From Octopus vulgaris (Eukaryota), in assembly GCA_951406725.2 (NCBI GenBank), contig OX597826.1:56482001-56546000 (forward strand): a stretch of DNA of 64,000 nucleotides. Reading direction: 5' to 3'. The notes under the pieces are model-generated. The model searched no databases and was not told where the DNA came from. It was given only the letters and a program-made list of their open reading frames with translations. The stretch's first letter is position 1, and each line of letters begins with the position of its first letter. Made by a program: the position numbers and the translations under genes. Positions 1 through 64,000 of this stretch are shown one piece after another.

Positions 1-470
1 GTGATAATGTTTTTGGTGGTGGTGGTGGTGGTGATGGTGGTAGTGGTGGTGGTAGCAGTGATGTTATTGTCGCTAGTGATAATTTGGTGATGATGATGGT
101 TGGTGCTGTTTTTGTTGTTGTTGTTGTTGGTGGTGGTGGTATTGTTGGGGTGCTGCTGTTAATAATAATGCCTTCATTGTCATTGCTGTTGTTGTTGTTG
201 TTGTTGTAGCAGTTATTGTTAACATGATTGATTCTGCTGACGCTGCTGTTGTTGATGGTGTTATTATCATTATCATTATTATTGTGGCTGTTGTTATTGC
301 TGATGTTGTTGTTGTTGTTTAATGTTACTCAATTACTTCAATGTAATTCTTTAATAGTCTTCAGTAGTGACTGCTGCTGCTGTTTTTGTTGTGGTTGTTG
401 TGGTTGCCATGCTGGTTGTTATGAATTTATTGTTGTTTTTTTGTGGTTTATTAGTGTTGAGCTTTTGTGC

Positions 471-507
<37 letters not shown>

Positions 508-530
508 ATCATTTATTCTTTTTACTATTG
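1..530. repeat. Degenerate (GTT/GGT/GCT)n trinucleotide microsatellite
   Basis: Runs of GGT, GTT and GCT triplets are directly visible; overlapping ORFs are homopolymeric. Confidence 0.9.
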
Positions 531-589
531 ATTAATGTTTGCAGTTCTGGTTGTAGTAATAACTGTCGTCGTCGTCATTGTTGCTGCTC

Positions 590-1030
590 GTGATGACGGC
601 GATGATGCTGATGAGGATGATGATGAACATGACGATGATGATGATGATGATGATAATGATGATAATGATGATAATGATGATGATAATGATCATGACGATG
701 ACGATGACGATGATAATGATGATGATAATAATAATGATGATAATGACGATGATGATGATGATGAAAACTATGATGATGATGATGACGATGACGATGATAA
801 TGATCATGATGATGACGATGATGATGATAATGATGATGATAATAATAATGATGATAATGACGATGATAATGATGATGAAAACTATGATGAAGGTGATGAT
901 GATGATGTTGATGATGATGATGAAGTTAATGAACATGACGATGATGATGATGATAATGATGATGATAATAATAATGAGGATAATGACGATGATGATGATG
1001 AAAACTATGATGACGGTGATGATGATGATG

Positions 1031-1077
<47 letters not shown>

Positions 1078-1280
1078 AATGACGATGATAATGATGATGA
1101 CGATGATGATGACGATGATAATGACGATGATGATGATGAAAACTATGATGACAGTGATGATGAAGATGACGGTGAGAATGATGATGATGATGTTACTGCT
1201 GCTGCTGCTGAGCATGATGATGATGTTGATGATGGGGGTTGTGGTGGGGGGGGGGGTAGTGGTGGTGATGATGATGATGC
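590..1280. repeat. (GAT)n cryptic microsatellite with ~115-140 bp higher-order duplication
   Basis: GAT/GAC/AAT triplets; the marker GAAAACTATGATGA recurs near 763, 877, 1000 and 1138. Confidence 0.85.
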
Positions 1281-1544
1281 CATTGTTGAACTTTTATTAA
1301 TAATGTCTGCAAAAATTATCTTGCTAATATGAACATTGGTTGAACAAATCACCTTCACCCGTCCCCCAATTTTTCCCCAACCCTTTCCCCTCGTCGTTTC
1401 CATTCTCTTCTGCGTCTGTCTTTCCTCATTTTCCTCTTCCCATCACCTCTCTCTCTCTCTTTCTCTCTTTCTCTCTCTGTCTTTTCTTCATGTCTGTCCT
1501 ATATAATAACTTGAATATCACTACCAAGGAAATCAAATGAGTGA

Positions 1545-2430
1545 AGCTGTGATGGTAGAAAGGTGATGGTTATGGTGGTTGTAGTGATGGTGTTAGTTGT
1601 GATTGTGGTTGTGGTGGTGGCGGTGGTGGTGGTGATGGTGGTAGTGGTGGTGGTAGTAGTTGTGATGGTGGTAGTAGTTATGATGGTAGTGGTGTGGTGT
1701 TATTGTTGTTTGTGGTGGTAGTGGTAGTTATAATGGTGATGGTGGTAGTGACAATGGTGCTAGTGGTGGTGGTGATAGTAATGGTGGTTGGTGGTGGTGG
1801 GTCGTGGAGGTGGTGGTGGTCGTCATCGTCATAGTTGTTGTTATTGTCTTTGTTGTGGTAAAATCAAGGCTGCAAATTAGAGTGGTAAGAGGTATGGCAG
1901 TGGTAAGGTGGTACAAGTAAAGTGGTTGAAGGGGGAGGGAGGGAAGTAGTGGTGGGGGTGGCAATAGTCCTTGTTATTGCAGTGGTGGTGGTGGTGGTGG
2001 TGGTGCTGGTGGTAGTTGGGAGATGACTGTAGTGGTTATAGTTACTGGGGTGGGATGGCAGAGCAGGGGTCTGTGTGGATGGAGATGGAAGTGGTTGGGT
2101 GATATTTGTGGTGGTGGTGGTGGTAGTGATGGTTGTGGCTGTAGTAGTAGCAGCAGTGGGGCTTACTGGGGGTAGGGGTAGAGTGGGGATGATGGGGTAG
2201 GGAAGGAGCCTTTGGGTGATGTTTGTGGTGGTAGTGGTAGTGGTAGTGGTGTTATTATGGCAGTCATTGGTTAATGGTTGTGGTGGTGGTGGTATTGGTG
2301 GAGGTGGTGCAGCTGGTGCTAGTGACGATGGTAATGGCAGTGGTGGTGGTAGTGGTGATAGTGATGGTGATGGTGATGGTGGTGATGGTGCTGGTGATGT
2401 TAGGGGTGATGTTAGGTGGAGGCTGGGTGA
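1545..2430. repeat. Degenerate (GGT/GTA)n G-rich low-complexity tract
   Basis: GGT-dominated triplets with several G-runs. Confidence 0.85.
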
Positions 2431-2689
2431 CTGATTGCGGTATCTGCTGATGCTGCCATAAGAAATGAAAAAGAAAAAGAAAAATAGAAAAAAAAAAAAG
2501 AAGTAGAAGAAAAAGGTCATAGTTCTCTAAGATTAGTTTGAGTTTGTCTTAATTTTAATTAGCATACTTTAATTAGCATACTGAAAATATAATGATGTAA
2601 TTATTGCTTGTTTCCATTTCTTTCAGACACACAGCTGGACAAATCAATAAATTCTTGTACAATTGCCTAAAAGGCCAACAGTTCAAACC

Positions 2690-3830
2690 ATGATGCTGGT
2701 ACCACAATGATTTACAAATAACTACACTTTTGCTAGTCTAGTCTACTTAGCTGTAACTAGGTTCCATCATAAGGTATACACTCTCCCTAACACTAAATGT
2801 GTCTAGGTAAGCTTGACCTCTCACCTTTTACAAATGATTTTGTTTATATTGACCAAGTACACAATGAGGTGGTCTCCCTAATATTAAGTAGGTACTGTGA
2901 TGAGGTATACACTCTCTTTAACACTGAATATATACCTTATCAAGGTAAGCTTGACCTCTCACCTTTTACAAATGATTTTGTTTATATTGACCAAGTACAC
3001 AATGAGGTGGTCTCCCTAATATTAAGTAGGTACTGTGATGAGGTATACACTCTCTTTAACACTGAATATATACCTTATCAAGGTAAGCTTGACCTCTCAC
3101 CTTTTACAAATGATTTTGTTTATATTGACCAAGTACACAATGAGGTGGTCTCCCTAATATTAAGTAGGTACTGTGATGAGGTATACACTCTCTTTAACAC
3201 TGAATATATACCTTATCAAGGTAAGCTTGGCTTCTCACCTTTTACTAATAACTTCATTTATACTGACCAAGTCTATGTAGCTGTAACTAGGTACCACAAT
3301 AAGGTAGTCTCTCTAACATTAAATAGGTAACATACCAAAGTAACAAGGTACCATGATAAGGTATACACTCTCCCTAATACTGAATGTGTACCTTATCTAG
3401 GTAAGCTTGGCCTTTCAACTTTTACAAGTGACTTTGTTTATATTGACTAAGTCTACGTAGCTGTAACTAGGTACAGTCTGCCTAACACTAAATAGGTACC
3501 ATACCAAAGTAAATAGGTACCATGATACGGTATACAATCTCCTTCAAACAAGTTAGGTACTATATCAAGGTCAGATTTACCTCCTATGTTTTACAAATTG
3601 CTTCTCTTATACTGACTCAGTCCACCTAGTTGTAAGAAGGCACCCTGATAAAGTATAGTCTTCCTTACTCAAAATAGGTATTGTATCAAGGTCAGTTTTT
3701 TTCTTTCATCCTTTAGAAATAACTTCACTTTCATTGGCTCAGTCAACCTAGCTATAAATAGGTACCGTGGTAAGGTAAAGTCTTCCTCATACTAAATTGG
3801 TACCATATTAAGGAAAGCCCTGATTCTCAT
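2690..3830. repeat. Minisatellite: three essentially identical 138-bp units embedded in older diverged units
   Basis: AGGTAAGCTT starts at 2805, 2943, 3081 and 3219 (period 138), then 3399. Diverged relatives (TAGCTGTAACTAGGTAC-like motif) flank both sides. Confidence 0.92.
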
Positions 3831-4184
3831 TCTGAAGTTGATAAATGCATCACCAGTGTAAGGTGTGAGAAACTGACAGAAACATTAGACTTTCAGAAAG
3901 GATATTCTTTAAATTCTGAGTTTAAGCCTACCATGGTCTACACAGGTAAGGAACCTTATCTGTTGTCTAGTTTAACAACTTCCATCATTTGGTACCATGA
4001 GTGATTTTAGCAGAGTCCATTCTGTTGCAAGCATAAGGACACCTCCCCCCTCCACCAGCCTTAAAGACATCGTAAAGACATTGAATGTTGTTCTTTCTAT
4101 CTCTAAGATAAAAAAACAAAACACCTAGTCTCTTTGACATACAGTAATAAGTGCTATATAGACATACAATAATAAATATATATT

Positions 4185-4921
4185 CTTTTATTCTTTTATT
4201 TGTTTCAACCATTTGACTGCAGCCATGCTGGAGCACCACCTTTAGTCAAGCGAATTGACCCCAGGACTTATTCTTTGTAAGCCTAGTACTTATCCTACCA
4301 GTCTCTTATGCCGAACCACTAAGTTACTGGGATGTAAACACACCAGCATCAGTTGTCAAGGGATGGTGGAGGGACAAACACAGACACAAAAACACACACA
4401 TATATATATATATGTGAAGGCGCATGGCTCAGTGGTTAGAGCGTCGAGCTTACGATCGTGAGGTTGTGAGTTCGAATCCCGGACCGGGCTGCGTGTTGTG
4501 TTCTTGAGCAAGGCACTTTATTTCACGTTGCTCCAGTTCACTCAGCTGTAGAAATGAGTTGCGACGTCACTGGTGCCAAGCTGTATCGACCTTTGTCTTT
4601 CCCTTGGATAACACTGGTGGCGTGGAGAGGGGAGGCTGGTATGCATGGGCGACTGCTGGTCTTCCATAAACAACCTTGTCCAGACTTGTGTCTAGGAGAG
4701 TAACTTTCTAGGTGCAATCCCATGGTCATTCATGACTGAAGGGGGTCTAAAAAAAAAAAAAATATATATATATGTATGACGGGCTTCTTTTAGATTCCAT
4801 CTACCAAATTCACTCACAAGGCCCAACGCTATAGTAGAAAATACATGCTTAAGATGGCATGCAGTGAGACTGAATCCAGAACAATGTGGCTGGTAGGCAA
4901 GCTACTTATCACACAGCCACT

Positions 4922-4924
<3 letters not shown>
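4185..4924 (-). mobile_element. tRNA-derived SINE family A (internal TA/CA microsatellite), split by a younger SINE at 4414-4762
   Basis: Both halves match the uninterrupted copies at 16240-16635, 32025-32426 and 41345-41740. Confidence 0.85.
4414..4762 (+). mobile_element. tRNA-headed CORE-like SINE family B with poly(A) tail
   Basis: A box TGGCTCAGTGG (4425-4435) and B box GTTCGAATCC (4470-4479). Segment 4497-4558 resembles the MIR/CORE domain. Poly(A) at 4749-4762; ATATATATATATGT on both sides (probable TSD). Homologues at 61988-62336 and 62581-62924. Confidence 0.88.
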
Positions 4925-5001
<77 letters not shown>

Positions 5002-5779
5002 TATATAAATCTGTGTTTGTGAGTGTGTAGGTGTGTGTTTTAGTATGTATGTGTATACCTTTTAACTTTAATAAAATCAATAAAATAGCATTTTATTGAA
5101 GCTCAAATGACTTCTCAAACTGTTGCACAGTTTCATGTAAATGATCATCAGACAGTCACATCCATAAACACACACAAATAATTTGAAAACAAGTGGAGGT
5201 TGGCAGTGGATTGTGTATCTAGCCATAGAATGCTGTTTCAAGAAGTTTCCATTAATCCATATATACCAGTTCAAATAAGGTAACCAAAAAAATAGCAATA
5301 ATAATAGTACACACACACACACACAAATATTTTTCCTTAACTGTTCTTGTTTATCAATAAATGAATTAAAACAAGAGGGAAAAAAATCTGCTCAAAAGTG
5401 AAAACAAACAATTGTCAGCAAGTTCAACAGAGGTTTGAACCTAGAGATCAGGTGGAGAAGGGAGTGGTGTAAATAGTTATTGTGAGAAAACTGTTCATTG
5501 AATGAACCCAAAGACGATGGCAAGCATAGAGGGAACAATTGGATGTAATAACAAAGGAGAGCAGGGGTCAGTCAGAGGAAGTGGGGAAACGGCTCTTCTG
5601 TCAGTCTATGGACCAGCAAATACATCAATGTCTGGGTCAGCAGTTCTAGTGTCTCATGGATCAGTACACGGATTGCTTGATCGATCAGGAAATGGATTGT
5701 TCGATCAATCGGTGACTGAGTGTCCAGTCTAATTTCCTGTTTGTCACTTCATTATTTTCAGTTTATTGAACAGGCTTCA

Positions 5780-6026
5780 AATATACACAAACATACATAT
5801 ATACACTTACATATATATATATACTTATATATACACACATATATAAATATATGTAACTTAATATATTTATCTATGTATATATATGCGTGCGTGTGTTTAT
5901 ATATGTGTGTGTAAAGATGCATGCATGCATACATAAGTTTGTTTACCAACACATAATAAAACTTATATTGGCATTCTTCATAATCTGTTTTAGATTTTAG
6001 TTTTCATTCCTTTCCTTTAATTTAAT

Positions 6027-6074
<48 letters not shown>

Positions 6075-6311
6075 CATACATATATATGTGAATAAGTATA
6101 AGTATATATATACATATATAAATACACATATATATACTTACAAAAAAATATATATATGTATAAATATGTATATATATATATATAGGTATATATATGTACA
6201 TATATATATCTATATATGTATACATTTATATATATATGTATATATATATATATTTAATTTATATATATATATATATATGTATATATATGTATATATATAT
6301 ATGTATGTATC

Positions 6312-6353
<42 letters not shown>

Positions 6354-6656
6354 CACGTAGATATTTACATACATATATCAATATGAAATGAAGGTATATA
6401 CATTTATACGAAGATATATAAAAATATGTTTTCATAAAGATATATAAATATAAATAATATATCAATAAACAAAGATATTAGAGATTATTTTTTATTTATA
6501 TTTTAATCCATTTATCAGAAACTTTATCTATAATAAACAAATAATAAACAGAAATATACCGTTATTCAGAGATGCTTTACTTGTTGGTAGTATAATAGCA
6601 TATATATGAATGTGTATATGTATATGTGTGTGTATGAATAAAGATAGCTAGCTAGC

Positions 6657-6704
<48 letters not shown>

Positions 6705-6720
6705 CATAGAGACAAACAGA
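5780..6720. repeat. (TA)n/(TATG)n/(GATA)n microsatellite complex
   Basis: Directly visible di- and tetranucleotide runs. Confidence 0.9.
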
Positions 6721-6726
6721 AATGTA

Positions 6727-6960
6727 AGGGTGCTTGCTGGCAGAAATGTTAGCACGCTGAGCAAAATGCTTAGCGGTATTTCATCTGCCATGACATTCTG
6801 AGTTCAAATTCCGCCGAGGTTAACTTTGCCTTTCATCCTTTCGGGATCGATAAATTAAGTAACAGTTATGCACTGGGGTCGATGTAATAAACTTAATCCC
6901 TTTGTTTGTGCTTGTTTGTTCGCCTCTATGTTTATTGTGGGCAATAAAGAAATAAGAAAT
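6727..6960 (+). mobile_element. SINE family D (GAGCTGGCAGAA...GAGTTCAAATTCC head, AAAGAAATAAGAAA tail)
   Basis: B-box-like GAGTTCAAATTCC; the same sequence recurs at 14265, 30975, 43373(-), 52365, 55173(-), 57522 and 58775. Confidence 0.82.
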
Positions 6961-7155
6961 GTAGTTGTATACATCTGTATGTGTATATGTGTGTGTGTGT
7001 GCATGCATATGTGTGTAAGGCTGTGTGGTAGCCACATGTCTCCTCAATTGTAACAGGGTTCCCTCTATCCCTTTTTCATGCTCTAATTTCTCAGTTCCAC
7101 TCCTTCTAGCTGGGAGGCCCTTGTCATTTGATCCTACTCGGTAAAAGGGGAGAGT

Positions 7156-7225
7156 TTTTTGACATGTCAAGCATAGCACTTCATCAGAAAAGAAAAACGG
7201 AAAAGTCCAGAGAAAGAAAAATATT
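7156..7225 (-). other. Degenerate copy of the minimal-hammerhead repeat family seen at 35485-35690
   Basis: Minus strand reads TTTCTCTGGACTTTTCC...TTTT-CTGATGA-AGTGCTATGCTTGACATGTC-AAAA, alignable with 35529-35588. Confidence 0.5.
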
Positions 7226-7285
7226 ACCAACAACACTTCAAAATGTAGCTTTTTATTTTCAAGCATTTCATTATACTAGCTGTAT

Positions 7286-7323
<38 letters not shown>

Positions 7324-7325
7324 TT

Positions 7326-7365
<40 letters not shown>

Positions 7366-7983
7366 CACTTAACATCCATGATGTTCCATGCTGGCATAGG
7401 CAGGATGGTTTTATAGGAGCTGATGGATCCAAGGACTGCATCAAGGACTGGTGTCTACTTGGGGATGGTTTCTACAGCTTGATGCCCTTCTTAACACCAG
7501 AGTGTATAGGGTGCTTTTTCTAATCTTTTTCTTTTTTTGTGGCACCAGCACTAGGGCCATCCCCATACAGCCTACAAGACTACAAACCCTAAGAGGATGG
7601 AGATGTGGGCTTTACACTAGGTATATGAGAGAAGGGGCCAGAACAAAACAAGCTTCTTGCTGTACGGGAGCAACAAGACTACACACATTTTAGAAGAGAG
7701 CCTGTAGCTATATACTATTATAGATATCATGGTTGTGGTGAGCTGAGAGAACCATTAGCACAAGAGGCAAAATGTTCAGCAGTGTTTCATCCAACAAGGT
7801 CAACTCTGTCTTTCCTCCTTTCAGGGTTGATAAAATAAGTACCAGTTACACTCTGAGGACAATGTAATCGACTAGCCTTCTCCCCCAAAATGTCAGGTCT
7901 TGTGCCTGTAGTGGAAAGGATCGCTATAATTATCACTTTGCGTGTGTGTATGTGTGTAGTTGGGGGGGGCATGTGTGTGTATA

Positions 7984-8515
7984 TAGTTAAGTCAAGTTAA
8001 TTTTTTGGCTCAAAAAGCAAAAAGCAAGGCCATGTAGGGGGACATGGAGTTATGTACAGGGAGGGTGTTCATGCAAAGAGTTCAGGCCATTTCTGGTCAA
8101 GAGAGACTTTGAACTGAGCGGTCGTTAGCATCTTCACTATCTTGTCCGGCAGCTTATTCCACGGATCCGCAACCCGGATGGAGAAAGCCCCTCTCCTTCG
8201 ATTGAGATGAAATCGTCGCAGATAGAGCTTTTTGGAGTGACCCCACAGCCGACGCTCTGCAGCAGGAGTGAAGAACAGCTCTTTCGGGAGATTACACTTT
8301 CCGCTTATGATGTTGTGAGCGAGAATGAGATCACCACGGCGTCAGCGTTTTTCTAGAGAATAAAGGTTGAGCGTCTTCAGCCTTTCTTCATAAGACAAAT
8401 GCTTGAGACCAAGAACCATGCGGGTAGCCAGCTTCTGGACTCTTTCAAGATGATGTATCTCTTTGAGGAGATAAGGAGAAAAGGCTTGAATCTCGTGCTC
8501 CAATATGGGTCTCGT
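7984..8515 (-). mobile_element. 5'-truncated CR1-like LINE 3' end (ORF2 C-terminus, 3' UTR, short repeat tail)
   Basis: Translation RPILEHEIQAFSPYLLKEIHHLERVQKLATRMVLGLKHLSYEERLKTLNLYSLEKR*RRGDLILAHNII...FSIRVADPWNKLP is typical of the CR1-clade post-RT region. It has an in-frame stop and a TTAACT-type tail. Confidence 0.88.
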
Positions 8516-8693
8516 GCATGTGTATGTAAGTGTGTATGTGTGTGCTTGTGTGCATGTGTGGTTGTGCATGTGTGTGTGTAGGGGGTTGTGTATGTGTGTG
8601 TACATACTTGTGTGCATGTGTGTATGCATGTGTGCATGCATGTGCTTGTCTGTGTGTGTATGCATGTGTGCATGTGTGTGTCTGTGTATGTGT

Positions 8694-8815
8694 AATTGGA
8701 ACCCAGAATATAAAGAACGACAAGATATGTTACCAGGGAATTCTGTCCAGCACGACATCAATTCTGTTAGCTTGCTAAATTTGCGAAAAATAATGATGAT
8801 GATTGATGTTAAAGG

Positions 8816-8847
<32 letters not shown>

Positions 8848-8872
8848 AAGAGGATGTTAAAGATGATGATGT

Positions 8873-8903
<31 letters not shown>

Positions 8904-9080
8904 AATGATGATGATGAGGATGATGATGAAGACGATGATGGTGATGATGATGATGATGCTCAAGACAACAATGATGATGATGATGATGGTAGTGATGATG
9001 ATGAAAATGATGCTGAAGGCGTTGGTGATGATGGAAATCATGATGAACATGAAGATGGTAACGATGATGACGATGATGAC

Positions 9081-9154
<74 letters not shown>

Positions 9155-9286
9155 GGATAATGATGATTATGATGATGATGAAGATGATGATGAAGATGAT
9201 GATGGTGATGATGATGATGATGATGTTGATGATGAGGATAATGATGAAGATGATGAGGATGATGATGATGAAAAGGATGCTGAAGG
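8694..9286 (+). repeat. Left arm of an inverted duplication (partner ~11420-12056)
   Basis: Unique ~120 bp (AATTGGAACCCAGAAT...GCGAAAAATAATG) plus the patterned GAT tract are the reverse complement of the partner. Confidence 0.9.
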
Positions 9287-9479
9287 TGGATTGGCAGTAT
9301 GGTTAGAATATCAGAGAAAATGCATTGCAGTATTTTTTTTTTTTGTTTCTGGTTCCAAGTATTGTGAGTTCAAATTCTGATGAGGTCAACACAATAAAAC
9401 ACCAGTCAAGTACCGGAGCCAATACTTCGGGCTGCTTCCCTCATCACAAATTTCTGCTTTTGTACATATGCTAGAAACA

Positions 9480-9817
9480 ATAAGGTATGTGTTTCTGTGT
9501 ATTTCTCACTGTGTGTCTCTGTGTTTTTGCATGTGTGTGTACGTGTGTGTGCATATGTTTGAGTGTGTGTATGTGTGTGTGTGTGTCATTGATTTTGTTT
9601 TTCCTCATTCTATCAATATTTTGAGGCAACTAGACACACACACTCACACACATACATACACACATAAATACACATATACATTACATAAGTGCGTGTGCAT
9701 GTGTCTATGCATATATATATAGAAACATATATATGTGTATGTGTGTGTGCATGTGTCTATGCATATATAGAAACATATATGTGTATGTATGTGTGTGTGT
9801 GTATATATGTATTATAT

Positions 9818-9870
<53 letters not shown>

Positions 9871-10504
9871 CATACACACACACACACACATACACGCACA
9901 CATATATATATATATATATTTATATATGTTTGTGTGTGTGTATATATATATATAATTATATATATACACATACACAAACATATACATATGTACACATATC
10001 CATTTACATATATTTATACATATATTTTATATATATATATAAGTATATGGATATATAAAATATGTACATAATATATATATATATATACATTTATATTCAT
10101 ATATATATATACACACACATACATATATATATATATATACACACACATACATATATATATACACACACATACATATATATATATATATGCACATACACAT
10201 ACTCACACATATATATACATACATGTATTATGTCTGTTATTAATCAATAACATAGTCATTCAACCATTTGTTAACCTATTTTTTCCTTCTTTTAGGAGGG
10301 TGGGCCATATTCATATATTTATTTCTTTATTTATTGGTTTCTTCTCATTTGGTTGGTGTACTGCAAAATACTTTCTGTAGAACATGTTGCTATAGATATG
10401 TTGTGAATAGAATTTCATATTATATATATATATATACACATGCTGAAGTACATAAACATAAGCATATATAGCTATACATTCCTACATACATAAATGTGTG
10501 TATA

Positions 10505-10538
<34 letters not shown>

Positions 10539-10877
10539 AAGAGAGAGAGACAGAGAGACAGAGACACAGAGAGATGTATATACATATATACACACATGTA
10601 TGCACATGTGTGTATAAATGTATTCATGCATATATATATACTTATGTATGTATGTATGTAGTTATGTATATGCATACATGTCTATGCATACATGTATATG
10701 CATATATGTATATATACATACATACATATATATATATATGTGTGTATGTGTGTGTGTGTGTATGTATATATGTATATATATATACACACAAACGCACACA
10801 CACACATTTATATTATATATATATATATATATACACACCCATGTATATATATAAATATATGTATATATGTATACATA

Positions 10878-10921
<44 letters not shown>

Positions 10922-10957
10922 TGATATACATGTGTATGTATATATATAAATATTACG

Positions 10958-10988
<31 letters not shown>

Positions 10989-11140
10989 ATATATACGTGT
11001 GTGTGTGTGAGAGTGTGTGTATATATATACATAAATATATATGTATATATATATATAGATAGATATAGATATAGATATATATAAACATATATATATATTC
11101 ATATATATAAATACATATATAATATTTAATATGTGCGTGT
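9480..11140. repeat. (TA)n/(CA)n/(TG)n microsatellite field
   Basis: Directly visible, with a short unique island at ~10230-10420. Confidence 0.9.
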
Positions 11141-11419
11141 AGTGATGGGAGATGGCATAGAGGAAGTGGAGCAAAGGTCGTAGGGAGTACAGGGGTGGGA
11201 GTGACAGATAATTCCATTCTCCAAAAAAGAACAAATTCTTCTGAGACTGACTAACCTTATTCATTCGCTTTTATAAAATTTCCTGTTGTTGTACTCATCA
11301 CCAATATCAGTCATTTTCGTTATTTTGTTTCTTTTTTTTTCAATATTGTCATAATTGTAATAATTTTTATTATTGTTATGAATGCGGTTATTACTATTGT
11401 CCTTGTTATTGTTTTCTGT

Positions 11420-11525
11420 TGTCATCATCATCATCATCATCATCCTCATCCTCATCATCATCATCATCATTGCCATCGTCATGTTCACCATCATTTTCAT
11501 CATCACCAACGCCTTCAGCATCATT

Positions 11526-11563
<38 letters not shown>

Positions 11564-11762
11564 TATCTTCATCATCTTCATCATCATCATCATCATCATC
11601 ACCATCATCATGTTCATCATGATTTTCATCATCACCAACGCCATCAGCATCATTTTCATCATCATTATCACTACCAGCATCATCATCATCATCGTTGTAT
11701 TGAGCATCATCATCATCATCACCATCATCATCTTCATCATCATCCTCATCATCATCATTATC

Positions 11763-11817
<55 letters not shown>

Positions 11818-12056
11818 ACAACATCATCATCATCATCATCATCATCATCACCATCATCATCATCAACATCATCATCAACATCATCTTAAACATCATCTTA
11901 ATCATCATCATTATCATCATCATCATCATCATCACCTTCAACATCAATCATCATCATTATTTTTCGCAAATTTGGCAAGCTAACAGAATTGATGTTGTGC
12001 TGGACAGAATTCCCTGGTAACATATCTTGTCGTTCTTTATATTCTGGGTTCCAATT
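11420..12056 (-). repeat. Right arm of the inverted duplication; ends inside a family D SINE head
   Basis: Reverse complement of 8694-9286. It continues into CTGCCAAGGTCAGCTTTGCTCTTCATCCT, which is absent from the left arm. Confidence 0.9.
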
Positions 12057-12346
12057 CTGCCAAGGTCAGCTTTGCTCTTCATCCTACATAAACTGTGTAC
12101 AGTGCCTTGCTGTGCTATTCTCTATACGTAATATCCTTTCTTAGGTCTTGGTGTTTTGGTTATCTATTTGTCTGTATGATTTTTAACCATACCTAAGATA
12201 CCCATTATTATTGCAATTATTTGTCTTCAGGCCCCAAATTCAGGTTATCTCTATTTCTAGATCGGAGTGGTTGGCGTTAGGAAGGGCATGTACTGCCAGA
12301 TTGGGCCTGATGCAGCCTTCTTATTATTATTATTATTATGGTGATG

Positions 12347-12383
<37 letters not shown>

Positions 12384-12388
<5 letters not shown>

Positions 12389-12759
12389 CTGGCCTCAGCA
12401 AAGGCAGAGGTATTGTTTTCAATTGTGTTTGCTTCTTTGTTTGTCCGTGGACATGATATCTCAAGAACTGCTGGAGGGATTCAGATGAAACTTTTAGGGA
12501 TGTTTGGCCACGTGACTGGCACAGACTGATTAGATTTTGGAATTGATCCAGTACTGGACAAGGATTCTGGATTATTTTACCTGTTTTTTTTTTTTTTCAT
12601 TTTTGAGAGCATTCGGTTTCATTTTCAGTATTCTCGTTTGTGAGAGCAGTCAAGTTTATTTCAGATATTCTCATTTTAAAAATCATCTCTGGCTAATCAT
12701 TGAGAGGGAGTTGGTGTTGCCTTGGCAGAGGTTTTTGCACTCTCTGAGTGCTCTTGTTA
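12384..12759 (+). mobile_element. Non-autonomous Helentron/HINE (DINE-1-like) element
   Basis: GGCAGAGGT motif near both ends, GTTT-rich segment after the 5' motif, and a 3' hairpin GCACTC-TCT-GAGTGC close to the end; inserted in a TTA tract. Confidence 0.6.
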
Positions 12760-12889
12760 TTATTGTTATTTACTTTTAATTTGCATGTTTGATACAGTCA
12801 CTTGTTGAGTCACACCCAGCATCCTAAGGCAAGTGAAGGATAAGAGATATTACAGTATGACTGAAAGCTTGGAGAGGAGGAGTGGTAGG

Positions 12890-13245
12890 GTCAGTAGCGA
12901 AATATCTTTATGTTATGCAACATACATTTAAATTGAGTTTAAATTTAAATTGGGTTTCAATTAAACCCACTCAATTTAAATCTTTTGGATTTCTCTGAGA
13001 CATGGTTCTCCAGGGATGTTATCTAGATGTTTCTGACACCCCTTCTTTTATCATTCCTGGGGTATCAGTAACCAAATATCTTTATGTTATGCAACATACA
13101 TTTAAATTGAGTTTAAATTTAAATTGGGTTTAAATTAAATTAAACCCACTCAATTTAAATCTTTTGGATTTCTCTGAGACATGGTTCTCCAGGGATGTTA
13201 TCTAGATGTTTCTGACACCCCTTCTTTTATCATTCCTAGGGTATC
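12890..13245. repeat. Direct tandem duplication (~174 bp) of a LINE 3' end containing an AT-rich palindrome
   Basis: AATATCTTTATGTTATGCAAC starts at 12901 and 13075; internal ATTTAAATTGAGT...ACTCAATTTAAAT inverted repeat. Confidence 0.88.
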
Positions 13246-13575
13246 TACAATAACAGGAACAGTTCTTGCTTTACGATGTCACATCTTTTGTATTTCAATT
13301 TCCAGGTCCTTAAATTTATTTAATGTGTCAAATTCCTTTACAGATATATCCTTGTCCGTGGGAACACTTACATCTGACTGCAACTATTTTCTTCCTCTAT
13401 GCCTGGTCAATTAGCGTAAATCGTTCTGTCAGTGTTGAGTGGAAAATCCCAGAGGACAGTGACATTTTTACCTTCAACAACTGGTTCAGGATGATATTCA
13501 TACCAGTAAGTAGGAGTGTTGATTTTGTAGTGTTTACATATTTTCCAATATAAATACTGGCCTATCCTATCATGG
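13160..13575 (-). pseudogene. R4/Dong-like non-LTR retrotransposon fragment (restriction-like endonuclease C-terminus)
   Basis: Minus strand gives QYLYWKICKHYKINTPTYWYEYHPEPVVEGKNVTVLWDFPLNTDRTIYAN* and DVSVPTDKDISVKEFDTLNKFKDLEIEIQKM...TVPVIVDTLGMIK. Lies next to an (ATT)n tract. Confidence 0.78.
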
Positions 13576-13602
13576 CAATTTTTGTATTCGTTTTTATTAT
13601 TA

Positions 13603-13675
<73 letters not shown>

Positions 13676-13814
13676 CATCATCATCATTATTATTATTATT
13701 ATTTTTGCTGCTGTAATTTTTTTTTTGTGCTGTAACTCATCCTTCGATATTATCCTCCATGTCTTGGGAATTTGCAAACAATAAAAGAAATCATTATTAT
13801 AATTATTATTATCA

Positions 13815-14211
13815 TTATTAAGTGAGAGAGCACCGCATGCCATCAAAGTGACACTGGGGTAAAATATATGAATCCCAGTATACCCATCATGACTACCCAT
13901 CTGAAAAGGTTACACTAGGCACATGCATCACAACCATATGTGCGCGACATGGTGATCTCATATCAAGATAAACAGCACATGATCTTGCAGGTGGGGCCCA
14001 GTTAGAATTTTCTTCTGGTCAAGTAACCCATCCCACTCAAAAGGTCCCTGAACAAGGGTTGTTTAAGGATGTTGAACAAAACACCCATGTTTCCAGAGGT
14101 GAATTATTCAAGCCCCAAAGAATCCTTCTCAACACATGGCTGTGATGCTCCCCCAGTACTTCTGCTCGTGATCAGAGGTGCACATATCGTCAGCCACTAA
14201 GGGACATGCTC

Positions 14212-14212
<1 letters not shown>
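13815..14212. mobile_element. Interspersed repeat family E flanked by (ATT)n; inverted copy at 52775-53245
   Basis: About 400 bp is the reverse complement of 52855-53240; both copies sit in (AAT)n tracts. Confidence 0.8.
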
Positions 14213-14262
<50 letters not shown>

Positions 14263-14794
14263 TAAGGCAGTAAGATGGTAGAATCATAAGCACACTGGGC
14301 AAAATGCTTAGTGGCATTTGGTCTATCTTTACATTCTGAGATCAAATTCTGCTACGGTCGACTTTGCCTTTCATCCTTTCATGGTCGATAAATTAAGTAC
14401 CAGTGAAACACTGGGGTCAAGATAATCGACTTACCCCCTCCCCCAAATTTCAGTATATAGTAGGAATAATTAATATTATTATTATTACTAGAGTATTATG
14501 ATTAGTATTATTATTACCTGTCATATGATGGTTAAGTTTAGCAGTATTACTTTTGCCACCATGGCTAATATCAGGAAATATGGCAGACATATAATAATTA
14601 CAATTTAGCAAAATAATGGAATAAAATGATGGAATATTTTTTCAAAAAGTAAATATTTATTGCTCTGTAATTTATTCTCCCCTCTCCTTCGCCTCCACCT
14701 CTTCTTATTCCTTTTCTTCTTGTTCCTCCTCCCCTTCTCCATTGTCTATGATTTTTTCTCTCAGACTATGTGTGTGTGTATATGTGTAGCATTT

Positions 14795-15605
14795 CATTAC
14801 TCATTTCTTTACTCATTATTCATTCCTTTACTCCTTACTTTACTCATTACTCACTCTTTTGCTCATTAACCATTCTTTCACTCATTACTTATTTCTTTAC
14901 CCATCATTCATTCCTATACTCATTACTTATTCCTTTACTCATTAATCACTCTTCTACTCATTACGCATTCCTTTACTCATTACACATTCCTTTATTCATT
15001 ACTCACTCCTTTACTCATTACTCATTATTCATTTTTTCTCTCATTACTCATTATTTTACTCATTACTCACTCCTTTGCTTATTACTCACTCCTTTACTCA
15101 TTACTCATTACTCATTCCTATACTCATTATTCAACCCTTTGCTCATTATTCATTCCTTTACTCATTATTACTCACTCATTTACTCATTACTCATTATTCA
15201 TTTTTTCTCTCATTACTCATTATTTTACTCATTACTCACTCCTTTGCTTATTACTTACTCCTTTACTCATTACTCATTCTTTTACTCATTACTCATTATT
15301 TTACTCATTACTCATTATTTTACTCATTACTCATTCCTACACTCATTATTCAACCCTTTGCTCATTATTCATTCCTATACTCATTATTACTCATTCCTTT
15401 ACTCATTAATCACTTTTTACTCATTACTCATTCCTTTACTCATTACTCACTCATTTACTCATTACTCCATTACTCATTATTCATTTTTCCTTTCATTACT
15501 CATTACTTTACTCATTACTCACTCCTTTGCTTATTACTCATTATTACTCATTCCTTTGCTCATCACTCACCCCTTTACTCATCACTCACCCCTTTACTCA
15601 TTTAC
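14795..15605. repeat. Degenerate TTACTCA/CATTACT short-unit satellite with ~220 bp higher-order repeat
   Basis: Dozens of TTACTCA(T/C) units; ACTCATTATTCAACCCTTTGCTCATTATTCATTCCT recurs near 15122 and 15340. Confidence 0.88.
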
Positions 15606-16134
15606 TTCCTTTGATGCCCTTAGCAAATGCTTATTTTGCTTAATGGTTAATCCAGTGCTTGGTTGTGCTGTACTTTATAAGCATTAGTTAGTGATTTCAT
15701 AGTCATAAGCATTAGCAGTGCTTCTCAAACATTTTTTGACCATTTCCTCTTTCTTAATACCCCACTCACATATTTAACATACACAGACAAAATATCAGGC
15801 CAGGGTAGTTAAATTCCAGATACTAATCTAACAAGACTGACTACATACCATAGCACCACCTTGCTATAAGTGAATATCTGACGCATCACTGCTTGAACTG
15901 CGAAACTGACCCAACCTTTAGTGTGAGATTTCAGCCAAATTCAGATAAATATTCTTTGCATTTCATATATACCTTTATAGCCAGCAGGTGAATTATATCT
16001 TTAGATTACAATTTATAGTTAGATTTTCTGTATTTAACATACTCTCATATTGATTTCTCAGCCCATTATGAGATTAACAGATAACACTTGTAGCTAGAAC
16101 CAACATCATTCAAGAATTTATGCATGTACGTATA

Positions 16135-16165
<31 letters not shown>

Positions 16166-16239
16166 GTGTGTGTGTGTGTGTGTGTGTATTTATGCATTAT
16201 ATGTGTGTACATGTATCTGTGTCTGTGTATATGTATATT

Positions 16240-16635
16240 TCATCTTTTACTTGTTTCAGTCATTTGACTGCGGCCATGCTGGAGCACCGCCTTTAGTCAA
16301 GCAAATCGACCCCGGGACTTATTCTTTGTAAGCCCAGTACTTATTCTATCGGTCTCTTTTGATGAACTGCTAAGTGACGGGGACGTAAACACACCAGCAT
16401 TGGTTGTCAAGCAATGCTAGGGGGACAAACACAGACACACAAACACATATACACACATATATATACATATATACGACAGGCTTCTTTCAGCTTCTGTCTA
16501 CCAAATCCACTCACAAGGCATTGGTCAGCCCAGGGCTATAGCAGAAGACACTTGCCCAAGATGCCACGCAGTGGGACTGAACCCGGAACCATGTGGCTGG
16601 TTAGCAAGCTACTTACCACACAGCCTCTCCTGCGC
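16240..16635 (-). mobile_element. SINE family A, near full length
   Basis: tRNA-like head (reverse complement GGCTGTGTGGTAAGTAGCTTGC...GGGTTCAGTCCC) and a body shared with many copies. Confidence 0.88.
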
Positions 16636-16879
16636 CTATGTATATGTATATTTTATCTTTTACTTGTTTCAGTCATTAGATTGTGGCCATGGTGGAGCAA
16701 TGCCTTAAAGGATTTTAGTCAAATGAATCAACCCAGGTACGTATTTATTTTTGTAAAGCCTAATACTTATTCTATTGGTCTCTTTTGCTGAACTGTTAAG
16801 TTATGGGAACACAAACACACCAACATCAGTTGTCAAGCAGTGATGGAGGACAAACACATAAACAAAGATACACACACAC

Positions 16880-17230
16880 ACATCATCATCATCATCATCA
16901 TCATCATTGTTTAACATCCACTTTCCATGCTAGCATGTGTTGGACAGTTCGACCGGGGTCTGGGAAGCCAGGAGGCTGCACCAGGCTCCGGTCTGATCTG
17001 GCAGTGTTTCTACATCTGGATGCCCTTCTTAACACCAAACACTCTGTGAGTGTAGTGGGTGCTTTTTACGTGCCACCAGCACAGGGGCCAGAGGAGGCTG
17101 GCAACGGCCACGATCGGCCGGTGCTTTTTATGTGCCACCGGCACGGAAGCCAGCCAATGCCGTGCTGGCATCAGCCACATTCAGATGGTGCTTTTTACGC
17201 GCCACTGGCATAGGTATCACACCTACAATT
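16880..17230 (-). mobile_element. SINE/LINE-tail family C ending in (GAT)n
   Basis: Body (AAGGGCATCCAG...CCCAGACCCC...GCTAGCATGGAAAG-GGA-GTTAAAC-(GAT)n) is repeated many times in the window. Confidence 0.82.
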
Positions 17231-18058
17231 TCCCCATATATGCATGTGTGTATGTATGCATGTATGTATGTATGCATGTATGTATGTATGTGTGTATGTA
17301 TGTGTGTGCATGTGTGTGTGTGTATTTGCTGGGTGAGGTGCATGTTTTTTATCCCCTAGTCTTACCATCACATGACAGTTGTGAATGTGCATCACTTCCA
17401 TACAAGCAGCATCCCTCATTTCGAAAAGTCTGCAAAATATGTCTTGCAATGGAGAAATGTCTGTTTGTTCGGAAACAGGTACCGGTTGTCAATTGGGAAG
17501 GTATTTGGCCATAGAAAATCTGCCTCAACAAATTCCATCTGACTCATGCAAGCAAGGAAATATCATCATCATCATCATCATCATAATCATCATCATCTTC
17601 TTCATCACTCTCATCATCATCGACATTGTCGTCGTCATCGTCGTCGTAGTCATCATCATCAACATCATCTTCATCATCATCATCTCCTTCATCACTCTCA
17701 TCATCATCCTCATCATCATTGTCGTCGTCATCGTCGTCCTAGTCATCATCATCATCATCATCATCCTCATCAATGTCATCATCATTGTCATCATCATCAT
17801 AATTTAATGTCTGTTTTCCATGCTGTTTTCAAATGATGTGGATAAGATATATATATATATAAAGACATGTCAAGAGACTTCATACTGTAGCATCAGTCCC
17901 TTCTGCCGGCCAGCACAAGTGTGCATTATGCAATAAAATGTGCAAATCTGTCTCACCCTCTCTCTCTCTCTCCTTCTCCTGCACTTCCCTGAGGTTGGTA
18001 ACCTTGTATTAATTCCTTTGCAGTAGCGCACCTGTTTCTGTATTCATTCCTGATCTTT

Positions 18059-18110
<52 letters not shown>

Positions 18111-18149
18111 CTCTCTCTCTCTCTCTCTCACCAGCCAGTTTTGATTTTT

Positions 18150-18442
18150 TGTGTCTTGCAAGACTTGGTGACTCTGTCAATGCAGGTGCCACTTCAAAGC
18201 ACCCAGTCTACACTGTAAAGTGGTTGGTGTTTGGAAGGGCATCCAGCTGTTAAAACCTTGCTAAAACTGACCTCGCCTGTACTTGTGCCACGTAAAAAGC
18301 ACTAGGTCCACACCAGCTGTAAAGCGCTTGCCAAAACAGTCACAGAAGTCTGGTGCAAGCTTCTACTTGGCCAGCTCTTGTCAAATCATTCCACCCACGC
18401 CAACTTGGAATGCGGACGTTAGATGATGATGATGATGATGAT
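18150..18442 (+). mobile_element. Family C repeat, diverged
   Basis: GGAAGGGCATCCAGCTG and GCGGACGTTAGATGATGATG tail. Confidence 0.7.
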
Positions 18443-19184
18443 AGAAATATAAATTTTGACAATGTCTTTATTGCAGTGGTGGTGGTGGTGGTGGTGGTGG
18501 TGATAGCTTTGGTGGTGATGATGGTGGTGGTGGTGGTGGTAATGGTATGGTAATGAAAATTATTAATGGTGTTTCTCTACTCATACACTATGCTTATGTA
18601 TGTGTGTGTTTGTGTGTATGTGCGTGTGTGTGTATATTTGTGTCTCCATTAAATCAATTTCTTCAGAATAAAACAAAAGTAAAGTAATTTGGATAAGTTT
18701 AATTAATAAACATTGGTTAACGAGTCTATATGTAAAGACAGGATTAATAAACCAATATATACACACAATCACACACATACACACACAACATATACATGCA
18801 TATATATATATATAATATATATATATATACACATATATATATACATATATATATATATATAGATATAGATATATATGAAAATATACTCAGATACATACAC
18901 ACACATACAAACACAAGTATACACGCATACATACACATATATACAAACTCCTATACATACACTGACACAAATATACACATACATATATACATAAACAGCC
19001 ATACACATATACATAGATATAAACGCTCATACCTATGCACACTACATACACACAGGCATATATATATGTGTGTATATATATATATATAAAAATATATATA
19101 TATCGACACACATTTATATCCACATGCCCACAAATACTCATACATATACGTGCTGACCTACAAACACACATACACACACGCACG

Positions 19185-19242
<58 letters not shown>

Positions 19243-19296
19243 AACATATATCTACATGCATGCATGCTCATGCACACACACTCTAACACTCTAATA

Positions 19297-19492
19297 CAGA
19301 GGGCCCTAAACTGTTTAGACCATCAACCCCTTCATGGAATCCTTGACCCATTCATCGACACCCCCACCCCACCAGGCATGTACAAGAAAATAAATAGATA
19401 ATAATAATAATTAAATAGATGTGTATTTATCGACCCTTTGAAATGTCCCATTGACCCCCAGGAGTCGATATCAAATACTCTGGAGACCCCTT
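19297..19492. mobile_element. Degenerate hAT-type MITE
   Basis: Imperfect TIRs (CAGAGGGCCCTAAAC / TGGAGACCCCTT) and an 8-bp TSD CTCTAATA / CTCTAACA. Confidence 0.55.
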
Positions 19493-19499
19493 CTCTAAC

Positions 19500-19637
19500 A
19501 CATACATACACACAAATTCTGTTGCACACACGCACATACACATACATGCAAGTACATACATGAATAATCATATGCATACACGAGAACTAAGCACATACAC
19601 ATATCACATACACACTGACAATCACATACATATATAC

Positions 19638-19684
<47 letters not shown>

Positions 19685-20660
19685 CATGCACACAAACATA
19701 TAGCTACACACACACACACACATACACTCAAACAATCATGCATGCACACACACACATACACACAATAATGCACACACACACACACACTGACATCCACACG
19801 CAACACATACATGCATACATACCTGTATATATGCATGCACACATACAAATATACACACACACATGCATACCTGCACATATACACACATACATACATACAC
19901 ACACATACATGAACTAACACATGCATACATACATATACACACACATACATCCATACATACATGCATACACACATACACACACATATTCATTAACTAACAC
20001 ACACATACATGCATACATACAGACACACATATTAACATACAGACATACAGACATGCATACATATACATATAAACATACATACATGCATGCATACACACAG
20101 ACATGCATACATACACACATATACATTAACTAACACACACATACATGCATACATACAGACACACATGTTAACATACAGATATACAGACACACATACATAT
20201 ACATATAAACATACATACATGCATACACACATACACTCATACATACACACATATACATTAACTAACACACATACATGCATACATAATGACACACATACAT
20301 ACACACATATAAACATACATACATACAGACAGACAGACAAACAGACAGACACGCATATACATTAACTAACACACACATACATGCATACATAATGACACAC
20401 ATACATACACACATATAAACATACATACATACATACATACAGACAGACAGACATACAGACACACAAACATATACATATAAACATACATACATGTATACAC
20501 ACATACACGCATACATACACACATATACATTAACTAACACACACACACATGCATACATAATGACACACATACATACACACATATAAACATACATACATAC
20601 ATACATACAGACAGACAGACACATATATATACACACATATAAACCTACATTCATACATAC
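19500..20660. repeat. CA-rich compound minisatellite with recurring CATTAACTAACACAC unit
   Basis: The motif recurs near 19988, 20124, 20256, 20360 and 20527. Confidence 0.85.
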
Positions 20661-21149
20661 AAAACCATTAAAACAAAATAGTGAGAATCACCACCTCTTC
20701 CTAACTTGTATTGAATTTAAATTAGAATATTGATTTTTTAATAAATCATTTTTCAACGTAAGGTGGTTGATACTAGATAGGGTGGATGGGTAGGTAACAG
20801 GGTAGGCAAGAGGTAATGATTTTGTTTTATTGGTCTCGGTATCCATTTACTTTTTAAAAAATGTGTTAGAAAAGTTTTGCATCGCACACTTATAGTGACA
20901 CATGTCTATTTGATAAATTGTGGGGTTTTTTGTTGTTTTGGGGAGTTTTATTTTTTGGAAAATATGCAACGTATTGGAACTGACATAAAAAAAAAAATTT
21001 TTAAAAAGAAAAACGAAATAATAATGAATTAATAAATTAATAAATAAAAGAAAATCTCCGGAACTGCGATATTTACCATTTTTTTTTTTTTGTTTCTTGG
21101 GTTTTTTTTTTTTTTGCTTTGTTTTTGCTAATCTTGCTTCTCCTTTCAG

Positions 21150-21203
21150 TTTGAAGTCTGTGATTGGATTGTCGGAAAGATACGGGAATATTCATTATTA
21201 TGT
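21150..21203 (+). CDS. Candidate 54-nt frame-preserving internal exon of an unidentified gene
   Basis: Branch-like GCTAAT (21127-21132), pyrimidine tract CTTGCTTCTCCTTTCAG, donor GTGAGT at 21204. Two open frames (FEVCDWIVGKIREYSLLC or LKSVIGLSERYGNIHYY); unique CpG-retaining sequence. Confidence 0.42.
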
Positions 21204-21329
21204 GTGAGTGAGTGCGTGCGTGTGCGTGTATGTATGTGTTTGTGGATATATGTCTATGAGTATATATATATATATGCGTGTATCTGTGTGCATATATATA
21301 CATATAAATATAGGCATGTACAAAATTAG

Positions 21330-21361
<32 letters not shown>

Positions 21362-21875
21362 CACACATAATTAATTTAATTGAGGAAAAGAGAAGTCAAA
21401 TTGATGTTACAGACATTTCTGTAAGCGAACATTGTTTATTCCATGCCACACACTCCATTTTATCATTAACTGATGTATAAATGGTATTCCTTTGGCTATT
21501 AGAATACTTCACACAACACTAGCCATGTTCCTACATGAAATGCTGATGAGATGATTGCCCAAATTGTTCTTATTCCCCACCAGTTATCATATATATATAT
21601 ATATATTCAGTCTACTGGAGGGATAAAAGTAGAATGAGGTATTTTTGCCTCTTGACTGAAACAGCTGTAAGATATTTTCCTAATTTCTATTCCTGTATGT
21701 TATGTGTTTTGATAATTACTGGTATCTTTAAATATTATAAATGTAAAGCATAATATGTTATACATGTATGTATATTGCTATAATTGTCATTTTAGAAGGT
21801 AAATAAATAAACTGACATAATATAATGTCTAAAAGTTGATAAATACCACCTATTTATCCCCTCCATTTTCTCATT

Positions 21876-21929
<54 letters not shown>

Positions 21930-21937
<8 letters not shown>

Positions 21938-22157
21938 AAAAAGCACCATCCGATCGTGGCCGTTTGCCAGCCTCGTCTGGGACCTGTGCCGGTGGCACGT
22001 AAAAAGCACCCACTACACTCATGGAGTGGTTGGCATTAGGAAGGGCATCCAGCCATAGAAACATTGCCAGGTCAGACTGGGCCTGGTGCAACCTTCTGGT
22101 TTCCCCAGACCCCAGTTGAACCATCCAACCCATGCCAGCATGGACAGCGGACGTTAA

Positions 22158-22188
<31 letters not shown>
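21930..22188 (+). mobile_element. Family C repeat
   Basis: Same body and (GAT)n tail as other copies. Confidence 0.85.
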
Positions 22189-22222
<34 letters not shown>

Positions 22223-22459
22223 CATGTACCCCACATACTCACACACATTTGTATGTATGTTTTTTCTAAGTGTTTTACTACAGTTCTTTTTAAGAGAGTT
22301 CAAGCCAGTCACTAACAAAATGACAAGACTTTTTGAGTTAAGAAAGTTCTTAATGTTTATAAATATATGGCTGAGTTGGTGTGTTGGTGGTGGAGTTGTT
22401 TGATTTGCAAACCCAAGTGGGTGCAACGATTCATCCAAAATATCTCAGGTGGAGAATCC

Positions 22460-22675
22460 TTGGAATCTCTTACAAACCTTCACTGTGCCACTAATAGATT
22501 GGATTTGGAGAACGCTTGTCAGTTTCTTTTGCTCTTTCTTTGAAAAACCTAAATCTTTTAGATTTTTTTGTAAATCTGTAGGTACATAGCAAAACGCACC
22601 AATGATAACAGATACAAATGAAAATTATATTCAGGTACAAATGCTCAAAGTTCCGCATTAACGGTGCTAATTTTT
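22460..22675 (-). pseudogene. Decayed C-terminal fragment of an REL-endonuclease-type LINE
   Basis: With frameshifts, the minus strand gives VSVIIGAFCYVPTDLQKNLKDLGFSKKEQKKLTSVLQIQSISGTVKVCK, resembling the VIIGALG...LQ...SI.GT.KI C-terminus of such LINEs. Confidence 0.5.
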
Positions 22676-24978
22676 AAAAACCAAAGGTTTTTGTGAAATT
22701 TCATTTTTGGTTTATGCTTGGGACACCAACCAAGAACTAATTCACCATAAAGTACCTGCTTCACAAGCCTGAAATTATCAAGATCTTCAACCTGATATCT
22801 TTGTGATCCATTCATTCATCCATCCATCTTCTCTGTCCATTACTCCTGAGAGGGTCATGGGGACAGAATCCTCTTCGATTGAGCCCTTTCAGAAATCCTC
22901 CTCCATTGGGTCCTGTCAGAAGCCCTCCATTTTAGGGATCCTATTAGAAGCAATCATCATTACACTTTCTGACTAGATTCCTAGTATGACCATCTAAAAA
23001 GAAATAAAGTTACCTCTTCAAGTCATGCTCACTCGCAGGGACTGGTTCCCCATTTTCATGGCATGTATATTCCCCACCTGGATGGGATGCTAGTCCATCA
23101 CAGGATAACTCATATGAAATCAAGTGTTTTGCTCAAGAGCACAACACATCACCTGGTCCAGGAACTGAAACCACAATCTCACGATCATGTGTCCAACACC
23201 CTAATCACTAAGCCACACACCTCCACACATGACCATCTCAGAGTATGGCTATTTTCTTGGTCTACCCATAGATTGAAGAATTTCTCTTGTAATTCATTCC
23301 CAGAACATTCTAATCACATGTACATTGTACCAGAGCCGTGACTAACCTCTCACTAAATAAATCAAATTAATAATAAATTTTTACTTCATCATTGATTTTG
23401 AAGCCAAAGTTATGGAAATTTTCTAATTTCTAGTCAAGATTTTGGAAATCTTATATTTTCTCATCACTAATTGTCATTCTGTTAAATTAACATATTAAAT
23501 TGTTACTCAAAATAGAGAAGTGAACAACAGAACAGTGAACAACAGAGTGAACAGTAAACAATAATATCTAATCAGTGACCAACAAAATAAACAGTGAACA
23601 ACAAGCACATATATTCATAGCCGGGTCTATATTATTGTCATAGTGACATAAAAGGCTTGTACATAATTTTGTACAGAAATATTGTAATAATCTTGTGTTT
23701 GTCAGATAACTTACAAATTCATGTTAGAGATGGCCTCTATACATGACCTTTCACATCTCGATAACTTCTTCCACTGCTCTCTTTCTCTCTGCTCTCTTTC
23801 TTTATTTCTTTCTTTCTCTCTCTTTCTCTTCCGGCTCTCTCTGTCTATCTCTCTCTATCTCCATATTGTTTCTCTCCTCCCCCCACCACCTTACAAACTA
23901 CCAAACAGAAATGATACATCACTACAAGAATCGCGTGTCTGCCGTCTTTGAAAGGGTGTAAGCTGAGTGAAACATTAGTCCCTTTTCACTAGCCACAAGA
24001 CAAGGAAGGCTTGTATTTGACCCTTTGTACATTTTGGGGTCGAGTTCTTCTAAGGATTCCAATACAATTATTGAATTTTGTTTGGAAGGGTCAGTTAATT
24101 CATAATGAATTTCTTTCATAAATCTATATAAACCATTTGCCATTGTGTCATGTCAAAGTGGAACTCTGGCAACACATGTTGCTGTGACATTTGCAGTTTG
24201 ACTTCTACTGATCTTAAATCAGATTCTTAGAGAATCTAACAAAGATAAAAGCTCTTCACATTTGAATAAGGAAATAAGACCAAAATTTGTTGTAACCAGC
24301 TGCCAAAGTTTGACCTGTTCCAACTTTTAAGTTTAGCATTTCTGTTCTTTAAATCTTTTCGAAGGATTACTTCAGTCCCCTGACATATCTAAATCCAGTC
24401 TTCTGAATAATGGCAGCAGTACTTAAATGAGATTTTGTAAATAAGTTTATAACAATTCAATAAAGTGTAATGTAGAAATACACAGATATGTAGTGGTTGA
24501 TTAAAGGTTTAGCAAGAAAACTTAAAACTTAAAATTATGTGGCCTCCACAATCTTTCTCACTCCCCCACATGCCTCCCACGCACACACACACTCTCTCTC
24601 TCCCTCTTTCTCCCACTCTCTCTCTTTCTCATATATACGATATTTCTACATATACACATACATACATGCATACTTAAACTCACATATACATGCATACATA
24701 CACTTCTAAGAACATAGATACACATCTAGAAACATATATATATATGTGTATATATACACAGATATCTATTGACATAGATATCTGTGTATGCACACATATG
24801 CACATATACATGTATTAGTGAGTATGTATGTATGTGACCGCGTGTGTGTATATATAAGTGAGTGTGCATGTATATACATAGATATTTATGTTCACATATC
24901 TTAGTTATTTGTATACGTATGTGTTTTTTAGTGCATATAAATTTGCATGTGACTGTAGAAATGAATACATGTATATGC

Positions 24979-25019
<41 letters not shown>

Positions 25020-25049
25020 TACACACACACACACACGTACATATATATA

Positions 25050-25147
25050 TATATAGTTAATCCAAACATGAAAACACAAAGGGAAAACACAACGCAAGGA
25101 CGTGGAACAAGTTTAGTGTTATTGGAAGCTCAGCAAAGGAGAGAAAG
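25050..25147 (-). repeat. Fragment of the 35485-35690 repeat family
   Basis: Reverse complement of GAGCGTCCAATAATACTA...GTTCCACGTCCT...GTTTGGATTAACTAT at 35610-35690. Confidence 0.75.
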
Positions 25148-25552
25148 ATACACATACATACATACATATACTCATATATATATATATGTATGTATATATA
25201 TGTGTGTGTGTGTATGTGTGTGCATATACATATATATATATACAAACACAAACACACACACACTCACATACACACAATCGCACATACTCTCAAATAATAA
25301 CTAAGATGCTTGGTTCAATTCTTACCAAAATGAAGATGAACTGACACAATCTTCAGAGCAACAGAAAATTCCTTTCAATATTTAGTTGCAGCTGTTTATG
25401 TTCTGAATTCAAATTCTACCAAAGTCAGCTTTGTTTTTCAGTCTTTCTGGACTGACATGATAAAATGAGATAACAGCCAAGTATTGGGGTTGATGTAATC
25501 AAATGCTATCATTCTCTTCAGAATTGTAGGCATTGTGCCTTTATATGCATTT

Positions 25553-25612
<60 letters not shown>

Positions 25613-25615
<3 letters not shown>

Positions 25616-25780
25616 TCATCATCATCATCGTCGTTTAACGTCCGTTCTCCATGCTAGCATGGGTTGGACGGTTCGACCGGGGTTCTGGGAAGCCAGAAGG
25701 CTGCACCAGGCTCCAGTCTAAATTTGGCAATGTTTCTACAGCTGGATGCCCTTCATAACGCCAACCACTCCGTGAGTGTA
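25613..25780 (-). mobile_element. Family C repeat 3' part
   Basis: (CAT)n followed by the family C body. Confidence 0.82.
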
Positions 25781-25831
25781 TATATATATATATAAATATA
25801 TGAAAGAATGGAGTTGAACGACGAATTAACA

Positions 25832-25936
25832 AAGTTCCTTTATTTTCGACATATGTTTCGAAGGCTGCATATTCCTAATTGCGAAGGAATAAGGAGTATA
25901 TTATGCTGCTTTCTCATCAGGAAAAGCAAGGAACTT
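25832..25936 (-). ncRNA. Type I hammerhead ribozyme motif (intact copy)
   Basis: Minus strand: stem I AAGTTCCTTGCTTTTC / GAAAATAAAGGAACTT, core CTGATGA, extended stem II GAAAGCAGCATA...TATGCAGCCTTC, GAAA, palindromic stem III ACATATGT, GTC cleavage triplet (C opposite 25848). Confidence 0.85.
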
Positions 25937-25960
25937 ATGTCAACATGTTGATGTTGACAT

Positions 25961-26065
25961 AAGTTCCTTGCTTTTCCTGATGAGAAAGCGGCATAATATA
26001 CTCCTTATTCCTTCGCAATTAGGAATATGCAGCCTTCGAAACATATGTCAAATATAAAGGAACTT
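25961..26065 (+). ncRNA. Type I hammerhead ribozyme motif (stem I slightly decayed)
   Basis: CTGATGA 25977-25983, GAAA 26038-26041, CATATG, cleavage C at 26049; the first stem I pair is mismatched. Confidence 0.78.
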
Positions 26066-26234
26066 TGTTAATTCGTCGTTCAACTCCATTTTTTCATATA
26101 TTTATATTTAAAAAAAAAACATACAAATTTCCACACGAAAGCATGTAACTTCAAACGTGTCTTCTCTGATGTGAATTTGCTACCTAGGTATCGGTTAACC
26201 GAATTATCCATAACAAGATAATTCATTCTACTAC

Positions 26235-26295
<61 letters not shown>

Positions 26296-26296
<1 letters not shown>

Positions 26297-26575
26297 CATC
26301 ATCATCATCATCAACGTTTAATGTCCGTTTTCCGTGCTAGCATGGGTTGGACGGTTCGACCAGGGTCTGGGAAGCCAAGAGGCTGCACCAGGCTCCAGTC
26401 TGATCTGGCAGTGTTTCTACAGCTGGATGCCATTCCTAACGCCAACCACTCCGTGAGTGTAGTGGGTGCTTTTTACGTGCCACCGGCACAGGTACCAGGG
26501 GATACTGGCAGCGGCCACAGTCGGTTGGTGCTTTTTATGTGCCACTGGCACAGAAGCCAGTCAAGGTGGCACTGA
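26296..26575 (-). mobile_element. Family C repeat
   Basis: (CAT)n tail plus family C body. Confidence 0.85.
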
Positions 26576-27584
26576 TATGTATAAAATACAAAATGGGACA
26601 AGAATGCAAAATATTTAGTCAGTTAGGTGATACAAAAAAAAAGGGACAACAAAACATCCAGATAGATGATACAAAGAAAAGAGGGACAGGTCATTCGGTG
26701 TTCTTGTTCCTCAGTCGAGTTCCAGATTATTTTTGCCATTTCACCTGGTTATACTCAAGATTGCTCCAATCTGGTCAGCCCCCAAGGAAAACTAAGCTAA
26801 GAGCATTAAATTCCTTGGAAGAAAGCAGCGAATATATACAAAAACAAGGACGAAAAAAAAAAACGGAGAATGTTACACAAATACAAATAACAGGACATAA
26901 CAGGTGTCTTTTGACTAAGGACGAATAAAATTAAGCTGGTGTGTGTCAAAATAAAGCCTTACAGCAGGTGATGCAAGATTTTACAGGCACAGATGTTGCA
27001 CAGACGATGGCCGAACCAAGAAAGAAAGATCAGGCTTGGCCAAACACCAGTCACATGGGGAGAGAAGAGAGAGAGGTAGAGGCAGAGGGACAGAAGAATT
27101 AAGGAGGGTTGAGAAAAAATGACAGGGACACAGAGAAGTGAAAAGAGATATATACATACGTACATATATACATACACACACACACATACATCAATACATT
27201 ATGGTTCTGAAAGGATAATAAGATAGATAGACAGACAGACAGACAGATAGATATTATACATACATATACACATTTTCTTGAGGGGTCCTCAAGAAAGTCA
27301 AGACCATCAGTATCAAGGCCATTCTTATGAAGCCAGAGTTGCAAAACAAACATCTTAACCACACACACACACACTTATGCGTCTTCTAGGATTTGAACTC
27401 ACAAGTGGGAGAGACACCAACATCAAACCAGCTAGCATAAAAACATCCAGAGAAATCCATCTATCTTTAGAAGCAATTCTACTTCTCTATTGCGGCATAC
27501 CAAAATATACAAATGTTCACCATGTGATATATGAACATTGCAGATTTGGGATTATTTTCCATAGTTCAACTTTAAAGCCAATAT

Positions 27585-27597
27585 CAATATTATCATT

Positions 27598-27640
<43 letters not shown>

Positions 27641-27650
27641 CTACTACTAC

Positions 27651-27684
<34 letters not shown>

Positions 27685-27722
27685 GTTGTTGTTATTATTA
27701 TTTTAATATTATTGTTGTTGTC

Positions 27723-27758
<36 letters not shown>

Positions 27759-27762
27759 GTCA

Positions 27763-27828
<66 letters not shown>

Positions 27829-27882
27829 GTATTATTATTGTTGTTGTTGTAATTATTTTTTTTATTATTGTTACTATTATTA

Positions 27883-27944
<62 letters not shown>

Positions 27945-28336
27945 TTCATCATCATCATCAGCTTCATCACCACCACCACCACCATCATGATCATCATCAC
28001 CATCATCATCATCATTATTATTATCATTATTATTATTTCTATTCCTCCTGCGAAAATACAGAAGTAGTATGTAGACCAAAATGCGTTGTATGTATGCGCA
28101 CGCTCTGCTGAACAGTATGTACATGCTTCGATTCATTGCAATGTACGTGCATCGCTGAATTCTATTTACATGCGCTAACGCATGTTGTGTTTGTTACCTT
28201 AAATAAAATGATTTACTCCCCGCAATATGTCCAGTGCTTTTCATTATGCAGCATAACTAATAATAGTTGCATACAACACAGAAGATTCATACTTCCATAC
28301 ATTCTCTCAGTAGATTATTATTATTATTATTATTAC

Positions 28337-28381
<45 letters not shown>

Positions 28382-28434
28382 CGTTGTTGCTGCTGTTATT
28401 ATTACTATTAGTATTACTATTATTATTGTTTTTA

Positions 28435-28468
<34 letters not shown>

Positions 28469-28490
28469 CATTATTATTATTATTATTTTC
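27585..28490. repeat. (ATT)n microsatellite blocks flanking a unique island (28040-28312)
   Basis: Directly visible. Confidence 0.9.
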
Positions 28491-28711
28491 ATTTATGTTT
28501 CTCAAGATCTGTTCTGATCTTTCACTCACTCTTTCTCTCTCTCTCTCTCTCTATCTTTATCTCTCTGTATATATACATGTGTGTGTGTATATATATACAT
28601 ATATCTTTAAAAGCATACATAATATGTATGCATGTAAGAATGTATGTGTATGTATATTTGCATATACATATGTTTAGACATACATATGTATGATATATAT
28701 ATATACATGTA

Positions 28712-28751
<40 letters not shown>

Positions 28752-28777
28752 TACATATATATATATATGTATATATG

Positions 28778-28840
<63 letters not shown>

Positions 28841-29477
28841 AGAGGGAGAGATGCACACATATATATATATGCATGTATATATGTATGTGTGTATATATAT
28901 ATATAAATACATACACACACACTCAACCACACACCCACACACACACATACACAAATATACGTATAGATATATGTATACATGCACACACAGGTATATTCTA
29001 TTCTGATGTGGCCTTAGCTCAAGGTGAACTCAAATGATTGACCATTTTGTAACCTTTCATATGTTTTTTTAAATTAGATTTTCAGAGTTTGTATGAATTT
29101 ACAGGTAATTGTATGTTGAAACAATAAAACGAGGACAACCAAAAATACCTGCATATACATACACACATACACACATACATACATGCATACAAACATACAC
29201 ACATACATACATACATACATACAAACATGCATACATATATACAGAAATGCATACCAACATACATAAATTCATATATACATACATTCATACATACATATGT
29301 ACATACATGCGTACATACATATAAACAGACAGACATACTGACATTCATACATACAGACATACCTGCATATATATATATATACACACACACACATGCACAC
29401 ATACATATATATATATACACACACACACGTGTGTATGCATATATATATATATCTATATACACGCGTGTATGCATATA

Positions 29478-29536
<59 letters not shown>

Positions 29537-29564
29537 GTAGAGAGAGAGAGACGTGTGCATGTAT

Positions 29565-29699
29565 AGTAAGAAGTTTGCTTCCTAACCCCATGGTTCCAGG
29601 TTCAGTCCCACCTTGAGTATCATCTACTGCAGCCTTGTACCAACCAAAGCTGTGTATATGGATTAGCAGGCAGAACCCGAAAGAAGCCCATCATGCGTG

Positions 29700-29750
<51 letters not shown>

Positions 29751-29949
29751 ATGTCTTTGTGGCTGTGTTTGACAACTGGTATTGGTTTGCTTATATACCC
29801 ATAGCTTAACAGTCCAGCAAAGGAGACCGATAGAATAAGGACCAGACTGAAAAAAAAAAAGACTGGGGTCGATTTGTTTGAATAAATCTTCTTCAAGGAA
29901 GTGCTCCAGCATGGCTGCAGTCTAATGACTGAAACAAATTAAAGATAAA

Positions 29950-29955
<6 letters not shown>
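29565..29955 (+). mobile_element. SINE family A, diverged
   Basis: Head GTAAGAAGTTTGC...GGTTCAGTCCCAC, internal (TG)n, tail TAAAAGA. Confidence 0.8.
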
Positions 29956-29993
<38 letters not shown>

Positions 29994-30004
29994 ACATGTA
30001 TATG

Positions 30005-30036
<32 letters not shown>

Positions 30037-30159
30037 TGTATGTATGTATGTATGTATGTATGTATGTATGTATGTATGTATGTATGTATGTATGCATATC
30101 CGTATCTATCTGTCTATCTATCTATCTATTTATCTATCTAACTATTTATCCGTCTATCC

Positions 30160-30213
<54 letters not shown>

Positions 30214-30244
30214 ATATGTATGTATATATTTACGTATATATATA

Positions 30245-30419
30245 CTGTATTTTACTGTGTATAAGGGACCCTTTTTTGTCAAAAATTAGGTTAAAAAATA
30301 TGGGAGTTTCTTATATATGGATATTATAATCCCTTACAAAACCTTTTTTCCAAACTCTAAGCCCCCCAAATTAGGGGGTTCCTTATACACAAGAGTTCCT
30401 TATACACATTAAAATACGG
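30245..30419. mobile_element. pogo/Tigger-like MITE
   Basis: TIRs CTGTATTTTACTGTGTATAAGG / CCTTATACACATTAAAATACGG with TA on both sides; second copy at 36371-36534. Confidence 0.75.
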
Positions 30420-30582
30420 TATATATTTATATATATATATATCTTGACTTTTTTCCATATATATATATATATATATACATACATATATACATACACATAC
30501 ATACATACAAATATATATATATTTATATATATATATATTTTTTATTTTCATTCTGCCACACGATGACGATACGCAAAGCTAA

Positions 30583-30642
<60 letters not shown>

Positions 30643-31513
30643 ATATATATACTTAAGTATTCCTACATCCCTTTTTCAAAAGATTTCAAATTCTTCACTA
30701 CTTCCTTTGCCTTTTGCCTTATCCACTTCTATGAGTTATGAGACTTCAAGCGGCAGCTATTCCAAAATTCTTCCATAAATTGTTCTCATGGAAACAAGGA
30801 AATGCTTTCATGTGTTTAGGGAATTTTTAGAGAACTCAGCTGCAATAGCCAAAGGGTCGTATTATCTGTCCCTAAGCAATGATATTTGAGAATGTCATAT
30901 ACTGTATTCTATCCAGCACAGCAAAATAGATGTTTGGTCACACCATACATATTGTAATATACAAACACACAATATGATGGTGGGGTGGCCGAACCATTAG
31001 CATACTGGAAAAAATGCTTAGTAGCATTTTCTCCATCTGTATATTCTGAGTTCAAATTCCACTAAGGTTGACTTTGCCTTTCATCCTTTAGGGCTCAATA
31101 AAATAAGTACCAGTTGAACAGTGGGGTTGATATAATCAACTTACCACCTCCCTGGAATTGCTGGCCTTGTGCCAAAATTTGAAACCTATTTATAAATAAA
31201 TATTAAAATATGTAGATCTGACATACACAATTCCAGTACAACACTATCATGGAAGACTATCTAGATCAATGTCTCTCAAGCATATCAACCATTTTTTACT
31301 TATGGACCCCTTTGACTGTTTATTTTACTCAGGTGGACCCTGCTAACCATTTGATGCTCGAAAATTTAGCAACCAAATAATTGTTACATATTATATTACA
31401 GATGAATTCCTCTATTTACATAATATATAGGTCTCATTCAATATATATATATTATATATATATATATAAATATATATATGTATATGTTATATTTATATAA
31501 ATACATTTTATAT

Positions 31514-31567
<54 letters not shown>

Positions 31568-31597
31568 CACACACATTTATGCATATATACATACATG

Positions 31598-32000
31598 TGT
31601 GTGGTTGAGTGGTAAGAAGTTTGTTTCACATCCACACAGTTCTGGATTCAGTTCCACTGCATGGTACCTTGGGCAAGTGTCTTCTACTATAGCCTCAGGT
31701 CAACCAAAGCCTTGTGAGCGGATTTGGCAGACGGAAACTGAAAGAAGCTTGTTGTATATCCTTATGTATATATCTATGTGTGTGTCTTTGTGTCTGTGTT
31801 CATCCCCCACCACTTGACAACTGGTGTTGTTGTGTTAATGTCCCCATAACTTAGCAGTTTGGCAAAAGAAACTGATAGAATACATACCAGGCTTTAAAAA
31901 TAAAAGCACAGGGGTTAATAGACTTGACTATACGCACTTCAAGGCGGTGCCCCAGCATGGCTGCAGTCTAATGACTGAAGCAAGTAAAAGATAAAAGATA
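31598..32000 (+). mobile_element. SINE family A, diverged; tail-to-tail with the next copy
   Basis: Same head, body and TAAAAGA tail as the family. Confidence 0.82.
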
Positions 32001-32024
32001 TATATACACACACAGACATATATA

Positions 32025-32426
32025 CTCTTTACTCTCTCTCTCTTTTACTTGTTTCAGTCATTTGACTGCGGCCATGCTGGAGCACCGCCTTTAGTCGAGC
32101 AAATCGACTCCGGGACTTATTCTTTGTAAGCCCAGTACTTATTCTATCGGTCTCTTTTGACAAACCGCTAAGTGATGGGGATGTAAACACACCAGCATCA
32201 GTTGTCAAGCAATGCTAGAGGGACAAACACAGAAACACAAACATATACACACACATACATATATATATACATATATACGACAGGCTTCTTTCAGTTTCCG
32301 TCTACCAAATCCACTCACAAGGCATTGGTCAGCCCGAGGCTATAGTAGAAGACACTTGCCCATGATGCCATGCAGTGGGACTGAACCCGGAACCATGTGG
32401 TTGGTAGGCAAGCTACTTACCACACA
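32025..32426 (-). mobile_element. SINE family A, near full length
   Basis: Closely similar to 16240-16635 and 58015-58388. Confidence 0.88.
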
Positions 32427-33737
32427 ATGACACACAAAAAAGGTGCATATACATATACTCACATCAACTGACAACAGATAATTTGAATACAACTTAGCTC
32501 TGCTCCCTTGCTGACATATTACAAGCATACTTACAAGTATGCATGCAATGTATACACATAAATACACACACAAACATGCACACATGTACACATACACACG
32601 ACACAAACTACATGCATACACAGACACAAAAAGGAAACGATAAAAAGAAAAGAGAAGAGAAGAAGTGAGAAAAAAGAAATAAACAGAATCAGACAATTCA
32701 CACAAATGTTCAAACACACATATACTAAGGTCCTGAACAGAAATGGCTTCAATGATAGAATTGAATACATCCCTTCACAAAGATCTGCTAATACAACAAA
32801 TGCCAAGAAAATGTAAGTTATATAGTATATTCTGCCTTCAGTTTCAATGTGATATCTAACATTGCCAAATCCTTCCTAACTTTAATCAATACATTTTACA
32901 GCTATATGCTCAAATTATGTTACAGCTGCATGGATAAATTTGGTCTCACTTTTTTTTCTTTTTTAGTGAGAATTAATTGGAAGAAATTAATTTCTTCCCC
33001 CACACATAATTTCTCAGCTCACTGAAACAGGTGTACATGCTCTTTATGTGGTATGTGCCTTCAGAAAAATTTCATTATGCATCAAGGTTTTCACAAATGA
33101 TAAAACAATAATATGTAGGCCTTACCCGTAATACATTCAAAACAAGGTACACTCAACATAGACACACATTTAGATATGTTGATAGTAGAAGACGCTTGCT
33201 CAAGGTGCCACACAGTGAGACTGAACCCAGAACCATGTAGTTCGTAAGCAAGCTACATACCACACAGCCACTCCTATGCCTATAAAGTAATCTTATTAAA
33301 GATTACTTTAGGTTATACTCAATGGTATTTGCTTCTACCAAATTCATAAATTAAATAAATTAATTATATCTACTTGTTAAAAGAGGCAGTTGTAAGGGTC
33401 TATCATGTTTACTATACAACCTCATCATGGATAGTAAAAGAGGGATCTAGTGGACAACACCATTTCTAGTGTTTAATCTACTTAACCCTCATCAGAAATT
33501 AGATGCCATTGCTGAGATTGCAGTTAGAGCTAATTTTGTTATGCTTCTAACTAACTCAGATAAACTAGTTTGAATAGTAGACACTTTTCCAGTCGTTAAG
33601 CCCAAAGTAGATTTTAGTACGGGAAACCAGCACTGATGGCGCCCTAGTAATATATGTCACAGTTCCTAATCGCTATTACTATCAATGAATATATATACAT
33701 ACAAATATGCATACGTAAGTACATTTATACACACACA

Positions 33738-33791
<54 letters not shown>

Positions 33792-34279
33792 TAAGTCTGA
33801 TTTATTCATCATATCCAAAATTAGAAGAATAAGCTTTCTCTCTTCTCTTTCCCTCTCTCTCTCCCTACTCTCTTTCTCCCCTCTTCCTTTCTCCCCTTCT
33901 ACCTCTCCTTTTCTCCCCTTCTACCTCTCCTTTTCTCCCCTTCTCCCTTCTCCTCTTCTTCTCTCCTTATCTCTCCCTCTTTCCTCCTCTCTCTCTCTCT
34001 CTCTCCTCTACTCTCCCCTATCATTCCTTCACTCACCCCCTCTCAAAATTTGTATACTTTTTCTCTTCAAGAATTTGATTATTTTGTTTAGTTCAATTGA
34101 AAATATCACCCTTTCCCATCCATCTAACCACACCACACCACCTTTCTCTGATAACTTTTGGTGGTTGTCCTTGAGAAGGCAGCACCCATTATGCATGTAT
34201 ACAAACATGTGCACATTGATTACAGATATCTTATCACAGATGTCTGCTACAAGTCACAGATGATTGCTCCAGTTAAAAT

Positions 34280-35467
34280 GTATACCAAAGAGTAAATTTA
34301 TTCAATAAAATCATCATTGACTTCAACAGCAGCCTCCAAACGACTTCATAATCTCCTGCAGCTCTCCTGAATAGTCTCCTTGTTTTAAGTTGGTGAATGC
34401 TGCCATAATCCTTGCCTTCAATTCATCTTTGGTGTTACAAGGAATTCTGTGAGTCTCTCACTCAATTATGCCCCATACATTATAATTAAGGGGGTTGCAG
34501 TCTGGGGAGTTAGGTGGCCAGATGTTAGGGATGATGTGGTCGCAGAAATTGTCTGACAGCCATAACTGGGTTCTCTTGCTTGTGTAGCATGGTGCAGAGT
34601 CCTGTTGCCAGACATAGGATCTTCCAGCAACCACCCTCTTAACCCAAGGCAGCACTACCTCCTCCAGGCACATGATGTAGGCCTCCGTGTTGAGTGTGAG
34701 ACCATGTGGCAAGATGAATGGAGGCATAAGGTTGCCATGACTAACAATCACTCCAAACACCATGATGTTGACTGGATGTTTGATTTCTGTCGTTCTTAGT
34801 ACATGTTTTGGGGACACAGCAAGCCAACGGTTGTTCTGTGTCTTCAGCATCTGATCCTGACAGAGATTGTTCTCATCTGAGAAAAACCAAAGCATGTTTG
34901 GTTGGAGGGATGCATGAGTTTGTTCAAAAGCTTTGTAGCACAATCTTTCCTCTTGTCCTTGATGACTTGGGATAAAAATTAGCCCTTTCTCCTCTTGTAT
35001 GAGGAATACCGAATGTCTTTATGCACTTCTTGCCTGATTAGAAACTCAGACACTCCCATGTGCCTGGCGAGGGACCTGAGTAACTTGGAGGGATCATTGT
35101 CAATCACAGCCTGGGATCTCGCTTACAAATTCAGGAGTTCTTTTCTCATCAGAACGATCAGAGTGAGTTTTCCGAACTACTGTACCATTATATTAACCAT
35201 TAGACTCATCCAACTCTTTCCGAATCCTCTGCACTCTCCTCAGATTGACTCCCAAAAACTCTGAAATGTTCAAATTGGAGCTTCCGGTGCGAATGCCAAG
35301 CCATACAGCATGTCATTTTCCAAATTTCTGGTAGAGTGAATTGCATCATAGTGCTTGTGCCCAACTGACCCTACTATACTGTGTAGTCAACAAAATAAAA
35401 AATAAACAATATGCCTGTGCGAAATTAAAAATATAAAATGGTAACAATTTACCTATTACATCCTGTA
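34280..35467 (-). mobile_element. Decayed Tc1/mariner-superfamily transposon, DD37D (maT-like) transposase pseudogene
   Basis: ORF 34458-34943 has WFFSDE, YVWQQDSAP and WPPNSPDCNPL(N), with 37 residues between the second Asp and the third catalytic position (D mutated to N). One TIR-like end (TACAGGATGTAATAGG on minus) at ~35467. Confidence 0.88.
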
Positions 35468-35553
35468 TATATATATATATATATGACCATGTATGTACCA
35501 TTGGCGATTTTTTTTCCTCTGTCTTCCCTTCTCTGGATCTTTCCTTCTCCTAT

Positions 35554-35588
35554 GTTTCCAATGAAGAGCTCTGCTCGAAACGTTAAAC
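35554..35588 (+). ncRNA. Degenerate minimal hammerhead-like motif in a TA-flanked repeat (35485-35690)
   Basis: GTTT-CCAATGA-A-GAGC(TCT)GCTC-GAAA-CG-TT-AAAC: stems I and II pair and AACGTT is palindromic, but the core differs from CTGATGA at two positions. Confidence 0.55.
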
Positions 35589-35701
35589 CCTCCTTCTTTC
35601 CTTCTTTCCTGAGCGTCCAATAATACTATATTTGTTCCACGTCCTCGCGTTGTTGAGTTTTTTTGTGCTTTCTTGTTTGGATTAACTATATATATATATA
35701 T

Positions 35702-35736
<35 letters not shown>

Positions 35737-36370
35737 CATAGATAGATAGATAGAGATATACATATACATATATACACACTTATGTATTTGCATGTGTTTG
35801 GCTGTGTGTATTTGTGTGTATGTGTGTGATGTATTTAAAGAATTAAGATTTAATGTCACCCTGTCTACAAATACGATACACGTTAACTCCCGAGATGTTA
35901 CTTTATATTACAACACATGTAAACACAAGCCGTAGAGAAATCAGAACCAAAATGAAGTGTGCATCGACAACCACCACAACCACCACCATTTTGAAGATCC
36001 TTGTCAGCAATATGAGTAGTAATGTTTTTAGTATATCTTGAGAGAAACCAACATTTGACAGAGATGCAATCCAAGATAAGAATTTTAAAAAGCACTGGAG
36101 AACAGTAGATTTTGAAAAAATAAACAAATGATATTTATCTTCAAAACTGAACCATTTAAAACTAATGAAAATAAAATCAGTAGAAAATCTTTAACGTTAA
36201 CATAATCTGGTTCAACCCATCATACAACCTCTTGTGAAACTGAATACTGCCCAGAATTTTCTGATTCTGATTCTTAAACATTTTCCCATAAGAAACAACT
36301 GTTTTAAAATATTTAAGTGATAAATCTTAAAGATATGCTATAGCTGCATAAGGAGGCTGAGGAGGGAGTA

Positions 36371-36534
36371 CCACATTTTAACGTGTATAAAGAACTGGGG
36401 TTTTTTGCCAAAAATTAGGTTAAAAAATATGGGAGTTTCTTATACATGGATAATATCATAATCTATTACAAAAACCTTTTCTCAAATTTTAAGTCCCCAA
36501 AATTAGGAGGTTCTTTATACATGTTAAAATACAA
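36371..36534. mobile_element. pogo/Tigger-like MITE, second copy
   Basis: Shares AAAAATTAGGTTAAAAAATATGGGAGTTTCTTATA with 30245-30419; TA flanks. Confidence 0.72.
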
Positions 36535-37457
36535 TATTTCTGCTACAAAAAAGTATCCAAAACAATTGATTAAATCTAAAAATACTAAAACCACTTCCTT
36601 ACACATTTGTACATAAAGTTCTGGAGCCAAGATAATAAGGGAGATAACTGCATTAGTCAAAAGTCAGAGCTGTTTTCCCTCAGAAGTTAATATGAAGCCT
36701 AATCCTTTAGTGATTGTGCTACTGAATCAGTTGCCAAAGGCACACATTCTGAAATTATCTACTGGAATGTGTTCAAGAGACAGTACCTAAAATAAGTCCA
36801 CTTTTAGACATGTAGACAAACAAAATACCACCCCATAAGTTATATATACGTGTGTGTGTGTGTGTGTGTGTGTGTAACATTGACAATTTTAATATTAGCT
36901 GATTTTTAATGAATTTCAGTGTTACATACACTACTTATGCAAATTTCTGTAGCCTCTGCAATAGTGTGGAGTACTTCATCATCATCAAACAACAGACATC
37001 TTAAATGAAAAGACAGAACTAATCTCTAAATGTTGACATGAGAACAAGTAAGTCTTTACTAATATTAAGAAGTGTTGATACAGATTAAAGTAAACAACTG
37101 TGTAGTTTGTAGACCACCAGCTTATGTTCAAAGCCAGAAGCCAAAAAATGTAACCCAACAAATGCTGCTAAAAAAAGGAGTGAAAATGTAATTTACTTCA
37201 CCAGCCAGCCAGCCAGCTAGCCAGATTCATCTGAGGAAAGCTTATGAAAAGGGACCAGAAACTGTAACTATATGATCTTTGATGAAACTGTAAGAAGTTA
37301 AATATTTACTCGTGGAAAGTATTCAAATAAGTTCTAAAGTGTTTTTTAGGTTTTCGAAAATATTTGTGTGTGTGCATGTGTGTGTGTGTATGTGTGTATG
37401 TATATATACAGATACACATGTATATATTTATATACAATTTATAGATACATATATATA

Positions 37458-37501
<44 letters not shown>

Positions 37502-37594
37502 TATATACATGCATATATATACAACCCGTGCTAGCATGTTAAACGGACGTTAAACGATGATGATGATGATGATATATGTGTGTATGTATATGTG

Positions 37595-37630
<36 letters not shown>

Positions 37631-38639
37631 TATATATCTATATGATATATATATACATACATATATATACATATATACATATGTATATGCATGTATGTGT
37701 GTGTGTTTATATGTGTGTGTGTGTGCACGTGTGTGTGTGAACATGTAATGTGTTTTCCTGAAGATGCTTGTGTTTTGTATGTACAATAGATTATAATACA
37801 GAAAATATCCAAGAATGTGTGTGAAAGGGAAAGATATCTGAAGGTGTGAGAAATTTTCTTACTCTAGAGTTTGCATATGTGTGAGTGTGTATGGGACTGC
37901 ATGTGCGTGAGTGTATGTGTTCTGTGTGTTCTGTGTATTTTCCTCTTTATTTGCAAACATTACACTTTCCCAGTAAACCGTGTAAACATTTAACTTTGGG
38001 ATTTAACACAAGTACACAGTTCCAACCTGTCATAATACTTTGCACAAAAATAACTACATCACTATGGCAACACACACATACACCCCCCCCCACACACACA
38101 CACATACAATCAAAAACTTTTTTCGTGTCTCACCAGTACACCTGTTACTCTTGTCTTTCCCAAATTTCTAATTTCAACATCTAATATCACTAAATATTGA
38201 ACCTATTAACAGTTCGTTAATTTAATTTTTTTCTGTTCTTTAGAGATTTTACATAATTGTATTCTGTTGTTTTAAAATAAAATTAAGATGCTGGCGTGGC
38301 TTTGCGAGTTCAACTCCACCAAACAGCACCACAAATTAATATCTACTACACTCTTCAGCCAAATAGGAGTTGATGATTGCCATCGTTATCTTACAGTTGC
38401 CTCTTATAGCAGAAACAGTAGTAAACTAATGAAGGGGATTATGTAACTCCAGCCCCTTTTTTGTCATTCATTAATTGATACATACATGCATACATACATA
38501 CATACATACATGCATGCATGCATGCATACATACATGCATGCATGCATGCATACATACATACATACATACATACATACATACATACATACATACATACATA
38601 CATACGTATGTATGTATGTATGTATGTATGTATGTATAT

Positions 38640-38942
38640 CACCGTGACCGACCAGGCTATCAGATGTTGCTACACATCGCTGGTCACAATGTGCTTCACA
38701 TTGTTTTTTAGCCTTCAAATGACGCCACCCCACTGGCTAAGCGAGCAGGCCAATAGAAGAAAGAGTGAGAGAGAGTTGTGGCAAAAGAGTACAGCAGGGA
38801 TCGCCACCACCCTCTGCCGGAGCCTCGTGGAGCTTAGGCGTTTTTGCTCAATAAACACTCACAAAGCCCGGTCTGGGAATCGAAACCACGATCCTACGAC
38901 CATTAGTCCGCTGCCCTAACCACTGGGCCATTGCGCCTCCAC
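38640..38942 (-). mobile_element. tRNA-headed SINE (family B-related head)
   Basis: Minus strand A box TGGCCCAGTGG and B box GTTTCGATTCC; ends in a (TATG/CATA)n tract. Confidence 0.78.
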
Positions 38943-38944
38943 AA

Positions 38945-39163
38945 AAAACACCATGGGCCATTGCCAGCCTCGTCTGGCACCTGTGTCGGTGGCACATAAA
39001 ATCACCCACTACACTCTCGGAGTGGTTGGCGTTAGGAAGGGCATCCAGCTGTAGAAACACTGCCAGATCTGACTGGACTGGTGCAGCTCGGCTCCCCAGA
39101 CCCCAGTTGAACGTCCAACCCATGCTAGCATGGAAAGCGGACGTTAAATGATGATGATGATGA

Positions 39164-39167
<4 letters not shown>
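38945..39167 (+). mobile_element. Family C repeat
   Basis: Family body and (GAT)n tail. Confidence 0.85.
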
Positions 39168-39204
<37 letters not shown>

Positions 39205-39335
39205 TATGTATGTATATGTGTGTATATATATATATACACATACATACACACACACACACACATGCACATATATACATACACAGATATATATATGTATGCA
39301 TGTATGTATGTATATATTTGTGTGTGTTTGTGTGT

Positions 39336-39370
<35 letters not shown>

Positions 39371-39519
39371 GGTACTCTAGCACGGCCACAGTCAAATGAT
39401 TAAAACAAATGGAGTGCTAACTAAGGACCTGACTTGTGCATGTAGTGTATTTGCATATGGTCTGGTGGAGTACTCAACTTTGCTGAGATTGTTGCAAAGG
39501 GAGTGTTTGTAGAGTGTCA

Positions 39520-39735
39520 GTGAAATATGATGAAGATCATGAAAGTCATGTTGAAGATGAGACTGATATGATGGTGATGAATGAGTGTGATGGTGATGGT
39601 GATGGTCGTCAATATGACACGGATGTCAAGGAACATGACAATCGTGAAAATGCTGTTGCTGCTACTGATGTTGATGATGATGATGATGGTGGTGATGATG
39701 ATGATGGTGATGATCTTTATGATTTTGATGCTGCT

Positions 39736-39766
<31 letters not shown>

Positions 39767-40709
39767 ATGATGATAATAAAGACTATGATGATGATGATGA
39801 TGATGATGATGAAAACAAAAAGGATGATGATGATGATGATGACGATGATGACGACGATGATGATGATGATAAAGACACGGATGATGATGATGATAATGAT
39901 GACAATGATGATGATGATAATGATGACAATGATGATGATAATAAAGGCTATGATGAAGATGGTGATGATGATGATGATGATGATGAAAACAAAGATGATA
40001 ATGATGATGATGATGATAAAGACACTGATGATGATGATGATAAAGACACTGATGATGATGATGATGATGACGACGACGATGTCAACGACAACAACGACGA
40101 CAATGATAACAAGGAAGGTGCCGATGCTGATGACAATGATGACAATGATGATGGTGTGATGAGAATGATAAAAATGATGATGATGATGATGATGATTTAT
40201 TAAATGATGAGAGAATATATTCAATAAAACTGAATGTCTTTTAGTTTAACAAATGACAATTCATTGTGTCTAAATGTTAATTGAGAGAAATAGAACAAGG
40301 CCGGAATTTAATATCAAACACAGTAACATCTTCATTCAGTCAGCTTTGGTACTAAGTTCTAGATTAATTAGTAATTTATTAATATGTTTAGTTTGTCATT
40401 AGTAATATTATAGTCATATTAGTATAGTTATTAAAATTGTTGTTATGGTTGTATTAGTACAGTTAGTCGTATATTAGTTATATTGCATCATTATTAGATT
40501 ATAAATTGATATTAATTGAAGGTATTCTTTAGATGTATTATTTAAGTCTTACATCATTGCCATCTTAATCATCATCATCATCATCATCATCAACATCACT
40601 ACCACCATCACCATTGTCTTCATCATAATAATCATCATCATCATCATTGTTATCATCAACATCATCATTATCAATGTCATCGTCTGTCATCATCCTTGTC
40701 ATTGTCTTC

Positions 40710-40766
<57 letters not shown>

Positions 40767-41060
40767 TCCAGCATCATCATGATTATCATCATCATTCTCA
40801 TCATTGTCGTCGGTGTTATTATCATCATCAACAATGTCATCGTCATTGTCATCATCATCAGCATCATCTTCATTATCATCATTTTCATCATCATTACCGT
40901 TATTATCCACCTCCTTCTCTCCTCCTCCTTCTCCTCCTCCTCAACATCATCATCATCATCTTCATCATCACCACCATCATATCAGCAGCCAACACCATCT
41001 TCATCATTGTCATTGCCATCGTCTTCCTCTTCCTCCTGACATTCATCAACCTGAGCAATG

Positions 41061-41123
<63 letters not shown>

Positions 41124-41150
41124 ACAGAATCATCACCATCATCATCAATA
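39520..41150. repeat. (GAT)n tract (39520-40200) followed by an oppositely oriented (CAT)n tract (40560-41150)
   Basis: Directly visible. Confidence 0.88.
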
Positions 41151-41344
41151 AATATTTAGCATTCTGTGTTATAGAATTGATTAAATCAATATATAGGTTA
41201 TTGAACTGGCTGACAGGTCTCCCAGTTTCTATCCTGTTATCAGTGGTTCACTGTTGCATCAATGAGGCTGATCCCTTAACTCTTGTGGCCCCATGCAGTG
41301 TTAAGGTATATTGCTGTAGGCAGTCATGACATCTGAGGAGTGTC

Positions 41345-41740
41345 AGTGTGGTAAGTAGCTTGCTTACCAACCACATGGTTTCGGGTTCAGTCCCACTGCG
41401 TGGCACTTTGGGCAAGTGTCTTCTACTATAGCCTTAGGGCCAACCAAAGCCTTGTGAGTGGATTTGGTAGACGGAAACTGAAAGAAGCCCATTGTATATA
41501 TGTATATATGTGTGTGTGTGCATGTGTATGTTTGTCCCATCAACATCGCTTGACAACCGATGCTGGTGTGTTTATGTCGCCGTAACTTAGCAGTTCGGCA
41601 AAAGAGACCGATAGAATAAGTACTAGGCTTACAAAGAATAAGTCCTGGGGGCGATTTGCTCGACTAAAGGCGGTGCTCCAGCATGGCCACAGTCAAATGA
41701 CTGAAACAAGTAAAAAGAATAAAAAAGAATAAAGAAAAAG
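41345..41740 (+). mobile_element. SINE family A, near full length
   Basis: Head, internal TA/TG tract, body and TAAAAAGAA tail. Confidence 0.88.
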
Positions 41741-42149
41741 AACTGAAATAGCATTAGATTACAATAGCTATCAGTGTATAATACTTAAAGCATATACACT
41801 ATTTCTTTTTTTGTAATTACTTTTCAAAGTTGAATTTCATTTTTTAAAATAATATTTGGATATACATTTATTTTTTTCGTATTTGATAAAAGTGAGGATT
41901 GGTAATAATGGGTCAGCCAGTTGCCATGGACACTCTTTGAAGGGATTTTCATTTTTCTCATTTAAAAGAATTTTTTTATTTTTTTATAGAGGTAAGCAGA
42001 GAAATAGATTTTGATACAATTCTTCTTCAATTCACGATTTTAGAAGGGTATAAAGGGATTTATATTTAGGAAAGAAGTGGCCTAAAGTTCTTCCAATATT
42101 ACTGTCATGGAAGAATGTTTTTGTGAGAAGAGGAAAACCCAAGAAGGGA

Positions 42150-42865
42150 ACATGTGCCAGTATGTGTACATATATGTGTATGTGTATGTGTATGTATGCT
42201 TGCATTTATATGTGTGTGTATGTGCAAGTGGATGTGTGTGTGTGTTTTTGTTTATGTGCATGTGCCTGTGTACCTATGCATGTGTATGTGTGTGCATACA
42301 CATGCATGTGTAGATGTATATGTGTGTGTACACACACATATGCAAACTCTGTGTGTGTGTGTATGTGTGCGTTTGTGTATAGAAACACATGCATGTGTTT
42401 ATGCATATGAATGGATGCACCCTCACCATGCCTCTGTGTGTGAGTGTGTGTGCAGATACACATGCATGTGTGTATGCACCCTCACCATGCCTCTCTGTAT
42501 GTGTATGTGTGTGTGTATGGATACACATGCATGTGTGTATGCATATGTGTGCATGCACCCTCACTATGACTTTGTGTTTGTGTGTGTGTATATATACATA
42601 TACACAGGCATGTGTGTATGCATATGTGTGTATGCACTTGTGTGTATGCATATGTGTGTATGCACTTGTGTGTATGCACCTGTGTGTATGCACCTTCACC
42701 ATGACTGTGTGTCTATGTGTGTGTGCATGTGTGTGTGTATAGATACACATTCATGTGTGTATGCACCCTCACCATGCCTCTTTGTGTGTGTGTGTGTGTA
42801 TGGATACACATGCATGTATGTATGCATATGTGTGCATGCATCCTCACCATGCATCTGTGTGTGAG
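42150..42865. repeat. TG-rich minisatellite with recurring ATGCACCCTCACCATG unit
   Basis: The unit recurs near 42415, 42474, 42553, 42688, 42761 and 42836. Confidence 0.82.
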
Positions 42866-43282
42866 GGGGGGGGGGCATCTTGAAAGTATTGCATTTCTGA
42901 AAATCTTGCTTTTCTCGTGAAATTCTGTAATGCAAAAGCCATTCTCCCATTGACTTCCACATTACAGGGAGGTCAATGGAAAATAGGTTTGGCATTATGG
43001 TATTCAATATTCCAACAAAAATTTTTTTTTTCAGGAATGCAATGCTTCTGTAACATGGAATGAAAAAGAAATAATAGTTATAGCTGAAAATCTGCAAACT
43101 GTTGATGAAAACACGAAAGGATAAAAAAAAAGGAACTGAAATAATCTCAAAAAAAATTGAAGACTCAACATAAAACCACGAAAAGAAATAAAGAGTTACC
43201 ATTTCTTCAAAAGAAGAATATTACCCCAACCTCAGGAAAATAACAAACAACATACACAGGGTGTAAAAAACTAAGGTTTACC

Positions 43283-43910
43283 TGGCTGTGTGGTAAGAAG
43301 TTTGCTTCTCAACCACATAGTTCCAGGTTCAGTCCCACTGCGTGGCGCCTCAAGCAAATGTTTTCTACTATATATTTCTTTACTACCCGCAAGGGGCTAA
43401 ACATAGAGGCGACAAACAAGGACAGACAAAGGGATTAAGTCGATTATATCGACCCAGTGCGAAACTGGTACTTTATTTATCGACCCCGAGAGGATGAAAG
43501 GCAAAGTTGACCCCGGCGGATTTTGAACTCAGAACGTAACAACAGATGAAATACCACTACGCATTTTGTTCGGCGCGCTAACGTTTCTGCCAGCTCGCCG
43601 CCTTTTCTACTATAGTCTTGGGCTGACCAAAGCCTTTTGAGTGAATTTGGTAGATGGAAACTGAAAGAAGCTTGTCGTATATATTTATATGTATATGTAT
43701 GTATGTATTTGTGTGTCTGTGTTTCCTCCCCCCCACCATCGTTTGACAAACCGATGTTAGTGTGTTTATGTCCCCATAACTTGTCAGTTCGGCAAAAGAG
43801 ACTGATGAAATAAGTACTAGGCTTACAAAGAATAAGTCCTGGGGTCGATCTGTTCGACTAAGGGCTGTACTCTAGCATGGCCGCAGTCAAATGACTGAAA
43901 CAAGTAAAAA
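43283..43910 (+). mobile_element. SINE family A interrupted by a family D SINE
   Basis: The two halves join across 43373-43614. Confidence 0.85.
43373..43602 (-). mobile_element. SINE family D, full length, with 12-bp TSD
   Basis: TTTTCTACTATA at 43361-43372 and 43603-43614. Confidence 0.88.
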
Positions 43911-44759
43911 CTACAAAAGGAATAGATTTTTCAAAAATGAAACAAATTAAAGACAAAGTTATATTTTGTTTTTGAAACTTTCTGAAGAAATTAGAAACGA
44001 CAAACAAAATGCTTAGTTGAATATTTTTCCCAGCTTTACATCCTGAGTTCAAATTCTACTAAGGTCGATTTTACCATTTTTTGTTTCAGGGTTGATAAAA
44101 TAAGCACCAGTCGAGTTCTCGGGTGGGGGTGGGGGGGGGGGGGTCAATGTGATCAACTGTTCACCTCTGGTGACTAAATCGCAAGGCTTTTTAATGTAAC
44201 ACTCTAACAATTGTAAAAAATAGTTTCAGATTTAAGCTCAATGATTTAAGGTTAATTACCATCATCACTGCCGCCGCCGCCAAAACCACCACCACCACCA
44301 CCACTACTACAATTACTACTGCTACTACTACTACTAGTATTACTTCTACTGCCACCATCATAACCGCCACAACCACTACTATGATCATCACCGCCACACC
44401 ACCACCACCACCACTATCACTACCACTACTACAGTTACTACTACTACTACTGCTACAATTACTACTATTACTACTACTACTACTAGTATTACTACTACTG
44501 CCACCATCACAACCACCTTCACCACCACAACCACTACTATGATCATCACCACCACACCACCACACAAACCACCACCACCACCACTACTACTACCTTACTA
44601 CTACCACTACTGCTGCTGCTGCTACTACTACTTTGCCTATACATAAATTTTAAGGGGTTAAAATCGATTTAATTGTCCCCAATATGTACTATATTTAAGC
44701 TGCATCCCTAATTCAGTATTAAATCTTGGTACAAAATTTTTGTCCCTTTGTATTCAACC

Positions 44760-45640
44760 TTCATATAAGTTTGGCTCCATGTTTAAGTCAAATCCTAAAA
44801 AGTCACCGAAACCTGCATGAAGATATGTGCTTTGAACAGAGAGGATGCTATTATGGAGTGTGTGCCAAAAGTGGTTTTCAAGATTTTGAATGGGAAATAT
44901 TTTGATTCAAGATGATGATTCTACCAGCTCACTGCATTTATCATAATGATAATGGTTCCATATTTTGGTACAAGGCCAGCAACTCTAATTATATGACTAG
45001 GATGATTGCAGATATTCCCCCCAAAAAAAGCCAAATCACATACTGGAAACCATTTCTATGCAGTTACATCAGCAGACTTGATGTTTGGGCCCCACATCAA
45101 AGGATTTTTCATCTACAATTCATTTCAGAAATATGAAGAAAACAAACCTTTTTTTTTTTGAAGATAATGGTGAAAGGTGACAAAAAAAAACTGATTGTCT
45201 ATGACAATATGAAGTGAAAAGAACATCACAAACAACTCTTAAGCAGGACTCATCCAAAGATTATTCTTTTAATTTGGTATGATTGAGAGGGCGTTTTCTT
45301 TTACAAGTGCCTTCCCATGGACAGAACCATCATTTTGTCCTGGTGGACAAGTTAAACAGTGATCCACCAGAAGTATCCAGCACTTGCTAATCATAAGAGT
45401 ATTGTCTTTTGTCACAACACTGCCAGACAACACACTTCTTCATGCACACCAGGATTAGGTGGGAAGTTGTACTCCACAGTCCATTTTTACCTGACCTTGC
45501 ACCTTCAAATGTCTACCTTTTGGTCTCTTTCAAAGCCCTTTGAATGGATAGACCTTCAACTCTGAAGTGGATATATAATTTCACCTGGAAGATTTTTTTT
45601 GCCAGTTAAGACAGGTAATTCTTTGAGCAGGGAATAACAG
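44760..45640 (+). pseudogene. Highly decayed mariner (DD34D-type) transposase
   Basis: Frameshifted relics in the correct order: LDVWAPH (WVPH), GD-K-IVYDN, HPK, PALANHKSIVFCHNTARQHT (HDNARPH), and GWEVVLH...PDLAPS. Confidence 0.7.
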
Positions 45641-45647
45641 ACAGTTT

Positions 45648-45867
45648 TATGAGGAATTATGTACATTATTTACATTTGACAGATATTTGTCCTCATCTTG
45701 TTTCGGCTGGGGGAAATTTCAAACCTAGCTTCTCATTCCTAAGGTATTTTTAATTGTTGTTGTTGATATTGTTAATGTTGTTGTTGTTGGTGGTGGTGGT
45801 CCACTGCTTGGAATTGAACTTGGAATCTTGGGGTTAGTAGCCCGTGCTCTTAACCATGATGCCATAT
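45648..45867 (-). mobile_element. tRNA-headed SINE family F, copy with most of the hammerhead deleted
   Basis: Reverse complement of the 52652-52727 head, an (AAC)n spacer and the 53250-53410 body; sequence between TTTCCCC and CAGCCGAAAC is missing. Confidence 0.78.
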
Positions 45868-45921
45868 TTTGATGAAAATTTTCAAAAAACTTTCCAAAAT
45901 TTTGGTGGAAATTTTCAGAAT

Positions 45922-48638
45922 AGTCAATTACCTTGTCTATTGGAAAACTCATTATAAAGTCACTCATTAAGTTGAAATATGGAAAGTAAAAAACAAAAAA
46001 AAACACTGAGAAATGCAAAAACAAAAAAGAATCATTTAATTCAGCACACTAACAGTTTTCGTTGAAATTTTGAAAAATTTGGTATTTTTACAAAGTTATA
46101 GCTGAATGATGTCATTGATGGTGATAATGATGATGATGGTGAACTGGTGGGAAATTTGATATTAATAAAAGCTCAAGCATGTAACTGGCAGTGTAGGAAG
46201 AAGTTTGCTTCTCAACCCCATGGATCTAAGTTCAGTCCTTCTGCATGGCAAGCATCAACAAACATCTACTATCGCCCTGGGTGAGCTTAAAGTTTTGTGT
46301 GCATGGATGTGGTAGATGGAAACTAAAAGAAGCCCATCACATATTAATCTCCGCTGGCCTTCTATACTTTGTGATTTTGGCACAGCTGGCCTTGTGATTT
46401 TTCGAAAATTTTCCCCAAAACTTTTTCCAAAATTTTCACCGAGAATTTTCCCCAAAAATTTTTCGAAAATTTTCCCCAAAAATTTTTCGGAAATTTTCAC
46501 CGAAAATTTTCCCCCAAAATTTTTCGAAAATTTTCCCCAACAATTTTTCGAAAATTTTCTCCAAAAATTTTTCGAAAATTTTCCCCAAAAATTTTTCCAA
46601 AATTTTCCCAAAAATTTTTCCAAAATTTTCCCCAAAATTTTTTCCAAAATTTTTACCGCAAATTTTCCCCAAAAATTTTCCCCAAAGTATGGAAAACCAG
46701 CGGTGCCAAAATCACAAAGTATGGAAGGCCAGCGGTGCCAAAATCACAAAGTATGGAAAGCCAGCGGTGCCAAAATCACAAAGTATGGAAGGCCAGCGGT
46801 GCCAAAATCACAAAGTATGGAAGGCCAGCGGAGCCAGAATCACAAAGTATGAAAGGCCAGCGGTGTCGAAATCACAAAGTATGGAAAGCCAGCGGTGCCA
46901 AAATCACAAAATATGGAAAGCCATTTTTCGAAAATTTTACCAAAAAATTTTATGAAAAATTTCAAAAAATTTCGAAAATTTTACCCAACAATTTTTCGAA
47001 AATTTTCCCCAAAATTTTTTTCAAAATTTTTACCGCAAATTTTCCCCAAATATTTTTCCAAATTTTGTAGAAAAATTTCCCCAAAGTATGGAAAACCAGC
47101 GGTGCAAAAATCACAAAGTATGGAAGGCCAGCGGTGCCAAAATCACAAAGTATGGAAAGCCAGCGGTACCAAAATCACAAAGTATGGAAGGCCAACGGTG
47201 CAAAAATCACAAAGTATGGAAGGCCAGCGGTGCCAAGATCACAAAGTATGGAAAGCCAGCGGTGCCAAAATCACAAAATATGGAAAGCCATTTTTCGAAA
47301 ATTTTCACCAAAAATTTTCCGAAAATTTTACCCAACAATTTTTCGGAAATTTTCGCCAAAAATTTCCCAAAAATTTTTTCCGCAAATTTTCCCCAAAGAT
47401 TTTTCCAAAATTTTCTAGAAAAATTTCCCCCAAAATTTTCCCCAAAGTATGGAAAACCAGCGGTGCAAAAATCACAAAGTATGGAAGGCCAGCGGTGCCA
47501 AAATCACAAAGTATGGAAGGCCAGCTGTGCCAAAATCACAAAGTATGGAAGGCCAGCGGTGCCAAAATCACAAAGTATGGAAAGCCAGCGGTGCCAAAAT
47601 CACAAAGTATGGAAGGCCAGCGGTGCCAGAATCACAAAGTATGGAAGGCCAGCGGTGCCAAAATCACAAAGTATGGAAAGCCAGCGGTGCCAAAATCACA
47701 AAATATGGAAAGCCATTTTTCGAAAATTTTCACTAAAAATTTTTCGAAAATTTTCCCCAAAATTTTTCCAAAATTTTTACCGCAAATTTTCCCTAAAGAT
47801 TTTTCCAAAGATTTTCCAAAAATTTTACCCAAAAATTTTTCGAAAATTTTCACCGAAAATTGTACCCTAAAATTTTCCGAAAATTTAACCAAAAAATTTT
47901 TCGAAAATTTTTTGAGAATTTTCACCGAAAATTTTCCTCAAAAATTTTTCGAAAATTTTCACAGAAAATTTTACCCGAAAATTTATCGAAAATTTTCCCC
48001 AAAACTTTTTCGAAAATTTTTGCCGAAAATTTTCCCCAAAAATTTTGTGAAAAATTTCCAAAATTTTTCGAAAATTTTACCCAAAAATTTATCGAAAATT
48101 TTCACCAAAAAATTTTTCGAACAATTTCACCGAAAATTTTAACAAAAAATTTTTGGAATATTTTCATCGAAAATTTTACCCAAAAATTTTTCGGAAATTT
48201 TTGGGTAAAATTTTTGGGTAAAATTTTTGGGAAAATTTTTCGTAAATTTTTGCCGAAAATTTTTCGAGAATTTTCCCTAAAAATTTTTCGAAAATTTTCG
48301 TCAAATATTTTTCCAAAATTTTCACCGAAAATTTTACCCAAAAATTTTTCCAAAATTTTTGCCGAAAATTTTAAGAGAATTTTCACCGATATTTATTAAT
48401 ATCAAATTTCTAACCATCATTATCATCATTATCACCATCAATGACATCATTCAGCTATAACTTTGTAAAAATACCAAATTTTTCAAAATTTCAAAGAAAA
48501 CTGTTAATGTGCTGAATTAAATGATTCTTTTTTGTTTTTGCATTTCTCAGTGTTTTTTTTGTTTTGTTTTTTACTTTCCATATTTCAACTTAATGAGTGG
48601 CTTTTTAATGAGTTTTCCAATAGATAAGGTAATTGACT
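45922..48638. mobile_element. Foldback-like structure: ~250-bp inverted repeats enclosing composite satellites
   Basis: 45922-46169 is the reverse complement of 48392-48638; no clear TSD. Confidence 0.75.
46350..48390. repeat. Alternating GAAAATTTTC A/T-tract blocks and three arrays of a 32-bp unit (AAAGTATGGAAGGCCAGCGGTGCCAAAATCAC)
   Basis: Unit starts at 46684, 46716, 46748 and onward; arrays at ~46684-46925, 47083-47290 and 47444-47715; one inverted unit at ~46351-46392. Confidence 0.92.
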
Positions 48639-48763
48639 TTATCATTAGTGTTGGAAGTCAATAGTTCTATTACATAGCATAGTGGCATTTATAAGATTGC
48701 TGCCACACATAATTGGTTCACTTACCTAAATGTTGATGGTTGTACTAAAAACTGCTGACCATG

Positions 48764-48859
<96 letters not shown>

Positions 48860-48981
48860 TCACAATCAAGGAACGGCCATAATAGGCCATTCACCCACTA
48901 GAAATAACAGCCAAAAGCTTTAACCGCAAAATAACGTCAATTCCGTAAACCAGGAGAAAATTAAAAAACATTTACCCTGTA

Positions 48982-49088
48982 ATTTCTTAGACGATGCACC
49001 GTTTCATCTACTGTTTAATGGAAAACTAACCTGATTAAATTAAATCAAGCCAATCTACCATAGGCCCTTAGATTCATCAGTAAGAAAT
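48982..49088 (-). ncRNA. Type I hammerhead ribozyme motif
   Basis: Reverse complement of 49885-49991 (TCATCAG at 49074-49080; cleavage C opposite 48990). Confidence 0.88.
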
Positions 49089-49884
49089 AGCCAAGCCGGA
49101 ACAGATATTTTTCACGAGGCATTCTCGTTGCTACCTCGTCAATATCTGACCTAAAATTTTCAAATCGTCGCACTCGCGCTAAATTTATCGGCAGCAAATA
49201 AATATAAGCCGCCGATTCCATTACGGAATTAACCAGAAAATTCATAATTAATCAATATAGGGTGGCAAAAAAATTTTGTAGAATTCTTTTGCCACCAGCG
49301 GCATAGTGGGAAAAAATAAATAGTCATAAACCATTTTTAAGTTCAACATCACAATCAAGGAACGGCCATAATAGGCCATTCACCCACTAGAAATAACAGC
49401 CAAAAGCTTTAACCGCAAAATAACGTCAATTCCGTAAACCAGGAGAAAATTAAAAAACATTTACCCTGTAAACAGGGTAAATGTTTTTTAATTTTTTAAT
49501 TTTTTAATTTTCTCCTTTTTTAATTTTCTCCTGGTTTACGGAATTGACGTTATTTTGCGGTTAAAGCTTTTGGCTGTTATTTCTAGTGGGTGAATGGCCT
49601 ATTATGGCCGTTCCTTGATTGTGATGTTGAACTTAAAAATGGTTTATGACTATTTAATTTTTTCCCACTAGGCCGCTGGTGGCAAAAGAATTCTACAAAA
49701 TTTTTTTGCCACCCTATATTGATTAATTATGAATTTTCTGGTTAATTCCGTAATGGAATCGGCGGCTTATATTTATTTGCTGCCGATAAATTTGCGCGAG
49801 TGCGACGATTTGAAAATTTTAGGTCAGATATTGACGAGGTAGCAACGAGAATGCCTCGTGAAAAATATCTGTTCCGGCTTGGCT

Positions 49885-49991
49885 ATTTCTTACTGATGAA
49901 TCTAAGGGCCTATGGTAGATTGGCCTGATTTAATTTAATCAGGTTAGTTTTCCATTAAACAGTAGATGAAACGGTGCATCGTCTAAGAAAT
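49885..49991 (+). ncRNA. Type I hammerhead ribozyme motif
   Basis: Stem I ATTTCTTA (49885-92) / TAAGAAAT (49984-91), core CTGATGA (49893-99), stem II ATCTA / TAGAT enclosing a long hairpin, GAAA (49968-71), near-palindromic stem III ACGGTGCATCGT, GTC cleavage at 49983. Confidence 0.9.
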
Positions 49992-50349
49992 TACAGGGTA
50001 AATGTTTTTTAATTTTCTCCTGGTTTATGGAATTGACGTTATTTTGCAGTTAAAGCTTTTGGCTGTTATTTCTAGTGGGTGAATGGCCTATTATGGCCGT
50101 TCCTTGATTGTGATGTTGAACTTAAAAATGGTTTATGACTATTTAATTTTTTCCCACTAGGCCGCTGGTGGCAAAAGAATTCTACAAAATTTTTTTGCCA
50201 CCCTATATTGATTAAATATATATATATATATATATATACACGCAAAATGTATATATATATATATGCATATATGTATATATATATATATATATATGCATAT
50301 ATGTATATATATATATATATATTTATGCATATAACTATATATATATACT

Positions 50350-50685
50350 CACAGGATGGCCTGCTGTGCTTACCTTGGATCGCAGGGTGACCTGCAGTGC
50401 TTGAGGAGACCTATTGATATCGACATCAAAATAAAAATCAAATGGAAATTGTAGTTTTGATGCCCATGCCAGTGGCACGTAAAAAGCACCATCCGAACAT
50501 GGCCAATGCCAGCACCGCCTTGACTGGCATCCGTGCTGGTGACACATAAAAAGCACCCACTACACTCACGGAGTGGTTGGCATTAGGAAGGGCATCCAGC
50601 TGTAGAAACACTGCCAGATCAGACTGGAGCCTGGTGCAGCCTCCTGGCTTCCCAGACCCCGGTTGAACCATCCAACCCATGTGTG
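50350..50685 (+). mobile_element. Family C repeat with longer upstream portion
   Basis: Family C body; the upstream part is shared with 63780-64000. Confidence 0.8.
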
Positions 50686-51052
50686 GCGGATTCCCGTTTG
50701 ACTGAGCCTGGTCATCGTCGTCGTTCGACTTAGTAGGGTCCCGGATTCGAGTTGAGTGACGGCAGGTTCGTAACAATATGTATGTATGTATGTACTATGT
50801 ATGTATGTATGCATGCATGTATGTATATATATGTGTGTGTATGTATGTATGTATGCATGCACACACACACATGCTTATTTGCATTGATGGAGAACAGCTT
50901 TTTATTTTTTTTAGACATTTTGTCCTGAAAGCACAATTCTGATCTACTTATAACATTTTAAATGATTTATTTGTTTGTTGGTTATAGTTTGTTTTTTGCT
51001 TTTTTACAGATATTTGTATTCTTCCTCAGATCATTCATCATCATCACCATCA

Positions 51053-51315
51053 TAGCTGGCACTGGGTACACCTTATGGAATTTCTTTTAACACCTTCTCT
51101 ACATATCGCACAGGGCCATTTCCCTGAAGGGATCTGTGATTTGTCTGTTTTATTACTTAACAATACTTTGGTCTTTGATTCCATTCCATGCTTCCATACC
51201 TGAAAAATCTTCTCTAGTGATTCAGCAATAAGAACAAGGTCATCAGCATAGAGGAGCTCCCAAGGGCAGCCAGTCTTAAATTCCTCAGTTATAGCTTGGA
51301 GGACCATGATAAATA
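51053..51315 (-). pseudogene. RTE-clade LINE reverse transcriptase fragment
   Basis: AITEEFKTGCPWELLYADDLVLIAES contains the YADD motif, followed by KTKVL and a Cys-rich CAIC...CTQC segment. Confidence 0.85.
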
Positions 51316-51317
51316 AA

Positions 51318-51350
<33 letters not shown>

Positions 51351-51734
51351 TGTTTAATGTCCGCCTTCCATGCAGGCATAATTTTTACATCCATAACCAT
51401 CAACATTTCAAGACTTTCACACTTTCTTACCATGAATATGTGAAGTGTTATTGTTGTAGCTAACATCCTCTTATGTGGTGGGTAAATGTAATTCTTGGAG
51501 GTTTTATCACCAAATTTGTTTAAACATTATTCTTGGGTTTTGAAATTTGATCTATATCTCAACAATTTGTAAATACTTATACATACACACACAAACATAT
51601 ACACATACACACATATATATACATATACACACACACACACATACATATATACATATGCACACACTCACACACACATATATATGCATATGCACACACACAC
51701 ACACTTATACACACACAATATATTCATATATATT

Positions 51735-51920
51735 ACCGGTGGCATGTAAAAGGCACCCACTACACTCATGGAGTGGTTGACGCTAGGAAGGGCATCAAGC
51801 TGTAGAAACACTGCCAGATCAGTCTGGAGCCTAGTGTAGCCTCCTGGCTTCTCAGACTCCGGTCCAACCCATGCTAACATGGAAAACAGACGTTAAACGA
51901 TGACGATGATGATGATGATG
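51735..51920 (+). mobile_element. Family C repeat
   Basis: Family body and (GAT)n tail. Confidence 0.82.
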
Positions 51921-52742
51921 ACACACATACACATATATGCGTATTCATATACATATGAGATGAGGGCAAATATCTGTCAAATGTAAATAACGTAAATAAT
52001 GTGCATAATTCCTCATCTCTTAAATATAGAACTGTGTTTTTGAAATGTTGCAGTATATCAATACAAAACTGTAACTAACATTGATATTTTATCAACTTGT
52101 ATTTCTACTGAGACATGGATTAAGAGTTGGAAATCTAAATTCACCATTTTGAATACAAGTAATTATCTTTCATTCTATCTTTAATGTAAATCGGATTGCT
52201 GTTTATTTTTTTGCAAAAAAAAAAAAAAAAAAAGAAAGAGAATTCTAAATAGAAATTAAGCAATTTTTAAATGATAAAAATTAGTTGTGCTCATTTAATG
52301 AACACTTTTAATTATTTTTCAAATTTTCTCCATAGTGTTGCTTTGATGACAATTGTTCGTAGATTCAAGGCAGAGAGAACTAGCAAAATCATTAGCACAC
52401 TGAGTAAGATGCTTAGCAGCCTTTCCCCCATCTTTATGTTCTTGGTTCAAATTCCACCGAGGTTGACTTTGCCTTTCATCCTTTCAGGGTTGATAAAATA
52501 AGGACCCATTGAACACTGTGTTTGATCTAATCAACTTTTCCACTCCTTTGAAATTACTGGCCTAGTGCCAAAATGTGGAACCAATATTTCATAGATTCAA
52601 AGCGATGACTTGGCAGAATTATTACCATGCAGGACAAAAATGCTTAGCAGCGGGCATATGGTGTAGTGGTGAAGAGCACGAACTACTAATGCCAAGATTC
52701 CGAGTTCGATTCCAAGCAGTGACCTGAATAATAATAATAATG

Positions 52743-52774
<32 letters not shown>

Positions 52775-53245
52775 TGGTATAAAAGGTGGGCTACAGCAAA
52801 TATTCTGCTCAATACCACAAATTTCCTTGTCAGTTGTTTGACCTTTACCAGTTGAGCATGTCCCTTAGTGGCTGATGATATGTGCATCTCTGACCATGAG
52901 CAGAAGTAGTGGGGGAGCATCATAGCCATGTGTTGAAAGGAATTCTTAGAGGTTTGGATAATTCACCTTTGGAAACATGGGTGGTTTGTTCAACATCCTT
53001 AAACAATCCTTATTCAGGGACCTTTTGAGTGGGATGGGCTACTCGACCGGAAGAAAGTTCTAACTGGACCCCACCTGCAAGGTCATGCACTGTTTCTCTT
53101 GATATGAGATCACCATGTTGCGCACATATGGTTATGATGGTGTACCCTTATCAAACAGGTAGTCATGATGGGTATACTGGGCTTCATATATTTTACCCGA
53201 GTGTCACTTTGATGGCATGCACGACTCTCTCACTCAATAGTAATA
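52775..53245. mobile_element. Family E repeat inserted in (AAT)n
   Basis: Reverse complement of 13815-14212 plus an extension. Confidence 0.8.
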
Positions 53246-53302
53246 ATAACAATATCGAAAAATATCTCAGGAATGAGAAGCCAGGTTCGAAATTTCCCCC
53301 AA

Positions 53303-53348
53303 GACACCTGATGAAGGCTGGCAGGTATATCAGCCGAAATGTTGTGTT
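53303..53348 (+). ncRNA. Minimal type I hammerhead ribozyme motif
   Basis: GACAC-CTGATGA-A-GGCTG(GCAGGTATAT)CAGCC-GAAA-TG-TT-GTGTT; stems I and II pair and stem III is minimal. The paralogue at ~45700 reads GAAAC. Confidence 0.72.
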
Positions 53349-53677
53349 AACAACAAACATTATATTAACAAGCAAACAAGGACAAATATCCATCAAATGT
53401 AATGTAATGTTTATATTTTAAGTTCAAATGCCTCAGGGGGTCGACCTTTCCTTTCATCCTTTTGTAGTTAATAAATAAAGTACCAGTTGAGCACTGGAGA
53501 TGACGTAACCAACTTATCCACCACTCTTGAAAATACTGACCTTGTACCAAAATTTGAAATCAGTTTTTCATAATTCTTGGATCTACGAAAAGAAACTGAA
53601 ATATTTAAAAATTAAATTTCATTTGTGGATTTGGTTTGCAAGATTCTTTATGTGAGTTTGTGTGTTGAATCATATTC

Positions 53678-53925
53678 TGTTGTGTCTGGGGAGAGTAATT
53701 TTCTTTTTGTGCCTTTACCTACACCGGTAAAATTTCCACTTATTTCTTATTTTTATTTTCCTAAAATTTTCGTTATGTCTTGCAACCTTTTCAATAGTCT
53801 TGACTCTTGAAAAGGTTGCAAGACGCAACGAAAATTTTAGGAAAATGAAAATAAGAAATAAGTGGAAATTTTACCGGTGTAGTGTGTTAAATCATAAGGC
53901 ACAATGACTCTCCCCAGACACAACA
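53678..53925. repeat. Imperfect ~120-bp-arm palindrome centred at 53800/53801
   Basis: TGTTGTGTCTGGGGAGAGT...CTTTTCAATAGTC-TT-GACTCTTGAAAAG...ACTCTCCCCAGACACAACA. Confidence 0.9.
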
Positions 53926-55172
53926 AATTAAAAATTAAAATCAGATGGAAAAATCAAACAAAAAGAAAAATGAAAAGACACAAACATAACCATGGGGGCT
54001 AAGAAGTTCATTTTTCAATCATGGTGTTCTAGGCACAATCCTACTGCATGGAGCACAGAGCAGGTGTCAAAAACAGTCATTGATAAATTGGCTTCAGTTT
54101 AGCATTAAAAGCCATTAGAATAATGTTTGCGATCGGTTGTGATGAGGTGGCACAGATATAACAAGGATGATCCAACATCTCTGTTAACACTGACATAATT
54201 ACGTAAGGACACTTAAATTTCCTGCAAGCATTATTAATAACTTTTTCACTATCAATCCTTCATGACACACATTTGTTTATTTATTAGTTATCCTGAAAGC
54301 AAAAACACTCTCCTTACACTCAACTATAAAAATTTGAAGATGTGAATGTTTTAAAATAAATCTAACACCATGTGCTAACACCCTTAAGGTCTTCTCCCTC
54401 TGTGAAGAGCAAGTTAATAGATAACTTACTTTCACAGTGGAGAATATAGTATCCCAGCATTAAAAAAATGGTAAAAATCATAAATACAGGCATACCACAA
54501 CCTATGTTGTTTTTGAGCTACGTTTTTTTTTTTTTGTTTTTTTTTACTTTATATTGTTTTATTTTTTAAGGAATTAATGAGAAAAATAAACATCGGCTGA
54601 AGCTGATGCATTTGACTATATGTTGGTCTCACCGAACATATTTGAAAAATTAAAAATTTAAAATGTCACCTAAAAAGCTAGTACTGAAGTGAAAGCAAAA
54701 TATATATGAAAAAGTACAAATTTGTTACTAAAACACATAAAAACTAATCAACATCATCATCATTGTCGTCATTATCCTCATCGTCATCTTCATCATCATT
54801 ATCACCATAATTTAACACCCATTTCCATACTGGCATGGATTGGATGGTTTGTCAGGAGCTGGCAAGGCCAGGAGCCACACCCTGTTCCGCAGTCTGTTTT
54901 GGCCTAGTTTGAACAACTGGATGCCCTTCCTGATGCCAATCACTTTACAGGGTGTATTGGGTGTTTTTATGTGGATTCCCACAAGTTTTTACATGGTCCC
55001 ATCACTATTACTATTACTTATTACATTCCACTGCCACTCTTAGCAGCCCAACAAACACACTCTGCCAGCAAACGACATGCATCTACCAACTGCTACAAAA
55101 TTCAAACCAAGAAGGATGGATGGGATGGCCTTGAAGTTGATTTTAAACTAACAGAGACAACACTTGAATATC

Positions 55173-55395
55173 TGTTTCTTTATTGCCCACAAGGGGCTAA
55201 ACATAGAGGGGACAAACAAGGACAGACAAACGGATTAAGTCGATTACATCGACCCCAGTGCGTAACTGGTACTTAATTTATCGACCCCAAAAGATGAAAG
55301 GCAAAGTCGACATCGGCGGAATTTGAACTCAGAACGCAACAACAGACGCAATACCGCTAAGCATTTCGCCTGGTGTGCTAACGTCTCTGCCAGCT
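55173..55395 (-). mobile_element. SINE family D
   Basis: Closely matches 43373-43602. Confidence 0.85.
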
Positions 55396-55597
55396 TGAAT
55401 ATCACCTGAGGAAACACAACTAGATCACATTATGCAAACATAGAGTTGCACAATCAAATACCTGTATTTTTGAAGAACCACGTGGTGTGGAAACAATTAT
55501 AGTGATTAAAAGACAACTGTGCAACCATACTCCTTCATGTTGACTCCAATTTCTTCAATTTTATATATATATATATATATGGCGTTAGGAAGGGTTG

Positions 55598-55745
55598 TGG
55601 CGTTAGGAAGGGCATCCAGCTGTAGAAATATTGCCAGATAAGACTGGAGCCTGGTGCAGCCTTCTGGCTTCCCAGATCCCCGGTCGAACCGTCCAACCCA
55701 TGCTAGCATGGAGAACGGACGTTAAACGATGATGATGATGATGAT
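55598..55745 (+). mobile_element. Family C repeat 3' part
   Basis: Family body and (GAT)n tail. Confidence 0.82.
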
Positions 55746-56110
55746 ATGTATGTGTGTGTGTATATATATATATATGATGGGCTTCTTTCAGTTTCCATCT
55801 ACCAAATCCACTCACAAGGCTTTGCATACACACATATATGCATGCATGTGTTTATCTTATATCTTATATATATATATATGTTTGTATGTATGTATACACA
55901 TACAATAAAATTATAAGAATGGATGATAGCAGTTCATGCTGTGCAACATATATTTCAGTAGCAAAGCAGTTTATTGATTATCCATGCATTCATTACATCA
56001 TAGGAAAATGCCTGTCATTTCTTCAGGCAATTAAACTGCTGAAGTAAAACAAATTGATTGCACTTACATTCAAACCAGGAAAATCAGAAGAGAAAAACAA
56101 ATACATACAT

Positions 56111-56152
<42 letters not shown>

Positions 56153-57423
56153 TGGGTGGGATGAGGACAGGGTACCAAAAGACCCTCAGACACATGTATG
56201 GTACTGTTTTTGTTTTTTTTAAAAGATAAAGAAAAAAGAGTAGTAAATGGCACAATACTTTTGTTTTCAATGACTTTAATATGACATATTTCCTAAATTC
56301 ATATTTTACATCATTTTTTACTCAAATACAATACTTTAAGTCATTAGTTCCTCACATGGTTTTATATATATATATATATTTTTTTTTTAAGTGGATTTGG
56401 TGGGGAAAGTAGATTTTTCCGGACTCAAACAATTCAGTGTTATTCAAGAATCAGTCAAGTTTTTTTTTTGTTGCTGTTGTTGTTGTTGAAAATTGTGATT
56501 GTTATTTGTTACATTTGGGTGTAATTCACTTTTCAATGGTTTGTTGTTGTTGGTTTCTTTTTTTTTGTTTTTGTTGGATGACAATTATTTGTCCATGTTA
56601 CAGTTAGTTGGCAAGAATAATGATTTTTGGGGGGGAGGAAAAACAATTTAGACAGTTCAAGAACATTCATTTTAATAAAAGACTTTATTTTTTTATATAT
56701 ATTTTTATTAAAAAATTTCTTTTTTCATATATATATATATTTTTTTTTTTTGTGGATTTGTTACTATGACCAGTAATAGTGGCCACCACTAATAAGCTAC
56801 AAATAAAACAGCATCAGTTCAGTTAACAATATTTTCAGCAAGTATTTCCACACCTAAAAGTCACTCACATCCATGCATTCACAGAACAAATGCACACAAA
56901 ATATTTCATATACAAAACAACAACAACAACTGCAATAACAAAGACAAATAGAAGCTCATACACAAACAGAAACATCTATAGTGCAATTCTGATTTGGAGA
57001 TATTGATCAGGGCAGGAAATTGATAATGGAATTATATAAATTAAATATCTTAACAATAATAATAATTACTGTAGGAGGAGGGCATTCACTTTTGGTTTTC
57101 AGAATATCCTGGAAGTTGTACCATCCCTAAAATTGACCCTACTGAGGTGGCTGTCCCTTTATTGAATAAACTTTGTATTTCATAATGTATTAATGTTATT
57201 ATTATTATATATATATATATATTTATATTTATATGTTGTTGGTATTTTTCAATGTTTGTTTTTTTCATATTCGATGTAAACACCAATGTTTTTTGAAAAA
57301 TTCTCCCTTTCCCCTTGCATTGTCTCCCAACATCACCCTTGTTGCACTAAGGGCCATTATTATTATTATTATTAGTAGTAGTAGTATTGTTTGTTGTTGT
57401 GGTTATTGTCATCATCATCATCA

Positions 57424-57521
<98 letters not shown>

Positions 57522-57740
57522 TAGGCAGTGAGCTGGCAGAATTGTGAGCATGCTTGGGGGAATGCTTAGCAATACTTCATCCGTTGCTACGTTCTGAGTT
57601 CAAATTCTTCCAAGGTCGACTTTGCTTTTCATCCTTTTGGGGTCGATAAATTTTACATACCAGTTAAACACCAGGGGGCGATGTAATCGACTAGACACCA
57701 CCCACCAAATTTCACACCTTGTGCCTTCAGTAGAAAAGAT
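57522..57740 (+). mobile_element. SINE family D
   Basis: GGCAGTGAGCTGGCAGAA...GTTCTGAGTTCAAATTC head and family body. Confidence 0.8.
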
Positions 57741-57780
57741 TATCATTATTATGATTTCACATACACACAACAGATCAGAC

Positions 57781-58522
57781 CAGCGTTTCTCAACCAGGGT
57801 TCCCCAGAATCCTAGGATTCTGCAAAATGGTTCCTAGAGGTTCCACAAAAAAGAATGAGATAAGCTAATTCTAATTTCATGATTGAAATATTATTATATA
57901 TGCACAACATACATATTATTTGTTATTGTAATATTGTAACAGACATCATCCTACTATGTTATCAAAAAAATATAACAACCATATATACATACACACACAC
58001 ACACAAGCATATATATATACTCTTTTACTCTTTTACTTGTTTCAGTCATTTGACTGCGGCCATGCTGGAGCACCGCCTTTAGTCGAGCAAATCGACCCCG
58101 GGACTTATTCTTTGTAAGCCCAGTACTTATTCTATCGGTCTCTTTTGCCGAACCGCTAAGTGATGGGGACGTAAACACACCAGCATCAGTTGTCAAGTAA
58201 TGCTAGGGTGACAAACACAGACACACAAACATATACACACACACTTATATATATATACATATATACGACAGGCTTCTTTCAGTTTCCGTCTACCAAATCC
58301 ACTCACAAGGCATTGGTCGGCCCGGGGCTATAGCAGAAGACACTTGCCCAAGATGCCACGCAGTGGAACTGAACCCGGAACCATGGTTGATATTTACCAC
58401 ATGAACTATGATGAAAAAAATATGAGAAAGATATAGTATATAATTTTTTTTTGTGCAAGGGTTTCTTGAGACATGTAATTTATTTGAAGGTCACGCAAGG
58501 GTAAAGAGGTTGAGAAACACTG
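57781..58522. mobile_element. hAT (Charlie-like) MITE carrying a nested family A SINE
   Basis: TIRs CAGCGTTTCTCAACC / GGTTGAGAAACACTG; 8-bp TSD GATCAGAC (57773-80) / GATTAGAC (58523-30). Confidence 0.85.
58015..58388 (-). mobile_element. SINE family A, 5'-clipped
   Basis: Closely similar to 32025-32400. Confidence 0.88.
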
Positions 58523-58549
58523 GATTAGACTTTTGGAAAAGAAAAATTC

Positions 58550-58695
58550 CTAACATCGGGCTACAAGTAACCTTAGATGCCAAGAACCCTCCTAAGTATT
58601 CTACCTGTCTCTAATAAGTGTTTTCTGGAGCTATTCTAAATGAGGGTTTATGCCTGTTTCTTCTATCCATCTGTTCAAATCTTTAGGGATATCAT
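58550..58695 (-). pseudogene. Extreme C-terminal relic of an R4/Dong-like LINE next to (ATT)n
   Basis: IPKDLNRWIEETGINPHLE*LQKT followed, after a frameshift, by TGRILRRVLGI*. Confidence 0.55.
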
Positions 58696-58723
58696 TATCA
58701 TTATAATTATAATTACTATTGTA

Positions 58724-58764
<41 letters not shown>

Positions 58765-59059
58765 CATTATTATTAGGGTAGTGTGGTGCCAGAATCATTA
58801 GTTCACTGGACAAAAAGCTTTGTGGTATATTTCTTCTGTCTTTATGCTCAGAGTTCAAATACCACTGTGATTAATTTTGCCTTTCATCTTTTGGGATCAC
58901 TGAAATAAGTGCCCATTTGAGCCCCTACATCAGTGCATTTAACTAGCTGCTACCCTAAAATTTCAGCCATTGTGCCTATAGTAGAAAGAATTATTATTAT
59001 CATTATTGTTGTGGTTGTTATCATCATCCTCATCATAATTATTTATAATAATAATAATA

Positions 59060-59106
<47 letters not shown>

Positions 59107-59450
59107 TACTAGTATTATTATTATTATTATTATTTTTATCATTTTCATTAGCATCTTTCAATTTTGTTTCCATTTCTTGCTGAGTATCTTCCTAACACCT
59201 AGGACAGACAGACATACTGTATACATTGGTAGACCATTAAAACAAACACACCAATTGTTCATTAAACCCTCCTGGGGGTTAAATGGCAGTATTGCTGTCT
59301 CTTAGTGGACAGCTACATTAGAGTGGTGTGGAGCAATGCCTCTACATTGGAAAATATTCTAGATATAGTAAAACAAAAAAAAAAAATGTAGTAGTAGTAG
59401 ATTTTGTATTTTCTTTGGTGGAAGTGGTGGTGGTGGTAGTAGTAATAGTA

Positions 59451-59511
<61 letters not shown>

Positions 59512-59610
59512 AAGAAGAAGAAGAAGAAGAAGAAGTAGTAGTAGCAGTTGTAGAAGTAGTTAGTAGTAGTAGTAGCATCTTTTGTGTTCTCTTTGGTGGT
59601 GGTGGTGATG

Positions 59611-59698
<88 letters not shown>

Positions 59699-60565
59699 AA
59701 TGAAATGCTGGTATTGATAAGAGTAACAGACAGAAGCTATTAGATCAGATCATGCAATGAAGTCCTGGGTTCAAATCCCAGTATGAAATCCTGTTGTTCC
59801 TTGAAGCACACATACATCAAATTCCATTTCAGGAAACTGATCTCCGGTCCATAATACTCTCAGTGGAAGGAGCAAGAAAGACTGAAACCAAAAACCAATT
59901 GAGGAAAGTTAATTTCAGTAGACTAGCATCCCATCCCTGTGCCAATCATAATCATCTGAAGACGACAGAATGAAGAGTCAAGTAAAGAAGAAACTACATC
60001 ATAAACATTACAATAATTTAGTTCGTTACGGTTCATAATAGGATTAACTTGAATTCCGCTTCTCCCAAACCCATGCTCACCGCCGCCCACCACCACAAGT
60101 TCTTTGAAGACAAAATAATGTTTTTTTATTATTATTAGTATTATTTATTCTTAATTTTTTTTTTTTTTTTTTGGTTTTTCTCTAAACATAAGAGGTTAGC
60201 CATTTAAATATTATTTCGTCTTATTTTATTTTGTTTTATTTTATTTTATTATATTTTTATAATATTTTATTTTACTATATTTTGGTATAAGTTTTACTCT
60301 CGGAATGATATGTCAAATGTCAAATGAACATGAAGATCAAATGTGTTTATTGAAAAGAGTAGATAGTTAGCAGTCTGGAAAGTCTTCCACTTTTCAATAC
60401 TGCTTCACTTTATTAAAGCTCTACTCTGTTGCCACCACTTATTCAAATGAAATGTTACTGTAATCTCCAGGCAAAAAGAGAGGAAAATAGGTTATATAGT
60501 AGAATAGTTTACTAATGAGATGGAATATATCTGATACTGCTTCCATACTCCATGTCTTTCTGCAG

Positions 60566-60583
60566 ACAATGTCAGTAGGTCAC
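60566..60583 (+). CDS. Candidate 18-nt microexon
   Basis: TACTAAT branch consensus (~60510), TGC-containing pyrimidine tract ending TCTTTCTGCAG, 18 nt ACAATGTCAGTAGGTCAC, donor GTAAGA; length is a multiple of 3. Confidence 0.45.
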
Positions 60584-60599
60584 GTAAGAAAAGGAACCT

Positions 60600-60709
60600 A
60601 GACAGACACACACACGCACATACACACACATACATACATACACACATATAACTTGATAACTAGACCCACAAATGTGTCTGTATATATAGATGTGTATGCG
60701 TGTGTGAGT

Positions 60710-60741
<32 letters not shown>

Positions 60742-60851
60742 TATTATATATATATATATACATGTATATGTATATATACATGCATATATATATCAATATA
60801 TGTATATAAACATATCAATATATAAGTGTATATATATGTGTGTGTGTGTAC

Positions 60852-60883
<32 letters not shown>

Positions 60884-61001
60884 GTATGTGTATATATATA
60901 TATATGTATGTGTATATGTATATATATATATATACACTTATATATATATGTAGCTATACATATGTATGTATATTTATATATATAGATATATATATGCATG
61001 C

Positions 61002-61039
<38 letters not shown>

Positions 61040-61069
61040 ATATATATACATATATATATATACATATAC

Positions 61070-61115
<46 letters not shown>

Positions 61116-61156
61116 ATATATATACATATATATATATATACATATACATATATACA

Positions 61157-61205
<49 letters not shown>

Positions 61206-61660
61206 TATATATATTTGTGCTTGTGTATGTATGTATACATATCATGCAGAGAGATAGATAGGTTGATAAAATAGAAAACGTTTCTTTCTTTTTTTTTTGT
61301 CAAATCCTACATAAAAGAGGAACATCTTAGTCGTAACAAGAAATTAAAGAAAAAAAAAAGCATATCATCAACAGAATCACGTATATTGTTCTTAGTGTTG
61401 TTGTTTTTGTTGTTGTCTGTAAGCCGTATTTGGCACACACACACACACACTCACACACGCACACATATACATTATGTGTATATGTGTATGTATATTGTTA
61501 TAGATTGTAATTCAATGCAATGTAAGATGTAATGAGATATATTGGATGTAGTGAATAAAGGTGGTTTGGAAGCTTGAATAAGAACAACATCACACACATT
61601 GTCATACTGAACATTCATATATAGAGACAGATATATTTATACACACACACACGAATATAT

Positions 61661-61713
<53 letters not shown>

Positions 61714-61745
61714 CATACATATATATGTATATGTATATATATGTT
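60600..61745. repeat. (TA)n/(TG)n microsatellite field
   Basis: Directly visible. Confidence 0.9.
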
Positions 61746-61987
61746 TATTTCATTTGCATCTACCATATTCACTTACAAGGCTTTGTTAAGTCAGCCCACT
61801 GCATTAGTAAAAGACACTTGCCTAATGTGCCATACAGTGGGACTGAACCTGAGACCACATGGTTTGAAAGTAAACTTCTTAATCCTATAAGCACACCTGC
61901 CTCTATCAGAAAAGACAAATGATAGATTGGTGAATGTAATTACAAATATACAAGTACTATAAGTGAGTCATGGTTGGAATGTTTTAA

Positions 61988-62336
61988 TCATAGGCTTTCT
62001 TAGTCATGTCTGGTGACCCCTTGACCATGGAATTGCTCCTAAAATATTCCCCTCCGGGGCACAAGTCTGGGCAAGGCTGTTTATGGAAGACGAGCAGTCG
62101 CTCATGCATACCAGCCTCCCCTCTCCATGCCACCGATGTTATTGAAAAGAAAGGCAAAGGCCGATACATCTTGGCACCAGTGATGTCACAACTCATTTCT
62201 ACAGCTGAGTGAACTGGAGCAACATGAAATAAAGTGTCTTGCTCAAGAACACAACACATAAACCTGTCTGGGAATCGAACTCACTACCTCATGATTGCAA
62301 GTCTAATGCTCTAACCACTTAGCCATGTGCCTTCAC
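61988..62336 (-). mobile_element. SINE family B
   Basis: Reverse complement of 4414-4748. Confidence 0.85.
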
Positions 62337-62580
62337 TAATCATGATTAACCTGATACTAAACAAAAGCAACACCGACCAGACTAGTCATTTTGCATCTGC
62401 TGGTCTGGAGAGATGGAACTGTGGATGTTTGGTGTCTTATGAAGTGAAGGCATGAGGGCTTGGTGGATACAGTCTAGCACTCAGGATTCTCAGATTATGG
62501 TTTTGATTCTTGGGTCAGGTAGTACATTGTGCTTTTGCACGAAACACTTAATTTCATTTTGCTCCAGTTCACTTAGCAGT

Positions 62581-62924
62581 CTTTGGAGGAGGAGACCCCC
62601 TTCGGTCATGAATGACCATAGGATGGCACCTAGAAAGTTACCCTCCGAGGCACAAGTCCAGGCAAGGTTGTTTATGGAAGACCAGCAGTCACCCATGCAT
62701 ACCGGCCTCCCCTCTCCATGCCACCAATGTTATCCAAGGGAAAGGCAAAAGCCGATTCAGCTTGGCACCAGTGATGTCGCAACTCATTTCTAAAGCTGAA
62801 TGAACTGGAGCAACATGAAATAAAGTGTCTTGCTCAAGAACATAACACACAGCCTGGTCCGGAAATCGAACTCACAACCTCACGATTGTAAGCTTGATGC
62901 TCTAACCACTGAACCATGCGCCTT
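62581..62924 (-). mobile_element. SINE family B inserted into an older B-like head (62445-62580)
   Basis: TSD CACTTAGCAGT at 62570-62580 and 62925-62935. Confidence 0.85.
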
Positions 62925-62944
62925 CACTTAGCAGTAGATAAATA

Positions 62945-63508
62945 AAATAAAATAAAATGGCACTCTGCAAGTTATGATGATGAGTGGTCCAGTTGATCTG
63001 ATGAATGGAAAAGCTTGCTCATGAAATTAACATGCAAGTGGCTGAGTGCTTCACAGACATGTATGACCATAACCCTTTCATTACCGTATTTACTTTGAGA
63101 TGCTATGTGTTTCTGTCAATTAATTTTAAATATAACAAGGAATTTAGTAAATTAACTTAGTTGTCATTAAACTAGTGTTAGGAACACAAATTGTGACTAA
63201 GGTTTGGTGAAAGATTTTAATTCAGAACTTTTGTAAACAAGACATTTTTACTACAGAGCCAGATCTAGTTTCAGTCAGGTTTGTATCGAAAGGGTTAATG
63301 TTGTTCTCAAGGAGATTCAGCATGACACAAGATGTGACAAAATGGGTCCTTTGAAATACAGGTCCTACTCGTTTTCACCAGCAGAGTGGACTGGAGCAGT
63401 GTGAAATAAAGTGTCTTGCTTAAGGACACAATGCACTGCAAGGAATTGAATTCACAATTTTGCAATTGTAAGCCGAATACTCCTTATCAGTAAGCCACGT
63501 ACCTTCAC
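62945..63508 (-). mobile_element. tRNA/CORE-headed SINE with a different body, interrupted by a MITE
   Basis: Head 63375-63508 is homologous to the family B head; the body is split at 63073-63294. Confidence 0.65.
63073..63294. mobile_element. piggyBac-like MITE
   Basis: CCC...GGG ends, TIRs CCCTTTCATTAC / GTATCGAAAGGG, flanks ATAA / TTAA. Confidence 0.72.
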
Positions 63509-63619
63509 TGAAAATGAATAAACTCGTGAGGGACCAGTGACCTGTTCAAAGGAGGATTGTGATATTGGTCACTTTAAGCCATGAAGGCTGAGTAACCAGC
63601 TAAATGAGTGTTAGGACTC

Positions 63620-64000
63620 AAAGCAGAATTTTACTCTACTTAGGTCTCACCGAGGAAATGATTAGAGACCGAGACCTTTGGAAGCATGCTGTGCAGGAGA
63701 AGACCTGGCAGGACAAGTGAGACCATAACCCATGGCCTCAGTCCACCTATGCATACCTTTCCCTCTTGGGACACAAAACTCTACTTGTGAAGACCTGTTG
63801 AGGCAAGTGAAATCAAAAGCTAAATTGATCAACATCAATGGAAATTGTAGCTGTGATACCAGTGCCAGTGGCACACAAGAGAACCATCCGAACATGGCTG
63901 TTGCCAGCAACGCCCTGACTGGCTTCTGTGCCGGTGGCATGTAAAGAGCACCATCCAATCGTGGCCATTGCCAGCCTTGCCTGGCCTCTGTGCCGGTGGC
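63620..64000 (+). mobile_element. Upstream portion of a family C / RTE-like element running off the window
   Basis: Shares AATGGAAATTGTAG...CCAGTG and GGTGGCATGTAAA-AGCACC repeats with 50400-50560. Confidence 0.7.

Follow-up and report, generated by a model that had tools for sequence, protein, structure and literature searches.

Inner ends of insertions of an octopus hammerhead retrozyme are in moderate excess just behind the predicted cut site

Introduction

A palindromic repeat in the genome of Octopus vulgaris turns over within a few nucleotides of a predicted hammerhead cleavage site, which raises the question of whether the inversion point marks the 5′ end of a self-cleaved RNA from which the insertion was copied. 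The locus lies in a stretch of 64,000 nucleotides (contig OX597826.1, positions 56,482,001 to 56,546,000), here called the window. An earlier note on this DNA had read the inversion point as a footprint of integration, left by fold-back of one cDNA or by joining of two cDNAs at the ribozyme-made end. Breakpoint maps may bear on the role of the hammerhead ribozyme (HHR) in Penelope-like elements (PLEs) and animal retrozymes; insertions that begin at fixed sites and number in the hundreds to thousands amount to a natural run-off assay.

Metazoan non-LTR retrozymes exist as linear and circular RNA, and in a proposed model of their spread it is the circles that are copied (Cervera and de la Pena 2020, PMC7229834). 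The PAc protein, from Poseidon of Anolis, nicks and extends both target strands and starts reverse transcription (RT) at two internal sites that delimit a tail; in that study, insertion in vitro did not require HHR cleavage, and none of the RNA-seq reads had its start at the cut site (Frangieh et al. 2024, PMC11167929).

Methods

Positions in the 489-nt repeat unit are counted from the first base 3′ of the predicted cut (+1), which follows the GTC at 49981-49983 of the window. The sample comprised 153 regions with 154 insertions, including that of the window, of which 150 were scored. Set A consisted of the 40 best full-unit candidates of 1022, set B of the remaining loci among the first 100 matches of an HHR pattern, and set C of all loci among the first 100 matches of a pattern near +100. 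Set D was ascertained by insertion ends and contained all 37 insertions with the pattern of the long outer end on contig C1 up to 85.7 Mb. A replication set of 40 further end-ascertained loci was added, for which the test interval was fixed beforehand. Sets A and B are biased by their selection on full units and on the HHR pattern, respectively, and entered only with delayed entry.

For the breakpoint test, each arm was treated as a path from its outer end, and stops were compared with exposure under delayed entry; the window locus was excluded. Thirteen arms were left out because their outer ends had been lost or rearranged, and some breakpoints were assigned manually. The stratification by encounter with the cut site was not pre-specified. 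In the search for a partner PLE, 150 of 6136 candidates were scored.

Results

The window insertion consists of two head-to-head arms between (TA)n flanks (Table 1), each with one full unit and one intact HHR. In the right arm, stem I is formed by 49885-49892 and 49984-49991, CTGATGA occupies 49893-49899, stem II pairs 49900-49904 with 49963-49967 and has a long insert, GAAA lies at 49968-49971, and stem III has 3 bp with a near-palindromic loop; the bases after the GTC are TAAGAAATTACAGGGTAA. The inversion point lies 8-10 nt past the predicted cut, as the earlier note had stated: the arms begin at +8 and +10 and meet at 49471/49472. The micro-duplications that it had described at 49481-49530 are indeed found to the right of the junction. 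They amount to 32 extra nucleotides of TTTTTTAA/TTTTCTCC repeats and are better placed at 49484-49515, with an ambiguity up to 49531. The outer ends of the two arms are unequal (left +132, right +230-235), both abut (TA)n, and the arms are mismatched at 5 of 393 compared sites. The term fold-back applies only to the centre of this palindrome.

Table 1. Features of the two-armed insertion, in window positions
Feature	Positions	Strand	Basis
(TA)n target flank, left	48764..48857		sequence
Left arm, running from unit +8 to +489 and on from +1 to +132, with the short (S) end, a putative RT start site, on the outside	48858..49471	-	sequence
Minimal type I hammerhead of the left arm, read through, with its predicted cut between 48990 and 48989	48982..49088	-	CTGATGA at 49074-49080 minus; core and stems
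Head-to-head junction +8/+10, blunt, with no microhomology and no insertion	49471..49472		arm alignment
Stutter of 32 nt, duplicating unit +22..+37, adjoining the junction	49484..49515	+	sequence
Right arm, running from unit +10 to +489 and on from +1 to +235, with the long (L) end, a putative RT start site, on the outside	49472..50219	+	sequence
Minimal type I hammerhead of the right arm; predicted cut after C49983	49885..49991	+	sequence; core and stem counts
Tail of ~104 nt (+132..+235), at one outer end only, holding an 18-bp hairpin	50115..50219	+	family alignment; fold
(TA)n target flank, right	50220..50238		sequence

Two further repeats were seen in the window: an AT-rich minisatellite with ~12-nt and 32-nt periods at 46300-48400, just left of the insertion, and an inverted pair of ATC/GAT-type repeat tracts of 578 nt, 83% complementary, at 8694-9271 and 11479-12056.

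Judged from its sequence, the window insertion is a copy of an abundant non-coding non-LTR retrozyme whose RNA is predicted to be self-cleaving. In the 2.8-Gb, microsatellite-rich host genome, exact 30-mers from the HHR and from near +100 occur 967 and 2782 times, respectively. The tandem units are dispersed in many copies, with arrays of up to 11 units, each carries a type I HHR, and they appear to be non-coding. The RT plus GIY-YIG reading frame of an autonomous EN+ PLE was not found in the window insertion, which consists wholly of the 489-nt unit. Contigs from three sequencing runs, presumed to be of RNA, cover 28-30 of 30 bins of the unit; such contigs show neither strand nor ends nor circles.

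The repeat carries a predicted type I hammerhead, with the core CUGANGA / GAAA / NUH and three stems. An Rfam scan gave no hammerhead match at E ≤ 10, and none was among the 150 of 403 matches listed in a wider scan, so the call rests on core and stem counts. The core was nearly invariant in 275-295 units (one change). In 320 units, stem I was fully paired in 301, stem II in 247 and stem III in 313, and compensatory changes (A-U to G-C swaps) were present in stems I and II. The cleavage base H17 was C in 231 and A in 89 of these units and never G. Contig ends at 49982/49984 were considered as a sign of cleavage and rejected; they coincide with a C/A polymorphism at 49983.

In one 11-unit arm (L034, G000:C18:59814000-59823900), CpG-type variants recur every ~4 units. 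This period suggests duplication of the array after insertion, and unit counts are therefore not pure RT lengths. At L046 and L053, one unit each carries 268T and 312T, which are absent from the neighbouring units, hinting at either a heterogeneous multimeric template or recurrent CpG decay.

The two outer ends are strictly paired across the family. One S end near +131 was combined with one L end near +235 in 110 of 117 two-armed copies (79/84 in the first sets and 31/33 at new loci), no two-armed locus had two L or two S ends, and one-armed S-only and L-only insertions both exist. In 76 of 106 L+S insertions, the adjoining 12 nt on either side consisted of (AT)n alone. At five loci with impure targets (L072, L077, L083, L091 and L109), a target duplication of ~10-12 nt was seen, indicating that each two-armed structure is one insertion. 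The mean difference between arms was 0.005, compared with 0.027 to other loci (72 loci). Ten locus-private variants were shared by all covering units of the two arms; another 65 were confined to one unit, and 11 were present in some units. The insertions show the signature of PLEs, namely an inverted 5′-truncated copy, a one-sided tail, a TA target and a short target duplication.

The joints between arms were heterogeneous. Microhomology of at least 2 nt was found at 47 of 78 insertion-free joints, compared with 18% under the null, and 26 of 104 joints carried insertions. The two halves were symmetric within 12 nt at 30 of 108 L+S junctions, compared with 7.2 expected (0/20,000 permutations); 21 of these lay outside the peak described below, and many centred on short palindromes. 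At 70 of the 108 junctions, the halves differed by more than 25 nt. Symmetric junctions made up 6/29 in the youngest set and 24/79 in the rest, without an age trend, and the peak junctions were not clearly more diverged (0.0042 vs 0.0028, at few sites).

Further (TA)n-flanked repeat families were seen at L065 (~3650-3950), L151:2500-3200 and L093:2730-4240. At L065 and L151 these have two arms, a palindromic centre and, on one side, a tail of ~100 nt, so the architecture is common to several families. Two arms of the retrozyme were joined to other repeats, one to an abundant repeat (L040:3026-3250) and one to the head of a tRNA-like SINE (L054:3646-3750), by template switch or later insertion.

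The earlier note had expected breakpoints in other copies to peak just 3′ of the GUC. The distribution was not uniform, and the interval +1..+35 was enriched, with 43 of 233 inner ends in all sets compared with 19.6 expected (P 8.5e-7). The other 190 ends fell elsewhere and scattered over the whole unit. On the opposite side of the cut, the 35 nt at +455..+489 contained 16 ends, with 18.3 expected. When near-symmetric pairs were counted once per locus, 30.5 ends were found vs 16.5 expected in all sets (P 0.001). In set D, 18 of 62 ends lay in +1..+35, compared with 5.5 expected; the best 35-nt interval started at +1, and 0/400 scan permutations were as good. The pre-specified replication was weaker (11/71 ends vs 6.3, P 0.049) and not significant per locus (6.5 vs 5.0, P 0.38). 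Short-read contigs of other runs gave 8 of 28 ends in +1..+35 at 14 strand-switch joints, a weak sample from the 15 of 122 joints listed.

Much of the signal in the peak was driven by paired stops, in which the two arms ended within 25 nt of each other. Such pairs fell in +1..+35 at 11 of the 48 loci reaching that stretch; the counts were 7/29 there vs 6/190 elsewhere in discovery, and 4/19 vs 7/142 in replication (Fisher P 0.027). Among 24 near-symmetric junctions in the sets with less bias, 11 lay in +1..+35, compared with 3.0 expected under a flat model and 4.5-6.1 when weighted by microhomology, which lowered the excess to P 0.002-0.023. Asymmetric and single arms alone gave 18 ends vs 13.5 (P 0.13), and 14 vs 7.6 within +1..+20 (P 0.02). 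The peak behind the cut site is real but moderate, at about two to three times chance.

A second peak, at +191..+235 (36 ends vs 19.8 expected), arose mostly in later rounds and was strongest in S arms after two or more crossings (12/42, HR 4.3). No ribozyme lies in this interval, so stops other than the ribozyme site exist. In the window it corresponds to 49686-49730 and 50174-50219 and sits on the 18-bp hairpin just inside the L start; the stops could reflect structure or collision with bound enzyme. L arms did not accumulate at the S start (+110..+140). Three symmetric junctions, L140 (+466), L246 (+477) and L250 (+484), lie inside stem II/III of the HHR, just past the cut site, and their templates were therefore uncut there.

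The excess behind the cut site was confined to the first encounter of an arm with it. At the first encounter, 31 of 68 stops fell in +1..+35 (HR 3.6, P 3.9e-7), 20/36 in discovery and 11/32 in replication (P 0.015); per locus, P was 0.002 pooled and 0.23 in replication. Both arm types contributed, with 15/41 for L arms and 16/27 for S arms. At the second encounter the count was 9/78 (HR 1.5, P 0.18), and at later ones 3/87; all encounters after the first had a pooled HR of 1.17, and the first-to-later ratio was 3.1 (P 0.002). Such specificity for the first encounter is what a cut template end would give, and this is its likely meaning. On first arrival, 31 of the 124 arms that reached +35 stopped, ~18 points above baseline, and 93 read through. 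The 31 first-encounter ends spanned +5..+35, with none at +1..+4. Divided by subfamily markers, the type of the window had 1/7 first-encounter stops in the interval and another type 0/10. Read-through left no scar in any of 336 units, and scarred template jumps at the cut site, considered as an explanation, were rejected because all these junctions were precise.

In the window, both arms crossed one ribozyme and ended at the second, so that its junction is a second-encounter stop. A double stop of this kind was found in one other case among the scored loci, L038. Among the 14 junctions whose two ends both lie no further than +36, three (L031, L135 and L235) have a stutter like that of the window, compared with 2 of 318 read-through units; this fits a junction-associated event, either slippage or templated insertion during joining.

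Discussion

The earlier note took the inversion point for the 5′ end of a self-cleaved template. For the family, the first-encounter specificity of the peak speaks for such ends; most arms nevertheless read through the site. For the window, since the second-encounter class has no significant excess, a product of a ribozyme-cut template and a chance stop are about equally probable, and this single junction, taken alone, proves little. The ribozyme end is an occasional stop and does not build the inversion, because 190 of 233 inner ends lie elsewhere and 93 of 124 arms read through at their first encounter. As to how the palindrome arose, the fixed and unequal outer ends fit the joining of two cDNAs and do not fit simple fold-back of one.

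The reading that we slightly favour is that these two-armed insertions are made by a twin-primed PLE-type enzyme, a minority of them from ribozyme-cut linear RNA. With one RNA as template, a borrowed Penelope-type enzyme would prime a cDNA from each target strand, and the ends of the pair would then be joined head to head. In a minority of events, the template would be linear RNA cut by the ribozyme, and both cDNAs would stop just behind the cut. End joining would trim 4-30 nt off the cDNA ends, an assumption required by the lack of first-encounter ends at +1..+4. The ~75% of arms that read through may have been copied from a circular or uncut multimeric template, and the window insertion from a linear dimer in which just the 5′ ribozyme had cut. 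We infer the PLE enzyme, the twin priming, the cleavage in vivo, the trimming of cDNA ends and the circular or multimeric read-through template. That one ribozyme RNA supplies two pools of template, one of cut linear molecules and one of circles or uncut multimers whose read-through leaves no scar, is given slightly less than an even chance.

Other explanations bear on the peak or on the palindrome. The peak might mark a transcription start at about +5..+30, with cDNAs primed at +131/+235 running out at a capped 5′ end. This likewise predicts paired stops at the first encounter only, and it would explain why first-encounter ends are absent at +1..+4. Newt satellite 2 reportedly has an snRNA-type promoter. 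In the octopus, the U1, U2 and U5 genes (L184-L219) share ATCAGTG at about -59 and AATTAAT at about -90, which gives a usable snRNA promoter model; with a matrix from their upstream regions, a PSE-like motif ~59 nt upstream of a start was not found in the unit. The two best sense-strand matches of the 15-nt matrix would place starts at +33 and +13, but the training promoters score 12.6-19.8 and these matches 3.5 and 3.2, values that 90% or more of shuffles reach, and longer matrices have no match there. The upstream edge of the peak, moreover, coincides with the cut site, and we regard a transcription start as unlikely. Similarly doubtful is that +1..+35 is a hot spot of sequence or structure at which the RNA need not be cut, the window junction being a chance stop. 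Candidate features are the AT-rich and dyad-rich sequence, a stem-loop at +11..+39, or stalling of RT at the folded hammerhead, and +8 is the base of stem I. The interval has the highest AT content (0.80) and the highest potential for microhomology of at least 3 nt among 14 intervals, 6 of 14 peak junctions use at least 4 nt of microhomology, L242 joins both sides of the +11/+36 stem, and the ribozyme-free second peak falls on a hairpin and on the L start. An effect of this kind should act at every encounter, however, and the hazard was raised at the first only. The symmetric excess also survives microhomology weighting, and the GC-rich hairpins at 236-380 have fewer stops than average.

The palindrome itself could be a fold-back copy, by snap-back of the cDNA or self-priming on an antisense template, or a later deletion across a hairpin could have made the near-symmetric centres. 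The excess of symmetric junctions, many on short palindromes, and the private variants shared between arms are in line with fold-back, for which there are precedents in the self-priming proposed for Penelope elements on the strength of palindromic junctions (PMC3846280) and in snap-back with R2 proteins (PMC11371274). Fold-back alone, however, gives no reason for the fixed, different end of the second arm, does not account for S-only insertions, and is contradicted by the many junctions whose halves differ by more than 25 nt; later deletion is opposed by the absence of an age trend and of clearly greater divergence. We hold these routes to be improbable as the origin of the inverted arm, while snap-back is possible as the joining step of the symmetric class. 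Assembly was also considered. Long palindromes can come from reads with a missing adapter, and the junction at 49471/49472 is known from the assembly alone. The window arms, however, have different outer ends and flanks and are not identical, and a separate junction exists at each of 116 other two-armed loci. Since head-to-head joints also recur in short-read contigs of independent runs (among 15 of 122 joints listed), an artefact is very unlikely.

We return to twin priming by a PLE-type enzyme. In L1 twin priming, two primers on one RNA give an inversion with microhomology; the second priming site is variable in L1 and fixed here. The architecture matches the insertion signature of PLEs (Craig et al. 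2021, PMC8557442), and PAc extends both target strands (PMC11167929), which together suggest twin priming in the octopus. EN+ PLEs (Penelope/Poseidon, Neptune and Naiad) likewise insert into microsatellites with a short duplication of the target; they share partial tandems, an inverted 5′-truncated copy at the 5′ end, a one-sided tail and palindromic inverted junctions, and they carry an HHR in their pLTRs, as the retrozyme carries one in its unit (PMC8557442; Arkhipova et al. 2013, PMC3846280). The retrozyme differs in having no ORF, a tail of ~104 nt instead of 30-40 nt, and strictly paired S and L ends. The present data favour two target-primed cDNAs on a sense template over the antisense self-priming proposed for EN+ PLEs (PMC3846280). 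The AT-rich target, the two putative RT start sites that delimit the tail and the HHR upstream of them are as in PAc. In contrast to the dispensable cleavage described for PAc in vitro, genomic ends here pile up behind the predicted cut at the first encounter (PMC11167929). A self-cleaving ribozyme also sets the template's 5′ end in R2, whose 5′ ends are precise, whereas those of the octopus repeat are smeared over +5..+35 and used in a minority (PMC11371274).

Metazoan non-LTR retrozymes likewise have a non-coding tandem unit with one type I HHR and form dispersed high-copy arrays, and their mobilisation by PLEs from linear and circular RNA is a proposal (PMC7229834; Li, Clavereau and Pollet 2026, bioRxiv 10.64898/2026.07.22.740005). 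Their units measure ~170-400 nt, compared with 489 nt here, and, unlike in the circle-template model, a minority of the octopus insertions look like copies of cut linear templates (PMC7229834). The element kind and the inverted layout are already known. Head-to-head arms with fixed ends and breakpoint statistics were not found for metazoan retrozymes in the accessible text, in which the words "inverted" and "target site" occur 0 times (PMC7229834). Nor was a map of PLE or retrozyme breakpoints against the hammerhead site found in open-access main texts; genomic and RNA-seq ends near the HHR are the subject of Fig. S2 of Frangieh et al., which may be relevant to this novelty. The present analysis contributes a test stratified by encounter and the finding that symmetric junctions are in excess, together with the limits that apply to each.

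A partner PLE related to the unit was not found among 40 GIY-YIG loci (mostly one family), none of which shares unit sequence, bar one inserted fragment. A young autonomous PLE family is present elsewhere in the genome, with a 781-aa frame containing RT and GIY-YIG, copies that are mostly 98-99% identical, and (TA)n targets. Its copies (L164-L180, e.g. L174:2578-6582) have two 3′ ends ~39 nt apart, and a possible U3-A8 hammerhead variant, putative and recognized by eye, lies in the pLTR.

If the first-encounter peak holds genome-wide, cut linear RNA would be used in vivo, with a share of about one in six arms reaching the site, and twin target priming would gain support as the origin of the inverted repeats of PLEs. 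If the two template pools are real, breakpoint maps alone would yield in vivo evidence that the hammerhead cuts before Penelope-type integration takes place and that a single RNA molecule is the source of both arms.
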